In this document: in pieces, positions 1 to 64,000 of the stretch | How the letters are laid out: each line of letters opens with the position of its first letter | How positions within the stretch are numbered: position 1 is the first letter of the stretch | Assembly (NCBI GenBank): GCA_937907535.1 | Contig: CALCID010000119.1 | Coordinates: 69,243 to 133,242, forward strand | DNA: 64,000 nt | Direction: 5' to 3' | Origin: an uncultured bacterium | GTDB lineage: Bacteria; Gemmatimonadota; Gemmatimonadetes; Longimicrobiales; RSA9 | Program-made: the position numbers and the translations under genes | Notes under the pieces: generated by a model | The model's input: the letters and a program-made list of their open reading frames with translations, nothing else | Database searches by the model: none | What the model was told of the DNA's origin: nothing

Positions 1-1499
1 CGCGGCCGGGCGCCCACGCAGACCAGGTTCCGGGCGGCCTCGGCCACGGCGATCATGGCGCCGCGCCGCGGGTTCAGGTACACGTACCGGCCGTTGCAGT
101 CCACGGTGGCGGCCACGCCGCGACGCGTGCCCTCGATCCGCAGCACGCCCGCCGCTCCGCCCGGTTCCTGCACCGTGTTGCCCCGGACCGTGCTGTCGAA
201 CTGGTTGTAGACCCAGGCCTTCGACGCGATGTTCGGCGAGGCGAGCAGCCGCCGGAGCGCAGCGGTGGGATCGGCGAGCGGCCTGGCCCGTTCCGCCTCG
301 TACGGATCCCACGCCCGCAGCGCCTGGATCGTTTCCGATTCCCGGGCCTCGCGCACGTACGTGGGGCACCCCTTCACCAGCGGCTCGCCAGGGATCTCGC
401 AGACGACCACGCCGTTCTCCCGGACCCGGTAAATGCCGTCATCCGTGACGCGGCCGATCACCGCCGCCTCCAGCTCCCACTTCTCCAGGATCTTCCGGAC
501 CTCGTCCTCGTGGCCGGCCTTGGCCACCACGAGCATGCGCTCCTGGGACTCGGAGAGGAGGATCTCGTAGGCCGTCATGTCCGGCTCGCGGGTGGGGACG
601 AGCGCCACGTCGATGTCGACGCCCGTCCCGGCCCGCGCCGCCATTTCACTGGACGACGACGCGAGCCCCGCCGCGCCCATGTCCTGGATCCCCACGATGT
701 GGCCGCTGTAGATCAGCTCCAGCGACGCCTCGAGCAGCAGCTTCTCCGTGAACGGGTCGCCGACCTGCACCTGGGGGCGCTTCGCGTCGCTCTCATCGCT
801 CAACTCCTCGCTCGCGAAGGTCGCCCCGTGGATCCCGTCCCGGCCGGTGCGCGCCCCGACCGCGAGGATCGGATTGCCCGGGCCGGACGCCGTTGCGCGG
901 ATCAGCTGCTCCTTCCGCATGAGGCCGAGGGCCATCACGTTGACGAGGGGGTTCCCCTCGTACGCCTCCTCGAAGAAGACCTCGCCCCCGATGTTCGGAA
1001 TCCCCACGCAGTTCCCGTAGTCGCCCGCGCCCCGGACCGCGCCGGAGAAGAGGTAGCGGACCCGCGGGCTCGTGGGCTGCCCGAAGCGCAGCGAATCCAG
1101 CACTGCGATCGGCCGGGCGCCCATGGTGAAGACGTCCCGCAGGATCCCGCCCACCCCCGTGGCCGCACCCTGGTACGGCTCGACCGCCGACGGATGGTTG
1201 TGGGACTCGATCTTGAACGCGAGCGCGAAGCCGTCCCCGATGTCAATGACGCCGGCGTTCTCGCCCGGCCCCTGGAGGACCCAGGGCGCTTCCGTCGGGA
1301 GCAGGCGCAGGAGCGGCTTCGAGTTCTTGTATCCGCAGTGCTCCGACCAGAGCGCGCTGAAGACGCCGAGCTCGGTGAAGGTGGGGGCACGGCCCAGGAT
1401 TTCGACGATGCGCTGGTATTCCTCTTCGCTCAGACCGTGCTCGGCCACGAGCTCGGGCGTGATCTCCGGTTCTTTGCGTGGTATGTTCGCAGTTGCCAC
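1..1499 (-). CDS. purL: Phosphoribosylformylglycinamidine synthase subunit PurL (FGAM synthase II); 3' end runs off the window
   Basis: My translation of the minus strand from GTG at 1499 (GAGGGA SD-like motif upstream) gives [84 protein letters not shown].., typical PurL motifs. It is not in the ORF track because no stop lies inside the window. Confidence 0.9.
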
Positions 1500-1634
1500 T
1501 ATCCCTCAACTCCCGTGTGGTCGTAAGCCGTTGGCACCCGACGGCGCGGTCGGCATCCGATGCCGCGGCCTCTGCGTGATCGCGGATGGCCCACAGCAGC
1601 CAGGCCGATGTTCCCGTATCGGTGGCGCCCGCGG

Positions 1635-2354
1635 TCAGCCCGCGATCGCCGCGCCGAGCGGCGTGCCCTGGATCGCGGCGAGGATCGACTCGAAGATCCC
1701 GCGTCCGTCGGTCGAGCCGAGCAGCGCCGAGACCGCCCGCTCGGGGTGCGGCATGAGCCCGAGGACGTTGCCGCGTTCGTTGATGATCCCGGCGATGTTC
1801 CGCATGGAGCCGTTCAGGTTCGCCTCGTCCGTGGCCTCGCCGTTCGCGTCCACGTAGCGGAACACCACCCGCCCCTCCGCCTCCAGCGCCTCCAGCGTCG
1901 CCGCATCGGCCACGTAATTGCCTTCGCCGTGCGCGATCGGGAGCCGCAGCACCTGGCCCTCGGTGTACGCCGAGGTGAACATCGTGCCGGCGTTCTCGAC
2001 GCGGACGAACACGTCCAGCCCCAGGAACTTGAGCGTCCGGTTCCGCACCAGCGCGCCGGGCAGCAGCCCGGCCTCGCACAGGATGTGGAAACCGTTGCAG
2101 ATCCCCAGCACCGGCCGCCCCGCCTTCGCGTACCGGACGACCTCCTCCATGATCGGGCTGAACCGCGCGATGGCGCCCGGACGCAGGTAGTCCCCGTAGC
2201 TGAAGCCGCCCGGCAGGATCACCAGGTCGGGATTACCCAGGTCGCGCTCACGGTGCCAGATGAGCTTCGCGTCCGCGTGCAGCACCTCCGTGGCCGCCCG
2301 GTAGCAGTCGTGATCGCAGTTGGACCCGGGGAACGTTACGATCGCTACGCGCAT
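1635..2354 (-). CDS. purQ: Phosphoribosylformylglycinamidine synthase subunit PurQ (glutaminase)
   Basis: 239 aa ORF: [51 protein letters not shown]. This is the class-I amidotransferase Cys-His triad context. It sits next to purS and purL. Confidence 0.93.
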
Positions 2355-2355
2355 G

Positions 2356-2613
2356 TCAGCTTATGTTCTCCAGTTCGAGCTCGTATTCCTCGGTGACCGG
2401 GTTCGCGAGGAGGCGCCGGCACATCTCGTCCGCCCGCTCACGCGCGACCTCCATGTTCGGCGCCAGGATGCGCAGCCGGATCAGCCGCCCGACCTTCACG
2501 TCCGCGACCTCATCGAAATCCAGGGACCGCAACGCGTTGAGCACGACCTTGCCCTGCGGGTCGAGCAGGCCCTCACGCGGCGTAATGCTCACATCGATCA
2601 CGTATTCGTTCAC
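2356..2613 (-). CDS. purS: Phosphoribosylformylglycinamidine synthase subunit PurS
   Basis: 85 aa ORF with [30 protein letters not shown] start at 2613. Its stop lies 1 nt before the purQ ATG. Confidence 0.88.
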
Positions 2614-3521
2614 TCAGGAACCTCCTCGTTGCTGCGGGCGCCGCCGTCGGCGCCACGCGCGCGTTTCGACCGTGCCCGCTTGCGGCGCAACGGTCTCCAG
2701 GGCCGCTGCCGCGGCGACAGATCCTCGTAGTCGATGACCCTCCGCTCTTCGTCCGCCTCGTCCACCTGGTCGCTGTCGAGCAGCAGGTCGCGCTCCGGCA
2801 GGCGTTCGAAGAAGCCGAGCACGAACGCCTTGACCACGCCGTACGCCACGTACGCCAGGGCGGCCGGGAAGAGGAAGATCGCCGGGACCGTGAAAATGGC
2901 CACGATGGCCGCGATCAGCGCGGCCAGGGTCAGGATCCCCTTGAGCGTGCGGAACCCGAACTTCGGCATGACCGGGTACAGCACGTGGCTGACCATGAGC
3001 GCGCTGAGCAGGATCATCAGCGTGGTCATGAGGACCGGCCAGGGGAACCCGGTCAGGTACGTCTGGAAGAACGGGGTCTGGCTGAACGGATAGAAGGTCG
3101 CGAGCGTGACGCCCGCCGCGGGCGAAGGCAGGCCGTGGAACGCCACCTTGGCGTGCCCGGCCTGTTCGATGTTGAAGCGGGCGAGGCGCACGACGACGCC
3201 GGTGATGTAGACGAACGCCGCGATCCAGCTCCACGTCCCGTCGGCCAGGAACAGGAAGTACATGATCAGGGCCGGCGCCACGCCGAAGCTGATGGCGTCC
3301 ACCAGGGAGTCGAGCTCGGCCCCGAACCGCGTGCCGGTCTGGGTGACCCGGGCCACGCGCCCGTCGAGGAGGTCGAGGGCGCTGGCGATCACCACGAGCC
3401 ACGCGGCGGTGTTGTACTGCCCCCGGGCCGCGGACACCACGGCCCACACCCCGAAGAAGAGGTTCCCGAGCGTCAGCGCGCTCGGCAGGATGATCACGCC
3501 GCGCTGGAGCCGGGTGCTCAC
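2610..3521 (-). CDS. pssA: CDP-diacylglycerol--serine O-phosphatidyltransferase (CDP-alcohol phosphatidyltransferase family)
   Basis: Motif ALDLLDGRVARVTQTGTRFGAELDSLVDAISFGVAP matches D-x2-DG-x2-AR-x8-G-x3-D-x3-D, and there are multiple TM helices. I chose GTG 3521 (GGAGG 6 nt upstream), although the ORF stays open to 3638. The stop overlaps the purS GTG (GTGA). Confidence 0.8.
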   Translation of the reverse strand: MSTRLQRGVIILPSALTLGNLFFGVWAVVSAARGQYNTAAWLVVIASALDLLDGRVARVTQTGTRFGAELDSLVDAISFGVAPALIMYFLFLADGTWSWIAAFVYITGVVVRLARFNIEQAGHAKVAFHGLPSPAAGVTLATFYPFSQTPFFQTYLTGFPWPVLMTTLMILLSALMVSHVLYPVMPKFGFRTLKGILTLAALIAAIVAIFTVPAIFLFPAALAYVAYGVVKAFVLGFFERLPERDLLLDSDQVDEADEERRVIDYEDLSPRQRPWRPLRRKRARSKRARGADGGARSNEEVPE

Positions 3522-3573
3522 GTTCGGCCTCCGGTGTCTTGCTCGCCGCGAGCGCGGCGCCGCATGGGGGTCG

Positions 3574-4548
3574 TCACGTACCGATCCTGCGTTCCGTCGT
3601 TGGGGGTGCACGCCCCGGGCCCCGAACCGGGAATTCATCCAGGTGGTACCCCGTCAGGCGCTGAAATACTCCCAGGTAGCGTTGCGACGTCGCGTCGACG
3701 ACCTCCTGCGGCAGCGGCGGCGCCGGTGGCTCGCGGTTCCAGCGTCCCTCGGCGACGAGGGAATCGAGGTAGTCCCGAACCGGCTGCTTGTCCAGCGAAG
3801 GCTGCGGCCGGCCGGGGACGTAGCTCTCCCGCGGCCAGAATCGGGACGAGTCCGGGGTCAGCACCTCGTCGATCAGGAGGAGCGTGCCGTCCGCGGCGTG
3901 CCCGAACTCGAACTTCGTGTCCGCAATGATGATGTCCGCCTCGGCCGCGATGATCTGGCCTCGCTCGTAGAGCGCGAGGCTCAGGCGACGGAGGGTGCTG
4001 GCGAGCGCGTCGCCGAACCGCTCCCGCACGGCGTCGAACGTGATGTTCTCGTCGTGGCCCTCCTCGGCCTTGGTGGCCGGGGAGAAGATCGGCGTGTCGA
4101 GGCGCTGGCTCTCGACCAGGCCGGGCGGCAGCGGCTCGCCCGCCAGGGTGCCGCTCCGCCGGTACTCGGCCCAGGCCGAGCCGGAGAGGTAGCCGCGGAC
4201 CACGCATTCGACCGGGATCGGGCGCGTGCGCCGGACCAGCATCGAACGCCGCGCCCAGGTCTCGTACGTGGGGGCGAGGCCGGGCAGGGCCTCGACGATC
4301 TCGTCCGGGTCCGCGGTGATCAGGTGGTTCGGCGTGATGTCCGCGACCCGGGCGAGCCACCACACCGTGATCTGGGTCAGGACTTCCCCCTTGCGGGGGA
4401 TCGGCTCGTTGAGGACCACATCGAACGCGCTGATGCGGTCCGTGGCGACGATGAGCAGCCGGTCATCGCCGGCGTCGTACACGTCCCGGACCTTGCCTCG
4501 CGCGACGAGCGGCAGGTCCAGGTTCGTGGTCTTGACCGCGGCAGACAT
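3574..4548 (-). CDS. purC: Phosphoribosylaminoimidazole-succinocarboxamide synthase (SAICAR synthase)
   Basis: 324 aa ORF: GKVRDVYD..LLIVATDRISAFD..IIADTKFEFG..LIDEVLTPDSSRFW. Confidence 0.92.
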   Translation of the reverse strand: MSAAVKTTNLDLPLVARGKVRDVYDAGDDRLLIVATDRISAFDVVLNEPIPRKGEVLTQITVWWLARVADITPNHLITADPDEIVEALPGLAPTYETWARRSMLVRRTRPIPVECVVRGYLSGSAWAEYRRSGTLAGEPLPPGLVESQRLDTPIFSPATKAEEGHDENITFDAVRERFGDALASTLRRLSLALYERGQIIAAEADIIIADTKFEFGHAADGTLLLIDEVLTPDSSRFWPRESYVPGRPQPSLDKQPVRDYLDSLVAEGRWNREPPAPPLPQEVVDATSQRYLGVFQRLTGYHLDEFPVRGPGRAPPTTERRIGT

Positions 4549-4552
4549 GGAT

Positions 4553-6067
4553 TCAGGCCCTCAGTTCCGGAGATTCGGCGCCCGTTCCGAGGCGGGCGAG
4601 GATCGGCTCGACGACCTCGGCGAGGAATTCGTCCACCTGTTGGGGCGCACGCCCGATGTGCCTGGCCGGGTCCAGCGTTTCCCGGACCTCGTCCGGCGAG
4701 AGGCGGAAGCCGGGGTCGTTGAGGATCCGCTCCGCGAGGTCGTTCGCTTCGCCCTGCTTGAGCCGCTCGGCCGCGGCGACGGCGTGCCGGCGGATCCGCT
4801 CGTGGAGCTCCTGCCGGTCGCCGCCCGCCCGGGTGGCGCGCATCAGGATCGCCTCGGTGGCCATGAAGGGCAGCTCCTCCTCGAGGCGGCGCCGGATCAC
4901 GGCCGGCCGCACGACCAGGCCGGAGGCCACGTTGTGGACCAGGAGCAGCGTCGCGTCGGTGGCCAGGTACGCCTCGGGGATGGCGATACGCCGGTTCGCC
5001 GAGTCATCGAGGGTGCGTTCGAGCCACTGGGTGGCCGCGGTGAACGCCGGATCGATGGTGAGGGCGATCACGTGCCGGGCCAGGGCGGTGATCCGCTCGG
5101 CGCGCATGGGGTTCCGCTTGTAGGCCATGGCCGAGGAGCCGATCTGCTCCTCCTCGAACGGCTCCTCCACCTCCCGCAGGTGCTGGAGGAGGCGGATGTC
5201 GTGGCCGAACTTGCTGGCGGAGGTGGCGATGCCCGCCAGCGCGGCGAGCATCGCGTAGTCGACCTTGCGCGGATACGTCTGGCCGGTCACGTAGAAGAGC
5301 CGGTCGAAGCCCATCTTCGCGGCCACGCGCCGGTTCAGCTCCTGGACGCGCGCATGGTCGCCGTCGAACAGCTCGAGGAAGGAGGCCTCGGTGCCGGTGG
5401 TGCCGCGCACGCCGCGGAAGCGGAGCGTGTCCAGCCGGTGCTCGACCTCTTCGAGATCGAGGACCAGGTCCTGGAGCCAGAGGGTGGCCCGCTTGCCGAC
5501 CGTCGTTGGCTGCGCCGGCTGGAAGTGCGTGAACCCGAGGGTGGGGAGGTCCCGGTAGCGGCGCGCGAAGTCCGCGAGCGCGGCAATGCAGGCCACGAGC
5601 CGGTCCCGGACCAGGAGCAGCGCTTCCCGGTGCTGGATCAGCTCCGTGTTGTCCGTGACGTACGTGCTGGTGGCGCCCAGGTGGATGATCCCGCGCGCTT
5701 CGGGCGCGACCTCGCCGAAGTGGTGCACGTGCGCCATCACGTCATGCCGGAACCGGCGCTCCAGCTCCGCGGCGCGCTTCAGGTCGATGACGTCCAGCCG
5801 CTCGCGCATTTGCGCCAGCGCTTCCGCCGGAATGGGCAGGCCGAGCTCGTGCTCGGCCTCCGCGAGCGCCAGCCAGAGCCGGCGCCAGGTCCCGAATTTG
5901 AACGCCGGCGAGAAGATGCGGCTCATCTCGGCGGACGCGTACCGCTCCACGAGCGGGTTGCGGTACGCGGTGGGCAGGGGCGGCAGGTCCGCCGGCTCCG
6001 ACCCGGCGACCCCGTCCCGTGCGCCCGCCTCGCCGCCCCCCGCCACCTCCGATGGCGCCTCCGTCAT
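4553..6067 (-). CDS. purB: Adenylosuccinate lyase
   Basis: [35 protein letters not shown] (fumarate-lyase signature). ATG 6067 has an AGGAG 5 nt upstream; the ORF is open to 6094. Confidence 0.9.
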
Positions 6068-6104
6068 GTTCTCCTCTGGTGTGTTCGAACCCACGCCCGG
6101 CCCC

Positions 6105-7604
6105 TCAACTCGAAATGTAGAAGGACGCCAGCCCGATCTGGCCGTTGCGCTCGAAGATCACGCGCACCGAGCGCCCGGCGAGCCGGCGCAGCAGGCTCGC
6201 GGCCTCCTCCGCCGACCGGATCGGCTGGTTGTTGATCTGCAGGATCAGGTCGCCCTCGCGCAGCCCGATGCGGCGCCCGGCGTCCGAGATCCAGACGATC
6301 AGCGCGCCCTGCTCGTTGACCAGGCCGCGCTCCGCACGGATCGCGGGCGTCAGGGTGATCAGCTCGAAATCCGAGAGCGCCCGGATCCGTTCCGCGCCCA
6401 GGGACGGCAGGTCCCGCGGCACCACGCGGATCACCCGTTCACGGCCGCCGTCGGTCACCACCACGTCCAGCGGTTCGCCGACCCGCGCGTCCAGCGCCAC
6501 CACCTGCCAGTCCAGCAGGTTGCGGATCCTCCGGCCCGCGATCCGGTTCACGACCATGCCCGGCCGGAGCCCCGCCTCCGCGGCCGGCGAGCCGGGCACG
6601 ACCTCGATGACCCGAACCTCGCGCAACCGGTTCCGCCGGGTGCCGTCCGGCCCCTCGATCTCGAACCCGAGCCACGCGCGGCGGACCCGCCCGTGCGCCA
6701 GCAGGTCCTCCACGATCCTCCGCGCCCGGTTGATCGGGATCGCGAAGCCCAGCCCCTGGCTCCCGCCGGTCCCGGAGATGATGGACGAGTTCACGCCCAC
6801 CACCTCGCCCATGGCGTTCACCAGCGCGCCGCCCGAGTTGCCGGGGTTGATGGACGCGTCCGTCTGGATCATGTCCAGGTAGTAGCCGCGCTGCTCATCC
6901 CCGCTGGGGATGATGTTGCGTCCCACCCCGCTCACCACCCCCGCCGTGACCGTCGGCTCCGTGTTCGAGAGCAGGTACCCGAACGGGTTGCCGATGGCCA
7001 CCACCCACTCGCCGATCATCAGGTCGTCCGAGTCGCCGAGCGGCGCCACGGGCAGGTCCCGGGCGTTCGGGATGCGGAGCAGCGCCAGGTCCGTGGCCTC
7101 GTCGGTGCCCACGATCTCGGCATCGAAGTCCCGGCCATCCGGGAGCGTGACCACGACCACCTGCGCGCCGCGGACCACGTGTTCGTTCGTCAGGACCAGC
7201 CCGTCCTCGCGGATGATGACGCCCGAGCCGAGCCCGGCCACCTCCCGCTGCGCGCCGGGCGGGAGGAAGAAGCTCTCGAAGAAGTCCCGCGGCCGCACCG
7301 CCTCCCGCCGGATCACGTTCACGCTGACCACGGAGGGGCCGACCCGCTCCGCCGCCCGCACGATCGCCGTACGGCGGGATTCGGTCACCGGGTCCTGCGC
7401 CGCGCCGGCGCCACTCGCGCCGGACCACCGCGACGACAGCGTCGCCGGCGAGCTGAAGCCCGCCGCCACGACCGACTCCCCGGAGGCCTTCACGGGCTCC
7501 GTCTGCGCGTTCTCCGGCGCGCCCTCCAGCGCGCACGCGCCCGCCGCCACGGCCGCCAGCAGCGCGGCTCCCAAACGGCTACGGTCCAGCGAGAACACGC
7601 CCAT
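6105..7604 (-). CDS. htrA: HtrA/DegP-family periplasmic serine endoprotease with two PDZ-like regions
   Basis: Catalytic triad contexts [15 protein letters not shown] and [11 protein letters not shown]. There is an N-terminal hydrophobic signal and two C-terminal PDZ-like segments. Confidence 0.9.
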
Positions 7605-7615
7605 GGATCGAGTCC

Positions 7616-8287
7616 TCAGCCGATGTTGCGCGCCCGCTGCGGGAGTTTCTCCCAGTCCGCCAGGAACGCCGCCAGCCCCTTGTCAGTGAGCGGGTGGTTC
7701 AACAGCGGCCACAGGACCTTGGGCGGCAGCGTCACCACGTCCGCGCCGATGAGCGCGGACTCCACCACGTGGCCCGGGTGCCGGCACGACGCCACCAGCA
7801 CCTCCGTGTCGAACCCGTAGTTCTCGTAGATGGCGCACACCTGGCGGATCAGCTCCATACCGTCCCCGGACACGTCATCGATCCGGCCCACGAACGGCGA
7901 GATGAACGTGGCGCCCGCCTTGGCGGCGAGGAGCGCCTGGCTCGGGGAGAAGCAGAGCGTCACGTTGACGCCGATCCCCTCGGCCCGGAGCCCGCGACAG
8001 GTCCGCAGCCCGGCCTCGGTGAGCGGGACCTTGACCACGATGTTGTCCGCGATCTTCGCCAGCTCGCGCCCCTCCCGGAGCATGGCATCGGCGTCGGTGG
8101 CCACGACCTCGGCGCTGACCGGACCGTCGACGGTCCGGCAGATCTGCAAGAGGATCTCGCGCGGGTCGCCATCCTCGCCGACCGCCCTGGCGAGCAGGGA
8201 AGGGTTCGTCGTCACCCCGTCGATCAGGCCCGCGGACGCGGCACGCTCGATCTCCGCCAGGTCCGCCGTGTCAAGGAAGATCTTCAT
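7616..8287 (-). CDS. tal: Short transaldolase / fructose-6-phosphate aldolase family protein
   Basis: From the internal ATG 8287: [53 protein letters not shown]. The upstream part of ORF 7616..8458 is Arg-rich and overlaps truA. Confidence 0.88.
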
Positions 8288-9071
8288 CCGTGAATCCCTC
8301 GCTTGCGATTGCGCTTTCCAGGTCCGGCGCGTCGTCCGGGTACAGCACGCGCGTGAGGAAGAGGCCCTGCGGCGGCGCGGGAGGCGACGTCTCGAGCCCC
8401 GGCTCGCCGGCGAGGAGCCCCGCCATGTCCGTGACCGGCCGCCGCCCGCGGGCCACATCGACCATCGTGCCGACCAGATATCTTACCATGTGGTGCAGAA
8501 AACGATTCGCGGTCACATGGAACTGCACGCCGACCCGGTCCCAGGACGTCCAGCGTGCATTGTACACCACGCAGCGGGTGCCACGTTCGGGCTGGCCCGA
8601 TTTCGCGAAGGCGGCGAACGAATGGTCGCCGATGATCATGGCCGCGGCTTCGTTCAGGACGGCCAGGTCCAGGGGCTCCGCCAGCGGCCAGCACCAGTGG
8701 CGGCGGAACGGGGACCTGGAGGCGTCCGCGGTGCCGACCCGGTAGACGTAGCTCCTGGCCACGGCATCGTAGCGCGCGTGGAAGTCGGCCGGCGCCTCGA
8801 CCGCCGCGGCGATCCACACGTCGTGGGGGAGGATCGCGTTGAGCGAGCGCCGCAGCGCCTGCGGCGTCCAGCGTGCCGGCACCCTCGCGCCCACGACCTG
8901 GCCGATGGCGTGTACGCCGCGGTCCGTCCGCCCCGCGGCGATCACGGTGACCGGCTCGTTCGCCAGGCGGGAGAGCGCCTTCTCCAGCTCGTCCTGGACG
9001 GTCCGGACACCCGGCTGGATCTGCCAGCCGAAGAAGCCGGCGCCGTCGTACTCGACGGTGAGCTTGACCAT
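8271..9071 (-). CDS. truA: tRNA pseudouridine(38-40) synthase TruA
   Basis: From ATG 9071: [42 protein letters not shown]. It overlaps the tal start by 17 nt. Confidence 0.9.
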
Positions 9072-9255
9072 CCGATGAGCAGGGGGCGACACGGGGGCGA
9101 AAGGTACGCGGACGGGCCGGAGTGTCAAGCGGACCCCGGGCGTCGCGCGGCGACGCGTGGCCCGCGCCGCTGGAACCGCCGCCCGCGGCTCGCGGGTACA
9201 CACGCAGGACCGACGCACGACCCTGGCCGAAGGGAGATCTTCGCAGTATTCCGGC

Positions 9256-10344
9256 ATGTTCAACGGAAGCGGTATCCGCTCGCGTGATGGGCGCGCAGAG
9301 GACCCTCGGAGCGCCGCCCGGGAGCCACGGGCGAGCCCGGCCCACCACGGGCCGGACGGTGGGTTCAGGAACCCGGGCCTCGAATGGCCCCGGGCTTCGG
9401 GCGGCGCCGTGCTGCGCTGGCAATGGGAGCGCCTGAGGCGTGGGGTGCCGCCGAACCCGGCGCCGCACGCGTTGCCGGTGGTTCCGGGCGACGTCGCCTA
9501 TCCCCGCGCCGCGCGCGGCGAGCTCCGCATCACGTGGGTCGGCCACTCCACGTTCCTGATCCAGCTCGGTGGGCTCAACCTGCTCACCGATCCGATCTGG
9601 AGCCGGCGCGCTTCGCCGGTGCAGTGGGCGGGGCCGGCGCGCCTGGTGCCGCCGGGGCTGCCGTTCGACCAGCTGCCGCCGGTGGACGCGGTCCTGGTGT
9701 CCCACGACCACTTCGACCACCTGGACCGGCCCACGGTAGTGCGGCTGCGGCGAACGTTCGGCGACGCGCCGCGCTGGGTCACGCCGCTCGGGTACCGGCC
9801 GTGGCTGGCCCGGATCGGCGTGCGGAACGTGGCGGAACTGGACTGGTGGCAGTCGACGTCGATCGAAACGTCGGCCGGCGCGCTCCGGGTCACCGCGCTC
9901 CCGGCCCAGCACTGGTCCCGCCGCAGCCTGGTCGGCGACGGCCGGCGCCTGTGGGCATCCTACGCCGTGGAGACGCCGGACGGCTTCCGACTCTACTTCG
10001 GAGGGGACACGGGGTACTTCGGGGGATTCGCCGAGATCGGGAGCCGGCTCGGGCCGTTCGACGCGGTCATCCTGCCGATCGGCGCGTACGAGCCCCGGTG
10101 GTTCATGCGCCCCGTGCACATGGACCCGGGTGACGCGGTGCGGGCGTACCAGGACCTCGGCGGGCGGGGCGCGTTCGTGCCCATGCACTGGGGCACCTTC
10201 CGCCTGAGCGATGAGGACCCGCTGGAGCCGCCGCAGCGTCTTGCCGCCGCCTGGCGGGAGGCCGGGCTCCCCGCCGAGGATCTCTGGATCCTGCGGCACG
10301 GCGAGACGCGCCTGGCATCGACGGCCGGACGCCCCGGGGAGTGA
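9256..10344 (+). CDS. MBL-fold metallo-hydrolase (NAPE-PLD-like)
   Basis: ITWVGHSTFLIQLGG..LTDPIW..VLVSHDHFDHLD..MHWGTFRL. Start taken at ATG 9256; the ORF is open from 9157. Confidence 0.75.
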   Translation: MFNGSGIRSRDGRAEDPRSAAREPRASPAHHGPDGGFRNPGLEWPRASGGAVLRWQWERLRRGVPPNPAPHALPVVPGDVAYPRAARGELRITWVGHSTFLIQLGGLNLLTDPIWSRRASPVQWAGPARLVPPGLPFDQLPPVDAVLVSHDHFDHLDRPTVVRLRRTFGDAPRWVTPLGYRPWLARIGVRNVAELDWWQSTSIETSAGALRVTALPAQHWSRRSLVGDGRRLWASYAVETPDGFRLYFGGDTGYFGGFAEIGSRLGPFDAVILPIGAYEPRWFMRPVHMDPGDAVRAYQDLGGRGAFVPMHWGTFRLSDEDPLEPPQRLAAAWREAGLPAEDLWILRHGETRLASTAGRPGE

Positions 10345-10544
10345 CGGGCACGGGGCGGCGCCCGGGCCCCGGCTCCGCCGCGGCGAATCCGGCCCGGACT
10401 CCGAGCCCGGCGTCGCATCGGGGTCGGCTCCTCCCACCCCTCGCAGCCGCCCGCCTCCGATTCTCTCCGCTGAGTTGCCCTTTCGCTCGCCCGAGCGTCA
10501 TCATTGGGGAGCCGTCGGGTGAGTCCAGCTCTGGAGGGGCCATA

Positions 10545-12296
10545 ATGAAGCGCCTGGGCGTATTCATCCTGCTGTTCTTCTCTGCGGCGGGCGTCCACGC
10601 GCAGGATCCCGCCGCCATCGCGGCGGTGCGGGACGCGGATCTGCCGCCGGATGTGCGGGCGCGGCTGGAGGCGATCGTCGCCGACCCGGGGACCGTCGTC
10701 TTCAGGGGCACGACCCGCATCCGGGCCGGAGAAGAGGTCGCGCGGCCCGTCGTGGTGCAGGGCGGCGCCCTCGTGGTAGCGGGCGTGGCCCGCGGCCCGG
10801 TGGCGGTGATCCGCGGCGCCCTGGAGATCGAGCCGGGCGGCATCGTCGAGGGGGACGTGTTCCTGATCGACTCTTCCTTCGAGGCGGCGGAGACCGCGCG
10901 GGTCGGGGGCACGGTGACGCGCGTGGGCGACGTCGCCCGGATCCCCTCCCTGCGGATCCGGCCCGCGGCGCCGGGCAACCCGCCAAAGGCGACCTACGGC
11001 GTCTCCGGGGTGGCTCTCGGATCGGGTCTCGCCCGGGCCAGGGTGGGCGCCGCGTACGACCGGATCCGGGGCATGGCGGTCCGGGTCGGCCCGGAACTGA
11101 CGTTTCCGAGTGGCGAATCCAACCACCTGCACCTGTACGCGGCGGCCGAGTTCCGGTCGGAAACCACGCGCGCGTTCGACCTGCGGGACGACATCGGGTA
11201 CCGGGCGGGGCTCATGCACACGTTCGGGCCCCGGGAAGAACTCGCGCTCGGCGCGGGGATCCGCTCCGAGATCGACCCGATCGAGCGGCGGGGGCTGTCC
11301 GGGTGGGAGGCCGCCCTGTCCTCCGCGGTGCTGCATCGCGATCCGTGGGACTACGTGGCCCGGTCGGGCTGGTCGGTCTGGGGCAGCTACGTGGTGCCCA
11401 CCGTGCCGTTCGCCGCCCTCGTCGAGTACCGGGACGAGGACGAGGGCGCGGTCACTGCGGCGGACCCGTGGTCGATGCTCCGGCGGGCCGACGCGTGGCG
11501 CCTCCAGCCCGTGGTCGCCGAGGGGCGGCTGCGCTCCATCACGGTGAATCTGCGCTTCGACAGCCGGCCGGAGCTCCGGGAACCGGGCACCGGGCTGTAC
11601 GCGGACCTGCGCGTGACGCGCGCGCTCGGCGGCTCGCTCCGGACTCAGCCGTTCGCGCTCCTGTCCGGCACGGGGTCCGACGGCGGACCGAATCATGTTG
11701 CGCCCTACGGGCCATGGGAGATCGACGAGCCGTTCACCTTGGGCGCCCTCGACCTGCGGGGCTACGTGGCCGTACGGGAGGAATCCCGTCTGAGCGCCCG
11801 GCTCTGGCTGGGCGGGGCCCTGTCCGGCTCGCCGCTGCCGCCGCAGTATCAGCACGCGCTCGGGGGTGCGGGCACGCTCCCCGGCTTTTCGGGCTTCACG
11901 GCGGACTGCTCAGCGAGATCACGGGACGGGGTGACCTTCCGGGACACGGAGGCGTTCCCCGTCTACCCCGCGTACGGTTGTGACCGCGCCGCGCTGTTCC
12001 AGGCCGAGTACCGCGGGAAGCTGAACTTCCGGTTCGGCTACGACGAGATCGACCGGGGCGAGTCGCCCGAGGGACTGCGCGTCGTGGTGTCTCCGGCCTG
12101 GGTGGCGTTCCTGGACGTCGGCCGGGGTTGGCAGCTCGCCGGTGGCATGGGCGGCGCCCATCGCGTGGACACGCCCACCTTGGTGGACGCCGGGCTCGGC
12201 CTGGTATTCGGCAGCCTCGGCGTATATGCCGCCGTGCCGGTCGAGGGACCGGGAAGCGGCGTGAGGTTCACCGCCAGCCTGGGCCACCGGTTCTGA
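10545..12296 (+). CDS. Secreted protein with bactofilin-like beta-helix repeats and a C-terminal Omp85-like beta-barrel
   Basis: Signal peptide MKRLGVFILLFFSAAGVHAQ from ATG 10545. A GGALVVAGVARGPVAVIRGALEIEPGGIVEGDVFL repeat segment follows. The LGGAGTLPGF motif and terminal ...SLGHRF (C-terminal Phe) are typical of outer-membrane barrels. Confidence 0.55.
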   Translation: MKRLGVFILLFFSAAGVHAQDPAAIAAVRDADLPPDVRARLEAIVADPGTVVFRGTTRIRAGEEVARPVVVQGGALVVAGVARGPVAVIRGALEIEPGGIVEGDVFLIDSSFEAAETARVGGTVTRVGDVARIPSLRIRPAAPGNPPKATYGVSGVALGSGLARARVGAAYDRIRGMAVRVGPELTFPSGESNHLHLYAAAEFRSETTRAFDLRDDIGYRAGLMHTFGPREELALGAGIRSEIDPIERRGLSGWEAALSSAVLHRDPWDYVARSGWSVWGSYVVPTVPFAALVEYRDEDEGAVTAADPWSMLRRADAWRLQPVVAEGRLRSITVNLRFDSRPELREPGTGLYADLRVTRALGGSLRTQPFALLSGTGSDGGPNHVAPYGPWEIDEPFTLGALDLRGYVAVREESRLSARLWLGGALSGSPLPPQYQHALGGAGTLPGFSGFTADCSARSRDGVTFRDTEAFPVYPAYGCDRAALFQAEYRGKLNFRFGYDEIDRGESPEGLRVVVSPAWVAFLDVGRGWQLAGGMGGAHRVDTPTLVDAGLGLVFGSLGVYAAVPVEGPGSGVRFTASLGHRF

Positions 12297-12303
12297 TGCT
12301 GAC

Positions 12304-12336
12304 GCCGCGGCGGCACGGTCCGTCGGCCGCCGCGGC
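12304..12336 (+). terminator. Perfect 11-bp GC hairpin 8 nt after the barrel-protein stop
   Basis: GCCGCGGCGGC (12304-12314), an 11-nt loop, then GCCGCCGCGGC (12326-12336), followed by a pyrimidine-rich tail tccctccctctg. There is no canonical U-tract. Confidence 0.5.
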
Positions 12337-12411
12337 TCCCTCCCTCTGCAACCCTTTCCGCCGTTCCTGTGTCCCACGGTCGGAAGTGGCCGGGTCGAGG
12401 ATTCCCCATGA

Positions 12412-12690
12412 AGACGACGTTCGGATGAACGGTCGCTGGTCGCCCGGGGGCTCGCGGGGGATGACGTCGCCGCCCGCGGAGCCGCGGGAGCAGCCGATCT
12501 TCGCGTACGCGCACGGGGAGACGCGTCGCTCGACCAACTGATCCGTAACGCGCGCGGGGACGCGGACCCGGTGCTCCCCAAGCGCGCGATATCCCGGCTC
12601 GGCCAATCGAACAACCCACGCGCCGCCGAGGCCCTGCTCGAACGGATCCGCCGCGATCGACCGGGCAGGGCCCGGCCCTGCTCGCCGTCA
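12412..12690 (+). pseudogene. HEAT-repeat gene fragment (no start, frameshifted, no own stop)
   Basis: The frame opened at 12412 reads ..LDQLIRNARGDADPVLPKRAISRLGQSNNPRAAEALLERIRRD. The neighbouring frame reads ..EQPIFAYAHGETRR then stops at 12541. Both resemble consecutive HEAT/PBS-lyase units. Confidence 0.35.
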
Positions 12691-14544
12691 GCCGAGTCCG
12701 ACGATCTCCATGAGCCGGAGCGCGTTCGTCGAGCGGGCGAGCCCGGGGCGGAGGCGGTAGTCGAAGGTCATGACCGGCTCTGTACCGCCGGCGTGGACCG
12801 TCTCCTGGAAGTGGACCGGCCGGGCGGCCGCCTGGAGCTCCGGGGTATCCGCCAGCGTCAGGTCATGGGTGGTCACGGCGCCGATGGCGTGGCTCGCCAG
12901 GAGGTGCTGCAGGATGCGCCGGGCCGCGATCTGCCGCTCCGCGGTGTTCGTCCCCTGGAGGATCTCGTCCAGCAGGTAGAGCAGGACGCGCTCACCGCCC
13001 CCGTCCGCCGCGCGCGCCGCCTCCACGACCCCTTTCAGCCGCATGAGCTCCGCCATGAATCGGGAGAGCCCCTGCTCGAGGGAATCCTGAACGCGCATGC
13101 AGGTCTGGAGGACGACCGGCGGCATCCGGAGCGACGTCGCACAGACCGGGCCCCCGGCCTGGGCAAGGACCACGTTCGCGCCGATGGCCCGCAGCAGCGT
13201 GCTCTTGCCCGACATGTTCGAGCCGGTCACCAGGAGGAAGGTGCCCGGCGGGCCGATCTCCACGTCGTTCGCCACGCGCGCATCGTCCGGGAGGAGCGGG
13301 TGCGCCAGCGCCGCGGCCCGGAGCACGGGCGGGCGGTCGTCGGCGATCTCCGGGAACGCCCAATCCGGATTCTCGTAGGCGAGGCGGCCGAGCGCGGCGA
13401 GGGCCTCGAACTCGCCCGCGACAGCGAGCCACCCGCGGACCCGGCGCCCCACGGCCGCCTGCCAGCGCTCGAGGCGGTCCAGCACGTGGAAGTCCCAGAG
13501 GACGAGCGACTGGAGGGGAAGGTACGCCAGCCCCGCATGCCGGACGTCCGCGAACCCCATCAGGCGTTCGAGCCGGCGCATCCACTGATGGGCGGACACG
13601 CCGTCGGCTTCGAGCTCCTGTCTGAGCCGGGAGAGCAGCGGGCTCCGGAACGGGGTCCCGGCCAACAGCTCGAGGAGGCCGGAGTACTCGCGCAGGGCGC
13701 GGTCCCTGGAGAACGCGCGGGCGAACGCGCCTCCGACCCACCGGCCGTACCGGATCGTGAGCAGCCAGCCGAACGCGACCGGGAGGGTGATCCAGCCGAG
13801 CGGTGTCCCAAGGGTCTCGTGGAGGACGATGAGCGCGAGGTTGACGGCCGGCACGAGACGGGCGGCCGAGAGCAGCCACGGCCTGCGGTGCAGCCACGGC
13901 TCGCCCTCCGCCCAGCGCAGCATGCTCTCCACGTCGGCTTTGTGGGCGCCGCTCAACGGTTCCTGGCGTACGGAGAGCTCATCCCGGAATTCTGAGTGCG
14001 ACGCCAGCTCCGCCACGGCTTCCTGCCTTGCCGCGACCTCCGCGGGCGCCGCCGGCTCCAGGAGCCAGGTGCGCATGGTGGCGCGGCCGATCGGCGTCCC
14101 GGCCGGATCCACGAGCTGGAACAGGGATGCGCGACCGAACAGGTCGAGGTCCGCCGCGTACGGGTGGTCGCCGGCGGGGCCGGGGGGCGCGGGGGGCAGC
14201 TCATCCCACCGGCGCAGGACCCGCTTCTCCGCCAGGTCGTACGCTCGCCAGAGCGCGGCGGCGCGCCGCTCCTGCCGCTTCAGTCGCCCGTGCCGAACGA
14301 CGAGGGCCACGAATGCCGCACCGGCCGCGCCCGCCGTGACCAGCGGGATGATCCGTTCCTCGGGGCCCCGCAGCTCTGCCCAGACCAGCGCGGCCGCCGC
14401 CAGGAGGAAGGACAGGAAGCGGGCGTTGGAAACCCGGCGGATCCGCGCCTCGAGCCGGTCCAGCTCCCGGCGCGCTCCGTCCCGCCGGGTCGCGTAGAAC
14501 TTCGCCGCCGGATTGCGCCGGGCGGCCCGTTCACGTTCGGTCAT
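12688..14544 (-). CDS. MutS-related ATPase (MutS domain V only) with N-terminal transmembrane segments
   Basis: GPPGTFLLVTGSNMSGKSTLLRAIG (Walker A), LYLLDEILQGTN (Walker B) and TTHD. Several hydrophobic helices lie upstream. Start taken at ATG 14544 (MTERERAARR); the rest of ORF 12688..15849 is antisense to trpD. Confidence 0.8.
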   Translation of the reverse strand: MTERERAARRNPAAKFYATRRDGARRELDRLEARIRRVSNARFLSFLLAAAALVWAELRGPEERIIPLVTAGAAGAAFVALVVRHGRLKRQERRAAALWRAYDLAEKRVLRRWDELPPAPPGPAGDHPYAADLDLFGRASLFQLVDPAGTPIGRATMRTWLLEPAAPAEVAARQEAVAELASHSEFRDELSVRQEPLSGAHKADVESMLRWAEGEPWLHRRPWLLSAARLVPAVNLALIVLHETLGTPLGWITLPVAFGWLLTIRYGRWVGGAFARAFSRDRALREYSGLLELLAGTPFRSPLLSRLRQELEADGVSAHQWMRRLERLMGFADVRHAGLAYLPLQSLVLWDFHVLDRLERWQAAVGRRVRGWLAVAGEFEALAALGRLAYENPDWAFPEIADDRPPVLRAAALAHPLLPDDARVANDVEIGPPGTFLLVTGSNMSGKSTLLRAIGANVVLAQAGGPVCATSLRMPPVVLQTCMRVQDSLEQGLSRFMAELMRLKGVVEAARAADGGGERVLLYLLDEILQGTNTAERQIAARRILQHLLASHAIGAVTTHDLTLADTPELQAAARPVHFQETVHAGGTEPVMTFDYRLRPGLARSTNALRLMEIVGLG

Positions 14545-14607
14545 CCGGCGAAAGGTAACAGCGGCTGCGACAACGGGAAAAGCGGCGAGACCCCGACCGG
14601 GAGGAAA

Positions 14608-14637
14608 TTGACAGGGCGCAACACCTTTGTCTACTTT
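14608..14637 (+). promoter_or_regulatory. Sigma-70-like promoter candidate for trpD
   Basis: TTGACA (14608-14613), an 18-nt spacer, then TACTTT (14632-14637), 33 nt before the trpD ATG in a locally AT-richer patch. Confidence 0.4.
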
Positions 14638-14670
14638 TCTCCCTGATTCACCTTCGGAGGCCCGTAGGAA

Positions 14671-15780
14671 ATGAGTGCATCGCCGTCCGGTTCCGGCGCG
14701 GCGCCCGTCGGCGTATCGCCCGCAGCCGACCCGCAGCCCCAGCCGTTCTCCGTATTCCTCAAGCAGATCCTCGCCGGGCAGGACCTCTCGGCCGACGACG
14801 CGGAGGCCGCGTTCCGCATCATCATGGAAGGCCGGGCCACCCACGCCCAGACCGCAGGGCTCCTGGTGGCGCTCCGGTCCAAGGGCGAGGCGCCCAGTGA
14901 GGTGGCCGGGGGGGTGCGGGCGCTCCGGCAGGCCATGGTCCGCCTGCCGCTCAATGGCGCCGGGGACGTGGTCGACACCTGCGGCACCGGCGGCGGCCGC
15001 TTGACCACCTTCAACATCTCGACCGCCGCCGCCTTCGTCGCAGCCGGTGCCGGGGTGCGGATCGCCAAGCACGGCAACCGGTCCCACACGTCCCGCTCGG
15101 GCAGCGCGGACGTGCTCGAAGCGCTCGGCGTGCCCATCGACATCGATCCGGAGCGCATGCCGGAGGTCCTGGAGGAAGCCGGGATCGTGTTCATGTTCGC
15201 GCCCCGGATGCACCCCGCCATGCGCCACGTGGCGCCGGTTCGCCGGGAGCTCGGCGTGCCGACCATCATGAACGTGCTCGGGCCGCTCACGAACCCCGCC
15301 GGAGCGCGGCGGCAGGTGGTGGGTGTGTCGGATCCGGGATTGCTGGAACTCGTGGCGGGCGCGCTCCTCGAGCTCGGGCACGAACACGCGCTGGTCGTGC
15401 ACGGCGAGCCCGGCATGGATGAGCTCAGCCCGATCGGCGCGACGGACGTCATCGAGGTCCGGGACGGCACGCTCCGTCGCTACCGCCTCGACCCGGCCGA
15501 GCGACTCGGCTGGGATGGCCTCGACCCCGACGGGCTCGCCGGCGCGGACCCCGCGCACAACGCGCGCGTGATCGAAGACATCCTGGCCGGTCGCTCGAAA
15601 GGCGCCGCCCGGGCCGCCGTGGCCCTCAACGCGGGGGCCGCGATCTACGTGGCGGGCAAGGCCCGAACCCTCGAGGAGGGCGTGGCCGACGCCGAGCACG
15701 TCATCGACGCCGGCCTCGCCGCCGCCGCCCTCGACCGGCTCCGCGCCGCGAGCCGCCGGGCGGTCGTCCCGGCGGCCTGA
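14671..15780 (+). CDS. trpD: Anthranilate phosphoribosyltransferase
   Basis: LVALRSKGE..DTCGTGGGRLTTFNISTAAAFVAAGAGVRIAKHGNRSHTSRSGSADVLEALG. Confidence 0.93.
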   Translation: MSASPSGSGAAPVGVSPAADPQPQPFSVFLKQILAGQDLSADDAEAAFRIIMEGRATHAQTAGLLVALRSKGEAPSEVAGGVRALRQAMVRLPLNGAGDVVDTCGTGGGRLTTFNISTAAAFVAAGAGVRIAKHGNRSHTSRSGSADVLEALGVPIDIDPERMPEVLEEAGIVFMFAPRMHPAMRHVAPVRRELGVPTIMNVLGPLTNPAGARRQVVGVSDPGLLELVAGALLELGHEHALVVHGEPGMDELSPIGATDVIEVRDGTLRRYRLDPAERLGWDGLDPDGLAGADPAHNARVIEDILAGRSKGAARAAVALNAGAAIYVAGKARTLEEGVADAEHVIDAGLAAAALDRLRAASRRAVVPAA

Positions 15781-15787
15781 CCGCGGA

Positions 15788-15802
15788 CCCGGACGGTCCG
15801 GG
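15788..15802 (+). terminator. Short GC palindrome just after trpD
   Basis: CCCGGAC g GTCCGGG, 8 nt after the stop. The loop is very tight and there is no U-tract. Confidence 0.2.
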
Positions 15803-16073
15803 CGCCGGATGAACGAATGCGCGGCGAACCACGAGGGCCCGCCGCGCATACATGATTCTGCCGGTCCGGACGCCCTCCGCCCCGGCTACTCGACCGTCCC
15901 CGCCGCGTCCGTGCGGGGCCCGGCGTTCCGCGCCCGGGCTGCCGATCAGTTCGCCGAGATCACCGCCCGGATCGTCCAGGGACCGCGGATCGGCGCATCC
16001 GACGGGCACAGCAACACCACCGTCAGCCCCCGACGCGTGCTACGGCCCACGACGAACGGTATCTTCGCTATCA

Positions 16074-16691
16074 TCAGTACCTCCTGATCACGCCGATCAC
16101 GATCCCCTGGATCCTCACGTCCTCCGGCCGGAAGTACAGCGGCGCCATCGTCGGATTCGCCGGCTGGAGACGCACACGCCCGTCCGGTTCCCGGTAGAAC
16201 TTCTTCACCGTCGCGGAATCCCCGTTCACCAGCGCCACCACCATCTCCCCGTTCCGCGCGATCTGGCGGGAGCTCACGATGATGTAGTCCCCATCCCGGA
16301 TCTGCTCGTCGATCATCGAGTCTCCCTTCACCCGCAGCACGTAGTGCTCGCCGCCGCGGCCGATCATGTCCTCCGGGACCGCAATGGTCTCCTGCTCCTG
16401 GACCGCTTCGATCGGCACGCCCGCGGCGACCGTCCCGTACAGCGGGAGCTCGACCGCGCCCGTCCGCATGCCGACGGGAACCAATTGGATCGAGCGACTC
16501 TCGTTGTAGGCCTTCCGGATGTATCCCTTCCGCTTCAGATTCTCCAGGTGCTCGTGCACGGTGGCCAGCGACCCGAAGCCGAAGTGCTTCGCGATCTCCT
16601 CGAAGCTCGGCGCGTACCCGTGCTCTTCGAGGTACTCCTGGAGGAAGTCCAGGATCTCCTTCTGGCGTCTGGTGAGTGGCATCATGTCCAT
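16074..16691 (-). CDS. lexA: LexA repressor (SOS regulator, S24 peptidase)
   Basis: MPLTRRQKEILDFLQEYLEEHGYAPSFEEIAKHFGF (wHTH), Ala-Gly cleavage context VAAGVPI, catalytic VKGDSM and a downstream Lys (TVKKF). Confidence 0.93.
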   Translation of the reverse strand: MDMMPLTRRQKEILDFLQEYLEEHGYAPSFEEIAKHFGFGSLATVHEHLENLKRKGYIRKAYNESRSIQLVPVGMRTGAVELPLYGTVAAGVPIEAVQEQETIAVPEDMIGRGGEHYVLRVKGDSMIDEQIRDGDYIIVSSRQIARNGEMVVALVNGDSATVKKFYREPDGRVRLQPANPTMAPLYFRPEDVRIQGIVIGVIRRY

Positions 16692-17096
16692 CGTCGTGCG
16701 ATCTTAGAGTCCAGGGCCCGGGGGTGGTGCCGCGGGTGCGGCGATCGCCGGGGCGGACGCCCCGGATTGGCTCCCCTCGACCGGTGGCGGTTCTTCCACG
16801 CCGATCCACGATCCGTCCACGCCGGGGTGTTGCCGTGTCCAGCCGGCAGCGGCCGCGGGCCATTCGCCGGGCCGCCCCGTCCGACCGCCCCACCTTCTGC
16901 CGGGCCCGAAGGGCCGGAGCCGGTCCACCGGGGCGCGACTCGCGGCACAGCGTGCCGGCGTCGGCGACCGGGCTTTCGCGGCCGGTCGGCCCTCACCCTC
17001 GCCGGGTACCGGCCGTTCCGGCCGGCCCGGGGCGGGACGCGGGCGAAGAAGAACCGAAAGACAAGGTACCCGAAAGGGAACCGAAGCGCAAGAGGG

Positions 17097-17924
17097 ATGA
17101 TGAGCGTACTGGACCGGATCGTGGAGACGAAGCGGGCGGAGGTGGCGGCGCTGGCGCCGCGGGCCGCGGAGCTGCGGCGCGCGGCGGAGAGCGCCGGGCA
17201 GACGCGCCGGTTCTCGGATGCGTTGCGGCTCGGGGATCGGGTCGCGGTGATCGCGGAGGTCAAGCGTCGGTCTCCGTCCGCGGGGTGGATCCGGCCGGAC
17301 GCCACGGCGGCGGAGGTGGCGGGTTGGTACGAGGCGGCGGGCGCTTCGGCGATCAGCGTGCTGACGGACGGCGAGTATTTCGGGGGCTCCCTCGACGACC
17401 TCATGGCGGTGCGGAGCAGGGTGGGGGTGCCCGTGTTGCGGAAGGACTTCGTGCTGGACGCGGTGCAGCTCTGGGAGGCGCGGGCGGCGGGCGCGGACGC
17501 GGTCCTGCTGATCGTGCGGATCCTGGACGACGCGGCGCTGGCGGATCTCCTCTCGCTGAGCCGGGAGCTGGGTCTGTCCGCGCTCGTGGAGGTCCACGAT
17601 GAGCGGGAGCTGGACCGGGCGCTGGAGGCCGGGGCGGAGGTGGTCGGGGTGAACAACCGGGACCTGGCCACCTTCCGGACGGATCTCGCGGTGACGGAGC
17701 GGCTGGCGGCGCGGGTCCCCGCGGACCGGATCCTGGTGGCGGAGAGCGGGATCCGAGCGGCTGCGGACGTGGACCGGATGGGCGCGGCGGGGGCGGACGC
17801 GGTGCTGGTCGGGGAGAGTCTGATGCGGGAGTCCGATCCGGGGCTGGCCGCGCGGGCGCTGGTGGGGCGGCCGCGCACCGGGCGGTTGGGCGTGGCGGTC
17901 CCCGGCGGCGTCCGTCCGGAGTGA
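17097..17924 (+). CDS. trpC: Indole-3-glycerol phosphate synthase
   Basis: From ATG 17097: IAEVKRRSPSAG..SVLTDGEYFGGS..LRKDF..LVEVHD..VGVNNRDL..ESG. Confidence 0.92.
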   Translation: MMSVLDRIVETKRAEVAALAPRAAELRRAAESAGQTRRFSDALRLGDRVAVIAEVKRRSPSAGWIRPDATAAEVAGWYEAAGASAISVLTDGEYFGGSLDDLMAVRSRVGVPVLRKDFVLDAVQLWEARAAGADAVLLIVRILDDAALADLLSLSRELGLSALVEVHDERELDRALEAGAEVVGVNNRDLATFRTDLAVTERLAARVPADRILVAESGIRAAADVDRMGAAGADAVLVGESLMRESDPGLAARALVGRPRTGRLGVAVPGGVRPE

Positions 17925-17930
17925 GTCGGC

Positions 17931-18686
17931 ATGGCGGCGAGCTCCCGCGACGGGATGATCCCGGTGCGACCCTTCGGGTCCGAGATCGGCAGGGCCGGGG
18001 GGCGGGCGGTCGAGGTGAAGATCTGCGGGCTGTGCCGCCCCGAGGACGCAGCGATGGCGGCGGAAGCCGGGGCCGACTACCTTGGGGTGGTGCTCGCGCC
18101 CGGCTATCGGCGCACGCGGACCGTGGCGGAGGCGGAGGCGATCTTCGCGAGCGGGAGAGGGGCGGCGAAGGTCGGGGTGTTCGTGGACGCGCCCCTCGAT
18201 GAACTCGTGGCCGTGGCGGAGCGGCTCGGGCTGGACGTACTCCAGCTCCACGGATCGGAGTCCGCCGAGTACGCCGCGCGGGTGAGGGAGGCCGGGCCGT
18301 GGCGCGTCTGGAAGGCGGTGCGGCCGCGGACGGGCGCGGAGTTCGCGGCGGCCGTGGCCCGCTATCGCGACGTCGTCCACGGAATCCTCGTGGACGGCTG
18401 GAGCCCGGAGGCGCCGGGCGGGACCGGGACGCGGTTTCCGTGGGCCGAGATCTCGGCCGAGCTGCAGCGGCTCCGCGGCGCGGGGCCGCGGCTGATCGCC
18501 GCGGGCGGGCTCACGCCGGAGAACGTGGCCGAGGCGGTCGCCCGGCTGGCGCCGGACGTGGTGGACGTGAGCTCGGGCGTGGAGCGGTCCGTGGGGGAGA
18601 AGGATCCCGCGCGGGTGCGGGCGTTTGTCGATGCCGCGCGGAGCGGCGGCGCGGGCGGCGCGAGAGGCGCCCGGCCGCAGGAATGA
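17931..18686 (+). CDS. trpF: N-(5'-phosphoribosyl)anthranilate isomerase
   Basis: [45 protein letters not shown]. The N-terminal ~27 aa are atypical, so the true start may be internal. Confidence 0.85.
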
Positions 18687-18700
18687 GGAGTCGAACGGAA

Positions 18701-19915
18701 ATGTCGCAGTCTGTCGTGGAGGGCGCGACGCGCGCCCCTGGTCGGTTCGGGCGGTTCGGTGGCCAGTACGTGCCGGAGACGCTGATCGCCGCCCTGGAAG
18801 AGCTGGAGCAGGTCTACGAAGCCGCCCGGAACGATCCGTCGTTCTGGGCGGAGCTGGAGGACCTGCTGACCCACTACGTGGGCCGTCCCACGCCGCTCTA
18901 CCGGGCAGACCGGCTGGGCGAGGCGGCCGGGGGCGTGCGGGTTTACCTGAAGCGGGAAGACCTGAACCACACGGGCGCGCACAAGATCAACAACACCCTC
19001 GGCCAGGTGCTGCTGGCCCGGCGCATGGGGAAGCGCAGGATCATCGCGGAGACCGGCGCCGGCCAGCACGGCGTGGCCACCGCCACGGTGTGCGCGCTGT
19101 TCGGGCTGGACTGCGTGGTCTACATGGGGGCCGAGGACGCGCGCCGGCAGGCGCTGAACGTCTACCGGATGGAGCTGCTCGGCGCCGAGGTCCGGACGGT
19201 CGAGTCGGGTACGCGTACGCTCAAGGACGCCACGAACGAAGCGATCCGGGATTGGGTCACGAACGTGGCGGACACCCATTACATCATCGGCTCCGTGGTC
19301 GGGCCGCACCCGTACCCGCGCATGGTGCGGGACTTCCAGGCCGTGATCGGCAAGGAGGCGCGGGCCCAGCTCGAGGCGGCGGAGGGCCGGCTCCCGGCGA
19401 AGGTGGTCGCGTGCGTGGGCGGCGGGTCGAACGCCATGGGGATCTTCCATGCGTTCGTGGACGAGCCGTCCGTGGAGCTGATCGGGGTGGAAGCGGCCGG
19501 AGACGGGGTCGAGACCGGGCGGCACGCGGCGTCCCTCACCGCCGGCCGGCCGGGCGTGCTCCACGGCTCCTACAGCTATTTGCTCCAGACGGAAGACGGG
19601 CAGGTCGCGCCGGCGCACTCCGTATCCGCCGGCCTTGACTATCCGGGCGTGGGGCCCGAACATGCATACCTGAAGGACGTTGGCCGCGCCCGCTACGTGA
19701 CCGTCACCGATCGTGAGGCGCTGGACGCGTTCGGGACGCTGGCACGCCTCGAAGGGATCATTCCGGCGCTGGAAAGCGCCCATGCCGTCGCTTACCTGCT
19801 TCGTGAAGGGCCGAACTGGGTCGGGGCCGGTCCGATCGTGGTCTGCCTGAGTGGCCGGGGGGACAAGGACGTGGCCCAGGTCGCCGCGCTCACCGGCAAG
19901 GACCTGGCACCGTGA
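18701..19915 (+). CDS. trpB: Tryptophan synthase beta chain
   Basis: From ATG 18701: [44 protein letters not shown]. Confidence 0.95.
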
Positions 19916-19934
19916 CCGACAGCGCTTGTAGCAC

Positions 19935-21671
19935 GTGACGGAACCAGTACCACCGACCACCGGGGTACAGTCGGCCGCGGAGCCGGATCTGGATCTCTCC
20001 GCATCCGAGGTGGCCGACCTGCTCCTGCAGCTCGCCAAGAGCGTGCGGGCGTTCCAGATCTACGAGTCGAACAACCCGGTCTATCAGCGTTTCGTCGACG
20101 GCCTCAAGAACACGCTGGCCGACCTCTGGCGCAGGACCTCGGCGTTGGAGCTGATCGTGGACGAGGCCGGCTTCCGCTATGGCGAGGAGGTCGTCGCGCC
20201 GGCGGACAGCCGGGACAGCCTGCCCTACCTCTTCTACAAGGACGGGGTCCGCCATCTCAAGCTCCTCCCGGGCTTCGAGGACGAGATCGAGAAGTTCCTC
20301 GCGGTGGTGCACAAGGCGCGCGTCACCGACCGGATGGGCGACGACCTCGTGACGCTCCTCTGGGAGCAGGATTTCGGGTCGTTCCAGTACGGGTACGTGG
20401 ACATCCTGGCGGAGGGGCTCGAGCTGCCGGGGGTGCCGGACCCGAGCACGCCGGCGATCGGGCGGGAGCGGATCGCGGCGGACCTCATGGGCGACCTGGA
20501 GCCGGCGTGGTCGCCGGGCGAGGCGTCGGCGGGGGACATCGTCGCATCGATCACGCGGGAGGACTTCGACGAGACCCTGTACTTCCTCGACGACGCCGAG
20601 CTGCAGACGCTGCAGCAGGAGGTCGAGCGGGAGTGGAGCCGGGATCTCCGGACCGACGTCCTGAACGCGCTGTTCGACCGTCTGGAGGACGGCAAGTCGG
20701 AACGCCAGACGGAGATCCTGGACATCCTCCGCCAGCTCCTGCCGAACTTTCTCGCCCGGGGCGAGCTCGCGGCGGCCACGCACGTGTTGCGGGAGCTGGA
20801 CGCGATCCTGGCGGCGAATCCGCCGAGGCTCGGGGAGGCGCAGCGAGTGGCGGTCGGGCGGCTGCTGGACGAGATGAGCGACCCCGAGGTGCTGGGGCAG
20901 CTGATCGATTCGATCCAGAGCGGCGGGGTGGTGGTGGACGTGCAGGACCTGGCCGTGTTCCTCGAGCACCTCCGGCCGATCGCGCTGCCGGTCCTGATCC
21001 GCGCGGCGGAGACCGCGAAGTCCCAGGCATTGCACGAGCGGCTGCCCCCGGCCATCGAGCATCTGGCGAGGCAGCAGGTGAGCCACCTCGTCGGACTGCT
21101 CGAGTCGCCGGATGCGACGGTGGCGAGGGGCGCGGCGCGCCTCGTCGGCCGGCTGCGCATTGCGTCGGCCGCGCCCGGGCTCGCGAAGCTCATGGACTCG
21201 CCGGATGTGGACGTGCGTCGCGCCGCCGTGGCCGCTCTTGCCGACCTGCGGTCCAGCCAGGCCATCGAGCCGCTCCAGCGCGCGCTGGAGGACCCTGACC
21301 GGGACGTGCGGATCACGGCCGCGCGGGGGCTCGGCGAGCTGCGGATCCAGAGCGTGCGCGAGCGGTTCGAGGCGATCATCAAGGGGCGCGGCCTGCGCGA
21401 GGCGGATCTGACGGAGAAGCGCGCCTTCTTCGAGGCCTACGGTTCCCTGGCCGGGAACGAGGGGGTCCCCTTCCTGGACAGGATCCTGAACGGCCGCAGT
21501 CTGCTGCGGCGGCGGGAGCCGTCGGACATGCGGGCGTGCGCCGCCATCGGTCTCGGCAAGATCGGCTCGCCGGCGGCCCGGGCCGCGCTCCAGCGGGCCG
21601 GGAGCGATGCGGACCCCGTCGTCCGTTCGGCGGTGAACCGGGCGCTGCGCCGGGAGGCGACCGGCACATGA
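19935..21671 (+). CDS. HEAT-repeat protein with an uncharacterised N-terminal module
   Basis: The C-terminal half has HEAT/PBS-lyase-like units (SPDVDVRRAAVAALADLRSSQAIEPLQRALEDPDRDVRITAARGLGEL; DADPVVRSAVNRAL). GTG start 19 nt after the trpB stop. The stop overlaps the next start (ATGA). Confidence 0.75.
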   Translation: MTEPVPPTTGVQSAAEPDLDLSASEVADLLLQLAKSVRAFQIYESNNPVYQRFVDGLKNTLADLWRRTSALELIVDEAGFRYGEEVVAPADSRDSLPYLFYKDGVRHLKLLPGFEDEIEKFLAVVHKARVTDRMGDDLVTLLWEQDFGSFQYGYVDILAEGLELPGVPDPSTPAIGRERIAADLMGDLEPAWSPGEASAGDIVASITREDFDETLYFLDDAELQTLQQEVEREWSRDLRTDVLNALFDRLEDGKSERQTEILDILRQLLPNFLARGELAAATHVLRELDAILAANPPRLGEAQRVAVGRLLDEMSDPEVLGQLIDSIQSGGVVVDVQDLAVFLEHLRPIALPVLIRAAETAKSQALHERLPPAIEHLARQQVSHLVGLLESPDATVARGAARLVGRLRIASAAPGLAKLMDSPDVDVRRAAVAALADLRSSQAIEPLQRALEDPDRDVRITAARGLGELRIQSVRERFEAIIKGRGLREADLTEKRAFFEAYGSLAGNEGVPFLDRILNGRSLLRRREPSDMRACAAIGLGKIGSPAARAALQRAGSDADPVVRSAVNRALRREATGT

Positions 21672-23116
21672 GCACGCCGCAACCACCCATCGTCCGGGGC
21701 GGCGGGTCGCTCCAGGTCCAGGGTCAGGCGCTGCTCATCGGCATGCACGCCGCGGCCCAGGCGCTGAAGCTCTATCCGGTCGAGAACGCCGCCGTGCAGA
21801 AGGCGCTGGATGAGCTGCACCGCACGGTCATGCGGGTGATCGAGCGCGAGGGGACGCTCGAGCTGAAGCTCATCGGGGACTTCGTGTTCCTGAACGATGC
21901 CCGGCTGCGGCTCGACCTCTCGAACTACACGGCCGTGTCCTTCTTCGGGAACGCGCTCGCCCGGCACGGCGTGGGCACGGTCACCGTGGACCCGGCCGTG
22001 TCCCGGAACGAATGGGCCCCGTTCCTGAGCCTGCTCCTCCAGGACCCGCCCGAGTCCGCCGACCCCTTCGAACGGTTCACGGCCCGGCTCGCCAATACGC
22101 CGGTCTCCAGGATCACGGTCTCGCCGACGCGGGACCCGGACCAGCGCCCGGGCACGGACACGCGCTCCCGGGAGCTCGCGAAGAAGACGTACGTTCAGTC
22201 GGTCCAGGTCGCCCGCGAGGTGCTCACCGATTTCCGGCTGGGCAAGGCGGTCAACGTCCGGCGAGTCAAGCGCGCGGTGCAGAGCATCGTCGATCAGGTG
22301 CTCAACGACGAGAGCTCCATGATCGGCATGACCGTGCTGCGCGACTTCGATGAGTACACGTTCACGCACTCCGTGAACGTGTGCATCTTCAGCGTGGTGC
22401 TGGGGCAGAAGCTCGGCCTGTCCAAGCTCCAGTTGTACGAGCTCGGACTGGGGGCGCTGTTCCACGACATCGGCAAGATGCGGATCGACCCGGACATCAT
22501 CAACAAGGCGGAAGGCCTCACGGAGGACGAGTTCGACGCGATCCGCGAGCATCCCACGGAAGGTCTCCTGGCGCTCTTCAACCTGAACGGCTTCGGGGAG
22601 GTGCCGTACCGCGCCATGCTGATGGCGTACGAGCACCACATGAAGATCGACCTCACGGGCTACCCGAGGAACAGGCGGAAGCGGACGCCGTCGCTCTTCA
22701 GCCGGATCGTCGCGGTGGCCGATGGGTTCGACGCGGCGACGTCGCGCCGGAGCTACCAATCCCTGCCGTGGCCGCCCGACCGGGTCCTCGCCGAGATGCA
22801 GAACAACCCGAAGCGCGGGTTCGACCCGCTCGTGGTCAAGGCCTTCATCAACGTCACGGGCGTGTATCCGGTGGGCACGCTCGTGATCCTGGACACCTAC
22901 GAGCTGGCGGTGGTGTACGAGCCGAATCCGGATCCGAGCCGCATCCACCAGCCGGTGGTCAAGATCATCGCGGATCCGATGGGGATCCCGCTGGCGGAGC
23001 CGGTGCTCGCCGACCTGTCGGAGATCGACCCGGTCACCGGCCATCCGAAGCGAACGATCATCAAGACGACCGACCCCGAGAAGTACGGTATCAACGTTGG
23101 CGAATACTTCCTCTGA
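21668..23116 (+). CDS. HD-GYP domain phosphohydrolase (cyclic-dinucleotide phosphodiesterase family)
   Basis: HSVNVC..ALFHDIGK..IREHP..YEHHMKIDLTGYPR..VADGFDAATSRRSY. ATG 21668 overlaps the HEAT stop. Confidence 0.85.
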   Translation: MSTPQPPIVRGGGSLQVQGQALLIGMHAAAQALKLYPVENAAVQKALDELHRTVMRVIEREGTLELKLIGDFVFLNDARLRLDLSNYTAVSFFGNALARHGVGTVTVDPAVSRNEWAPFLSLLLQDPPESADPFERFTARLANTPVSRITVSPTRDPDQRPGTDTRSRELAKKTYVQSVQVAREVLTDFRLGKAVNVRRVKRAVQSIVDQVLNDESSMIGMTVLRDFDEYTFTHSVNVCIFSVVLGQKLGLSKLQLYELGLGALFHDIGKMRIDPDIINKAEGLTEDEFDAIREHPTEGLLALFNLNGFGEVPYRAMLMAYEHHMKIDLTGYPRNRRKRTPSLFSRIVAVADGFDAATSRRSYQSLPWPPDRVLAEMQNNPKRGFDPLVVKAFINVTGVYPVGTLVILDTYELAVVYEPNPDPSRIHQPVVKIIADPMGIPLAEPVLADLSEIDPVTGHPKRTIIKTTDPEKYGINVGEYFL

Positions 23117-23906
23117 GACAGACCGCCTGTCCTCCCGGTTCGACGCCTGGCGCGCGGCGGGGCGGCGGGCCCTGATTCCCTACGTCACCGCGGGCTACCC
23201 CCGTCCGGCCGACACCGTGGAACTGCTGCACGGCCTCGTGGACGCGGGCGCGGACGTGATCGAGCTGGGCGTTCCGTTCAGCGATCCGCTGGCGGACGGT
23301 CCCACGATCCAGCGGTCGACCCAGGCGGCGCTGGAGGCGGGCGTGACCCTGGAATGGACGCTGGACGCGCTGGCGCGGTTCCGGCGGGAGCGGGACGCGA
23401 GCGTCGTCGTCTTCAGCTACCTGAACCCGGTGCTGGCGTACGGCATCGAGCGCTTCCTTGCGGACGCCGTGGCGGCTGGCGCGGACGGCTTCCTCCTCAC
23501 CGACCTGCCGTACGGGTGCGATCCCGAGTTCGAGGCACTCGTGGAGGCCTCGCCCATCCCGCTGATCCGGCTCCTTGCGCCGACCACGCCGATCGACCGG
23601 GCGGTGGCGATCGCCCGGCGCGCGCGGGGATTCCTTTACTACATCTCCCGCACGGGCGTGACCGGCGCGACCCGCGACCTGCGCGCGGACCTCGCCACGG
23701 AGGTGGCCGCGCTCCGGGGCGCCACGGACGTGCCGATCGCGGTCGGGTTCGGGATCTCCGGGCCCGAACAGGCGGCGTGGGTCGCCCAGGTGGCGGATGG
23801 GGTGGTGGTGGGCAGCGCCCTGATCGAGGCGCTGGACCGGGGCGGCATCCCTGAGGCGACGTCGTTCCTCCGCACCCTCCGCGAAGCGATCGACCGCGTG
23901 CGGTGA
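23097..23906 (+). CDS. trpA: Tryptophan synthase alpha chain
   Basis: ALIPYVTAGYP..IELGVPFSDPLADGPTIQ..YISRTGVTG..VGFGIS..VVVGSA. The only in-frame start upstream of the conserved N-terminus is TTG 23097, which lies 20 nt inside the HD-GYP ORF. Confidence 0.9.
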   Translation: MANTSSETDRLSSRFDAWRAAGRRALIPYVTAGYPRPADTVELLHGLVDAGADVIELGVPFSDPLADGPTIQRSTQAALEAGVTLEWTLDALARFRRERDASVVVFSYLNPVLAYGIERFLADAVAAGADGFLLTDLPYGCDPEFEALVEASPIPLIRLLAPTTPIDRAVAIARRARGFLYYISRTGVTGATRDLRADLATEVAALRGATDVPIAVGFGISGPEQAAWVAQVADGVVVGSALIEALDRGGIPEATSFLRTLREAIDRVR

Positions 23907-23986
23907 GGCCGGTTCCGGCGCCGGCGCGCGGGTGCCGGCGCTGCCGAGCGACAACCGGACCCTGCGCCGGTCAGCGGAACGGAATG

Positions 23987-24004
23987 TCGAGCGCTTTCGC
24001 TCGA
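23987..24004. terminator. Small hairpin between convergent trpA and cytochrome c genes
   Basis: TCGAGCG cttt CGCTCGA (7-bp stem, 4-nt loop), followed on the plus strand by tagacactcgtttgtt. Confidence 0.3.
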
Positions 24005-24184
24005 TAGACACTCGTTTGTTCCGCCAGGATGCGCGCCCGTACGACCCGATACGGGCCGGTTCGGCGCCCGCGGGACCCGGCGCCGCCCCGCCCGGTCCCC
24101 GCGATCCCATCCAGCGCTACGTCCCGATTCCGGATGACCATGGACGGGCGCAGACCGCCGGGGCGGCGTGCTGTACAGCGGGCC

Positions 24185-24598
24185 TCAGCTCCCCCCGCCC
24201 GCACCCCCGTCACCCGTGCGGGAGAGCGTCCAGACGTAGGCCGCGACCGCCCGCAGCTCCTCGTCCGACAGCTTCGCGCCGCCCATCTCCGGCATGGGCG
24301 CGGGGAACTTGACGGGCTTGGGCACGCCGGAGCGCACGAGCGCCACGATCTCCTCGAAGCCCCCCTTGATGTGCAGCCACTCCCCGCCCTTGAGCGCCGG
24401 GCCTAGCATCGTGCCCTCGCCGGACGCGCCGTGACAGACGAAGCAGTTGCCGCGACCCCGGAAAATGGCCGCGCCGGCGTCGATCTGGGCCGGGCCGATG
24501 CCCGGCGGGAGGCCGTTCGCATCCGCCTGCTGAGCGGCGGCGGACAGGGGCAGGACGAATATCACTGCTGCCGCGATCGCGGCTGGAAGACGTCGCAT
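24185..24598 (-). CDS. Class I c-type cytochrome, secreted
   Basis: Signal peptide MRRLPAAIAAAVIFVLPLSAAAQ, heme motif CFVCH, and a distal Met region (APMPEMGG). GAGGAG SD upstream. Confidence 0.85.
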   Translation of the reverse strand: MRRLPAAIAAAVIFVLPLSAAAQQADANGLPPGIGPAQIDAGAAIFRGRGNCFVCHGASGEGTMLGPALKGGEWLHIKGGFEEIVALVRSGVPKPVKFPAPMPEMGGAKLSDEELRAVAAYVWTLSRTGDGGAGGGS

Positions 24599-24692
24599 CG
24601 ATCACTCCTCTGTCTTCGTGTGCTGATTCGGCTCGCCGCGGGCCGGCCGGAACCCCATCTCCGCCGGGGGCGCGGCCCGAAATCACGGCGCG

Positions 24693-26372
24693 TCATGACA
24701 CCCGGAGACGCCGCTCGAGTTCCGGGTCCGGCTCCACGAAGAGCGTGCGGACCCGCTCCGGCACCACCAGCCCGGGCGGCGCCTTGCGCGGTTTCCGTAC
24801 ATACTTGCGGCGGGTCCAGTCCACAGCAACCGTCCCGGACGTGCGCGCGCGGCTGTGCAGCGCCGCCAGCACCGCGGCCTCGACCAGGTCCCGGCGCGGG
24901 GGATTCGCCTCCGGGTCGCTCCAGCGGAGGATCACGTGGGAGCCGGCCACGTCCCGGGCGTGCAGCCAGATGTCGTTCGGCGACGAGTGGTGGAAGGTCA
25001 ACTCGTCGTTCGCGCGGCTGCTCCGCCCGACCCGGGCCTCGAGCCCGCCGCTCGTGCGGTAGCGACGGTAGGGGAGGGCAGGGGCCTCCCCGCCGCCCGC
25101 GCCCTTGCGCTCGCCCGGGGCCTCGCCGATGACCGCGGCGAGCTCCGCCGCCGCGGCGGGATCGGTCCGCGCCCGCTCGACGAGGGCTTCCAGCACTCGC
25201 CGTTCCGGCTCGGCTCGCTGGATCAGGTCCGGAATCCGCTCCGCCGCCCGTTCCCGCTTCCTCGCCCGTTCGTAGATCCTCTGCACGTTGTCCGAGGGCG
25301 GGAGGGACGGGTCCAGCGCCACGGTCAGCGTCCCGCCCTCGAAGTCGGAGATCTGCACCTCCGTCATCCCCTTGCGCACCAGGTACAGCTGGCTGAGGAG
25401 CAGGTCCGCGGACCGGCGCAGCGCCGCCGCCTCGGGCGCCGCCTCCGCCAGCTCCCGGCGCATCCGGTCGATCCGGGCATCCAGGCGGGCCAGACGGGCC
25501 CGGGCCCGCTCGAGGAGCTCGGCCGGCACCGCGGGCGCCGCGGGCTCCGCCTCACCTTCGACCGGACCCGCAGCAGCGGCAATGGCGTCCAGTAGCGTGG
25601 GATACCGCGCTTCACAGACCCCGCCCGGCGGGACCGGGTACGGCTGTCGCGCGCCGCCCAGGTTCAGCACGCACGGCTCCGCAGGCCCGAACCGGACGAG
25701 CGCCCGGTAGCGTTCGTACGCCCCCTCCAGGGCGGCGGGGTCGGCGCGGATCGCGGCCTCGCCGAGCACCGGCGCCGCGTTCAGGGGGCTCATGTAGGCG
25801 ACGTCGCGGATCAACCTCCCCGGCCGGTCCTCCGGCGCCACCGGCTCCAGCAGCCCGCGCCACTCTTCCGGGGTGAGCGGCGAGTCCAGCCCGGCGCGCC
25901 GCTGCGCCGGCGGCGGCGAATACGCCGCGCCGGGCGCCAGGCGCCGACCCCCCGCCTCCCTCCGCCACAGCACCGCCAGGATCCGATCCTCCTCGTCCAG
26001 CGCCAGCACGTTCCACTGGTTCGTCATCAGCTCCACGACGACGCGGCCTCCGGTCACCCGGACCTCCAGCAGCCGCTCGTCGGGCACCGCTCGGACGTCA
26101 ACCACCCGCACCCGCCGGCGGTACGGCGTCGCGTCCCGGTCGAACCGCGCCCGGCGCCGCCCGCCGGCCGCGTCCGCCGGCGCCGCCAACCGCACCGCGC
26201 CACGCCTCGGGTGCAGCTCCCAGATCAGCGCCAGGTCGCCGAAATCGAACACCGCCCGCCGCGGATCCGAGTCCAACCGGAGGGCAAGGAGATGGCGTCC
26301 TGCGAGGCGCTCGGAGAGCTCCGCCGCAAGGTAGCGGACCAGGATCGGATCGTAGCGAATCGGGTTTGACAC
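24693..26372 (-). CDS. NFACT-family protein (RqcH/FbpA-like, DUF814 NFACT-R domain)
   Basis: C-terminal ..ELTFHHSSPNDIWLHARDVAGSHVILRW.. is the NFACT-R/DUF814 signature. A coiled-coil middle segment is present. GTG start at 26372. Confidence 0.75.
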   Translation of the reverse strand: MSNPIRYDPILVRYLAAELSERLAGRHLLALRLDSDPRRAVFDFGDLALIWELHPRRGAVRLAAPADAAGGRRRARFDRDATPYRRRVRVVDVRAVPDERLLEVRVTGGRVVVELMTNQWNVLALDEEDRILAVLWRREAGGRRLAPGAAYSPPPAQRRAGLDSPLTPEEWRGLLEPVAPEDRPGRLIRDVAYMSPLNAAPVLGEAAIRADPAALEGAYERYRALVRFGPAEPCVLNLGGARQPYPVPPGGVCEARYPTLLDAIAAAAGPVEGEAEPAAPAVPAELLERARARLARLDARIDRMRRELAEAAPEAAALRRSADLLLSQLYLVRKGMTEVQISDFEGGTLTVALDPSLPPSDNVQRIYERARKRERAAERIPDLIQRAEPERRVLEALVERARTDPAAAAELAAVIGEAPGERKGAGGGEAPALPYRRYRTSGGLEARVGRSSRANDELTFHHSSPNDIWLHARDVAGSHVILRWSDPEANPPRRDLVEAAVLAALHSRARTSGTVAVDWTRRKYVRKPRKAPPGLVVPERVRTLFVEPDPELERRLRVS

Positions 26373-26381
26373 GCCCCGAAA

Positions 26382-26410
26382 TTGACGCTAGCTTCCCCCC
26401 ATCGTCAACT
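26382..26410 (+). promoter_or_regulatory. Weak sigma-70-like promoter candidate for panB
   Basis: TTGACG (26382-26387), a 17-nt spacer, then TCAACT (26405-26410), 60 nt before the panB ATG. Confidence 0.25.
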
Positions 26411-26470
26411 CGAAGGCGCGCGCCATTACGTGCGTTCCGTAGAACCGCCCGGCAGGGGAAGGCGGCGCAG

Positions 26471-27298
26471 ATGAGCGTTCACGGCGCGGAGCGGACGCGG
26501 CGAGTCACCGTCCGCGATCTCCGTGAGATGAAACGGCGCGGCGATAAAATCGTCGCGCTCACTGCCTATGACTTCCTGTTCGGACGGCTCGTCGATGGCG
26601 CTGGCGTCGACATCGTCCTCGTCGGCGACTCCCTCGGACAGGTCGTCTGCGGCCACGATTCCACACTCCCCGTCACCCTGGACGACATGATCTACCACGG
26701 CCGCGCCGTGCGGCGCGCCGTGCAGCGGGCCTTCCTCGTGGTCGACATGCCCTTCCTGTCGTTCCAGGTCAGCCCGGAAGAGACGCTCCGCAACGCCGGC
26801 CGCATCATGCGTGAGACCGGCGCCAGCGGCGTCAAGCTGGAGGGCGGGGACGAAGAGACCGCCCGCCACGTGCGCGCCCTCGTCCGCGCCGGGATCCCGG
26901 TGATGGGGCACATCGGGCTCACGCCGCAGTCGGTGCACGCGATCGGTGGGTACCGGGTCCAGGGGCGCGCCGCCGAGGATGCGGAACGGCTGAAGGCCGA
27001 GGCGCGCCGCCTCGAGGAGGCCGGCTGCTTCGCCCTCGTGCTGGAGCTCATGCCCGCGGCCCTGGCCGGAGAAGTCAGTCGCTCGCTCGAGATCCCGACG
27101 ATCGGGATCGGCGCCGGACCCGAGACGGACGGGCAGGTCCTGGTGCTGTACGACATGCTCGGTTTGAACGAGGGGTTCAGCCCGAGGTTTCTCCGGCGGT
27201 TCGCGGACCTGGCGAGTGCCGCGCGGGCGGGTCTGGATTCGTACGTCCGGGCGGTGCGTGCTGGAGAATATCCTGGTCCGGAGCATTCTTTCGAGTGA
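26471..27298 (+). CDS. panB: 3-methyl-2-oxobutanoate hydroxymethyltransferase
   Basis: From ATG 26471: LTAYD..VLVGDSLGQV..VVDMPF..VKLEGG..GIPVMGHIGLTPQS. Confidence 0.93.
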   Translation: MSVHGAERTRRVTVRDLREMKRRGDKIVALTAYDFLFGRLVDGAGVDIVLVGDSLGQVVCGHDSTLPVTLDDMIYHGRAVRRAVQRAFLVVDMPFLSFQVSPEETLRNAGRIMRETGASGVKLEGGDEETARHVRALVRAGIPVMGHIGLTPQSVHAIGGYRVQGRAAEDAERLKAEARRLEEAGCFALVLELMPAALAGEVSRSLEIPTIGIGAGPETDGQVLVLYDMLGLNEGFSPRFLRRFADLASAARAGLDSYVRAVRAGEYPGPEHSFE

Positions 27299-28179
27299 GA
27301 ATCGTCCATTCCTGCGTCGAATTACGTCAGCTCGTCGCGGCGTACCGGGCCGGCCGTGCCGCGGACCGGGAGCCGCGTGCGGATACGGGGAGCCGGGGCC
27401 GCGTCGTGCTCGTGCCCACCATGGGCGCGCTGCACGAGGGGCATCTCTCGCTGGTCGATCGGGCGAGGGGCCTCGGGGACCTGGTGGTGCTCTCCATCTT
27501 CGTGAATCCGTTGCAGTTCGGCCCGAACGAGGACTACGCCGCCTATCCGCGGACGCTGGACCGGGACGTGGAGCTTGCGGCCGGGCGTGGCGTGGACATC
27601 GTCTTCGCCCCGGACGTGCGGGAGATGTATCCGCACGGGGAGCCCGCCGTCCGCGTCGTGCCGGGTCCGATGGCGGACCGGCTGTGCGGCGCGTTCCGGC
27701 CCGGCCACTTCGAGGGCGTATTGACCGTGGTGGCCAAGTTGTTCAACATCGTGCAGCCGGACGTGGCCGTATTCGGGCAGAAGGACTATCAGCAGAGCGT
27801 GCTGATCCGCCGGATGGTCGCGGACCTGGACATGCCGATCGTGATCGACGTGGCGCCGACGGTTCGGGAGCCGGACGGGCTCGCCATGAGCTCGCGGAAC
27901 GCGTATCTCACGGGCGATGACCGGCAGCGGGCGCTTCGGCTCTGGCGCGGCCTCTCCGCGGCCCGGGAGGCGTACCGGCGAGGGGAGCGGGACGCGGTCG
28001 TGCTCTGTTCCCTGGCGCGGGCGGAGCTCGAAGGGGACGAGCGGGTGCGGCCCCAGTACGTGGAGCTGGTGGACGGGGAGACGCTGGAGCCCGTGGCGCA
28101 GGCGCGGGCGGGCTGCGTGCTGGCGGTGGCGGCGTACGTTGGGAACGCGCGTCTGATCGACAACCTGATCCTGGAATGA
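27295..28179 (+). CDS. panC: Pantoate--beta-alanine ligase
   Basis: LVPTMGALHEGHLSLV..IFVNPLQFGPNEDY..FGQKDYQQ. GTGA overlap with the panB stop. Confidence 0.93.
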   Translation: MRIVHSCVELRQLVAAYRAGRAADREPRADTGSRGRVVLVPTMGALHEGHLSLVDRARGLGDLVVLSIFVNPLQFGPNEDYAAYPRTLDRDVELAAGRGVDIVFAPDVREMYPHGEPAVRVVPGPMADRLCGAFRPGHFEGVLTVVAKLFNIVQPDVAVFGQKDYQQSVLIRRMVADLDMPIVIDVAPTVREPDGLAMSSRNAYLTGDDRQRALRLWRGLSAAREAYRRGERDAVVLCSLARAELEGDERVRPQYVELVDGETLEPVAQARAGCVLAVAAYVGNARLIDNLILE

Positions 28180-29036
28180 TGGAGGGCCCGGAGGCGGGGG
28201 ACTGGGCCGGGATCGCGCTGGCCTTGCGGGACGCGGGGGAGGACCGGCTCTGTTCCCGCGTGCCGACCTACCTCCATCCCCTTGCCGGCCGGATCCTGGC
28301 GTGGCACGTCCTGCGCGCGTTGGCCACCCTCTCGCCTCCGCCGCGCCAGCTCCTGCTCGTGACCGCGGTGCCGGTGGATCCCGCCGTAGTGGCGGGGCTC
28401 CCGGCGGGCGTGGTGCCGCTGGAGCGCAAAGGGGGCTGGTCGGCCGCGCTGGAGGAGCGGCTGGAGCCCTCGGTGGGTCGGCTGCTCTTCGTGGACGCGA
28501 CGGCGGCGGCGCTGTCGACGTCGCTCGCGGAACTCCGGGGCGGTCCGACCGGCCGGGTGCTGCGGGGAGCCGGCGGCGAGCCGCTCGCCGTTTGGCTGGA
28601 CCGGTCGGAGGTGGCGGGCCGCGTTGGGAACGGTGGCGGGCTCGAGGCGCTGGCGTCCGGGTGCGAGGAGACCGTTCCCGGGGATCCCGGGGAGACGTTC
28701 GCGGTGCGGGACCGGGCCGCGCTCGCCCGGGCGGGCGTGATCGTGCGCGACCGGATCGTGCGCGCGCTCATGGATGAGGGCGTCACGTTCCTGCTCCCGG
28801 AGACGGTGCTGGTGGACGTGGACGTGACCGTGGGTCCGGACACGGTGATCTACCCGGGCGTCGTCCTGGAGGGCGCGACGACGATCGGTTCGGAGACGGT
28901 GATCGGGCCCGGCTGCCGGATCATCGACAGCCGCATCGGCAGCGGCGTCGAGCTCAAGGGCTGGAACTACATCGTGTCGACGGCGATCCGGAACCGGGCG
29001 GTGCTGGAGCCGTACGTGCGGCGCGGCCATGATTGA
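28176..29036 (+). CDS. GlmU-like protein, truncated and with a degenerate nucleotide-binding loop
   Basis: The C-terminal half (ALMDEGVTFLLPETVLVDVDVTVGPDTVIYPGVVLEGATTIGSETVIGPGCRIIDSRIG) matches the GlmU linker and the first left-handed beta-helix turns. The N-terminus reads IALALRDAGEDRLCSRVPTYLHPLAG where GlmU has LAAGKGTRM..PKVLHPLAG. The ORF ends about 170 aa short of GlmU. Confidence 0.6.
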   Translation: MMEGPEAGDWAGIALALRDAGEDRLCSRVPTYLHPLAGRILAWHVLRALATLSPPPRQLLLVTAVPVDPAVVAGLPAGVVPLERKGGWSAALEERLEPSVGRLLFVDATAAALSTSLAELRGGPTGRVLRGAGGEPLAVWLDRSEVAGRVGNGGGLEALASGCEETVPGDPGETFAVRDRAALARAGVIVRDRIVRALMDEGVTFLLPETVLVDVDVTVGPDTVIYPGVVLEGATTIGSETVIGPGCRIIDSRIGSGVELKGWNYIVSTAIRNRAVLEPYVRRGHD

Positions 29037-29592
29037 AGCGGCGGCGGCCGGCCGGTTGCCGGCCTGGGCGGAGGCGGGGGAGGCGCGGCGGGCGCACATG
29101 GCGCGGGTCGCCGCGCTCATGGACGCGTGGGCCGAAGGGCTCGGGCTGGACGGAGCGGAGCGGGTGCGCTGGCGGGCGGCGGCTTGGTTGCACGACGCGC
29201 TGCGGGACGCGGACCCGGAGCGGATCCGGGGGCTGCTCCCGCCGGAGCTCCGGGACCTGCCGCCTCCGCTCGTGCACGGCCCCGCGGCCGCCGTCAGACT
29301 CCGGCAGGACGGTGTGGCTGACGAATCGCTGCTCCGTGCGATCGCGTACCACACCATAGGCCACCCCTCCCTCGACCGGCTCGGCCGGGCGCTGTATCTG
29401 GCGGACTTTCTCGAGCCGGGCCGCACCTTCGACCCGGGCGGGCGCGCCGCGCTGCGGGCGCGCATGCCGGAGGCGATGGATGCCGTGCTGGCCACGGTGG
29501 TCGAGCGGCGGATCGCGTACCTGCTCGTCGGCCGGCGGCGGCTCAGGCTCGAGACGATCCAGTTCTGGAACGAACTTCCCGTCGTGGGTTGA
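29029..29592 (+). CDS. yqeK: HD-domain protein YqeK (bis(5'-nucleosyl)-tetraphosphatase family)
   Basis: AAWLHDALRD..AIAYHTIGHP..ALYLADFLEPGR. It overlaps the upstream ORF by 8 nt. Confidence 0.75.
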   Translation: MIEAAAAGRLPAWAEAGEARRAHMARVAALMDAWAEGLGLDGAERVRWRAAAWLHDALRDADPERIRGLLPPELRDLPPPLVHGPAAAVRLRQDGVADESLLRAIAYHTIGHPSLDRLGRALYLADFLEPGRTFDPGGRAALRARMPEAMDAVLATVVERRIAYLLVGRRRLRLETIQFWNELPVVG

Positions 29593-30161
29593 TTGTGCGC
29601 TCGAGGCTGGAGATCCTGCTGCTCATCGTCACGTTGCTCGCGGTTTCCGCGTTCGTGGGCTCCTTCGTGTCCGGGCTGCGGGAGCCCAGGCTCCCGATCC
29701 AGTTCGATGCGGGGCGGGGCGCGGGGGGCGGCGGTGCGGCTGCCGTGCCGCCGGCCGCGCGGGAGCCGGGGGGCGGGGCAGGGGGCTGGACCCGTGCCGC
29801 GGACCCGGCGCGGGCGGACCGCGCGGGCGAGCGGGTCCGGGTGGAGGTGCTGAACGCCGCGGGGCGTCCGGGCCTCGCCCGGCGGGGCACGGAACGACTC
29901 CGGGCCCGGGGGTTCGACGTCGTCTATTTCGGCAACGCGACGGGCGACCGGGCCGACTCCTCGGTGGTGATCGACCGTACCGGCAACCTCGCCGCGGCCC
30001 GGGCCGTGGCGGATGCGCTCGGGATCCGGAACGTGGTCAGCCGGCCCGATTCCAACCTCTATCTGGATGTCACGGTGGTCCTGGCATCCGACTGGTCGCC
30101 GGAAGCGGCGGTGGAGGGAGGCGGGGTGCGGGGGTGGCTCGATCGGCTGCTGGATCGCTGA
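29589..30161 (+). CDS. LytR_C domain membrane-anchored protein
   Basis: N-terminal TM (LEILLLIVTLLAVSAFVGSFV), then VRVEVLNAAGRPGLARRGTERLRARGFDVVYFGNA..VVIDRTG. TTGA overlap with the yqeK stop. Confidence 0.7.
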   Translation: MIVRSRLEILLLIVTLLAVSAFVGSFVSGLREPRLPIQFDAGRGAGGGGAAAVPPAAREPGGGAGGWTRAADPARADRAGERVRVEVLNAAGRPGLARRGTERLRARGFDVVYFGNATGDRADSSVVIDRTGNLAAARAVADALGIRNVVSRPDSNLYLDVTVVLASDWSPEAAVEGGGVRGWLDRLLDR

Positions 30162-30300
30162 CCGCGAACGCGGCCCGGCCTCGGAGGGCGGTTCACCGCC
30201 GGTGAGCCGGCTCGCGCAACGTCGCCCGGAGAACGAGCCGGCCTTTGGCACCGGTCTCCGCCCGGACGCGCCGACCGCGCAGCGCCCCCGGCGGACGCAG

Positions 30301-31437
30301 TCAGGCGGTGGTGGCCGGGGTTGCCGCCGGCGCCCGACGGGTGAGGGCAATGAACGGCTTCGGCGGCACGAGCGCGTACTCGGCCCGGAGCTGGCCGCAC
30401 GCGGCCGCAATGTCCCGCCCCCGCGGCTCCCGCACCGTGACCGGTATCCCCCGCGACTCCAGCACCCGGACGAATTCCCGCAGGCGCGCGGGCGGCGTCG
30501 GCCTCCACCCCGTCCCCGGCACCGGGTTGTAGGGAATGAGGTTCACGTGGGACGGGAAGGGCCGCACCAGCTCGGCCAGCTCCGTTGCGAGCCCGGGCGA
30601 GTCGTTGATCCCGTCGATCATCACGTACTCGAACGTGATCCGCCGGCCGCCGGCCTCCTCGAAGCGGCGGAGCGCGTCGAACAGCACCGGGAGCGGGTAC
30701 TTCTTCTCGATCGGGACCAGGCGTTCGCGGAGCTCGTGGTTCGGGGCGTGGAGCGAGACGGCCAGCCGGAACTGCTCCGGCCGCTCGGCCAGCTCCAGGA
30801 TCCCCGGCACAACACCCACGGTCGAGATCGTGATCCGCCGCGCCCCGAGGCCGTACGCGGCGTTCAGGAGCGTCAGCGCGGACATCACGGCCCGCCGGTT
30901 CATGAGCGGCTCACCCATCCCCATGAAGACCACGTTCGTGATCGGTCCCATGCCGTGCTCCGCGGCCCACCGCCGGGCGCCCCGGTACTGGCTCACGATC
31001 TCGCCGGTGGTGAGCTGACGGCGATAGCCGGACCAGCCCGTGGCGCAGAACACGCAGGCCATGGCGCAGCCCGCCTGGGAGGAGATGCAGAGGGTGAGAC
31101 GGCGGTCCGCCGGGATCAGGACGGACTCGACGAGCTCGCCGTCCGCAAGGCGCCACAGGTGCTTGACCGTGCCGTCCTCGGACTGCGCGGCCCGCGCCAG
31201 CTCCGGCGCCGTGAACCCGAACGCCTCCTCCAGCGCGGCGCGCTCCGCGGCCGGCAGGTCCGTCATTTCCGAGAAGGCAGCGGCATCCCGCTCGTACAGC
31301 CACGCCAGGGCCTGCCGGACCCGGTAGCGAGGCTGCCGCCTCGCCGCGAAGTGCTCGGCGAGCAGCCGTTCCACCGCATCCCGGTCCAGAGAAAGCACAT
31401 CCGGGCGCGTGCCGGTTTCCGTCCGATCCAACGACAT
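30301..31437 (-). CDS. rlmN: 23S rRNA/tRNA (adenine-C2)-methyltransferase RlmN (radical SAM)
   Basis: From ATG 31437: LCISSQAGCAMACVFCATG (CxxxCxxC)..VVFMGMGEPL..STVG..SLHAP..NLIPYNP..AACGQL. Confidence 0.92.
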   Translation of the reverse strand: MSLDRTETGTRPDVLSLDRDAVERLLAEHFAARRQPRYRVRQALAWLYERDAAAFSEMTDLPAAERAALEEAFGFTAPELARAAQSEDGTVKHLWRLADGELVESVLIPADRRLTLCISSQAGCAMACVFCATGWSGYRRQLTTGEIVSQYRGARRWAAEHGMGPITNVVFMGMGEPLMNRRAVMSALTLLNAAYGLGARRITISTVGVVPGILELAERPEQFRLAVSLHAPNHELRERLVPIEKKYPLPVLFDALRRFEEAGGRRITFEYVMIDGINDSPGLATELAELVRPFPSHVNLIPYNPVPGTGWRPTPPARLREFVRVLESRGIPVTVREPRGRDIAAACGQLRAEYALVPPKPFIALTRRAPAATPATTA

Positions 31438-32324
31438 CAGAGCCTGACGTGAAGTCTGTAGTAGTACGCCGCGCCGAATCCCGCCGGGCTCTCTTCCCGC
31501 ACGAGTCCGACGGTGTAGCGTCCGAACCGGGCTATCCCCGCGACCACCGGGAGCACGGAAGGGCCGTCCGCCGTGGATTCGACGGCCGCGCCAATGGTCA
31601 GCTCGAACCGGTCCTGCCACCGGCTGGTCGCCGCCACCCGGTGCGCCACGAGCCGCTGGTCCGACTCCCCGGAGAGGCCGTAGCTCAGCCCCGGCACCCA
31701 ATACCGGTCGGCGCTCGGCCGCGGCCCGACCTCCACACCCGCCAGCCACCGCGGTTCCGCCCCGCTCGTGAACACCGCGAGCCCGACCGTCGGCTCCAGC
31801 GGCGTGCCGGCCCGGTAGACCAGCCCTGCGCCGGCGTGGAGGGCCGTCTCCCGCACGTAGCCCAGCGTCTCCCGCGATGCGCGCAGGACCCCGCCGAGCT
31901 GCAGTCCGGAGGCCAGCTCCCGCGACACCCCGAGCGTGAACAGATCGCCGGACACCTCGATCCACGGCGCCGTCTCGTCCCGGAGCGGCGATGTCGTGGT
32001 CCGGACGATCTCCTCCATGCCCAGGTGTCTGTACCCCGCAAACACCGTGGTGCGCCGATCCAGGGCCACCGCACCCGCGATGGCAAGACCGCTGACCGTC
32101 GTGATCTCCGGTCCTTCGATGTCCACCACCATCGCATCCGCCCGGCCCGTGATCTCGCCCGCCGCCGCCGGGTTCCAGAACGCGGCCGCCGCACCCCTGG
32201 CGAGCGCGGATGCCCCGGCCGTCGTGCGCACCGGCCAGTCCAGCAGCCGTTGCGCCGCAGCGGGCGCAGCGCCCGCACACAGCAGGCAACAGGCACTCAG
32301 GACGGTGCGGATAGTCCACTTCAT
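31437..32324 (-). CDS. Outer-membrane beta-barrel protein of unknown family
   Basis: From ATG 32324: signal peptide MKWTIRTVLSACCLLCAGAAPAAAQ, a FWNPAA motif and alternating beta-strand pattern, ending ..YYYRLHVRL. The stop overlaps the rlmN ATG by 1 nt (TGATG). Confidence 0.6.
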   Translation of the reverse strand: MKWTIRTVLSACCLLCAGAAPAAAQRLLDWPVRTTAGASALARGAAAAFWNPAAAGEITGRADAMVVDIEGPEITTVSGLAIAGAVALDRRTTVFAGYRHLGMEEIVRTTTSPLRDETAPWIEVSGDLFTLGVSRELASGLQLGGVLRASRETLGYVRETALHAGAGLVYRAGTPLEPTVGLAVFTSGAEPRWLAGVEVGPRPSADRYWVPGLSYGLSGESDQRLVAHRVAATSRWQDRFELTIGAAVESTADGPSVLPVVAGIARFGRYTVGLVREESPAGFGAAYYYRLHVRL

Positions 32325-32423
32325 AGTCCGGTCCAGCGGCTTGATGGCCCTCTCATGCGCTGTTAATTTAGACAACTTGCGCAACTTTGGAAAACCCTGT
32401 GCGTTCAGGACTCGAGGCGCGCC

Positions 32424-32882
32424 TTGCTGCTCACAGACCTGCTGACCCCGGAACGGATCCGCATACCGCTCAAGTCTCGTTCCAAGGAGGAGCTGCTGCG
32501 CGAGCTCGTCGAGGTGATCACGCAGCACGACGGGGTGGACGACCCCGAGGCCGTGCTCAAGGCCGTCCTGGAACGAGAGGCCGTGCTCTCCACGGGGATC
32601 GGGAACGGTGTGGCGATCCCGCACGGCAAGTCCTCCGCGGTCCCGGAACTGCGCATGGCCGCCGGGCTGACTCGCCAGCCGGTGGATTTCGATGCGCTCG
32701 ACGGACAGCCGGTCCGGCTCTTCTTCATGCTCGTCGGGCCGGAGTCGGCTGCGGGCCCGCACATCAAGGCGTTGAGCCGGATCTCCCGCCTGGTCCGTAA
32801 GGAGTCCGTGCGGGCCCGGCTCGAGTCGGCCCGTAACGCGGAGGAGTTCTATCGCGCGCTGAAGGAAGCCGAGAGCGCGTGA
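32424..32882 (+). CDS. ptsN: PTS EIIA(Ntr)-type nitrogen regulatory protein
   Basis: LLTPERI..KEELLRELV..REAVLSTGIGNGVAIPHGK (phospho-His context)..LFFMLVGP. TTG start. Confidence 0.85.
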   Translation: MLLTDLLTPERIRIPLKSRSKEELLRELVEVITQHDGVDDPEAVLKAVLEREAVLSTGIGNGVAIPHGKSSAVPELRMAAGLTRQPVDFDALDGQPVRLFFMLVGPESAAGPHIKALSRISRLVRKESVRARLESARNAEEFYRALKEAESA

Positions 32883-33051
32883 TCGCCAGGTGGCCGGCCA
32901 GCGGATCCGCCGTGCGAGCGCCGGGACAGCTCCTCCCCCGTCACCCCTGTCGAAACCGATCCCAGCGACCCTGGAAGCGCCGGATGCGCCGGGCCCTCGA
33001 TCCCCGCGGCTGGGCCGATCCGTACCTGTATGAGCGGGGTATGACGCCGCC

Positions 33052-33465
33052 ATGAACACGATTCCTGAAGTGGAAGAAATGCGGGCCCCCTCCCTGGGGC
33101 GGCGGCTCCTCGCCTATGCGCCGGCTGCCGCATGGGCCACGCTGCTCCTCGTCGTCGGCTCGGTCGAGCACGTGCCGACGCCGGACTCCACGCTGCCCCT
33201 GGACAAGGTGGCGCATTTCACCGGATATGGCATCCTGGGCGCGCTGGCGGCCTACGGCTGGCGCTGGGCGGGGAGGTGGCCGGGCCGCGTCCTCCCCCTG
33301 CTCCTGATCCTTGCCCTGGCCGCGATCGACGAGCTGCATCAGATTCGAACGCCCGGCCGGCATGGGGACGTGGCCGACTGGATCGCCGACGCGGCCGGCG
33401 CCTTGACCGGATTCGTGACCATCGCTCGATTCCGCCTACCGATCTCTCGAAGGGACGACGCATGA
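33052..33465 (+). CDS. VanZ-like family membrane protein
   Basis: LDKVAHFTGYGILG..AIDELHQIRTPGRHGDVADWIADAAG. Confidence 0.7.
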   Translation: MNTIPEVEEMRAPSLGRRLLAYAPAAAWATLLLVVGSVEHVPTPDSTLPLDKVAHFTGYGILGALAAYGWRWAGRWPGRVLPLLLILALAAIDELHQIRTPGRHGDVADWIADAAGALTGFVTIARFRLPISRRDDA

Positions 33466-35369
33466 AGTCTTCTTTCGCCACCACGTACCGGGATTCCCTG
33501 GTGGGGCACCTCAGCACCCAGAACGTGGGGGAGCGTATCCGCCTGGCCGGCTGGGTGCACCGCAGACGCGACCTCGGAGGGCTCATCTTCGTGGACCTGC
33601 GCGACCGCTCCGGGCTGGTCCAGCTTTCCTTCGGGCCGGACTGGACCCCGGAGCCCGTACTCGACCGGGCGCACCGGCTCGGGAGCGAGACGGTCATCGC
33701 CGTGGAAGGCACGGTCGTCGCCCGGCCGCCGGCGGCCGTGAACCCCGACCTCCCCACCGGGGAGATCGAGGTGCACGTCACCGCGCTGGAGGTGCTCGGC
33801 GAGTCCGAGCCGCCGCCGATCCCCGTGGCGCTCTCCCCCGCGGACGAGCTGCCCGCCGAGGAGCTGCGCCTCCGCTACCGCTACCTGGATCTGCGCCGGC
33901 CCGCGCTCCAGCACGCCCTCGCCACCCGGCACCGGGCGATGCAGCGGGTGCGCGCCTATCTCTCGGCCCAGGGGTTCTACGAGATCGAGACCCCCATGCT
34001 GACCCGCCGGACCCCGGAGGGCGCGCGCGACTACCTGGTCCCCAGCCGGGTCCACCCGGGCGAGTTCTACGCGCTCCCCCAGTCGCCGCAGCTGTACAAG
34101 CAGCTCCTCATGGTCGCGGGCTACGACCGCTATTTCCAGATCGCCCGCTGCCTGCGGGACGAGGACCTGCGCGCGGACCGGCAGCCGGAATTCACCCAGA
34201 TCGACGCGGAAATGTCGTTCGTTTCCGAGGAGGACGTGTTCCGCGTCGCCGATGGCATGATTGCCGCACTGTGGTCCGATGTGCTGGGGGTCGAGCTGGA
34301 GACGCCGTTCCCCCGGCTCACGTATCGCGAGGCGATGGAGCGGTATGGAACGGACAAGCCCGACCTCCGCTTCGGGATGGAGATCCAGGACCTCACCGAC
34401 CTGCTGCAGGAGTCGGAATTCCGGCTTTTCCGGGACACGCGAGGCACCGGTGCGCGGATCCGGGGTATTCGTGCATCGGGTGCGGGCACGGTGTTGTCGC
34501 GCCGTGAGATCGATGAGTTGGCGGAGATCGCGCGTGGCGCGGGCGCGGCCGGCGCGCTCTGGGTGCGGCGCACCGAGGAGGGGCTCTCCGGCACGTTCGC
34601 CCGCGGGCTGGATGAAGGGCTCGCCGAGCGGTTCATCCAGGAAACCGGCCTCGAGATCGGGGATCTCTTCGTCGTCGTGATCGGTCATTTCCGGTCCTTG
34701 CCGGTCGTGGCCGAGAGCCACATGGGTGCCACGGACGCGCCGACCCTCGGCGGGGCGGAGGCCGCGCTGGACGCCCTGCGCCGCCACCTCGGGGATCGGC
34801 TCGGCCTGCGGCGGCCGGACGTGCATCGTTGGGCGTGGATCACCGAGTTCCCGCTCTTCGACTGGGATGCCGAGGCCGGGCGGCTGGTTGCGGCGCACAA
34901 CCCGTTCGCCATGCCGCATCCGGAGGATCTGCCGAGGCTCGCGGAGTACACGCGGGACGGGCCCATCACCGGGGAACGCGCGCTGGCCCTGTTCCGGGAG
35001 GGGCTCAGGTCCCGGGCGTACGACGTGGTGTACAACGGCCACGAGATGGCCAGCGGCTCGATCCGGGCGCACGATCCCGACATTCAGCGAATGGTCTTCC
35101 GCGCGCTCGGGATGTCCGATCGGGAAGCCGAGGAGAAGTTCGGCTTCCTGCTGGAGGCGCTCCGGAGCGGTGCGCCTCCGCACGGCGGGTTCGCGTTCGG
35201 TTTCGACCGGCTCGTCATGCTGCTCGTTGGCGCGTCGAGCCTGCGGGACGTGATCGCGTTCCCGAAGACCACTGCGGCGCGCGCCCTGTTCGAAGGGGCG
35301 CCCGCGCCCGTTACGGCCGATGAGCTCGCGGAACTGCACATCGGCGTCGTGGACGGGGGAAGGAGCTGA
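33462..35369 (+). CDS. aspS: Aspartate--tRNA ligase
   Basis: From ATG 33462 (ATGA overlap with the vanZ-like stop): RLAGWVHRRRDLGGLIFVDLRDRSG..YRYLDLRR..FYALPQSPQLYKQLLM..FQIARCLRDEDLRADRQPEFTQID..GGFAFGFDRL. Confidence 0.94.
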   Translation: MKSSFATTYRDSLVGHLSTQNVGERIRLAGWVHRRRDLGGLIFVDLRDRSGLVQLSFGPDWTPEPVLDRAHRLGSETVIAVEGTVVARPPAAVNPDLPTGEIEVHVTALEVLGESEPPPIPVALSPADELPAEELRLRYRYLDLRRPALQHALATRHRAMQRVRAYLSAQGFYEIETPMLTRRTPEGARDYLVPSRVHPGEFYALPQSPQLYKQLLMVAGYDRYFQIARCLRDEDLRADRQPEFTQIDAEMSFVSEEDVFRVADGMIAALWSDVLGVELETPFPRLTYREAMERYGTDKPDLRFGMEIQDLTDLLQESEFRLFRDTRGTGARIRGIRASGAGTVLSRREIDELAEIARGAGAAGALWVRRTEEGLSGTFARGLDEGLAERFIQETGLEIGDLFVVVIGHFRSLPVVAESHMGATDAPTLGGAEAALDALRRHLGDRLGLRRPDVHRWAWITEFPLFDWDAEAGRLVAAHNPFAMPHPEDLPRLAEYTRDGPITGERALALFREGLRSRAYDVVYNGHEMASGSIRAHDPDIQRMVFRALGMSDREAEEKFGFLLEALRSGAPPHGGFAFGFDRLVMLLVGASSLRDVIAFPKTTAARALFEGAPAPVTADELAELHIGVVDGGRS

Positions 35370-35374
35370 ACGGA

Positions 35375-36346
35375 TTGGTAGAGACGCACATTGTCCAGCA
35401 TCGTCTGCCGGCCGAGGGCGCGGATTACCTGCTCCTGGCCGGGGTGAACGATGCGAACTTCCAGGAGCTGACCCGCCTGTGCGGGTGCCGTGTGATCCTG
35501 CGTGGGGACCACGTGATCCTGTCGGGCGAGCTGAAGGATGTGGAACGGGCGGTGCCGGCCGTGCAGCACCTGATCGAGTTGGCCCGTCTGGGCACGGCGT
35601 TCGGGGTGGATGAGGTGCGGCGGGCCGTGGCCGAGACGGCCGGGAACGGCCGTCACGAGGTCATGGATCGGGGCCACGACCTCCGCATCCTGCTGCCCGG
35701 ATCGCGCAAGGTGATCGCGCCGAAGTCCGAGGGGCAGCGCCGGTACCTGGAGGCCATTGCGAAGAATGACATCGTGGTCGGGATCGGCCCGGCGGGTACG
35801 GGCAAGACGTACCTCGCGGTGGCCGCGGCCGTGGATGCGCTGTTGAAGAACCGGGTCAAGCGGATCATCCTGGCCCGTCCCGCGGTGGAGGCAGGGGAGA
35901 ACCTGGGCTTCCTGCCGGGCGATCTCCAGGAGAAGGTCGACCCGTACCTGCGGCCGCTCTACGATGCGCTCGAAGACATGATGCCGGTGGACCGGATCCG
36001 CCGGGCGCTCGAGTCGCGGGTCATCGAGATCGCGCCGCTGGCGTACATGCGCGGCCGGACGCTCGCGGACGCCTTCGTGATTCTGGACGAGGCGCAGAAC
36101 GCGACCACGGCGCAGATGAAGATGTTCCTCACCCGGCTCGGCCTGAACTCGCGGACCGTGATCACCGGGGACAAGACGCAGATCGACCTGCCTCGTCCGG
36201 AAGACTCGGGGCTCCTCGAGATCGAGCAGATCCTGACGGGGATCGACGGGATCAGTTTCGTCTACCTCGAACCGATCGACGTCGTGCGGCATCGCCTGGT
36301 CAAGGAAATCATCGAGGCGTACGCCGCTGCCGATGCCGACCGGTAG
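35375..36346 (+). CDS. phoH: PhoH-like ATPase
   Basis: GPAGTGKTYLAVA..ILARPAVEAGENLGFLPGDLQEKVDPYLRPLYDAL..ILDEAQN. Confidence 0.92.
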   Translation: MVETHIVQHRLPAEGADYLLLAGVNDANFQELTRLCGCRVILRGDHVILSGELKDVERAVPAVQHLIELARLGTAFGVDEVRRAVAETAGNGRHEVMDRGHDLRILLPGSRKVIAPKSEGQRRYLEAIAKNDIVVGIGPAGTGKTYLAVAAAVDALLKNRVKRIILARPAVEAGENLGFLPGDLQEKVDPYLRPLYDALEDMMPVDRIRRALESRVIEIAPLAYMRGRTLADAFVILDEAQNATTAQMKMFLTRLGLNSRTVITGDKTQIDLPRPEDSGLLEIEQILTGIDGISFVYLEPIDVVRHRLVKEIIEAYAAADADR

Positions 36347-38627
36347 GAGCGGGATCGTGCGCGACCGTCGTACCGGATTCCGGGACGTGATCCGGGTTCT
36401 GAACGAGCGGCCGATCAGGGCCTGGCCGGAGGGCGTGATCCATCACGGTGCGCGCGTGCTGATCCTGTTGGGGCTCGCGTTCGTGGTGTACGCGCTCTTC
36501 CCGGTTTCTCCCGTCCGGGACTTCCCCGCGCTCGAGAAGGGGATGGTCGCGGACCGGGACATCATCGCCCAGGTCGGGTTCCCGATCCGGAAGTCCGAGG
36601 CGGAGCTGGCGCGGGAGCGTGCGGAGGCGGCGGCCAGCGTTGCGCCGATCTTCGAGTACGACGCGACCGCGGTGGACACGATGCTCGTCCGGGTCGGCGC
36701 GTTCCTGGAGCGCCTGGACTCTGCGGCGGCCGCGCCGGGCGGGGACGACGCGGCGCGGGCCCGCATCCGGGAAGTGCTCGCGTCCTACGGCCTGTCCGCC
36801 ACGGACGCCATGGTGGACGCGGTGCGGGATCCGGAGCAGCGCGCGAATCTGGCGGTCGGCCTCGAGCGCGCGATCCGCGAGGAGCTCCCGGAGGGGATCG
36901 TCGCCACCGGGGATCTGGATGCGAGCGTCGCCTCGCAGCTCCGGATCCCGATCCGGGGAGTCGAGCGGCTCGTGTGGCGGGACTCGGTGCCGCTCCAGTC
37001 GCACTTCATCCGGAAGGCGGCCTCGTACCTGCCGCGGGGCTCCGCCGCCGAGATCGAAGAGCTCCAGCGCCTGGCGCTCGTGCGTTTCTTCCAGCCGAGC
37101 ATCCGGCTCGACCGGGAGGCCACGGAGGCGGCGCGGGAGCGGGCGCGGCAGGCGGTGCCGGAGATCAAGGGCGAGGTGCTGGCGGGCGAGCGCATTGTCC
37201 GGGCGCACGAACAGGTGCGGGACGTAGAGCTCGAGCGGCTGCGCGCCTATCAGGAGCATCTCGCGGCCCTGGGACAGCTGGGGCCGGGCGCCGCGGGCGC
37301 TGGCCGAGCGGCCGGCGCGTTCATCTACAACCTGCTGATCCTCTCGGTTTTCGGGATCCTGCTCCTCTTCTTCCGGCCGAACGTCTACCACACGTTCCGC
37401 CAGATCCAGGCGCTGGCGCTCCTGACGCTCGCGCTGGTGGTGGCGGCCGCGATGATCGCCCGTTTCGGGGCGCCGCCGGAGCTGATCCCGATCGCCTTTC
37501 CGGCGCTCGTCATCGCGACGCTGTGGGACGGCCGGGCGGCGCTCAACTACTCGCTGGTCATGGCCGTGCTGCTGAGCGGCCAGACGCCGTTCCTGGGCGC
37601 GTCCATCCTGTTCACGCTCGTCATCGGCGGCGCGGCCGCGTCCCTCTGCGTCCGGGTGATCCGGCGCCGGGCGCAGAACTGGGTCTTCATCTCGATCATC
37701 GCGCTGTCCTACGTGGCCGCGGCGATCGCCATCGGGCTGATGCGGTCCCGGGAGCTGGGCGAGATCTTCTCGTCCATGGGTTGGGGCGTGGCCAGCGCCA
37801 CGGTGAGCGGGATCCTGGCCATGAGCTTCATACCGCTCTTCGAGGCCCTGACCCGGATCACGACGGACCAGACGCTGCTCGAGCTGGCGGACCTGAACCG
37901 CCCGCTCCTCAAGCGCCTGTCTCTCGAGGCTCCCGGCACGTATGCCCACTCCATCAACGTCGCGAACCTGGCGGAGGCGGCGGCCCGGGCCATCGGCGCG
38001 AACGCCCTGCTCACCCGCGTCGGCGTGTACTATCACGACGTGGGCAAGCTGGCGAAGCCCCAGTACTTCATCGAGAACCAGCCGCCCGGCCGCAACCCGC
38101 ACGACAAGCTGAAGCCGGCCATGTCCGCCACCATCGTGCGGGGACACGTCCTGGAAGGACTGCGGCTCGCCGATGAGGCGAAGCTGCCGGAGAGCGTGAA
38201 GCGGTTCATCGCGGAGCATCACGGCACGCAGCCGATCAGCTTCTTCTATGAGCGGGCGCGGGAGCTGGACCCGGACGGCGAGGTGGACGAACAGCACTTC
38301 TGTTATCCGGGGCCGAAGCCGCAATCCAAGGAGACGGCCATCGTCATGCTGGCCGACTCGGTGGAATCGGCGGCTCGCGTGCTCCAGGACCCGACGCCGC
38401 AGCGGATCCGGGAGCTCGTCGACCGCATCGTGGAGGGGAAGATCGCGCGGGGTCAGCTCGATGAGTCGCCGCTCACGATGCGCGAACTGACGATCATCAA
38501 GGAGCAGTTTGCCAGCGTGCTCAGCGGCATGTACCATCACCGGATCGACTACCCGACGACGCCGCGGGAGCAGCCGGAGGCGGCCGTGTCCGTCGCGCCG
38601 GGCGGGGGCGCCGGCGTTCGCGACTGA
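36333..38627 (+). CDS. pgpH: 7TM-HD membrane phosphohydrolase (PgpH/YqfF family)
   Basis: A large N-terminal extracytoplasmic region, seven hydrophobic helices, then HSINVANLAE..YYHDVGK..EHHG. It overlaps the phoH end by 14 nt. Confidence 0.85.
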   Translation: MPTGRSGIVRDRRTGFRDVIRVLNERPIRAWPEGVIHHGARVLILLGLAFVVYALFPVSPVRDFPALEKGMVADRDIIAQVGFPIRKSEAELARERAEAAASVAPIFEYDATAVDTMLVRVGAFLERLDSAAAAPGGDDAARARIREVLASYGLSATDAMVDAVRDPEQRANLAVGLERAIREELPEGIVATGDLDASVASQLRIPIRGVERLVWRDSVPLQSHFIRKAASYLPRGSAAEIEELQRLALVRFFQPSIRLDREATEAARERARQAVPEIKGEVLAGERIVRAHEQVRDVELERLRAYQEHLAALGQLGPGAAGAGRAAGAFIYNLLILSVFGILLLFFRPNVYHTFRQIQALALLTLALVVAAAMIARFGAPPELIPIAFPALVIATLWDGRAALNYSLVMAVLLSGQTPFLGASILFTLVIGGAAASLCVRVIRRRAQNWVFISIIALSYVAAAIAIGLMRSRELGEIFSSMGWGVASATVSGILAMSFIPLFEALTRITTDQTLLELADLNRPLLKRLSLEAPGTYAHSINVANLAEAAARAIGANALLTRVGVYYHDVGKLAKPQYFIENQPPGRNPHDKLKPAMSATIVRGHVLEGLRLADEAKLPESVKRFIAEHHGTQPISFFYERARELDPDGEVDEQHFCYPGPKPQSKETAIVMLADSVESAARVLQDPTPQRIRELVDRIVEGKIARGQLDESPLTMRELTIIKEQFASVLSGMYHHRIDYPTTPREQPEAAVSVAPGGGAGVRD

Positions 38628-38632
38628 TCCCG

Positions 38633-39109
38633 ATGCCCGTTGCGGTCGAGATCCACCTCGGGCCGGCGCTCACGCGGGCCCGGCGCGCCGCCGGGGGCCG
38701 GACGCTCCCGGCGGCCGGCGTGTTGCGCAGGTTGCTCGCGCGCGCGGTGCGCGCCACGGTGGCCGCGGAGGGCCACACGGATGCCGAGATCTCCGTGTCT
38801 CTCCTCGCGGACCCGGACATCGCCGAAATGAACCTGCGCTATCTCGGGCATTCGGGCCCGACGGACGTGATCTCCTTTGCGCTCTACGAGCCCGGTGAGC
38901 GCCCGGTCGGGGACCTGTACGTGGGCGCGGAACAGGCGGTCCGCCAGGCCCGGGAGTTCGGCGTGTCGCCCGTCGAGGAGCTGGTCCGGCTGGTGGTGCA
39001 CGGCACGCTGCACGTGCTCGGCCATGACCATCCCGAGGGGCCGGAGCGGGCGCGCAGCGAGATGTGGGATCTGCAGGAGCGCCTCGTGCGCGAGGTGAGC
39101 GGTTCGTGA
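38633..39109 (+). CDS. ybeY: Endoribonuclease YbeY
   Basis: DVISF..VVHGTLHVLGHDH zinc motif. Confidence 0.9.
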   Translation: MPVAVEIHLGPALTRARRAAGGRTLPAAGVLRRLLARAVRATVAAEGHTDAEISVSLLADPDIAEMNLRYLGHSGPTDVISFALYEPGERPVGDLYVGAEQAVRQAREFGVSPVEELVRLVVHGTLHVLGHDHPEGPERARSEMWDLQERLVREVSGS

Positions 39110-39747
39110 GCAAGGGTGGAAAAGGAAGGCACCTGAAGCGCCGGCTCCTCGCCGGGCTGGTGGTCATCGCGCCGGCCGGCATTACGGCGTACGTTGTCTG
39201 GTGGATCTTCCGGCGCCTCGACGGACTGCTCGGCCAGTTCCTCTACCCGGCCATCGGCCGGTCGATACCGGGACTCGGCCTGCTCCTGCTCCTCGCGATC
39301 CTGTACGGCGTGGGCTGGGCCACGGAGCGGGCCGTCGGCGCCAGGATCCTCGGGCTCTGGCACGGCCTCCTCGAACGGCTCCCGGTCGCCCGGCGGCTGT
39401 ACGGAGCCGTCAACCGGGTCGTCGGCACGGTGTTCGGCGAGGACCGCCGGTTCTTCCGGCAGGTGGTCCTGGTCGAGTACCCTTCCGAGGGAATCTGGTC
39501 CGTCGGATTCGTGACGGGCAAAGCGCTGGGCGATGTGCCCGGGCCCCCTGACGAGAACGTGACGGTCTTCATCCCGACGGTGCCGAACCCCACGACCGGG
39601 TTCCTGATCGTGGTGCCGCGGGACAGGACGATCGTCCTGCACATGACGATCGAGGAAGCATTCACGTACATCCTCTCGGCCGGCGCCGTGCGGCCCGGCG
39701 GAGAGCTGGCCGCGCCGCACGACGCGGCGGCGCGCGAAGCCATGTGA
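39106..39747 (+). CDS. DUF502-family membrane protein
   Basis: LLAGLVVIAPAGITAYVVWWIF..IPGLGLLL..VFIPTVPNPTTGFLIVVPR..MTIEEAFTYILSAG. GTG 39106 overlaps the ybeY stop (GTGA); the ORF is open from 39064. Confidence 0.75.
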   Translation: MSKGGKGRHLKRRLLAGLVVIAPAGITAYVVWWIFRRLDGLLGQFLYPAIGRSIPGLGLLLLLAILYGVGWATERAVGARILGLWHGLLERLPVARRLYGAVNRVVGTVFGEDRRFFRQVVLVEYPSEGIWSVGFVTGKALGDVPGPPDENVTVFIPTVPNPTTGFLIVVPRDRTIVLHMTIEEAFTYILSAGAVRPGGELAAPHDAAAREAM

Positions 39748-41117
39748 GGGATATGACGGAGATCCGGATCGCGGAAGATCCGCGGGAGCGGCTCGCGCAG
39801 GTGAGGGGCATGCTGGATGCCCGCGACACGGATCGCCTCACGGTTTACCTCTCCGAATTCCATCCGAGCGACCTCGCGGACCTCCTCGCCGAGCTGGACG
39901 AGGAGGATCGGATCCTGTTGCTCGACCTGCTCCCGGCCAGCATCGCCTCGGAAGCCCTCGCCGAGATGGCCAGCGAGGAGCGGCCGGAGGCGCTCCTCGC
40001 CTCGCTCGAACCCGAACGGATCGGCCAGCTCGTCGCCGAGCTGCCGGACGACGATGCCGTCGACCTGATCGGCGAGCTGCCGCCGGAGGAGCAGGCCCGG
40101 ATCCTGGCCACGCTGCCCGGCGAAGAGGCCGGCGAGCTCCGCGAGCTGCTCCAGTACGACGAGGAATCCGCCGGCGGCATCATGACCACCGAGCTGGTCG
40201 CGGTGTCCGTCCACCTGACCGTCGGCGAAGCGATCGAGGCCGTGAGGCAGCAGGCGAAGGAGATCAGCGGCGAGTTCTACACGGTGTTCGTCGTCGATCT
40301 CTTCAATCGCCTTCTCGGCACGGTCAGCCTCCAATCCCTCGTGGTGGCCGAGCCCGGTACGCGGCTCACCGATCTGGTCGAGCCGCCCGCGGCCACGGTG
40401 ACCGTGGACATGGACCAGGAGGAGGTCGGCCGCATCATCGCGCGCTACAACCTCCCCTCGGTGGCCGTGGTGGACTCCCAGAACCGTCTGCTCGGCAGGG
40501 TCACCTGGGATGACGTGATCGATGTGATCGAGGCGGAGCAGACCGAGGACATCCTGCGCATGGGCGGCGTGGTGGCGGAGGAGGAGATCCGGGGCGGCTG
40601 GGTCGACGCCGTGCGGAGCCGACTCCCGTGGCTCTTCGTGAACCTCGCCACCGCCTCCATCGGGGCGGCGATCGTCTACAAGTTCCAGGACGTGATCGAA
40701 CGCGCGGTCATCCTGGCGGCGATCATGCCCGTGGTCGCGGGGTTGGGGGGCAACGCGGGCACCCAGGCGCTGGCGGTCACCGTCCGGCGCCTCGCCCTGA
40801 CGGATGAGAGCACCGCGCGCCGCTTCGGCGTGGTCCTGAAAGAGCTGGCGGTCGGGCTGGTCAACGGCGCCGCGCTGGGCGCCTTCGTCGGCCTCGTGAG
40901 CTACTTCTGGATGGGCGACCCCAAGCTCGGCTTCGTGGTCCTCCTCGCCATGTGGGGCAACCTGATCGTGGCCTCGATCGCCGGGGCGTTCGTGCCGATC
41001 CTCCTGGAGCGTCTGGGCGCGGACCCGGCCGTGGCATCTTCGATCTTCGTGACCACGTTCACGGACGTGGGCGGCTTCTTCCTCCTGCTTGGGCTCGCTT
41101 CGGCCCTGATCCTATGA
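39744..41117 (+). CDS. mgtE: Magnesium transporter MgtE
   Basis: N-domain with acidic helices, tandem CBS region (GGIMTTELV..; ..LPSVAVVD..LLGRVT), and a C-terminal membrane domain with GGNAGTQ. GTG 39744 overlaps the upstream stop; an alternative ATG lies at 39753. Confidence 0.9.
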   Translation: MRDMTEIRIAEDPRERLAQVRGMLDARDTDRLTVYLSEFHPSDLADLLAELDEEDRILLLDLLPASIASEALAEMASEERPEALLASLEPERIGQLVAELPDDDAVDLIGELPPEEQARILATLPGEEAGELRELLQYDEESAGGIMTTELVAVSVHLTVGEAIEAVRQQAKEISGEFYTVFVVDLFNRLLGTVSLQSLVVAEPGTRLTDLVEPPAATVTVDMDQEEVGRIIARYNLPSVAVVDSQNRLLGRVTWDDVIDVIEAEQTEDILRMGGVVAEEEIRGGWVDAVRSRLPWLFVNLATASIGAAIVYKFQDVIERAVILAAIMPVVAGLGGNAGTQALAVTVRRLALTDESTARRFGVVLKELAVGLVNGAALGAFVGLVSYFWMGDPKLGFVVLLAMWGNLIVASIAGAFVPILLERLGADPAVASSIFVTTFTDVGGFFLLLGLASALIL

Positions 41118-42820
41118 AACGCTGGCGCCGGGCCCTCGTCATTGTCACCCGGCTCACCCCGTTCCTGCTGGCGTTCCTCCGGGACCGGCGCCGCTGGATC
41201 CTGTTCGGCGGGCGGCCGGTCCGCAAGCCGGGCGTGCACGAAAAGCGCGCCGAGAAGCTGACCGCGACCCTCGCCGCCCTCGGCCCCACTTTCATCAAGC
41301 TCGCCCAGGTCTTCAGCGCACGCGCCGACATCCTGCCGGAGCCGTACCTCTCGGCGATCGGCCGGCTCCAGGATCGGGTCCCGCCCGTTCCGCCGGAGTC
41401 CATCATCGCCGTGATCGAGAGCGAGCTCGGCCGGCCCGTGGACGAAGTCTTCCACGGCTTCGACCGGGAACCGGTCGCGGCCGCGAGTCTCGGCCAGGTC
41501 CACCGTGCGCGCATCTTGATCCGTGCGCCCGTCGGCTCTGGCACGAGGGACGGCACGCCGCCCGAGCGCGTCGAGGAGGTGGCGGTCAAGGTACTGCGCC
41601 CCGGCGTCGAGGAGCTCGTCGCCGTGGATCTCGACATCTCCTTCCGGCTCCTCTTCCTCCTCAACATACTCTTCCCGAACCACCACGTGCGCGCGCTCAC
41701 GAACGTGGTCCGGGAGTTCAGCGTGCGGGTCCGGGAGGAGATGGACTTCCGGGAAGAGGCCGCCCACATGGCCCTCTTCCACAAGCACTTCGAGGGCGAT
41801 CTCCGAGTCCGCGCCCCGCGTGTCTACGACGCCTACACGCGCCGCCGCGTGCTCGTCATGGAGTGGGTCCAGGGCGACAAGGTAGACCGCCTCGCCGATC
41901 GCTTCGCGGCCGGCGAGCTGAGCTTCACCCGCCTCATGGAGACGCTCACCGAGGTCTACCTCCGTATGCTCCTCGTCGCCGGGTTCGTGCACGCGGACCC
42001 GCATCCGGGAAACATCCTGGTGACCGCGGACGGCACGATCGTCTTCCTCGACTGGGGCATGGTCGTCCAGCTCAGCCGGTCCCACCGGGACGCGATCCTG
42101 CGCACCGCCCTCGCCGCGGGCCGCGAGGACCTGGACGGCATGATCAACGGGATGTACGAGCTCGGCATGATCGAAACGAGCATCTCCCGCGCCGAGATCC
42201 GGGATGCGGCCGCCGAGATCATGGAGATCCTCGGCCAGACCCGTGAGTTCGGGCCCCGGCGCGTCCAGGAGATGGTCCAGCGGATCATGAACACGTTCTA
42301 CACCTGGCCGCTCATCCTCCCACAAGAGCTCGTCTACTTCTTCCGGGCCGCCGCGCTCCTCGAGGGGATCGGCTTCCGTTACGATCCGCACTTCAACGGA
42401 CTGGAGCTCGCCCGGACCGTCATCCGACGCATGCGGGGCGAGCTCCTGCGTGCCACGCTGCGCGAGCCGAGCGAGGTCGCGCGCGGGCTCGTGGACGAGG
42501 TCCGCGCCACCCTCCAGGCCGTGCGGGAGGTGCTGCGCCGCGCCGAACGCGAGGAGTTCCGGGTCCGGATCCATCCCCGGGACCAGCTGCACATGGAGCG
42601 CTTCCTCATGCTCCAGGTCCGGCGCATCCTGCTCAGTCTGTTCGCGGTGACGACCGCCCTGATCACGGCCATCACCTTCCTCGCGCTGCGCAGCATCTGG
42701 CTCCTGGTCGGCGGTCTCGGCGTGGCGCTCTTCATGTTCATCATCGTCCTCTTCGTGCCGAGCCACCTCCTGGAGAACCCGCTCCGTCACGCCCGGGGAT
42801 TGCGGCCGCCGGGCCGGTGA
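41114..42820 (+). CDS. ubiB: ABC1/UbiB-family atypical kinase
   Basis: From ATG 41114 (ATGA overlap): LGPTFIKLAQVFSARADILPEPY..AAASLGQVHRA..FVHADPHPGNILV, with C-terminal TM helices. Confidence 0.85.
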   Translation: MKRWRRALVIVTRLTPFLLAFLRDRRRWILFGGRPVRKPGVHEKRAEKLTATLAALGPTFIKLAQVFSARADILPEPYLSAIGRLQDRVPPVPPESIIAVIESELGRPVDEVFHGFDREPVAAASLGQVHRARILIRAPVGSGTRDGTPPERVEEVAVKVLRPGVEELVAVDLDISFRLLFLLNILFPNHHVRALTNVVREFSVRVREEMDFREEAAHMALFHKHFEGDLRVRAPRVYDAYTRRRVLVMEWVQGDKVDRLADRFAAGELSFTRLMETLTEVYLRMLLVAGFVHADPHPGNILVTADGTIVFLDWGMVVQLSRSHRDAILRTALAAGREDLDGMINGMYELGMIETSISRAEIRDAAAEIMEILGQTREFGPRRVQEMVQRIMNTFYTWPLILPQELVYFFRAAALLEGIGFRYDPHFNGLELARTVIRRMRGELLRATLREPSEVARGLVDEVRATLQAVREVLRRAEREEFRVRIHPRDQLHMERFLMLQVRRILLSLFAVTTALITAITFLALRSIWLLVGGLGVALFMFIIVLFVPSHLLENPLRHARGLRPPGR

Positions 42821-43003
42821 GGGGGCGGGCTGGTCGCCGGCGGCGTCGCCGCCCCGCCGACGCCCCGGACCGCGACAACCGCTGCCGTGGCGACGAAACC
42901 CTGTTGGTCACCGGCGCAATTTGCTAACTTCAAAAATTAACACCCACGCCGGCCGGTCCGGATCGACGGCGGCCCGCCTTCACCCCTTCCAGCGAGACGC
43001 ACC

Positions 43004-43489
43004 ATGAACGAACTCCAGCTCACGAGCGTACCGGTCATGCGGACGGGGATGCTCATCCGCCGGCCCGTCGAGGAGGTCTTCGAGGCGTTCGTCGATCCGG
43101 CGATCACGTCCCGCTTCTGGTTCACCCGGGGCACCGGCCGCCTCGAACCGGGCGCCGAGGTCGAGTGGCACTGGGACATGTACGGCGTTTCGGCGCCGGT
43201 CACCGTGAAGGCGTTCGAACCCAACGAGCGCATCCTCATCGAGTGGCCGGACGTGAACGGCCCGACCACCGTGGAGTGGCGGTTCACACCCCAGGAGGAT
43301 GGCTCGACGTTCGTCACCATCACGAACGCGGGGTTCCTCGGCACCGGGGACGAGGTGGTGAGCCAGGCCATAGACTCGACCGAGGGGTTCACCCTGGTCC
43401 TGGCCGGGCTCAAGGCGTACCTCGAGCACGGCGTTGCGCTGAATCTGGTCGCGGACCGGTACCCGCAGGGGATCGAGGCCGGCGCCTAG
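43004..43489 (+). CDS. SRPBCC (AHSA1/START-like) domain protein
   Basis: RRPVEEVFEAFVDPAITSRFWF..RILIEWPD..VEWRFTPQEDGSTFVTITNAGF. Confidence 0.75.
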   Translation: MNELQLTSVPVMRTGMLIRRPVEEVFEAFVDPAITSRFWFTRGTGRLEPGAEVEWHWDMYGVSAPVTVKAFEPNERILIEWPDVNGPTTVEWRFTPQEDGSTFVTITNAGFLGTGDEVVSQAIDSTEGFTLVLAGLKAYLEHGVALNLVADRYPQGIEAGA

Positions 43490-44116
43490 GCTGCTCGCCC
43501 CGTCGCCGGACCGTGGTGTGGAATCGTCGGTGCGTGGAGCCTTTCGGGGGTGCACCCGGACGTGCCACGGACCCGCGCGTCGGGCTGATCGCATCGCAGA
43601 GGGGCGGATGGCCGGGCGCAGGCCGGCTTCCGGGCGGACGGTCCGTGCGGCCACGGCCGCCCGCGCCTTCGGCGATGGCGGGCGCCCGCGGCGCGGCCGC
43701 TTCGCCGCGGGCCGTCCGGGATCCTCGGTCCCGAAACCGGGAAGCCGGATGCAGCAACCATCCCGGTCCGGAACGCCCCGCACACCGATTCCGTGTTCGA
43801 GATCGAGGGCGGCGCACCCCTGATCCCGTTCCTGACCGGCGCGCACACGGCCGTCCTGGCCGCGTGGTCGTGGTTCCGCAAACGGCGCGGGAGCCAGGAG
43901 GGGTGAGCCCGGCGGTCGGACTCGCCGGCGCCTGACGCCCCCGGCCGGGCTGGACCTCGCCCTCGCGGGCGGCACCCGGCGTCCGGCCCGCACGGGCGGC
44001 TCGTGCAGCCGTGTCTGTGCGCATGCCCGTACACGTTCCGCGCACGGGCGCCCGCTAGCACGGGCGTCCCCCCGTTCGTTTGACTCGGCCCGCCCGCTTT
44101 CGCCATCTTTCTCTCC

Positions 44117-45352
44117 ATGCGAGACGATGTATCCAGAGAGATTCGACTGAGCAATCGGCAGCGCGAGCTCCTTGCCCGTTTCGAGGCCGGGGAGCGGGCC
44201 GCGCTCGCGCGGCTGATCTCCATGGTAGAGAACGAGCGGGAGGCGGCTGCGGCGCTGCTCGATGCGCTGCACCCCCGTCTCGGCCGCGCGCACCGGATCG
44301 GGATCACGGGCCCGCCCGGGGCGGGGAAGTCCACCATGACCGCGGCGCTCGTGGCCGGCTATCGCCGTGCAGGGGAGCAGGTCGCCGTGATCGCGGTCGA
44401 CCCGACGTCGCCCTTCACGGGCGGTGCACTCCTCGGCGACCGGATCCGGATGAACGAGCTGGCCACGGACCCGGGCGTGTTCATCCGCTCCATGGCCTCG
44501 CGCGGCGCGCTGGGCGGCCTGGCGCTGGCCACCAAGGAAGTGGCGGACGTGCTGGACGCGTTCGGGTTCGACCGCATCCTGATCGAGACCGTGGGCGTGG
44601 GGCAGTCCGAGCTGGACATTGCGGCGGCCGCGGACACCACCATCGTGGTGCTGGTCCCGGAGTCCGGGGACGCGATCCAGGCCATGAAGGCCGGGCTCAT
44701 GGAGATCGCGGACCTGTACGTGGTGAACAAGGCGGACCGTCCGGGCGCCCAGCGGCTCGCGAAGGAAATCGAGGTGATGCTGAACCTGCGCACGGGGCGG
44801 TATCTCCGAAACCTCCCCGCGCACCACGGCGTGGACCTGTCCCGGATGGGCCGGTCGGCCGAGCGGCGTGTGCGGGGCGTGGACCCGGACGCGACCGGCC
44901 GTCGGGCGGACGTCTCTGCGGCCCGGTCGCCGGCCGGGCCAGTGGACGGAGACCGGGCCGCCGGCGGCCAGCCCGGTACGGCTGCCGGCCCGGAGCCGCA
45001 GCCTGGCGCGCCGGCCGAGATGGGTAGCGCCGGGGCGTCCCAGCCGGCGGCGGAGCCCTGGAATCCGCCCGTGCTCCTCACCGTGGCCAGTGAAGGGAAG
45101 GGCGTGGACGAGGTGATCGACGCCGTCTCCCGGCACCGGGCGTGGCTCGAGGCGTCGGGGGAGCTGATCCGCCGCCGCCGGGCGCGGCTCGCCGAGAGGG
45201 TGCGCGGCGTCGTCGCCCGGGAACTGAACCGGATCACGTGGACGGAGAAGGCCGGCGCCGAGATCCTGGACGCGTCGCTGGACGCCCTCGAGTCCGGCGA
45301 GGTCACCCCGTACGAGGTGGCGGTGCGAATCGTGCGCGCCGCTGTGGGGTAA
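44117..45352 (+). CDS. meaB: Methylmalonyl-CoA mutase-associated G-protein chaperone MeaB/ArgK, with a long low-complexity insert
   Basis: [57 protein letters not shown]. Confidence 0.9.
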
Positions 45353-45396
45353 CCTCGGGACGGTGCGGCCTTCCATTTCCGACCGGATGGAGAACC

Positions 45397-47118
<1,722 letters not shown>

Positions 47119-47126
47119 GCCAGTCC

Positions 47127-47152
47127 GCGCGGGCGCAACGGAGCGCCCGCGC
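47127..47152 (+). terminator. Perfect 10-bp GC hairpin 9 nt after the mutase large-chain stop
   Basis: GCGCGGGCGC aacgga GCGCCCGCGC. No U-tract. It lies 25 nt before the next start. Confidence 0.4.
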
Positions 47153-47176
47153 CGCGGCGGGGTGGCGGAGATTTCC

Positions 47177-47920
47177 ATGGCCTGGTGGCGCACCTACTTC
47201 GACGACGCCTTCTTCGACCTCCACGACCCGCTCTTCCCGGAAGAGCTGAGTCGACGCGAAGTGGCGGGCATGCTCCAGTTGCTCGGGCTGCCCGCCGGCG
47301 CCCGCATCCTGGATGTCCCCTGCGGATGGGGGCGGCACACGCGCCTCTTCCCGGAGGTCGGGCACGAGGCGTTCGGAGCCGACCTCTCCGAGCCGCTCCT
47401 GCGGCGCGCCGTCCGCGACGCCCGCGACGCCGGCTTCCCGGCCCGGTTCGCCGCCGCGGACCTGCGCGCGCTTCCGTTCCGGGATGGGGTTTTCGACGCC
47501 GTCATCAACGTCTTCACCAGCCTCGGCCTCTTCCTGGAGGACGAGCAGGACATCCTCGCGCTCCGGGAGGCCCGGAGGGTGCTCCGCCCGGGAGGGTTGT
47601 TGCTGCTCGAGAGCATGCACCGGGACGACGTCGTCTGTAGCTACGCCGCCCGCGACCGGTGGACGCTCCCGGACGGCACCGAGGTCCGGGTGCGCCGGCG
47701 CTTCGACGCCGTGGCCGGGATCAGCTACGAGACGCTCCGCTGGCGCCGAGGCGAAGCCAGGGGCGAGAAGAAGCACGCGCTCCGCCTCCGCACCGCCACC
47801 GAGATCGCCGGGCTCCTCGCCGCCGCCGGCTTCACCGACGTCCGGTGGTACGGCGACTGGGACGGCACGCCCTTCACCCACGAGGCCACCAGCGTGATCG
47901 CCGTGGCGACCGCCCCGTAG
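47177..47920 (+). CDS. Class I SAM-dependent methyltransferase
   Basis: ILDVPCGWGRH (motif I)..GADLSE..FDAVINVFTSLG. ATG 47177 has a GGAG 7 nt upstream; the ORF is open from GTG 47162. Confidence 0.8.
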   Translation: MAWWRTYFDDAFFDLHDPLFPEELSRREVAGMLQLLGLPAGARILDVPCGWGRHTRLFPEVGHEAFGADLSEPLLRRAVRDARDAGFPARFAAADLRALPFRDGVFDAVINVFTSLGLFLEDEQDILALREARRVLRPGGLLLLESMHRDDVVCSYAARDRWTLPDGTEVRVRRRFDAVAGISYETLRWRRGEARGEKKHALRLRTATEIAGLLAAAGFTDVRWYGDWDGTPFTHEATSVIAVATAP

Positions 47921-48441
47921 CCCATCCGACGTCCCGGCACGCCGACCGACACCACCCCATCCCTTCCCACGGCCGACGGGCCGGCGCGCCGGCATCGTGC
48001 GCTGACGCGAGCGTGTCCTGCCGGGATGCCCCGCCCGGAGTCTCCGTCGGGTGGCCACGCGTACGCCTTGTACGCGGCCGACCAGCCCGCCAGCGCTGCC
48101 GGCCGCACCTCGCCCGGCGGGGCGTCCCCGACCACCGCCCCATCCGCCGCGTTCGGCTCCTGCCCGTCGCCATCCCGCGGATCGCCGCCGTGTCGGACCC
48201 TCCGGCCCGGTCCTGCCAGGGGGCGCCTCCGGGTCCACCCGGAGCCACTCCCCCGCCCGACAGACCGTCCATGGCCCTACCGGAGTCGGCGTTGCCTGGC
48301 ATCCCGGCGCCGCCGGCTCTGTCCGACGGCCTGCCCCGGGTTTGCCCGCCCCGGGGAGGGAAGTGGCTCGATCGCGTAAGTGATTGTGGGTATACGACTT
48401 GCCTGACTTACTTGGTGAACGCCGAGTGATTCGGAGGCACC

Positions 48442-48960
48442 ATGAGAGTCGCAAGCGCCCGATTCCTGACTCTGTTGGTCAGCGCATGGGTATCGGTTGC
48501 GGCGGCGGCGGAGCTTGCGGTGGACCGCGCCGCCCACGAGCTTGCCGATGCCGCGCCGATGCGGATCAGGGTGAGTCTGTCCCAACGCCGGTTGACCGTG
48601 CTCGAGGGCGGGAAGGCCGTCAAGTCGTACCCGATCGCGGTGGGCCGGCCGAGCAACCCCACGCCGACGGGGAGCTACCGGACGGGGAGGATCGTCTGGA
48701 ATCCGGGGTGGGTGCCGCCGCCCCGGGACTGGGCGAAGAACATGAAGCCGCGCGCCCCGGGCGACCCCCGGAACCCGATGCAGGGCGTGAAGATCTACTT
48801 TCGGGAGCCATGGTATTACATTCATGGCACCAACGACCCGGCGTCCATCGGCAAGGCCGCGTCTCGCGGATGCATCCGCATGCGGCCGTCGGACGCCATC
48901 GACCTGGCACGACGGATCCAGCGGAACGGGGGAAGCGTGCCGCTCGTGATCGTGCACTGA
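48442..48960 (+). CDS. L,D-transpeptidase (YkuD domain), secreted
   Basis: Signal peptide; YPIAVGRPSNPTPTG..YIHGTNDPASIGKAASRGCIRM (His/Cys catalytic motif). Confidence 0.88.
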   Translation: MRVASARFLTLLVSAWVSVAAAAELAVDRAAHELADAAPMRIRVSLSQRRLTVLEGGKAVKSYPIAVGRPSNPTPTGSYRTGRIVWNPGWVPPPRDWAKNMKPRAPGDPRNPMQGVKIYFREPWYYIHGTNDPASIGKAASRGCIRMRPSDAIDLARRIQRNGGSVPLVIVH

Positions 48961-49121
48961 TGCGGGGCGCGCGGCCGCGAGCGACAGTCTGAGCACGGCC
49001 AGCCGAAGCGGGCCGATGCCCCCGTCCGGTCCCGATTCCGGGGCAGGGCGGGGGCGCGATTCCGTTCGTGCCGGGGCCCGGGCCACCACCGGGCGAGGAC
49101 TCCACTGGAGAGGAGGATCCT

Positions 49122-49478
49122 ATGAACATCCTGCTGTCCTGGCTGGTCCTGTCGTTCGCGGTATGGCTGACGGCCATGATCCTCCCGGGGATCCACGTGA
49201 AGAGCTTCGGCAGCGCGATCATCGTGGCGGCCATCTTCGGGGTGCTGAACTTCCTCCTCGGCTGGCTCTTCTTCGCGGTCTTCGCCATCGCCACGCTGGG
49301 GATCGCCGTGCTGCTGGCGTTCATCACCCGGTGGATCATCAACGCGATCCTGCTCAAGATCACGGACGCGCTGACGGACCGGTTGAGGGTGGACGGCTTC
49401 GGCTGGGCGCTCGGCGGTGCGCTTATGATCTCGCTCCTGAGCACCGTAGGGGACTGGCTGCTCCGCGCGGTGTTCTGA
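49122..49478 (+). CDS. Phage-holin-4_2/YvlD (DUF360)-like small membrane protein
   Basis: From ATG 49122 (AGGAGG upstream): [65 protein letters not shown]. Confidence 0.7.
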
Positions 49479-49490
49479 AGCCGCCGGCGG

Positions 49491-49528
49491 GCCGTGCCGC
49501 GCTGTTTCGGCCCGGCACGCGGCACGGC
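49491..49528 (+). terminator. Perfect 11-bp GC hairpin 13 nt after the holin-like gene
   Basis: GCCGTGCCGCG (49491-49501), a 16-nt loop, then CGCGGCACGGC (49518-49528). Confidence 0.45.
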
Positions 49529-49636
49529 TCCTGGACGCCGCTTCGGAGCCCGGCCCGCCGCACGGCCTCGGGTGGAGGGATCCGGTGCGCGGGCGTGGCC
49601 ATCCCGGATCCCCGGCTGCCGAGGCGTCGGTCGCCC

Positions 49637-50272
49637 TTGTGCCTGTCCGCGCTTCAATCCGGGTTCGGGGGCGACGTCATCCGGGCTCCCTTCGCGCTGC
49701 TCCTGGCCGCGTTCCTCTCCTTCGCCGCCCTCCCGGCGGTGGCGCAGGTGGCCGGGCGGGACCCGGCCGCGTGGCCGGCCCGGCGCTCCCGGCCGCGCCG
49801 GCCAGGCCGCCCATCGAGGCGATCCGCGCCCGGGTCGACTCCCTGGCTTCGCCGCCCGTGCACGCAGCGCCCGGGGCGGCCCGGCAGATCGTCGAACGGC
49901 GCGCCGCGGTCGAGCGCCTGGCGGCCGGCTCGGTCCCGGACAACGCGATCGTCCGCGGCGCCACCCCGCCTGCCTGCGCGATCCCGGCCGCTATGCCGCG
50001 GCCCGGACCGCCCCGCCCTCGACCTGCCCAGCCTCGTCCTCCAGGGCGGCAGGGATCACCAGCTCACGCCGGACGCGGACTTCCGCCGGTGGCGGAAAGC
50101 CTTCGATGCCCGGCCGAACGCCACCCTCGTCGAGCTCCCGTCCCTCGACCACCTCCTCATGCCGGGGGAAGTTGCGGCCACGCCCCGGCGTACGGGACTC
50201 CCGGATACGTCGACCCCCGGGGCGATCGAAGCCCCGGCTCGCTTCCTTGCCCGGCCCCCGGATCGCCGATAA
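49637..50272 (+). pseudogene. Decayed secreted alpha/beta-hydrolase gene (internal deletion plus several frameshifts)
   Basis: A signal-peptide-like [24 protein letters not shown] is present. Recognisable C-terminal hydrolase segments are spread over all three plus frames: [34 protein letters not shown]; [18 protein letters not shown]; [42 protein letters not shown]; [12 protein letters not shown]; [11 protein letters not shown]. No GxSxG nucleophile region is present. Confidence 0.5.
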
Positions 50273-50433
50273 GTTTCGGAGGCCGGCCGCTAGATTGCGC
50301 GATGATGGGTAGATCTGGCGGCCCGGCTGCCGCGCGCGGGCACGCGCTCCAGCCTTCGCGCGCGGTCCGGAGATCGGCGCCGCGTCCGCGCGGCCGTCCG
50401 ACGATCCCTGCAACGAGGCACCACATCCTGACG

Positions 50434-50856
50434 ATGGCGAACGAACGCAAGATCCGAGTCCTTGTGGCCAAGCCCGGGCTGGACGGGCACGACCGGGGGG
50501 CCAAAGTGATGGCCGCCGCCATGCGGGACGCGGGTTTCGAGGTGATCTACACGGGCCTGCACCAGACGCCGGAGATGATCGCGAACGCGGCGCTGCAGGA
50601 AGACGTGGACGTGGTCGCCCTGTCGATCCTCTCGGGTGCCCACATGACGCTCTTCCCGCGGGTGCTCGAGCTGCTGCGGGAGATGGGCATGGGTCACGTC
50701 TTGCTGACGGGCGGCGGCATCATCCCGCCGGAGGACATGGCCAGGCTCCAGGAGATGGGCGTGGGCCGGCTCTTCGGGCCGGGCACGCCGACCTCCGAAC
50801 CGATCGAGTACATCCGCGCCTGGTTCGCCGAGCATGGCCGTGACCGGGAGGAGTGA
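50434..50856 (+). CDS. Methylmalonyl-CoA mutase, small B12-binding chain
   Basis: From ATG 50434: [35 protein letters not shown] (DxHxxG cobalamin motif)..[15 protein letters not shown]. Confidence 0.9.
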
Positions 50857-52555
50857 GGAGCCCGGAGCCGTCGCGCCGGGGCGGGGCGTGTCGGCGGCGC
50901 CCGGCCGGATGCGGCGCCTCGCGGAAGAGCTCCGCGCCCTCGAAGCCCGGCTGGTCCAGGGCGGCGGACCGGAGAAAATCGAACGGCAGCACGCCCAGGG
51001 GAAGCTGACCGCCCGGGAGCGGATCGCCCTCCTCCTCGATGAGGGTGAGGCGCTGCTGGAGGTCGGGCTCCTCGTCGCCTACGACCAGTACGACGGCCAG
51101 GCGCCCGCCGCGGGCGTGGTCACCGGACTCGGCCGCGTGGCGGGCCGGCCCGTGGTCATCGTGGCCAACGACGCCACGGTCAAGGCCGGCTCCTGGTGGC
51201 CCGAGACGATCCGGAAGATGCTGCGCGCGCAGGAGATCGCCATGCGCTGCCGCATCCCGATCGTGTATCTGGTGGACTCCGCGGGCGTGAACCTGCCGTA
51301 CCAGGGCGGCGTCTTTCCCGGGCAGTACGGCGCCAGCCGGCTCTTCTACTACAACTCCATCATGCGGCGCTACCTCGCCGTGCCGCAGATCGCCGCCGTC
51401 ATGGGCCCGTGCATCGCGGGCGGCGCGTACCTCCCGGCGCTTTCGGACGTGATCCTGATGGTCGAGGGCACGAGCTTCATGGGGCTCGGCGGCCCGAACC
51501 TGGTGAAGGGCGCCACCGGCCAGACCGTGGGCGCGGAAGAGCTGGGCGGCGCCTGGACGCACACGGCCATCAGCGGCGTGGCCCACTACCGGGTGAAGGA
51601 CGACCGGGAGTGCATCGCCCGTATCCGCGAGATGATCGCCGAGCTGCCGTACGATCCGCCGCCCAGGGGCGAGCCCGGGCCGCCCGCCCGCGACCCGGTG
51701 GACATGTACGGCATCCTGCCGGACGACCACCGGCAGCCCTACGACATGCGCCAGCTCCTGGCGTGCATTCTGGACGGCGGGGAGCTCCGGGAGTTCCAGG
51801 CGGACCACGCGCCCGAGATGATCTGCGGCACCGCCCGGATCGAAGGCATACCGGTCGGCGTGATCGCGAACGCCCGCGGGATGATCCGCGACCCCCACGG
51901 CGGGCCGCCCAAGTTCGGCGGGATCATCTACACGGACAGCGCCGAAAAGGTGGCCTACTTCATCGAGACCATGGACCGCCACCGCACCCCGCTCCTCTTC
52001 GTCCAGGACGTGAGCGGGTTCATGGTCGGCAAGGAGGCGGAGCACTCGGGGATCATCCGGGCGGGCGCCCGGTTCGTGGAGGCGATGTCCGTGGCCACGA
52101 TCCCGAAGCTCGTGCTCACCGTGAACCACGCGTCCGGGGCCGGCTACTACGCCATGGCCGGCCAGGGGTTCGACCCGGATTTCATCTTCACCCTGCCGAC
52201 CGGCCGGATGGGCGTGATGGAGGGCGAGAGCGCGGTCATGGCGCTCTTCGGGCCGCAGCTCGAGGAGCTCAAGCAGCAGCGCAAGGAGCCGGATCCCGAG
52301 CTCCAGGCCCGGATCGATGCGGTCCGCGCGGACTACGAGCACCAGCTCGACGCCCGCTACGCCGCGGCCCGCGGCTTCGTGGACGCCGTGGTCCTGCCGG
52401 AGGACGTGCGGCGCATCCTCGCCTTCGCGCTCCACGCCGCGCGGCACAACCCCGGCCCGCACATCGGCCCCTTCGGCCTCGGCGCGGGCATCGTGCCGGG
52501 CACGGGCACGCCGGCCTCGCCGCGGCCCGAGCAGGGTGGAGACGACGTCGCATGA
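50834..52555 (+). CDS. Acyl-CoA carboxylase carboxyltransferase (beta) subunit
   Basis: [72 protein letters not shown] 50834 overlaps the preceding gene by 23 nt; an alternative ATG lies at 50909. Confidence 0.88.
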
Positions 52556-52604
52556 CCCGATGCGCTCGCGCCCGCCGTCCACGGTCGTACACGTACTCGT
52601 ACTC

Positions 52605-52653
52605 GTACACGTGCTCGTACTCGTTCCACGTGGACGTGCACGAGCACGTGTAC
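52605..52653. repeat. Perfect 14-bp-arm inverted repeat with an inner 10-bp palindrome, embedded in hexamer-phased (CGWRYA-like) tracts
   Basis: GTACACGTGCTCGT (52605-52618) and ACGAGCACGTGTAC (52640-52653). The loop contains TCCACGTGGA. The flank is gtactcgtactcgtac. It contains the 14-mer CGTGCACGAGCACG (52635-52648), which also occurs in the 55.6 kb array. Confidence 0.85.
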
Positions 52654-52691
52654 GGCTCACCCCCGTACCCCTCCTCGCAATCTGAGAAGCC

Positions 52692-54071
52692 ATGACCCAG
52701 GGTAGCATGATCCGCATAGCATCCGGCCAGGGATTCTGGGGAGATCTCCTGACCGCGCCCGTGGACCAGGTCCGCAACGGGCCGATCGACTTCCTGATGC
52801 TGGACTACTTGGCCGAAGTCACCATGTCGATCCTCCAGAAGCAGCGCTCGCGGGACCCGTCCCAGGGCTACGCCCGGGATTTCGTGCCGCTCATGGGGGA
52901 GATCCTGCCGGACTGCGCGGAGCGCGGCATCCGGGTGATCGCGAACGCCGGCGGCGTGAACCTGGAGGCGTGTCGGGACGCGGTGCTGGCCGAGGCGAGG
53001 AAGGCGGGATTGGCCGGGCGGGTGAGGATCGGCGTCGTCGTCGGGGATGACATCCTGGACCGGCTGCCGGAGCTGATCGCCCGGGGGCACGAGCTCCGGA
53101 ACCTGGACACGGGCGAGCCGCTGGAGACGGTGTTGGACCGGGTCCAGAGCGCGAACGCGTACATCGGCGCGCGCCCGATCGTTCAGGCGCTGGAGCGCGG
53201 CGCCACGGTCGTGATCACCGGCCGCTCCACGGACACCGCGCTGACGTACGCCCCCATGATCTACGCCTTCGGGTGGCCGGAGGACGCCTACGACAAGCTC
53301 GCGGCGGGCGTGGTCGCCGGGCACATCAACGAATGCGGCGCGCAGGCCTCGGGCGGGAACACGCTCGCGGACTGGGAGTCGGTCCCGGACCTGGCGAACG
53401 TCGGCTTCCCGATCATCGAGGCGTACCCGGACGGCACCTTCTACGTGACCAAGCACCCGGGCACCGGGGGCCGGATCAACCGCGCCACGGTGACCGAGCA
53501 GCTGCTCTACGAGCTCGGCGACCCGCGGGAGTACATCACGCCGGACGTGATCGCGGACTTCACGACGATCCGGCTCGAGGATGCGGGGCCGGACCGGGTA
53601 CGGGTCCACGGCGTGCGCGGCCGCGCCCCGACGGACAAGCTCAAGGTCTCCATCTCGTACCACGCCGGATACAAGGCGGTGGGCACCCTGGTCTACGGCT
53701 GGCCGGACCCCGTGAAGAAGGCGCAGGCCGCGGACCGAATCCTGCGGCAACGTCTCGATCGGCTCGGGCTCCGGTTCGACGAGATCCGAACCGAATTCGT
53801 CGGCTGGAACGCAACGCACGGGCCCCTGGCCGGTCCTCCGCCGCCCGACCTCTCGGAAGTCGAGCTGCGCGTGGCCGTCCGCAGCACCGACCGCGCGGCC
53901 GTGGAGCGGTTCACCCGAGAGATCGCGCCGCTCGTGTTGACCGGCCCGCCGACGGTGACCGGCTTCGCCGGTGGACGGCCTCGGGTCCAGGATATCGTCG
54001 CGTTCTGGCCGGCCCTCATCGACCGCAGGGAGATCGAGCCGTTCCTGCGGGTGGAGGTCACCGAGGCGTGA
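52692..54071 (+). CDS. AtuA-family protein (DUF1446, acyclic terpene utilisation A-like)
   Basis: [75 protein letters not shown]. Confidence 0.8.
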
Positions 54072-54247
54072 ACGGACCGTTTGTTCCAACCACTCGGCTG
54101 CTCGTTGCGGTCATCGGGATCCTGGCCGTGGTCGGCCTGATCCTGTCGGGCCACCTGTTCGCGGGGCTCGCGATCCTCGTGATCGGCCTCGCGATCTGGA
54201 TTTCCCTGGCCATGCAACGCACGCAGCCGCCGGAAACGGGGGAGTGA
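54068..54247 (+). CDS. 59-aa two-helix membrane micro-protein
   Basis: GTG 54068 overlaps the AtuA stop (GTGA). [59 protein letters not shown]. The stop lies 3 nt before the next ATG. It sits inside the tail of track ORF 53273..54247. Confidence 0.5.
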
Positions 54248-54250
54248 TCC

Positions 54251-54628
54251 ATGAATCCGAACACGGGCGACGCCGCGCCACGCACCGTCCGGCTGATCGA
54301 GCTGGCCCACGGCCGGTCCGGCGACAAGGGCGACACGGTGAACGTCGGCGTGATCGCGCGCCGTCCAGAGTACTACCCGCTCCTGGAACAGCTCCTGACC
54401 GTGGAGCGGGTCCGGGAGCATTTCGCGGGGATGATCACGGGGGACGTGGAGCGCTTCGAGCTGCCGAACCTCTACGCGCTCAACTTCCTGCTGCACGGCG
54501 CGCTGGACGGCGGCGGCACGGTGTCGCTCATGACCGACGCGCAGGGCAAGACCTTCTCCACCGCGATGCTGCGCATGGAGCTCACGGTTCCGGCCGGCGT
54601 GCTGGAGGCACTGGAATCCGGCCAATGA
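54251..54628 (+). CDS. Small AtuA-partner protein (DUF4387-like; family name recalled from memory)
   Basis: 125 aa: RTVRLIELAHGRSGDKGDTVNVGVIAR..FELPNLYALNFLLHGALDGGGTVSL. Its position directly after a DUF1446 gene is the usual pairing as I recall it. Confidence 0.65.
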   Translation: MNPNTGDAAPRTVRLIELAHGRSGDKGDTVNVGVIARRPEYYPLLEQLLTVERVREHFAGMITGDVERFELPNLYALNFLLHGALDGGGTVSLMTDAQGKTFSTAMLRMELTVPAGVLEALESGQ

Positions 54629-55407
54629 GCGGTTTCGAACGAATCCTGTACGACGCCGCGGACGGCGTGGCGAGGATCACGCTGAACCGGCCCGACAAGC
54701 GGAATGCGCTCGACGACCGCACGGTCGTGGAGCTGAAGGCCGCCCTGGAGCGGGCGGAGACGGATCCGGCTGTCCGGGTGCTCCTGCTCCGGGGCGCGGG
54801 CAAGGATTTCTGCGCCGGCGCGGACCTCGCCCAGCTCGAGCGGATCGCCGCCGGCGCGGGCGCCATGGAGAACCTGGACGACGCGGCCGGGCTCGGCGAC
54901 CTCTTCATCCGCATGCGTCGCGCCCGCAAGCCGATCGTGGCCGCGGTGCACGGGCACGTGTTCGCGGGGGGCGCCGGGCTCGCCACGGCGTGCGACCTCG
55001 TCGTCGCGCGGGAGGACGCCGCCTTCGGCTATCCGGAAGTGCACCTGGGGTTCGTGCCGGCCATGGTCATGGCGCTGCTCCGTCGGGCCGTGGGCGAGAA
55101 GGTCGCGTTCGAGCTGGTGGCCCGGGGAGACCGGATCAGCGCGTCCGAAGCGCTGCGGCTCGGGCTGGTGAACCGGGTTTTCCCCGTCGAGAGCTTCGAT
55201 GCGGACGCCGAGGCGTACGCCCGGGAGCTGGCCTCCCGCTCGCCCTCGGCCGTGCGGCTCATCAAGCGGCTCCTCTACGGCATGGACGGCGCCTCCTTCG
55301 AGGAAGCCATCGCCCGGGGCGCCGAGGTCAACGTCATCGCCCGCATGACCGAAGACACGCGCCGGGGCGTGGCCCGGTTCCTCGAGCAGAGGCAGCGCCG
55401 GGTATGA
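54625..55407 (+). CDS. Enoyl-CoA hydratase/isomerase (crotonase) family protein
   Basis: From ATG 54625 (ATGA overlap): ITLNRPDKRNAL..LLRGAGKDFCAGADL..AAVHGHVFAGGAGLATACDL..GYPEVHLG. Confidence 0.88.
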   Translation: MSGFERILYDAADGVARITLNRPDKRNALDDRTVVELKAALERAETDPAVRVLLLRGAGKDFCAGADLAQLERIAAGAGAMENLDDAAGLGDLFIRMRRARKPIVAAVHGHVFAGGAGLATACDLVVAREDAAFGYPEVHLGFVPAMVMALLRRAVGEKVAFELVARGDRISASEALRLGLVNRVFPVESFDADAEAYARELASRSPSAVRLIKRLLYGMDGASFEEAIARGAEVNVIARMTEDTRRGVARFLEQRQRRV

Positions 55408-55595
55408 GCCCGTTCCGGCCTTCCCGGGAGCGGCGGGGCGAAGACCGCTTCCTGCATTGGAAAGTCCTCATCTTCTTCGTCGGCGCGGCGGTCGGCCTGA
55501 TCGGGATGGCCCGGGGGGACGACCGGATCGTGATCACCGCCGCCGCCATCCTCGCGTTGGGTGTGCTTCTACGCATTGCGAGCCGGAGGGAGTAG
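55404..55595 (+). CDS. 63-aa two-helix membrane micro-protein
   Basis: ATG 55404 overlaps the hydratase stop (ATGA). MSPFRPSRERRGEDRFLHWKVLIFFVGAAVGLIGMARGDDRIVITAAAILALGVLLRIASRRE. The TAG stop at 55593-55595 abuts the tandem array. Confidence 0.45.
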   Translation: MSPFRPSRERRGEDRFLHWKVLIFFVGAAVGLIGMARGDDRIVITAAAILALGVLLRIASRRE

Positions 55596-55975
55596 GGGGT
55601 AGCCTTCGCGGCAAGGCAACCTTACCGGGTCGTGCACGAGCACGAGCGCGAGCACGGGGTAGCCTTCGCGGCAAGGCAACCTTACCGGGTCGTGCACGAG
55701 CACGAGCGCGAGCACGGGGTAGCCTTCGCGGCAAGGCAACCTTACCGGGTCGTGCACGAGCACGAGCACGAGCACGGGGCTGCCTTCGTGGCAGGGCTAC
55801 CTTGCCGGGTCGTGCACGAGCACGAGCACGGGGTAGCCTTCGTGGCAGGGCTACCTTGCCGGGTCGTGCACGAGCACGAGCACGGGGGCGGACTTCTCGG
55901 CAAGGCGGCCTTTCCGGGGCGTGCACGAGCTCGGGGCGACCTTCGCGGCGAGGCAACCTTATCGGCCCGACCGGA
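55596..55975. repeat. Tandem repeat array: 3 x 60 bp, 2 x 54 bp, then 2 degenerate units
   Basis: Unit: GGGGTAGCCTTCGCGGCAAGGCAACCTTACCGGGTCGTGCACGAGCACGAGCGCGAGCAC. Units 55596-55655 and 55656-55715 are identical. Unit 55716-55775 has 1 substitution. Units 55776-55829 and 55830-55883 lack one hexamer and carry changes in the hairpin-forming part. Decayed copies run to about 55975. Confidence 0.97.
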
Positions 55976-56120
55976 CCACTGGAGGCCTCGCTTCCAGCCC
56001 CGAGCGATCGCTCCACAGCGCACCCGCCTCGCGCACGCGAAACCGGCGCCTGCAGCCCAGGCATCCCCCGTCCCGTACTCGTTTTCGTCCCCGAACCGGC
56101 TACGCGGCCCCGCCGCAAAT

Positions 56121-56157
56121 GCAACCCCGTACTCGTGCTCGACCCGACAAGGGTTGC
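56121..56157. repeat. Hairpin carrying an inverted copy of the hexamer tract
   Basis: GCAACCC (56121-56127) and GGGTTGC (56151-56157). The loop contains CTCGTGCTCG (56132-56141), the reverse complement of the array's CGAGCACGAG. A related tract, cgtactcgttttcg, lies at 56074-56087. Confidence 0.6.
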
Positions 56158-56210
56158 GGACGAGCCGGCGCCGCGGCTACGCGATGGGCCGCGAGCCCGC
56201 GGCCTCGCGG

Positions 56211-57389
56211 TTACGGCGCGTTGGTCCCCGTGACCGGTATGGCCACCTCCACGGTGGTTCCGGCGCCCGGTGTGCTCCGCACCCACAGGCGGCCCGCCAG
56301 GAGTCCGGCGCGTTCCTCCATCCCGAAGAGGCCCAGCCCCCGCTGCTGGTCCGACAAGACCTCCTGCACGGAGAAACCTTTGCCGTTGTCGGTGATGGTC
56401 GCGGTCACGCGGTCGGCCCGGTGCCGGATCCGGACCGTGGCCCGCGTCGCCTCCGCGTGCCGGACGACGTTCGAGAGCGCCTCCTGGATGATTCGATAGA
56501 TCGCGAGCTCGGCCTCGGGATGGAGCAGGCCGTCCACCGAGTCCGCATCCACTTCCACCTCGAGCCCCGTGGTCTCGGCGAGCGACCGCGCGTGTGACTC
56601 CACGGCCGCCACGAGGCCCAGCTCGTCGAGCGCGGGGGGGCGCAGCCCCCGGGCGAACCGCCGCACCCCCTCCAGCACCTCGCTCACCTGGGTCCGAACC
56701 TCCTCCAGCACGGACTCCCGCGCGCTCGGATCCGAGAGGCCGCGCGCCACCCGCAGCCGGATCAACAGCGCGGCCAGGGCCTGGGCCGTCTCGTCGTGCA
56801 GGTCCCGGGCGATGCGCTTCCGTTCCGCCTCCTGGGCCTGGAGCGCCCGCGCCGCCACGTACCGGAGCCGCTCCCGCGTGGCGGCCAACCCGTCCAGCAT
56901 GGCGTTGATCGTCCGTGTCAGGCGCTCGAACTCCGAGTCCGCGAGCGGCGAGATCGGCGCCCGGACGTCCAGCTCGCCCTCCCGGATCCGCGCCACCGCC
57001 GCCTCCAGCATGTACAGCGGCTTCAGCGCCAGCTTGATGATGGCGGCGTTGATCATGACGGTGAGCAGCGCGCCCGCCAGCGCGAGAAGGGCGATGGTGT
57101 CGATGGTCACGCCGAGCTCCGACGAGCGCATGAGCGAGGCCGTGATCGCCGCGCTGGCGATCAGGCCCCCGACCACCAGGAACGTGTTCGCAATGAGAAT
57201 CTTGTAGAAGAGAGGAACGCGCAGCAGCGTGCTCACGATCCCTTTGCGCGGCCACCGGCTGCGCCCTTCCAGGCGCTGCCGCTGACCCGCGCGGTCGGAC
57301 TCCCGCCTGTCCGCTGGCGCTGCCCGCAACGTGACGCCGACCGGCGTGCCAGACTTCGTTTCCACCGAGACCCCCGGGTGTGGATCCAA
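56211..57389 (-). CDS. Sensor histidine kinase, HisKA_3 (NarX/LiaS-like) with HAMP
   Basis: Two TM helices separated by a very short loop, a HAMP-like segment, ERKRIARDLHDETAQALAAL (H-box), and an ATPase domain ..GLGLFGMEERAGLLAGRLWVRSTPGAGTTVEV. Confidence 0.88.
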   Translation of the reverse strand: MDPHPGVSVETKSGTPVGVTLRAAPADRRESDRAGQRQRLEGRSRWPRKGIVSTLLRVPLFYKILIANTFLVVGGLIASAAITASLMRSSELGVTIDTIALLALAGALLTVMINAAIIKLALKPLYMLEAAVARIREGELDVRAPISPLADSEFERLTRTINAMLDGLAATRERLRYVAARALQAQEAERKRIARDLHDETAQALAALLIRLRVARGLSDPSARESVLEEVRTQVSEVLEGVRRFARGLRPPALDELGLVAAVESHARSLAETTGLEVEVDADSVDGLLHPEAELAIYRIIQEALSNVVRHAEATRATVRIRHRADRVTATITDNGKGFSVQEVLSDQQRGLGLFGMEERAGLLAGRLWVRSTPGAGTTVEVAIPVTGTNAP

Positions 57390-57584
57390 TGGCTCGCTCC
57401 CACAGCCAATTTACCCCTATACCCCCACACCCGTCAGGACTCCCCCGGTGGCCGGTCCGCCCGGCGCCGGCCAGGCCGGTAGCCGGGCAGGATCCGGTGC
57501 CCGCCCCGGCCACACCGCCCGCCCGACCCACCGGGTCGCCGCCGCCGATTCCGACGCCGCGGCTCGCGCCGTCCCTCGGCGCGG

Positions 57585-58082
57585 TCAACCGCCGCGCGCC
57601 AGACGAACGGCGGCCATCACCAGGATGATGCCGATGATGGCGTTCGCCCTCGCCAGGAGCGCGGCCCAGCGCCTCAGCCGCAGCGCCTCCGGCGTCCCCG
57701 CCCGCACCCGCGAGGCCCTCGGACCCAGCACGAAATCGTGCAGCGCGCTCACCACGATCATGGATGCGACGGCGCCGAGCTTCCACGCCAGCGCGTGCCC
57801 GTACCGCGTCGCCCAGAACGCGCCGGAGCCCAGCACCGCCAGGTCCAGCACGCCCCGGAAATACAGATTCAGCGCCCCGGTCACGACCAGCACCGCGATC
57901 GCGATCCACCCGGCGAAGCGGTACGTCTCGCCGATCCGCCGGAACAGCTCCGCCCGCAGCTCGGCCGGCTCGACCCTGCGCAGCACCGGCGCGCCCACCA
58001 CCGCCAGGAAGAACATCCCGCCCAGCCAGAACAGCGCGGCCAGCAGATGCACCGTCACGTTCAGATGGTAGAGCGACATCAC
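57585..58082 (-). CDS. CopD-like four-helix membrane protein
   Basis: MMSLYHLNVTVHLLAALFWLGGMFFLAVVG.. with four predicted TM helices. The resemblance to CopD-domain proteins is judged from pattern only. Confidence 0.55.
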   Translation of the reverse strand: MMSLYHLNVTVHLLAALFWLGGMFFLAVVGAPVLRRVEPAELRAELFRRIGETYRFAGWIAIAVLVVTGALNLYFRGVLDLAVLGSGAFWATRYGHALAWKLGAVASMIVVSALHDFVLGPRASRVRAGTPEALRLRRWAALLARANAIIGIILVMAAVRLARGG

Positions 58083-58381
58083 CTCCGTTCACCTCCTGCT
58101 CCCGGACTCCGACCCCTCCGCCCGCTCCGGCGGCCCGAATCTAAGCGAGTCCGTCCGCGCCGTCTGTCGGGACATCCCCTGATCTCGCGTGGGAAGATCG
58201 CCCACCACGCCGATGCCGCGCCCGGCCAGGACCGGTCGCGCCGGACCGCCGGCCCCCTCCGGCACCGACGGGTGCGGGGCCATGCCCGTGAACGCCGCGC
58301 GCCGCGGCGCGCCCGTACGAACTTTTCCGGCTTGCGCCGTGTACGATCCGCAGCCGCAGCAACCCCACTCCGAGGTGGAGT

Positions 58382-59047
58382 ATGAGGCCCCTGGTACCAA
58401 TGCTCCTGGCCGCCACGCTCCTCGGCGCCGTGGCGCCCCTACCCGCCGAAGCGCTCCAGGCCGCATCCCACTGGTGGGAATGGGCCGCGCCGTACCTGGC
58501 CGGCGGGACCTCGATCCGGACCTCCCGCGGCACGGTCATCACCATCCCCGACCGGCGCAAGGACTGGGAGCGGGATCGCCGGGACAGGGATCGCCGCGAT
58601 CGGGAACGCGACCGCCGCCGCTTCGACGACCGCTACGACCGCGGCCCGGCCTTCTGCCGGTCCGGCGAGGGCCACCCGGTGTTCGGGTACCGCTGGTGCG
58701 TCGAGCGCGGCTACGGCCTCCCCGGCCGTGTCGAACACCGCCGGGCTCCCGCCTGGCGCCGCGGTGACTGGGGGAAGGTCATCATCATCTATCCCCGGCA
58801 CTACCGCGCCGGCACCGTCGTCACCCACGCCGAGCTGATCGACATCCTCGGCCTGGTGTCCTTCCGCCGATTCGAGTCGTATGCCCGCGGCCTCGCGCCC
58901 GGCGCACGCCTCGCCGGCCGCTGGTACCAGCCCCCCGGTTTCTCCGCGCGGGTGCTCCAGATCCATGCCGGCGGCGTGCCCATTGCCGAGCTCACGGACC
59001 TGGACCACGACGGCGTCGTCGACATCCTTCTCCTGAACGGGCGCTGA
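58382..59047 (+). CDS. Secreted protein of unknown function with an Arg/Asp-rich tract
   Basis: Signal peptide MRPLVPMLLAATLLGAVAPLPAEA. Tract RRKDWERDRRDRDRRDRERDRRRFDDRYDRG. C-terminal LTDLDHDGVVDILLLNG (FG-GAP/VCBS-like Asp motif). Confidence 0.55.
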   Translation: MRPLVPMLLAATLLGAVAPLPAEALQAASHWWEWAAPYLAGGTSIRTSRGTVITIPDRRKDWERDRRDRDRRDRERDRRRFDDRYDRGPAFCRSGEGHPVFGYRWCVERGYGLPGRVEHRRAPAWRRGDWGKVIIIYPRHYRAGTVVTHAELIDILGLVSFRRFESYARGLAPGARLAGRWYQPPGFSARVLQIHAGGVPIAELTDLDHDGVVDILLLNGR

Positions 59048-59182
59048 GTCCGGCGGCGATTCCGGATACCGGCCGCCCCGGCTGTAGCATGTCGTTTGCA
59101 CACAATGGCTTGGGCGGGCCGGTGCAGCGCCGCCGGCCGCCGCGCCGCCAGGAGTTCAGCCCTCGCGCTGGGGAGGTCGACG

Positions 59183-59821
59183 ATGCCCATCAAGCGTCCC
59201 CTGCACCGGCGATCCCCTGCGTTCCGCCGCCGGGTCGTCCTGGCCCTGGCCGCGGCCGAGGACCGGATCACGAGAGCATACGCGTCGGCCGCGACCGCGT
59301 TCCTGCTCGACCTCGGCGATGACCTGCCGTTCGACCAGGCGCTCGACATCTTCATGCGCCTGGCGTCCGTGCCTTCCACCCTGCACCACGCGGTGACCGT
59401 TCGGACCCTGGCAGACATCGCGAACTCGCGCATCGCGGGGTACGTCCCCCTGCCGAACGCACCGGGAGAGAACCAGGGGCGCCTCCACCGATGGGTCAGA
59501 CGCCTCCGCGGCCGGCGGCGCGATGCGCTCCGTGAGCGGATCCGAACGGCCATCGGACCTGCCCGGGAGGCCATCTACCGGGCTCACCTCCACGGACTCG
59601 CGCTCGTGGCCGACGCGACCCGGGACACGCTGCCGCCGCCGGAGGCCGTCCAGCTCTACATCGATGCCCTCCGCATCGAGCCGCGCTGGGCCGCCCGCAT
59701 CTTCCACGATGCCCTCGCCGATCCGGGGCGGTGGGCGCCCGGGAGCGCCTCTCCCGACACCGTCCCGTCCGCCGGGAAGCTCCAGGACCAGACCGGCGTC
59801 CACGACCAGCCGGGCACCTGA
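59183..59821 (+). CDS. Hypothetical protein
   Basis: ATG 59183 with GGGAGG 6 nt upstream. The translation has protein-like composition (..FLLDLGDDLPFDQALDIFMRLASVPSTLHHAVTVRTLADIANSRIAGYVPLP..), but I recognise no family. Confidence 0.45.
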   Translation: MPIKRPLHRRSPAFRRRVVLALAAAEDRITRAYASAATAFLLDLGDDLPFDQALDIFMRLASVPSTLHHAVTVRTLADIANSRIAGYVPLPNAPGENQGRLHRWVRRLRGRRRDALRERIRTAIGPAREAIYRAHLHGLALVADATRDTLPPPEAVQLYIDALRIEPRWAARIFHDALADPGRWAPGSASPDTVPSAGKLQDQTGVHDQPGT

Positions 59822-59970
59822 CGCGATTCCGCGAGACGCGCCGGGACATCGGGCGCGCCCGGCGAGACGACCGCCGCCCTGCGGGGCACGCCGGGCTCGC
59901 CAGCCGCTCGGGCCGCGGACCGGGCCCCCACCCTTGACGCCGCGGGACGGCAGGGCCCATTCTCGTTCCC

Positions 59971-60429
59971 ATGAGCAAGCGTGATCGCCATGCCGCAATC
60001 CTGGACATCCTGGCCAAACACCGCGTCCCCAGCCAGGAGGTGCTCCGCGAGCTCCTGGTCGAGCGCGGGTTCGACGTCACCCAGGCCACCGTCTCCCGCG
60101 ACATCCGCGAGCTCCGCCTGATCAAGGCGCCCGATGCCGACGGAAGGACGTATTACACGCTCCCGCCGGACGACTGGCGCAAGGCGCCGCCGCTCGAGCG
60201 CCTGCTGGACAGCCTCTTCGTCGGCGCCGAGGGCACCGGCAACCTGCTGCTGGTGAAAACTCTTCCGGGCGGCGCGCAGCCCGTGGCCGAGGCCATCGAC
60301 TGGGAAGAATGGCCGGAAATCCTCGGCACCATCGCCGGCGACGACACGGTCCTCGTCATCCTCCGGGATCCCGCCCATCTCGACACTGTCCAGCGCCGCA
60401 TCGAGGGTCTCGTCTCGGCCGTGGATTGA
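59971..60429 (+). CDS. argR: Arginine repressor
   Basis: RHAAILDILAKHRVPSQEVLRELLVERGFDVTQATVSRDIRELRLIK..LLVKTLPGGAQPVAEAID..GTIAGDDTVLVI. Confidence 0.92.
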   Translation: MSKRDRHAAILDILAKHRVPSQEVLRELLVERGFDVTQATVSRDIRELRLIKAPDADGRTYYTLPPDDWRKAPPLERLLDSLFVGAEGTGNLLLVKTLPGGAQPVAEAIDWEEWPEILGTIAGDDTVLVILRDPAHLDTVQRRIEGLVSAVD

Positions 60430-60456
60430 CCCGAAAAAACCTCCCTCGCCCGGCTC

Positions 60457-60490
60457 TTGACATTTTGCTCCCGGCTGCATAGTTATTCAG
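60457..60490 (+). promoter_or_regulatory. Sigma-70-like promoter overlapped by an ARG-box-like operator upstream of argC
   Basis: TTGACA (60457-60462), a 15-nt spacer, then CATAGT. CTGCATAGTTATTCAG (60475-60490) resembles the ARG box wnTGAATwwwwATTCAnw (TGCAT-AGTT-ATTCA). It lies 6 nt before the argC ATG, directly downstream of argR. Confidence 0.5.
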
Positions 60491-60495
60491 CCGAG

Positions 60496-61464
60496 ATGAA
60501 TAAGAAGCCGATCCGCGCCGGCATCGCCGGCGCTTCAGGTTATACAGGCCTGGTCCTGACCGATATCCTGACTCGCCACCCCCGGCTGGAGCTGGTATTC
60601 GCGACGTCGGAATCGGAGGCCGGTGAGCCGGTTCCCGGAACGGAGCTGCGGTACATCCGACTCGCGGACGCGGATCTCGCCGGGGTCGACGTCTTTTTCA
60701 GCTGCCTGCCGCACGGTGAATCGGGCGCGTGGGCGGTGCGGGCGTGGGAGGCGGGCGCGGTGGCGGTGGACCTGTCCGCGGATCTCCGGGGGGGGGAGTC
60801 CGGGGCGGTCTACGGGCTCCCGGAGCTCTGGCGGGAAGAGGTGGCGGGCGCGCGCCTGATCGCGAACCCGGGGTGCTATCCCACGGGCGTGCTGGTGGCG
60901 CTGGCGCCGGCGGTGTCGGCCGGGGTCGTGGATCGTTCGCGGCCGGTGGTGGTGAACGCGGCGTCGGGGGTGACGGGCGCGGGCCGCAGCGCGCGGCGGG
61001 ATCTGCTGTTCGCGGAGGTGGCGGAGGACTACCGGGCGTACGGGGTCGGGAACCGGCATCGGCACGTGGCCGAGATGAACCGGGGGCTCGTACGGGTCGG
61101 TGGGGGCGTGGGGGTGCAGTTCGTCTTCACGCCGCATCTGTTGCCGGTGCGACGGGGGATCCTGGAGACGATCCTCCTGCCGCTCGAGCAGCCGTTGAGC
61201 GAGTCGGATGCGGTGGCCGTGTGGGCGGAGGCGTACGAGGGGGAGCCCTTCATCGAGGTGCTCGGGACGCGGCTCCCTTCGCTCCGGGACGTGGTCGGCC
61301 GGAACGTGGTCTCGCTGGGCTTCTCGACGGTGGATGGATTGGACGCGCCGGCCCTGCTGGTGGTCGCGGCGCTGGACAATCTGGTGAAGGGCGCGGCCGG
61401 ACAGGCCGTGCAGAATGCGAACCTGGCGCTCGGGCTCGATGAGCGGGAAGGTCTACGGCTGTGA
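60496..61464 (+). CDS. argC: N-acetyl-gamma-glutamyl-phosphate reductase
   Basis: From ATG 60496: IRAGIAGASGYTG..VFFSCLPHG..DLSADLR..ANPGCYPTG. Confidence 0.92.
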   Translation: MNKKPIRAGIAGASGYTGLVLTDILTRHPRLELVFATSESEAGEPVPGTELRYIRLADADLAGVDVFFSCLPHGESGAWAVRAWEAGAVAVDLSADLRGGESGAVYGLPELWREEVAGARLIANPGCYPTGVLVALAPAVSAGVVDRSRPVVVNAASGVTGAGRSARRDLLFAEVAEDYRAYGVGNRHRHVAEMNRGLVRVGGGVGVQFVFTPHLLPVRRGILETILLPLEQPLSESDAVAVWAEAYEGEPFIEVLGTRLPSLRDVVGRNVVSLGFSTVDGLDAPALLVVAALDNLVKGAAGQAVQNANLALGLDEREGLRL

Positions 61465-62225
61465 ACGTGCGCGTCTTGAAGGTCGGTGGGCGGAACCTCG
61501 GTGACCCGGTCTGGCTCTCGGAGCTGGCGGGTCACCTGGCCCATGTACGGGATCCCATCGTCGTGGTGCACGGCGGTGGTCCGGAGGTGAGCGCGCTCAT
61601 GGGCCGGCTCGGGGTGCCGGTCGCATGGTCTGGCGGGCGCCGGGTCACGCCGCCGGAGGCGCTGGATGTGGCGGTCATGGTGCTTTCGGGCCGGACGAAC
61701 AAGCGGATCGTGTCGGCGCTGGTGGGCGCTGGCGTGGATGCCATCGGGCTCTCGGGCGAGGATGGTGGGCTGCTGGTCGCCGAGCCGGTCGAGGGCGGTG
61801 CGCTGGGGCGGGTGGGACAGGTGGTCCGGGTCCGGACCGAGCTGCTGCACCGGCTGCTGGCCCTGGGGCTCACGCCGGTGATCTCGCCGATCTCCCGCGG
61901 GACGGATGGGGATGCGCTCAACGTGAACGCGGACGATGCCGCGGCGGCCGTGGCGGTGGCGCTGGACGCTTCCGAGCTCCTCTTCCTCACGGATGTGGAT
62001 CACGTCCACGACGGGGCGTCCGGCCGGTCGGAGCTCTCCTCGGCGGAGGCCGTGGAACTCATCGAGGCCGGGATCGCCCGGGACGGCATGCGGGTCAAGC
62101 TGGAGGCGGCGGTCCGTGCGCTCCAGGCGGGCTGCCGTGCGGTACGCATCGGCCCCCTCGGGATGCTGACCGGTTCGGCGACCGGCACGGTGGTGCGGGG
62201 CGTCGCTGCCGAGGTGGCGGCATGA
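61461..62225 (+). CDS. argB: Acetylglutamate kinase
   Basis: VLKVGG..VVVHGGGP..GRRVT..NVNADDAA. GTGA overlap with the argC stop. Confidence 0.88.
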   Translation: MNVRVLKVGGRNLGDPVWLSELAGHLAHVRDPIVVVHGGGPEVSALMGRLGVPVAWSGGRRVTPPEALDVAVMVLSGRTNKRIVSALVGAGVDAIGLSGEDGGLLVAEPVEGGALGRVGQVVRVRTELLHRLLALGLTPVISPISRGTDGDALNVNADDAAAAVAVALDASELLFLTDVDHVHDGASGRSELSSAEAVELIEAGIARDGMRVKLEAAVRALQAGCRAVRIGPLGMLTGSATGTVVRGVAAEVAA

Positions 62226-63433
62226 GCACGGTCGAGGTAGCGCCGGGCGCGGTCCCGGCGCAGCCGCCGCAGGCGGGCTCTCCGCTCCTGGGCGTGTACC
62301 GGCAGCCGGCCCCCGTGTTCGTGGAGGGCCGGGGCAGCCGTGTCTACGACGCCGAAGGGCAGGCGTACCTGGATTTCATCTCCGGGATCGGCGTGAACGC
62401 GTTCGGCTATGGCGATCCCGGGGTCGCGGGGGCGATCCGGTCCGCGCTGGAGACCGGGCTGATCCACCTGTCGAACCTGTATCGCACGGCGCCCGCGGAG
62501 CGGCTCGCCGGGGAGCTCACGCGGCTCTCGTTCGCGGACCGTGTGTTCTTCTGCAATTCGGGCGGGGAGGCCACGGAGGCGGCGTTCAAGTTCGCGCGCC
62601 GGAAGGCGCGGGAGTCGGGCGACGACGGGAAGATCGAGTTCGTCGCGTTGCACGGCTCCTTCCACGGCCGCCTCTTCGGCTCCCTCGCGGCCACGGACCG
62701 GCCGGCGTACCGCGAGCCCTTCGAGCCGCTCCTGCCGGGGGTGCGGTTCATCCCGGTCGGTGACGTGGACGCCGCCGCGGCGGCCATCTCCCGGGAGCGG
62801 ACGGCGGGGATCATCGTCGAGCCGGTGCAGGGCGAAGGCGGCGTGAGGCCGATCCCGGCCGAGTTCCTGGCGGCGCTGCGCACGCTGGCGGACGAAGCGG
62901 ACGCCGTGCTGATCTTCGACGAGGTCCAGTGCGGCCTCGGACGGACGGGCTATCTCTTCGCCTACGAGGCCACCGGCGTCGTGCCCGACATCCTGACGCT
63001 GGCCAAACCGCTGGCCGGCGGGCTGCCGATGGGCGCCGTGCTGATGACGGAGGCCGTCGCCTCCGCGATGCGGCCGGGCGACCACGGGACCACCTTCGGC
63101 GGCGGCCCGCTCGTGAGCGCCGTCGCGCTCGAGGTGGTGCGGCGGGTCTCGGCCCCGGAGTTCCTCGCGAAGGTCCGGCGCAAGGGAGAGATCGTCAGCC
63201 GGACGCTGCGCTCCCTCGTGGACCGCGGTGTTGCCGTCGAAGCCCGCGGCCGCGGGCTCATGTGGGGTCTGGAGCTGGCCGAGCCGGCGGCGCCGTTCGT
63301 GGCGCGCGCCTTCGAGGCCGGGCTGTTGTTGGGCACGGCGGGCGAGCGGGTCATCCGGCTCCTGCCGCCGCTCACCATCGAGGATGCGGAGCTGAACGCG
63401 GGCCTCGGCATCCTCGAGGAGGTGCTGGCATGA
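62222..63433 (+). CDS. argD: Acetylornithine aminotransferase
   Basis: From ATG 62222 (ATGA overlap): YLDFISGIGVNAFGY..FFCNSGGEATEAAFKFAR..FDEVQCGLGRTG..DILTLAKPLAGG. Confidence 0.92.
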   Translation: MSTVEVAPGAVPAQPPQAGSPLLGVYRQPAPVFVEGRGSRVYDAEGQAYLDFISGIGVNAFGYGDPGVAGAIRSALETGLIHLSNLYRTAPAERLAGELTRLSFADRVFFCNSGGEATEAAFKFARRKARESGDDGKIEFVALHGSFHGRLFGSLAATDRPAYREPFEPLLPGVRFIPVGDVDAAAAAISRERTAGIIVEPVQGEGGVRPIPAEFLAALRTLADEADAVLIFDEVQCGLGRTGYLFAYEATGVVPDILTLAKPLAGGLPMGAVLMTEAVASAMRPGDHGTTFGGGPLVSAVALEVVRRVSAPEFLAKVRRKGEIVSRTLRSLVDRGVAVEARGRGLMWGLELAEPAAPFVARAFEAGLLLGTAGERVIRLLPPLTIEDAELNAGLGILEEVLA

Positions 63434-64000
63434 TGGCCGCCTCGCGGATTGCGTTCCCGGCAACGCCTCCGGCCATGCCCGCGCGGGACCGGCTCGTCCT
63501 GGCGCTCGGCGATGGCGCCGCTCCGGATCCGGATCCGGCGGCCGAGTACGCTCCGATCGTCCTGATCCGCCCCGCCCAGCCGGCGGACGTGGCGGAAATG
63601 ATGCCGATCCTCGACGGCTTCGCCGCGCAGGGCCTGCTCCTGCCCCGCAAGCCGGAGGATGTGCTCCGTACCATCGACGACTTCTTCGTGGCCGTCGATC
63701 CGACGGGGGTCGTGGGCTGTGCGGGGCTGCGGGTCTACTCGCCCGTGCTCGCGGAAGTCGTCGGGGTGGCCGTGGCCGAGCGCTGCCAGGGCCGCGGCAT
63801 CGGCCGGCACCTGGTCGAAACCGTGGTCGATGAGGCCATGCGGCTGGGCATCCGGCGCGTGTTCGCGCTGACGGTCCAGCTCGAGTTCTTCAAGAAGCTC
63901 GGGTTCTCGCCGACTTCCGTCGCCGAGTTCCCGGAAAAGATCGAACGGGACTGCGCCGGATGCGCCCGGCGCAGCGCATGTATCGAGGTCGCCGTGGTCC
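63430..64000 (+). CDS. GNAT N-acetyltransferase, short N-acetylglutamate-synthase-like; 3' end runs off the window
   Basis: My translation from ATG 63430 (ATGA overlap with the argD stop): ..VLIRPAQPADVAEMMPILDGFAAQGLLLPRKPEDVLRTIDDFFVAVDPTGVVGCAGLRVYSPVLAEVVGVAVAERCQGRGIGRHLV..RVFALT..FFKKLGF..FPEKIERDCAGCARRSACIEVAVV. It is not in the ORF track because no stop lies in the window. Confidence 0.75.
   Translation, partial: MMAASRIAFPATPPAMPARDRLVLALGDGAAPDPDPAAEYAPIVLIRPAQPADVAEMMPILDGFAAQGLLLPRKPEDVLRTIDDFFVAVDPTGVVGCAGLRVYSPVLAEVVGVAVAERCQGRGIGRHLVETVVDEAMRLGIRRVFALTVQLEFFKKLGFSPTSVAEFPEKIERDCAGCARRSACIEVAVV

Follow-up and report, generated by a model that had tools for sequence, protein, structure and literature searches.

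Why should two signalling genes lie between the two halves of one enzyme? Tryptophan synthase is a channelling enzyme whose halves are encoded by trpB and trpA, textbook examples of adjacent and coupled genes, as seen in the canonical trpEDCBA operon of E. coli and the trpEDCFBA operon of B. subtilis. In a 64,000-nucleotide stretch of DNA from an uncultured bacterium of the phylum Gemmatimonadota, referred to here as the window, trpB and trpA are instead 3,181 nt apart, and the interval is taken up by two ORFs, one for a HEAT-repeat protein (the HEAT partner) and one for an HD-GYP protein. The initial annotation of this DNA proposed that the inserted pair links second-messenger turnover to Trp/indole synthesis, and the analysis below bears on whether it does.

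Organisation of the gene string

The genes run in the order trpC-trpF-trpB, a 19-nt spacer, the HEAT gene, an ATGA overlap, the HD-GYP gene, a 20-nt overlap and trpA (Table 1); in addition, the trpF stop and the trpB start overlap by 4 nt. The gene identities are backed by Pfam and NCBIfam profiles (IGPS, PRAI, TrpB, HEAT_2, HD_5 and TrpA). trpA is the final gene of the string, and the next confirmed gene, of the NFACT family, is convergent on the minus strand. We found that the coordinates given initially for the end of trpB, the HEAT ORF 19 nt further on, the ATGA junction and the HD-GYP ORF were all correct. The claim that TTG 23097 is the only usable trpA start, 20 nt within the HD-GYP ORF, was also borne out: it is the sole start codon from the upstream in-frame stop to the onset of the Trp_syntA match, and it aligns with the ATG TrpA starts of relatives. 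Likewise, GTG 19935 is the sole start within the open frame of the HEAT gene.

Table 1. Features of the lexA-trpC to trpA region, in coordinates of the window
Feature	Position	Strand	Evidence and remarks
lexA	16074..16691	-	Pfam LexA_DNA_bind and Peptidase_S24; divergent from the trpC to trpA string
Double direct-repeat element, (G/C)CGAA-N6-CCGAA ... TAC-CCGAA-N6-CCGAA	17043..17085	+	Ends 11 nt 5' of the trpC ATG
trpC, indole-3-glycerol-phosphate synthase	17097..17924	+	Pfam IGPS, E 8e-87; start ATG 17097
trpF, phosphoribosylanthranilate isomerase	17931..18686	+	Pfam PRAI, E 7e-43
trpB, tryptophan synthase beta	18683..19915	+	TIGR00263, 636 bits; start ATG 18683
HEAT-partner gene, 578 aa	19935..21671	+	Pfam HEAT_2, E 4e-20, aa 385-466
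HEAT stop/HD-GYP start overlap, ATGA	21668..21671	+	GGGAGG 10 nt upstream
HD-GYP phosphodiesterase gene, 482 aa	21668..23116	+	Pfam HD_5, E 1.6e-15
trpA start (TTG) inside HD-GYP 3' end, 20-nt overlap	23097..23116	+	
trpA, tryptophan synthase alpha	23097..23906	+	Pfam Trp_syntA, E 1.8e-80; TIGR00262, 224 bits

The packing of these junctions is far beyond chance, and identical geometry is seen in dozens of independent assemblies, closed chromosomes included. The view that the six genes would act like one tightly packed unit has indirect support.

Two possibilities raised in the initial annotation would make the arrangement an artefact, namely that it is an assembly chimera, or that this trpA is a paralogue in a genome with a canonical trpBA pair elsewhere. 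The genome is 99.5% complete and has one trpA match and one full trpB match, both at this locus, so that no second canonical pair is present in it; the two are single-copy, trpB1-type beta and alpha genes co-oriented in one string. GC content is even along the string, with no compositional break, and the gene order is repeated in closed chromosomes and independent assemblies. On these grounds the chimera and paralogue readings were ruled out, and the probability that we would still give to an artefact is negligible.

The two inserted proteins

An AlphaFold2 model of the HEAT partner (pLDDT 87.7) predicts that an alpha/beta domain occupies aa 23-154 at the N-terminus, that aa 161-215 form a disordered linker, and that aa 220-577 fold as an all-helical solenoid with PBS-lyase-type HEAT repeats at its end. 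No Pfam family was found for aa 1-345 among 32 orthologues, and a fold search with the whole model returned generic solenoids only (alphaRep, ARM). NCBIfam scores were 34.8 bits for CpcE (cut-off 330), 34.6 for NblB (cut-off 300) and 20.3 for CpcF (cut-off 220). A single-copy orthologue is present in 300 of 401 genomes of the phylum. The N-terminal domains of the HEAT partner and the HD-GYP protein are homologous (hhalign probability 90.7%, E 1.3e-6; direct BLASTP between the two N-termini gives E 0.02 only) and have the same predicted topology. This domain, common to both inserted proteins, is uncatalogued and covers approximately 105 residues.

In the HD-GYP protein the N-terminal domain leads through a long helix into the HD-GYP catalytic domain (aa 229-397), and an additional, beta-rich domain of about 85 residues (aa 400-470) follows at the C-terminus. 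It scores 57.7 bits against Pfam HD_5 (cut-off 27.2) and 39.4 bits against HD (cut-off 22), and over aa 96-199 it reaches 27.4 bits against DUF3391, where the cut-off is 27.8. Profile matches in the PDB are to characterised phosphodiesterases, namely V-cGAP3 (5Z7C), PmGH (4MCW) and PA4781 (4R8Z), with E values from 2e-29 to 2e-19, and the predicted fold matches 4MCW, Bd1817 (3TM8) and DvhD (9RBZ), aligning with 3TM8 over 341 columns with a TM of 0.62 normalised to the target.

As noted initially, the HD..HH..GYP residues are present. The 32 orthologues share H234, H266, D267, K270, H295, H323, H324 and G331-Y332-P333 without exception, and at least 90% of them, as well as 17 of 17 in a closer set, also have D352. 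The metal-binding set (H...HD...H...HH...D), the substrate-contacting Lys and GYP align with those of PmGH and V-cGAP3. The full HHExh[D/N]GxGYP signature of Galperin and Chou is not matched: the protein reads EHHMKIDLTGYP; in 17 of 17 close orthologues Met stands where the signature has Glu after HH, and LT takes the place of G-x. Since HHE is invariantly read as HHM, full HD-GYP activity is not certain. The genome contains about 10 GGDEF genes, from which it would appear that c-di-GMP is made and is a plausible substrate for the HD-GYP protein; it is the most likely one.

Conservation of the gene order in Gemmatimonadota

When trpB-trpA synteny was surveyed in relatives, the same split order was found in 57 of 70 loci with both flanks readable, from at least seven family-level groups of Gemmatimonadota. 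It was seen in 15 of the 16 first relatives and in almost every one of 69 loci taken from records named as Longimicrobiales or Gemmatimonadota. Among 43 further sampled genomes with a trpA gene, 34 have the HEAT gene about 1.5 kb away from it (families f1, f2, f4, f5, f8 and f9, which f3 joins via the first-relatives set). The arrangement is not peculiar to one genome; it is phylum-wide, being present in most sampled Gemmatimonadota. It is old, and would have been fixed before the sampled families diverged. We found no description of it in literature on HD-GYP proteins with tryptophan synthase, Gemmatimonadetes HD-GYP proteins or Gemmatimonas trpA/trpB.

The junctions are conserved along with the order. 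The 4-nt overlap of the HEAT and HD-GYP genes is present in 60 of 84 non-redundant loci, some of them without trp genes, and in 61 of 65 loci trpA starts within the HD-GYP gene, the overlap being 23 nt in 35 of them and 32 nt in 14. The most divergent family has 4-nt overlaps at all three junctions. The spacer between trpB and the HEAT gene is longer than 30 nt in 27 of 73 loci, with a maximum of 516 nt, and in some lineages an internal promoter could be accommodated there.

The control region upstream of trpC

In almost every related locus lexA and trpC are divergently transcribed, and the double direct-repeat element in the spacer between them (Table 1) is kept in approximately 80 loci. Of roughly 150 exact units of it in 92 loci, almost all belong to this spacer and read along the operon strand, and no internal junction has one; within the window, no copy with one mismatch or fewer was found from 17100 to 24000. 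This is the only conserved promoter- or operator-like element of the locus, upstream of trpC and never internal, and CCGAA-N6-CCGAA is a candidate for the promoter or operator that serves the whole string. In loci without trpCFB, where lexA is divergent from the HEAT gene, the element is then upstream of the HEAT gene.

Elsewhere a degenerate copy is found 5' of recA and an exact unit 5' of ssb, and exact units are also found 5' of tyrS and fabH, with one adjoining a tRNA gene. The tyrS, fabH and tRNA sites make the element look like a general promoter or leader element, and they weaken the idea that it is a LexA box; it is also a direct repeat and not a palindrome. A consensus scan of both strands from 16000 to 25500 gave no promoters or terminators, a result that carries little information in this phylum, and no leader, T-box or riboswitch was found over 15700-24700 (Rfam, E <= 1).

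Loci in which the pair and the trp genes are parted

In 12 loci the pair has been kept after the flanking trp genes were lost or replaced. trpCFB and trpA are gone from L044, L048 and L095-L102, and the pair is found beside lexA with its 4-nt overlap intact; indeed, wherever trpCFB was lost in place in the sampled loci, the HEAT gene directly adjoins lexA. Where a locus has only the pair, the trp genes are missing or form a divergent trpDCFBA operon elsewhere in the genome, and in a TrpB tree those operons fall outside the native clade. Seven genomes have the pair and no trpA at all (G105, G136, G139, G177, G203, G338 and G345). At least three lineages have lost the pair and kept native trpBA, and in the TrpB tree the contiguous native trpBA genes (L023, L024, L025 and L114) are nested among split ones. 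In family f7 the pair is flanked by a cobalamin adenosyltransferase gene on one side and SnoaL/GlcF-like genes on the other, away from lexA, and the native lexA-trpCFBA locus of that family (L114) does not contain it.

The functional link between the second messenger and Trp/indole that was proposed initially finds no support in these loci, in which the pair occurs without native trp genes, trpBA without the pair, and the pair among unrelated neighbours. What the pair does seems to be independent of tryptophan synthesis.

An explanation for the locus and its alternatives

The explanation that we favour, and consider probable, is that the pair is a self-contained HD-GYP signalling module that was locked into the trp operon early and is co-expressed from a single upstream element. 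The window would then hold the ancestral distal trp operon of Gemmatimonadota, with a divergent lexA followed by trpC-trpF-trpB, the HEAT partner, the HD-GYP gene and trpA, the module having been fixed between trpB and trpA ahead of the family divergence. The HD-GYP protein would be a cyclic-dinucleotide phosphodiesterase of the Bd1817 type (DUF3391-like N-domain plus HD-GYP) with intact catalytic residues, and the HEAT protein its non-catalytic partner, in which the same N-terminal domain is followed by a HEAT solenoid. The 4-nt overlap, which is almost universal, and the shared domain suggest that the two are synthesised jointly and associate, presumably via that domain. Transcription of the module would start from the one conserved element upstream of trpC, and ribosomes completing the HD-GYP gene would start trpA; given shared transcription and coupling, the phosphodiesterase would be made whenever the last Trp enzymes are. 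Its job would nevertheless be separable from tryptophan synthase, and synteny may persist mainly because operon genes cannot leave without promoter loss or broken trpA expression. That one gene order is kept phylum-wide can also be read as selection for purposeful co-expression.

A more direct relationship, in which the pair acts as a sensor or regulator of the tryptophan pathway and second-messenger turnover is tied mechanistically to Trp/indole synthesis, would suit a position between two subunits of one enzyme that is kept phylum-wide with coupling into trpA. Each of the two uncharacterised N-domains could be ligand-binding, and a published view is that the inserted genes of trp operons might aid the pathway (PMC2395257). 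Against this, the pair is intact and coupled in the seven trpA-less genomes and in genomes with a foreign contiguous trp operon elsewhere, native trpBA works without it in at least three lineages, the f7 neighbourhood is a different one, and we found no residue- or domain-level feature pointing to Trp or indole; a direct link is therefore unlikely. Its concrete form, in which the N-domain is a sensor of indole, IGP, serine or Trp, or the solenoid docks on TrpA/TrpB, and trp-less lineages keep the module for a secondary role, we regard as distinctly doubtful. Were it true, serial coupling from trpB through the HEAT and HD-GYP genes to trpA would fix the synthase:phosphodiesterase ratio, and c-di-GMP level, hence attachment or motility, would be tied to Trp/indole flux throughout the phylum.

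The order could also be a frozen accident, with the pair served by its own promoter in or after trpB and trpA by its own within the HD-GYP gene, so that neither is co-transcribed or translationally dependent. The variable trpB-HEAT spacer would allow for this, the negative promoter scan says little against it, and after trp deletion the pair would be expressed without upstream trpCFB. However, in trp-less loci the pair now adjoins the same lexA-proximal CCGAA element, which occurs at no internal junction, and the trpA starts inside the HD-GYP gene together with the triple 4-nt overlaps are a signature of coupled translation and not of independent units, which makes such an accident a rather improbable one. 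Even less can be said for the pair as a LexA-controlled (DNA-damage) unit that has a divergent control region in common with lexA and carries the trp genes as passengers. The divergent lexA of nearly all loci, its adjacency to the HEAT gene wherever trpCFB was lost in place, and the CCGAA copies at recA and ssb would agree with it, but a direct repeat with exact units at tyrS, fabH and a tRNA gene does not, nor does an f7 pair away from lexA with a native lexA-trpCFBA locus that lacks it, and we consider this reading very unlikely.

In a phylum of common soil bacteria, trpB and trpA have been held 3.2 kb apart for a very long time with signalling genes threaded between them. If the string is one transcript, the level of a cyclic-dinucleotide phosphodiesterase would follow expression of the last Trp enzymes, and translation of an unrelated gene would also be needed for TrpA synthesis, so that nature would have provided a test of the distance over which translational coupling can be passed on. 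The locus would also be a clear example of operon 'lock-in', in which a module outlives the operon around it. The HEAT partner combines a DUF3391-like N-domain with a HEAT solenoid and has no HD-GYP domain, which points to an unstudied two-protein form of HD-GYP enzyme.

Comparison with known systems

The C-terminal third of the HEAT partner (aa 357-520) resembles CpcE/CpcF, NblB and alphaRep in matching HEAT_2 and HEAT_PBS profiles and alphaRep structures, whereas its N-terminal two thirds have no catalogued family. With scores far below the NCBIfam equivalog cut-offs, it has the repeat type alone in common with phycobilin lyases and NblB.

PA4108 and VC2497 are DUF3391-HD-GYP proteins reported to hydrolyse c-di-GMP, and almost all DUF3391 proteins have this architecture (Galperin and Chou, bioRxiv 10.1101/2021.11.05.467447). 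Like the Bd1817/PA4108/VC2497 family, the HD-GYP protein here is cytoplasmic and has a beta/alpha domain at the N-terminus, which a long helix connects to the HD-GYP domain; it keeps the metal ligands, the c-di-GMP-contacting Lys and GYP, and its predicted fold matches the whole 3TM8 chain. It differs from the family in an extra helical hairpin in the N-domain, HHM for HHE, the additional beta-rich C-terminal domain and a DUF3391 score just under the cut-off, and in having a separate HEAT protein with the same N-domain.

Operons of the form trpB-X-trpA likewise have non-trp genes between both synthase subunit genes, in trp strings that are ordinary in other respects. The X of Burkholderia is a single gene that is not known to be related to the pair. 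In a passage of PMC2395257 that cites Xie et al. (2003), trpF-trpB-X-trpA is given for Burkholderia, some Flavobacterium and one Sargasso Sea contig. The present locus differs from such operons in that two signalling genes are inserted, that overlaps link them to one another and to trpA, and that they are kept across a phylum. As in the canonical trpB-trpA pair, the genes here are trpB1-type, single-copy and on one strand, and the trpA start overlaps the preceding stop; however, the preceding gene is that of the HD-GYP protein, trpB is 3.2 kb away and not adjacent, and coupling between alpha and beta would have to cross two unrelated ORFs.

Arrangement of the gene string and its junctions

Profile searches, together with an ORF map and the junction sequences, identified six consecutive genes on the forward strand of the window, trpC-trpF-trpB-HEAT-HD-GYP-trpA, and the three junctions between trpB and trpA proved exact to the base as given in the initial annotation. 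The HEAT ORF (578 aa) and the HD-GYP ORF (482 aa) share an ATGA. Ahead of the TrpA domain there is a single start codon, 20 nt within the HD-GYP ORF; the trpB start overlaps the trpF stop. The true starts of trpC and trpB are the ATG codons listed, so that neighbouring genes are separated by 6 nt (trpC/trpF), -4 (trpF/trpB), 19 nt (trpB/HEAT), -4 (HEAT/HD-GYP) and -20 (HD-GYP/trpA). The next confirmed gene beyond trpA is a convergent one of the NFACT family.

Features of the trp gene string in the window
Feature	Start	End	Strand	Assignment or remark
CCGAA-N6-CCGAA double repeat	17043	17085	+	ends about 10 nt ahead of the trpC start
trpC	17097 (ATG)		+	IGPS, E 8e-87 (profile search)
trpF			+	PRAI, E 7e-43 (profile search)
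trpB	18683 (ATG)	19915	+	TIGR00263, 636 bits
HEAT gene	19935 (GTG)	21671	+	HEAT_2, E 4e-20; repeats aa 385-466
Shared ATGA	21668	21671	+	HEAT stop/HD-GYP start
HD-GYP gene	21668	23116	+	HD_5/HD, E 1.6e-15; DUF3391 score slightly below cut-off
trpA	23097 (TTG)		+	TIGR00262, 224 bits

Two alternatives were that this trpA is a paralogue, with a second trpBA pair elsewhere, or that the contig is an assembly chimera. Neither applies: the host genome (4.06 Mb, 99.5% complete) contains a single trpA and a single full trpB, which rules out the former, and the latter is ruled out by the even GC content along the string (65-76%) and by the identical gene order in numerous separate assemblies, which include closed chromosomes.

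Conservation across Gemmatimonadota

Relatives carrying the arrangement are Gemmatimonadota, mainly of the order Longimicrobiales. In 40 close relatives the distance between the HEAT gene and trpA is about 1.5 kb wherever contigs permit, and when 20 regions were mapped by tblastn, 15 of the 16 that bear the pair had the complete string, with identities of 40-49% for HEAT and 55-65% for HD-GYP. Scanning a single genome for each species gave 69 loci, nearly all of those with sufficient flank having the identical order. At the level of the phylum, a single-copy HEAT orthologue was found in 300 of 401 genomes; among 50 further genomes sampled from this survey 43 have trpA, and the HEAT gene adjoins it in 34 of them, representing the family-level groups f1, f2, f4, f5, f8 and f9, which f3 joins on the basis of the tblastn-mapped regions. 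In our 91 non-redundant loci, a sample partly picked on purpose among exceptions, both flanks were readable in 70, and these showed trpB-HEAT-HD-GYP-trpA (57), the pair alone (12) or the pair followed by trpA (1).

A 3.8-kb contig labelled Candidatus Eisenbacteria (L037, JAWOLC010000075.1) also bears trpB-HEAT-HD-GYP. Its TrpB nests within the Longimicrobiales clade, beside that of locus L041, and the contig is probably mis-binned or mislabelled.

The junctions are conserved as well. A 4-nt overlap joins HEAT to HD-GYP in 60/84 loci, and trpA starts within the HD-GYP gene in 61/65 (35 loci with a 23-nt and 14 with a 32-nt overlap). The trpB/HEAT junction is looser (n = 73): the genes overlap by 4 nt in 12 loci, whereas 33 loci have 0-30 nt between them and 27 have more. 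In f9, the most divergent family (HEAT identity about 25%), there is a 4-nt overlap at each of the three junctions. Such a pattern is typical of coupled translation and counts as evidence for it, though not as proof.

Putative control region upstream of trpC

The spacer between lexA and trpC, 55-200 nt in most loci, contains a double direct repeat with an offset of 26 nt, in which two CCGAA-N6-CCGAA units flank about 10 nt containing TA-A. In almost every Gemmatimonadota locus (spacers of L007-L114) this element stands directly 5' of trpC. Approximately 150 exact units were counted in 92 loci, nearly all of them either within the spacer, in the orientation of the operon, or 5' of HEAT where trpCFB has been deleted. 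No exact unit occurs at the trpB/HEAT, HEAT/HD-GYP or HD-GYP/trpA junctions of the 92 loci, and 17100-24000 of the window is free of copies even with one mismatch allowed. The confinement of the element to the region upstream of the string lends indirect support to a single transcription unit. A scan of 16000-25500 for consensus promoters and terminators found nothing, although the consensus may not be that of this phylum, and Rfam gave no match at E <= 1 for 15700-24700.

The host genome contains 22 exact single units. Several stand just 5' of genes with no relation to the string, namely ssb, tyrS and fabH, another is beside a tRNA gene, and a degenerate copy precedes recA. We therefore regard the element as a candidate lineage-specific promoter or leader element rather than a LexA box. 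The host spacer is about 400 nt, most relatives having 55-200 nt; its additional 350 nt (16692-17040) are GC-rich.

The pair and tryptophan synthesis are probably separable

At the ancestral locus the gene order is trpD, lexA (opposite strand), trpC-trpF-trpB-HEAT-HD-GYP-trpA, NFACT, panB. The placing of lexA between trpD and trpC is phylum-wide (14671-17097 of the window; L105-L109, L114), and this order is as old as the HEAT/HD-GYP insert.

Loci L044, L048 and L095-L102 have lost the trp genes; there the pair has stayed put, directly divergent from lexA and still overlapping by 4 nt. Seven of the sampled genomes (G105, G136, G139, G177, G203, G338 and G345; completeness 93-100%) keep the pair and lack trpA at E <= 1e-20, and may be tryptophan auxotrophs. 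Other pair-bearing genomes (L110-L113, L022) have lost the native trp genes and carry a contiguous trpDCFBA elsewhere whose proteins are much more divergent; in a maximum-likelihood tree their TrpB copies fall outside the well-supported native clade, which suggests replacement by transfer from elsewhere. Conversely, L023, L024, L025 and L114 have a contiguous native trpBA without the pair, and as these nest among split operons in the TrpB tree, there were at least three excisions of the pair. Family f7 has the pair away from trp and lexA, between genes for a PduO-type cobalamin adenosyltransferase and SnoaL/GlcF-like proteins. That neighbourhood is conserved (L103, 4708-10943; L104, 681-10341), in the order FAD-linked oxidase, PduO-type cobalamin adenosyltransferase, HEAT, HD-GYP, (hydrolase), SnoaL-like, GlcF-like Fe-S protein.

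Thus the pair can outlast the synthase, which in turn functions where the pair is missing, and this comparative record argues against the pair being tied to tryptophan synthesis. The initial annotation is upheld in part: the string is likely to be co-expressed and coupled, but its mechanistic link between second-messenger turnover and Trp/indole is unsupported. The best explanation, to which we give somewhat better than even chances, is an ancient, self-contained HEAT-partner/HD-GYP module that would have become locked within the distal trp operon and would be expressed together with it.

The two proteins and their known counterparts

The HD-GYP orthologues (32/32) all have H234, H266-D267, K270, H295, H323-H324 and G331-Y332-P333, and D352 is retained in at least 90%; one of two departures is an invariant HHM in place of the canonical HHE, the other being the extra C-terminal domain described below. 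The closest solved structures by sequence are V-cGAP3, PmGH and PA4781, and the AlphaFold2 model (pLDDT 85.8) matches PmGH, the entire Bd1817 chain (TM 0.62), DvhD and PA4781. As the host encodes about 10 GGDEF and 6 HD_5 genes, c-di-GMP signalling exists there, and the enzyme belongs to a set of several paralogues, of which it is a divergent one.

Only the last third of the HEAT protein, of the PBS-lyase HEAT type, is catalogued; Pfam gave no match to residues 1-345 across 32 orthologues, and this region retrieved 4,701 cluster representatives at E <= 1e-3 (820 at E <= 1e-30) from a large protein library. The AlphaFold2 model (pLDDT 87.7) predicts an alpha/beta N-domain (aa 23-154), then a disordered linker and, from aa 220 onwards, a helical solenoid that reaches the C terminus. 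Profile-profile comparison showed residues 25-128 to be homologous to residues 18-127 of the HD-GYP protein (probability 90.7%, E 1.3e-6), with identical helix/strand order in both predicted models. Because it carries the enzyme's N-domain and the genes overlap, the simplest reading of the HEAT protein is as a putative partner that would pair with the HD-GYP enzyme.

Nearly all DUF3391 proteins have the DUF3391-HD-GYP architecture, that of the Bd1817 family, and the DUF3391 domain may promote dimer formation (Galperin and Chou, bioRxiv 10.1101/2021.11.05.467447). Judged by sequence and predicted fold, the enzyme is probably a variant of this type; unlike Bd1817, it carries a conserved C-terminal beta-rich domain of about 85 residues (aa 400-470; 22865-23078), which is predicted to have five strands and matches nothing in Pfam. 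Full-text literature searches found no published description of a HEAT/HD-GYP insert in a trp operon. Operons of the form trpB-X-trpA, which likewise carry a non-trp insert between the two genes, have been reported in Burkholderia, some Flavobacterium and a Sargasso Sea contig, the role of the insert being open (PMC2395257); what appears to be new here is a two-gene signalling insert chained by overlaps, its phylum-wide conservation, and a HEAT partner that bears the N-domain of the enzyme.

What the first reader, a model, noticed from the sequence alone, without database searches (positions are those of the whole stretch)
55596..55975. Near-perfect 60/54-bp tandem array built on (CACGAG)n tracts, with ambiguous coding status
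Copy structure:
- Two identical 60-bp copies, then a third with one substitution (55768).
- Two 54-bp copies missing exactly one hexamer, then two decaying copies.

Each unit pairs a hairpin-capable half with GTCGTGCACGAGCACGAGCGCGAGCAC. In the 60-bp units the hairpin half is GGTAGCCTT-cgcggc-AAGGCAACC, or alternatively GGCAAGG-caa-CCTTACC. In the last 54-bp unit it changes to the perfect GGTAGCC-N10-GGCTACC. All five intact unit lengths are multiples of 3.

One plus-strand frame encodes a His/Glu-rich 20-mer, GVAFAARQPYRVVHEHEREH, which looks metal-binding. My hand count gives that frame about 80% G/C at third positions, but it uses several rare-looking codons (gta, gca, caa, cct, agg). A minus-strand frame encoding VLALVLVHDPVRLPCREGYP scores similarly.

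The array fills the convergent gap between the cassette and a histidine kinase plus CopD-like pair. It is not a CRISPR array, because there are no unique spacers. I do not recognise it as a known repeat family.
Basis: seen in the sequence. Interest (0 to 1): 0.7.

Follow-up and report, generated by a model that had tools for sequence, protein, structure and literature searches.

The report
Dispersed non-coding intergenic tandem repeat
The array is real, but it is one copy of a non-coding repeat family scattered through the intergenic regions of an uncultured Longimicrobiales compost bacterium, similar in kind to REP or MIRU elements; it is not a His-rich metal-binding gene and not a one-off oddity.

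Summary
There are seven head-to-tail units on the + strand at 55596-55975, measuring 60, 60, 60, 54, 55, 48 and 43 nt.

Each unit is a 36-nt core (GGGG..CCTTCGCGGC..CCGGGTCG) followed by a hexanucleotide tract (CACGAG)n.

- **Not unique.** Short-read contigs from compost, soil and manure metagenomes pile up on it at 20-220x single-copy depth, with many different flanks. One metagenome pattern scan returned 27 loci. Across all 315 kb held I count 162 units in 36 non-duplicate arrays, all of them intergenic and in either orientation relative to neighbouring genes.
- **Not coding.** Codon log-odds is about 0 in the HEHEH frame, against 0.40±0.10 for real genes. 17 of 75 unit spacings break the frame. 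A search of 5.8 billion proteins gave five spurious ORFs, at least two of which visibly switch frame between units.
- **No RNA structure support.** There is no compensatory covariation, single cores fold no better than shuffles, and Rfam gives nothing above threshold.
- **Polymorphic.** Tract length differs by 1 or 4 hexamers between samples at the same locus. A syntenic Longimicrobiales MAG has 5 units instead of 7.
- **IS target.** Ends of an IS3-like element abut family units at 5 of 6 junctions, as reported for REP elements.

Verdict: a new lineage-specific family of a known kind of bacterial interspersed repeat. Interest is modest.

The parts
55596..55655 (+). Unit 1 (60 nt): 36-nt core plus tract GTCGTG-CACGAG-CACGAG-CGCGAG-CAC. 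It starts directly after the TAG stop of the upstream ORF.
   Evidence: 57.8 bits to the family HMM
55656..55715 (+). Unit 2 (60 nt), identical to unit 1
55716..55775 (+). Unit 3 (60 nt), with one substitution at 55768
55776..55829 (+). Unit 4 (54 nt), one hexamer fewer, core variant GGGGCTGCCTTCGTGGCAGGGCTACCTTGCC
55830..55884 (+). Unit 5 (54/55 nt), core with the perfect GGTAGCC..GGCTACC arms
55885..55932 (+). Unit 6 (48 nt), decayed, with a short tract
   Evidence: 35.4 bits
55933..55975 (+). Unit 7 (about 43 nt), decayed, core only
   Evidence: 25.8 bits
56075..56128 (-). Degenerate family unit on the minus strand: GGGGTTGCATTTGCGGCGGGGCCGCGTAGCCGGTTCGGGGACGAAAACGAGTA
   Evidence: nhmmer E=1.5e-4; blastn to family loci down to E=1e-12
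56129..56172 (-). Partial family unit on the minus strand (3' core plus tract ..CCTTGTCGGGTCGAGCACGAGTAC), starting 38 nt after the kinase stop codon
52587..52655 (.). Relic of the hexamer tracts only. Two tracts in inverted orientation (GTACTCGT.. / ..CACGAGCACGTGTAC) form a 16-bp hairpin in the 136-nt gap upstream of atuA.
55404..55595 (+). 63-aa predicted membrane ORF, last gene of the atuA / enoyl-CoA hydratase operon. Its TAG stop abuts unit 1 and it is in frame with the 'HEHEREH' reading.
   Evidence: Positive coding score; also called as a gene in the syntenic MAG; no Pfam hit
56211..57389 (-). HAMP / HisKA_3 / HATPase_c sensor histidine kinase, the convergent neighbour

Best explanation
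The array is one locus of a lineage-specific, non-coding, interspersed tandem-repeat family in a Longimicrobiales (Gemmatimonadota) bacterium from compost.

**Anatomy.** The unit is a 36-nt core (consensus GGGGCAGCCTTCGCGGCAGGGCTACCTTTCCGGGTCG) plus a hexanucleotide microsatellite (AG CACGAG CACGAG CAC..). Typical lengths are therefore 36+6n (48/54/60/66/72 nt). Units stand in head-to-tail arrays of 1-7 at many intergenic sites.

**Shown here:**
- The family is dispersed and strictly intergenic.
- It has no fixed orientation relative to genes.
- It is not translated like a gene.
- It changes length at two scales: whole units and single hexamers. This is the behaviour expected of replication slippage or unequal recombination.
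- Arrays tend to be freshest at the core-first (5') end and decayed at the other end.
- The array is present in RNA-seq assemblies contiguous with the upstream operon.
- Units are preferred insertion sites of an IS3-like element.

**Inferred:**
- Genome-wide spread needs some trans-acting mobilisation or recombination system that recognises the sharply conserved core blocks (GGGG / CCTTCG / GGC / CCGGGTCG). That system was not identified.
- At this locus the array is carried as a 3' untranslated tail of the atuA / enoyl-CoA-hydratase operon. It may blunt read-through in a convergent gap that has no canonical terminator. I regard this as a side effect rather than its reason for existing.
For: **Dispersal**
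- Logan contigs of four DNA runs stack at up to 17,953 versus 81 single-copy depth on the tract (about 220x), and about 20-50x on the cores. Many different loose-end flanks are seen, some on contigs at the same depth as the genome.
- One metagenome scan gave 27 loci, carrying 132 units.
- With a family HMM there are 162 units in 36 non-duplicate arrays within 315 kb.

**Context**
- All arrays are intergenic. The upstream gene is co-oriented in 11 and divergent in 19. The downstream gene is co-oriented in 9 and opposed in 8.
- About 12 arrays begin within -19 to +4 nt of a co-oriented gene's stop codon.

**Non-coding**
- Per-codon log-odds are 0.00, -0.18 and -0.75 (+ frames) and -0.49, -0.74 and 0.08 (- frames; the last contains stop codons), against 0.40±0.10 for 61 genes.
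- GC3 is 0.79 against 0.903±0.04.
- 17 of 75 spacings are not multiples of 3.
- Only 5 weak protein hits were found. In at least two of them (P0001, P0002) the repeat peptide is read in different frames within one ORF.

**Polymorphism**
- L122 versus L130 differ by exactly 4 hexamers, and L124 versus L139 by 1 hexamer, with identical flanks.
- The syntenic NCBI MAG contig DATGPJ010000046.1 has identical flanks but 5 units, lacking units 1-2.

**Polarity:** the first unit scores higher than the last in 16 of 21 arrays, Wilcoxon p=0.035.

**Transcription:** RNA-seq contigs at depth 13-16 run from the operon into unit 1. Junction unitigs are at 21-35, distal units at 3-5, and there is nothing from about 55877 to 56196.

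**IS targeting:** 5 of 6 independent IS-end junctions lie inside family units. The IS OrfA fragment hits HTH_Tnp_1, though below Pfam's cut-off.
Against: - No mobilising gene (RAYT or other) was seen, and I hold only a few percent of any one genome.
- The copy-number difference from the MAG could in principle be an assembler collapse, although that MAG lacks the CGCGAG variant altogether.
- Contig k-mer depth is a poor proxy for both copy number and expression, and other related species in the samples may contribute to the pile-up.
- Core conservation is strongly position-dependent (near-invariant blocks next to free positions). That hints at a selected recognition function my 'mostly selfish/neutral' reading does not explain.
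- Variable positions cluster at one codon phase (permutation p=0.053), which I cannot fully dismiss.
Confidence: 0.85

Rival explanations
1. It encodes a His/Glu-rich repeat protein, either a stand-alone ORF from GTG 55632 or a TAG read-through extension of the 63-aa ORF, that binds metal and is functionally linked to the CopD-like / histidine kinase pair.
For: - The +0 frame is open and gives (GVAFAARQPYRVVHEHEREH)n.
- It is in frame with the upstream ORF.
- The five intact units are multiples of 3.
- 58 of 75 family spacings are multiples of 3.
Against: - The multiples of 3 follow trivially from a 36+6n unit.
- 17 of 75 spacings break the frame, and here units 6-7 are already read in another frame.
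- Codon log-odds is 0.00 against 0.40±0.10 in genes, and GC3 is 0.79 against 0.90.
- The ORF would run 321 aa antisense through the kinase gene.
- There is no Pfam hit.
- Only 5 weak hits were found among 5.8 billion proteins, at least two of which switch frame within the ORF.
- Family arrays sit beside unrelated genes in both orientations, including divergent promoter regions.
Confidence: 0.02
2. It is a selected cis-acting RNA element. The array is transcribed as the operon's 3' UTR, and its stem-loops act as a terminator or exonuclease barrier for the two convergent transcription units, as shown for some REP/BIME arrays in E. coli.
For: - Both converging genes are followed by units in their own orientation.
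- About 12 family arrays start 0-4 nt after a co-oriented stop codon.
- The gap has no canonical terminator.
- Three-unit stretches fold with z=-6.2 (+) and -5.5 (-).
- RNA-seq depth falls from 13-21 at the proximal end to 3-5 distally and then to 0.
Against: - There is no compensatory covariation; the top mutual-information pairs are adjacent subfamily signatures.
- Single cores fold no better than shuffles, with mean z +0.09 and -0.20.
- About half of the arrays lie upstream of genes or antisense to them.
- There is no Rfam match above threshold.
- The RNA evidence is unstranded contig depth.
Confidence: 0.2
3. It is a true REP/BIME system. The core is a REP hairpin with a GTAG head, mobilised by a REP-associated tyrosine transposase (RAYT) encoded elsewhere in the genome.
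For: - The window copies begin GGGGTAGCC and contain an imperfect palindrome.
- The family is high-copy, extragenic and clustered.
- It is targeted by an IS, as REPs are (PMC1525189).
Against: - The GT[AG]G head is present in only 8 of 90 unique cores; GCAA and GCAG dominate.
- Units are arrayed head-to-tail, not in the alternating orientation that defines BIMEs or REPINs (PMC2817692).
- The palindrome is weak and not maintained by covariation.
- No RAYT was seen among the genes next to arrays that I read.
Confidence: 0.12
4. The array is an assembly artefact, produced by erroneous expansion of a short repeat.
For: - Short-read contigs all break inside the array.
- The window carries an extra C at 56065 relative to every short-read data set that covers that position.
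- The unitig for the unit 1/2 junction has 0.5-1.9x rather than 2x single-copy depth.
Against: - All distinct junctions (1>2, 3>4, 4>5, 5>6) exist as exact unitigs in independent runs from several studies.
- An independent MAG has the same array with 5 units.
- Dozens of comparable arrays exist at other loci.
Confidence: 0.02

Closest known systems
MIRU / VNTR minisatellites of Mycobacterium tuberculosis (own knowledge: Supply et al. 1997, 2000)
   Same: - Direct head-to-tail arrays of 40-100-bp units.
- Dispersed over many intergenic loci.
- Arrays abut the ends of flanking genes.
- Unit number is polymorphic between strains.
   Different: - There is no sequence relation.
- MIRUs are oriented with the operon and carry small ORFs coupled to the flanking genes. 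Here orientation is free and frames are not kept.
- This unit contains its own hexanucleotide microsatellite.
REP / BIME elements of Proteobacteria, with their RAYT transposases (PMC2817692, PMC3333891)
   Same: - Short GC-rich imperfect palindrome.
- Order of 100 copies per genome, extragenic and clustered.
- Often just 3' of genes.
- Preferred targets of specific IS elements (PMC1525189).
   Different: - No conserved GT[AG]G head.
- Direct rather than alternating orientation.
- The palindrome is not supported statistically.
- No RAYT identified.
- Different phylum (Gemmatimonadota).
Modular mosaic repeats: pneumococcal BOX (boxA-boxB(n)-boxC) and neisserial NIME / dRS3 arrays (own knowledge)
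   Same: Composite intergenic elements in which a short module is tandemly iterated a variable number of times. They also serve as landing sites for mobile elements.
   Different: There are no distinct terminal modules here, and the variable part is a 6-bp microsatellite inside every unit. There is no sequence similarity.
radC RNA motif, Rfam RF01754
   Same: The minus strand of units 3-5 aligns end to end with the model, through a GGYAGCC..GGCURCC hairpin.
   Different: The score is 25.6 bits against a gathering score of 40 (E about 0.007-0.01 for under 1 kb searched), with several non-canonical pairs. I treat it as a chance resemblance between GC-rich hairpins.

Membership tests
REP/BIME (RAYT-associated) | Conserved 5' GT[AG]G head on each element | tested here: not met
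   GTAG is present in only 8 of 90 unique cores and GTGG in none. GCAA occurs in 28 and GCAG in 25. The feature definition is taken from PMC2817692.
REP/BIME (RAYT-associated) | Elements occur as inverted pairs, or regularly spaced in alternating orientation | tested here: not met
   Units within arrays are all head-to-tail. Opposite-strand arrays occur only as separate neighbouring arrays.
REP/BIME (RAYT-associated) | Stable imperfect palindrome (stem-loop) | tested here: inconclusive
   The consensus can fold at -16.6 kcal/mol. However, the 88 cores have mean z of +0.09 and -0.20 against shuffles, and there is no compensatory covariation.
REP/BIME (RAYT-associated) | A RAYT (Y1/HUH transposase) gene in the genome, usually flanked by REPs | not testable with these tools
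   Only about 64 kb of the source genome is held, plus scattered metagenome loci. Genes flanked by arrays that I read are not transposases.
REP/BIME (RAYT-associated) | High copy number and extragenic location | tested here: met
MIRU-type interspersed minisatellite (VNTR) | Direct tandem arrays of 40-100-bp units at multiple intergenic loci | tested here: met
   36 non-duplicate arrays of 1-7 units with 48-72-nt spacing, all intergenic
MIRU-type interspersed minisatellite (VNTR) | Copy number varies between strains at the same locus | tested here: met
   7 versus 5 units at this locus. Differences of 4 hexamers and 1 hexamer, and 5 versus 3 units, at other loci. Caveat: these come from short-read assemblies.
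MIRU-type interspersed minisatellite (VNTR) | Same orientation as flanking genes, with short ORFs overlapping their stop/start codons | tested here: not met
   Both orientations occur. Frames are broken in 17 of 75 spacings.
CRISPR array | Identical repeats separated by unique spacers of similar length | tested here: not met
   The 15-27-nt 'spacers' are all the same (CACGAG)n tract.
MITE | Terminal inverted repeats and target-site duplication | tested here: not met
   Arrays begin with the core and end in a tract or a decayed unit. No terminal inverted repeat or common flanking motif was seen at 36 boundaries. The TSD test is limited by the fuzzy 3' ends.
Repeat protein (His/Glu-rich) | Genic codon usage, maintained reading frame, homologues conserved at the protein level | tested here: not met
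Rfam RNA families (4227 models) | Score at or above the gathering threshold | tested here: not met
   There are 0 hits in the window at the gathering threshold. The best sub-threshold hit is radC, at 25.6 bits against 40.
Simple-sequence (microsatellite) contingency tract | Short-unit tract whose repeat number varies between closely related genomes | tested here: met
   Hexamer number differs by 4 and by 1 with identical flanks. Within this array n=3 in units 1-3 and n=2 in units 4-5. No link to phase-variable expression was tested.

The most novel reading that the evidence does not exclude
The family is not mere junk but a recognised DNA module. The sharply bimodal conservation of the core consists of near-invariant GGGG / CCTTCG / GGC / CCGGGTCG blocks about 10 bp apart, separated by freely varying positions. 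On this reading the pattern is the footprint of a dedicated Gemmatimonadota protein, for example a domesticated transposase or a nucleoid protein. That protein would spread or use the units, while the built-in hexanucleotide microsatellite gives each site a rapidly tunable length. This would be a REP-like system of independent origin, with a hypervariable component and stable 3'-UTR-derived RNA fragments.
Probability: 0.15. Interest if true: 0.55.

Novelty: new member of a known kind. Interest (0 to 1): 0.3.

Why it matters
Practical consequences:
- It explains why short-read assemblies of these abundant compost Longimicrobiales fragment at many intergenic sites.
- It warns annotators against calling 'HEHEH' or 'RARAR' ORFs there.
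- It offers ready-made VNTR and microsatellite markers for tracking strains across compost, soil and manure metagenomes.

Biological point: it adds a well-delimited interspersed repeat family, with IS targeting, from a phylum (Gemmatimonadota) where I found none described. That is a data point for whether REP-like systems arise repeatedly. It does not open a long-standing question by itself.

Tried and rejected
1. **Genome-contig scan.** I used a 20-nt degenerate tract pattern.
2. **Long-read test of copy number.** No Nanopore or PacBio run is listed for this stretch.
3. **REP/RAYT lead from the GTAG head of the window copies.** Rejected as membership, because the head is not conserved across the family.
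4. **Hairpin and RNA structure.** The mutual-information and pair-count analyses show only subfamily signatures. Single cores are not more stable than shuffles.
5. **Codon-phase signal.** Variable core positions cluster at positions ≡2 mod 3, and 40-56% of codon changes are synonymous in two frames. The permutation p is only 0.053, and those frames have the worst codon usage (-0.75 and -0.74), so I do not read it as coding.
6. **Other weak window matches** (59597, 31318, 15367 and others). They lie in ordinary coding sequence.
7. **Literature.** String searches for the tract, and searches for Gemmatimonadota REP elements, found nothing relevant.
8. **Protein look-ups.** P0004 and P0019 were not on record.
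9. **First two home-made gene callers.** They missed the hydratase gene. Only the codon log-odds caller was used for context statistics.

Full report
**Observation**

The sequence at 55596-55975 is exactly as described. It holds seven head-to-tail units of 60, 60, 60, 54, 55, 48 and 43 nt. Units 1 and 2 are identical, unit 3 differs at 55768, units 4-5 lack one hexamer, and units 6-7 are decayed. Tandem Repeats Finder gives period 60, 5.8 copies, score 453. The repeat finder lists seven copies of the 33-nt core. The tract word CACGAGCACGAG (up to 1 mismatch) occurs 17 times in the window against 0.97 expected.

A profile of the seven units also finds two degenerate units on the minus strand at 56075-56128 and 56129-56172. 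Blastn against family members from elsewhere confirms them. A tract-only relic at about 52587-52655 forms a 16-bp hairpin.

**Setting**

Upstream on the + strand lie a carboxyltransferase, AtuA, an AtuA-ferredoxin-like protein, an enoyl-CoA hydratase and a 63-aa ORF. That ORF's TAG stop (55593-55595) is immediately followed by unit 1.

Downstream on the - strand lie a HAMP/HisKA_3 histidine kinase (56211-57389) and a DUF4149/CopD-like protein. The 615-nt convergent gap therefore holds a + array behind the + operon and two - units behind the - kinase. It contains no sigma-70-like promoter and no intrinsic-terminator-like site.

**It is a dispersed family**

I laid the contigs of four independent DNA metagenomes (compost, soil, manure) on 55300-56300. 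Flanks sit at single-copy depth (for example 81 in X1). The tract bin reaches 17,953, and the core bins are 20-50 times single copy. There are 133-213 contigs laid per run, many different loose-end flanks, and some of these contigs have the same depth as the genome. Short-read contigs break inside the array.

A scan of JGI/ENA metagenome contigs with CCTTNCCGGGTCGWGCRCGAGCRCGAG returned 27 loci, carrying 132 units. With a family HMM there are 162 units in 36 non-duplicate arrays of 1-7 units in the 315 kb I hold. The consensus is GGGGCAGCCTTCGCGGCAGGGCTACCTTTCCGGGTCGAGCACGAGCACGAGCAC.

Start-to-start spacings are dominated by 60, 48, 66, 54 and 72, which is 36+6n. The only similarity between those loci and the window is the repeat itself.

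**Context of arrays**

I used a codon log-odds gene caller that recovers all the genes expected around this locus. No array lies inside a gene. Relative to array orientation, the upstream gene is co-oriented in 11 cases and divergent in 19. The downstream gene is co-oriented in 9 and opposed in 8. There is therefore no rule tying orientation to transcription.

The core-first edge usually abuts a gene. In about 12 arrays it lies within -19 to +4 nt of a co-oriented gene's stop codon, as it does here; elsewhere it lies a few tens of nt from a divergent start codon. The tract-last side is often followed by long, G-rich non-coding DNA. No common flanking motif, terminal inverted repeat or obvious target duplication was seen.

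**Coding status**

- The 'HEHEREH' frame is in frame with the 63-aa ORF. Its per-codon log-odds is 0.00, and the other five frames score -0.75 to +0.08. The 61 window genes average 0.40±0.10, with a minimum of 0.13.
- Its GC3 is 0.79, against 0.903±0.04 for genes.
- Units 6-7 are already read in a different frame, and the ORF would run 321 aa antisense through the kinase.
- Across the family, 17 of 75 spacings are not multiples of three. The remainder follow trivially from 36+6n.
- There is no Pfam hit.
- A search of 5.8 billion proteins with the repeat peptide gave five weak hits of 94-126 aa. In at least two of them, P0001 and P0002, the ORF passes from the 'GATFAAGLPCRVEHEH' reading into the 'GNLRGRAT' reading. 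That is what a DNA-level repeat with frame-shifting spacings produces.
- Variable core positions are enriched at one codon phase (permutation p=0.053). The frames concerned have the worst codon usage, so I do not interpret this as coding.

**Structure**

Three-unit stretches fold better than shuffles on both strands (z -6.2 and -5.5). The 88 gap-free unique cores do not (mean z +0.09 and -0.20).

The two candidate hairpins show wobble or mismatch variation but no compensatory changes. The strongest mutual-information pairs are adjacent-position subfamily signatures, CG>TC at positions 14/15 and A..C>G..G at 24/26.

Rfam has nothing at gathering thresholds in the window or in 18 family loci apart from two tRNAs. 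The best sub-threshold match is radC, at 25.6 bits against 40. Conservation along the core is strongly uneven. GGGG, CCTTCG, GGC and CCGGGTCG are near-invariant, while positions 7, 17-19, 23 and 29 are nearly free. This remains unexplained.

**Instability**

The same locus in different samples differs by exactly four hexamers (L122 vs L130) or one hexamer (L124 vs L139), with identical flanks. It can also differ in unit content.

The kinase belongs to a 90%-identity cluster that includes HLU24832.1, a 'Longimicrobiales bacterium' protein (lineage). That MAG's contig, DATGPJ010000046.1, is syntenic and essentially identical across the gap. It has five units, lacks window units 1-2, and has one fewer C at 56065.

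The unitig for the unit 1/2 junction, which occurs twice in the window, has only 0.5-1.9x single-copy depth across nine runs. This suggests a variable number of leading units. Within arrays the first unit matches the family model better than the last in 16 of 21 cases (Wilcoxon p=0.035). That agrees with the decay seen here.

**Transcription**

Runs labelled metatranscriptomic hold the region. In two RNA-seq runs with patchy, RNA-like coverage, the operon contig (depth 13-16) runs into unit 1. Junction unitigs are at 21-35 and the unit 4/5 unitigs at 3-5. Nothing is assembled from about 55877 to 56196, and the kinase is at about 5 (a similar picture in X24).

This fits co-transcription of the array as a 3' tail with attenuation inside it. 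However, contig depth is unstranded and crude. In one further run (X31), a 165-nt contig (56017-56182, depth 16.8) covers the minus-strand units while the adjacent kinase 3' part is absent.

**IS targeting**

Two related termini, TGAACCGCCCTGGGTTTGCCGGAGG and TGAACCGCACCGGGTTTATCGGAGACC, occur at six independent junctions in the family loci. The first is followed by an ORF whose start matches HTH_Tnp_1 below the Pfam cut-off (E=0.009). I take the element to be IS3-like.

Five of the six junctions lie inside family units: four within cores, three of them directly after an RCCT(T) arm, and one in a tract. Arrays cover only a few percent of those loci, so this is far from random. The same junctions appear as loose ends in the Logan contigs. 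REP elements are known IS targets (PMC1525189).

**Comparison with known kinds**

The element behaves like MIRU-type interspersed minisatellites in four respects: direct arrays, intergenic location, multiple loci and strain-variable copy number. It resembles REP/BIMEs in being high-copy, extragenic, often at gene 3' ends and IS-targeted.

It fails defining features of each:
- no conserved GT[AG]G head (8 of 90 cores);
- no alternating orientation (PMC2817692);
- no orientation coupling or maintained small ORFs as in MIRUs;
- no unique spacers (CRISPR);
- no terminal inverted repeats (MITE).

I therefore file it as a new, lineage-specific family of bacterial interspersed repeats. Its unusual trait is a hexanucleotide microsatellite built into every unit.

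**Limits**

- The one genome-contig scan was wasted on a pattern that was too short, so distribution across Gemmatimonadota reference genomes is untested.
- No long reads were available.
- Whether a RAYT-like or other mobilising gene exists cannot be judged from the fraction of genome held.

Noticed in passing
window 56065: The window has a run of five C (ggcatcccccgtc). Every short-read data set that covers this position, and the syntenic NCBI MAG, have four. This is either a homopolymer error, suggesting the window comes from a long-read assembly, or a strain difference.
   Followed up: partly
window 52587-52655: Hexamer tracts without cores, in inverted orientation, lie in the 136-nt gap between the carboxyltransferase gene and atuA: GTACACGTACTCGTACTCGTACACGTGCTCGTACTCGT ... 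ACGTGCACGAGCACGTGTAC. They fold into a 16-bp hairpin (MFE of the 136-nt gap -48.2 kcal/mol, z=-2.3).
   Followed up: partly
L124:1-167 and 3293-3437; L128:1-167; L129:13496-13662; L126:8806-8932; L145:1-127: Ends of an IS3-like insertion sequence (TGAACCGC[C/A]C.GGGTTT...). One end is followed by an HTH_Tnp_1-like OrfA start. The ends abut or interrupt family units at 5 of 6 junctions, mostly after an RCCT(T) arm of the core. In L124 the right-end terminus is duplicated in tandem.
   Followed up: partly
L125:870-1220, L133:262-594, L130:2221-2571: A 110-116-aa 23S_rRNA_IVP four-helix-bundle protein gene (Pfam E=1.5e-17). In L125 and L133 it sits between a + array upstream and a - array downstream, so inverted arrays flank it. 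L125 and L133 share about 93-94% identical flanks and look like the same locus. L130 was not compared and shows an array on only one side within the contig.
   Followed up: partly
L120:2990-3700, L121:8906-9000, L127:1288-1550, L128:4082-4950, L135:2631-3350, L142:2952-3330: Several arrays are followed on their own strand by hundreds of bases of non-coding, extremely G-rich and C-poor DNA (up to 55% G, 14-19% C) before the next gene. There are no Rfam hits there, and the nature of these stretches is unknown.
   Followed up: no
window 56017-56182: In one RNA-seq run (X31), a 165-nt contig at depth 16.8 covers the spacer and the minus-strand units, while the adjacent 3' part of the kinase gene has no coverage. 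It could be a stable 3'-UTR-derived fragment or simply patchy assembly.
   Followed up: no
window 43490-44116, 47921-48519, 49479-49990, 16692-17096, 12297-12687: These are other unusually long gaps (390-630 nt) between called genes in this compact, 71% GC window. They contain no family units and were not examined.
   Followed up: no
window 55754-55894 (-): Sub-threshold, full-length Rfam match to the radC RNA motif (25.6 bits, gathering score 40), driven by the GGUAGCC..GGCUACC hairpin of units 4-5. I judge it a chance match.
   Followed up: yes
window 55634-55884: The tract hexamer CACGAG is, from my own knowledge, the recognition sequence of BssSI-type restriction enzymes, and GTGCAC is that of ApaLI. 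Arrays therefore concentrate such sites. No link to a restriction-modification system was tested.
   Followed up: no
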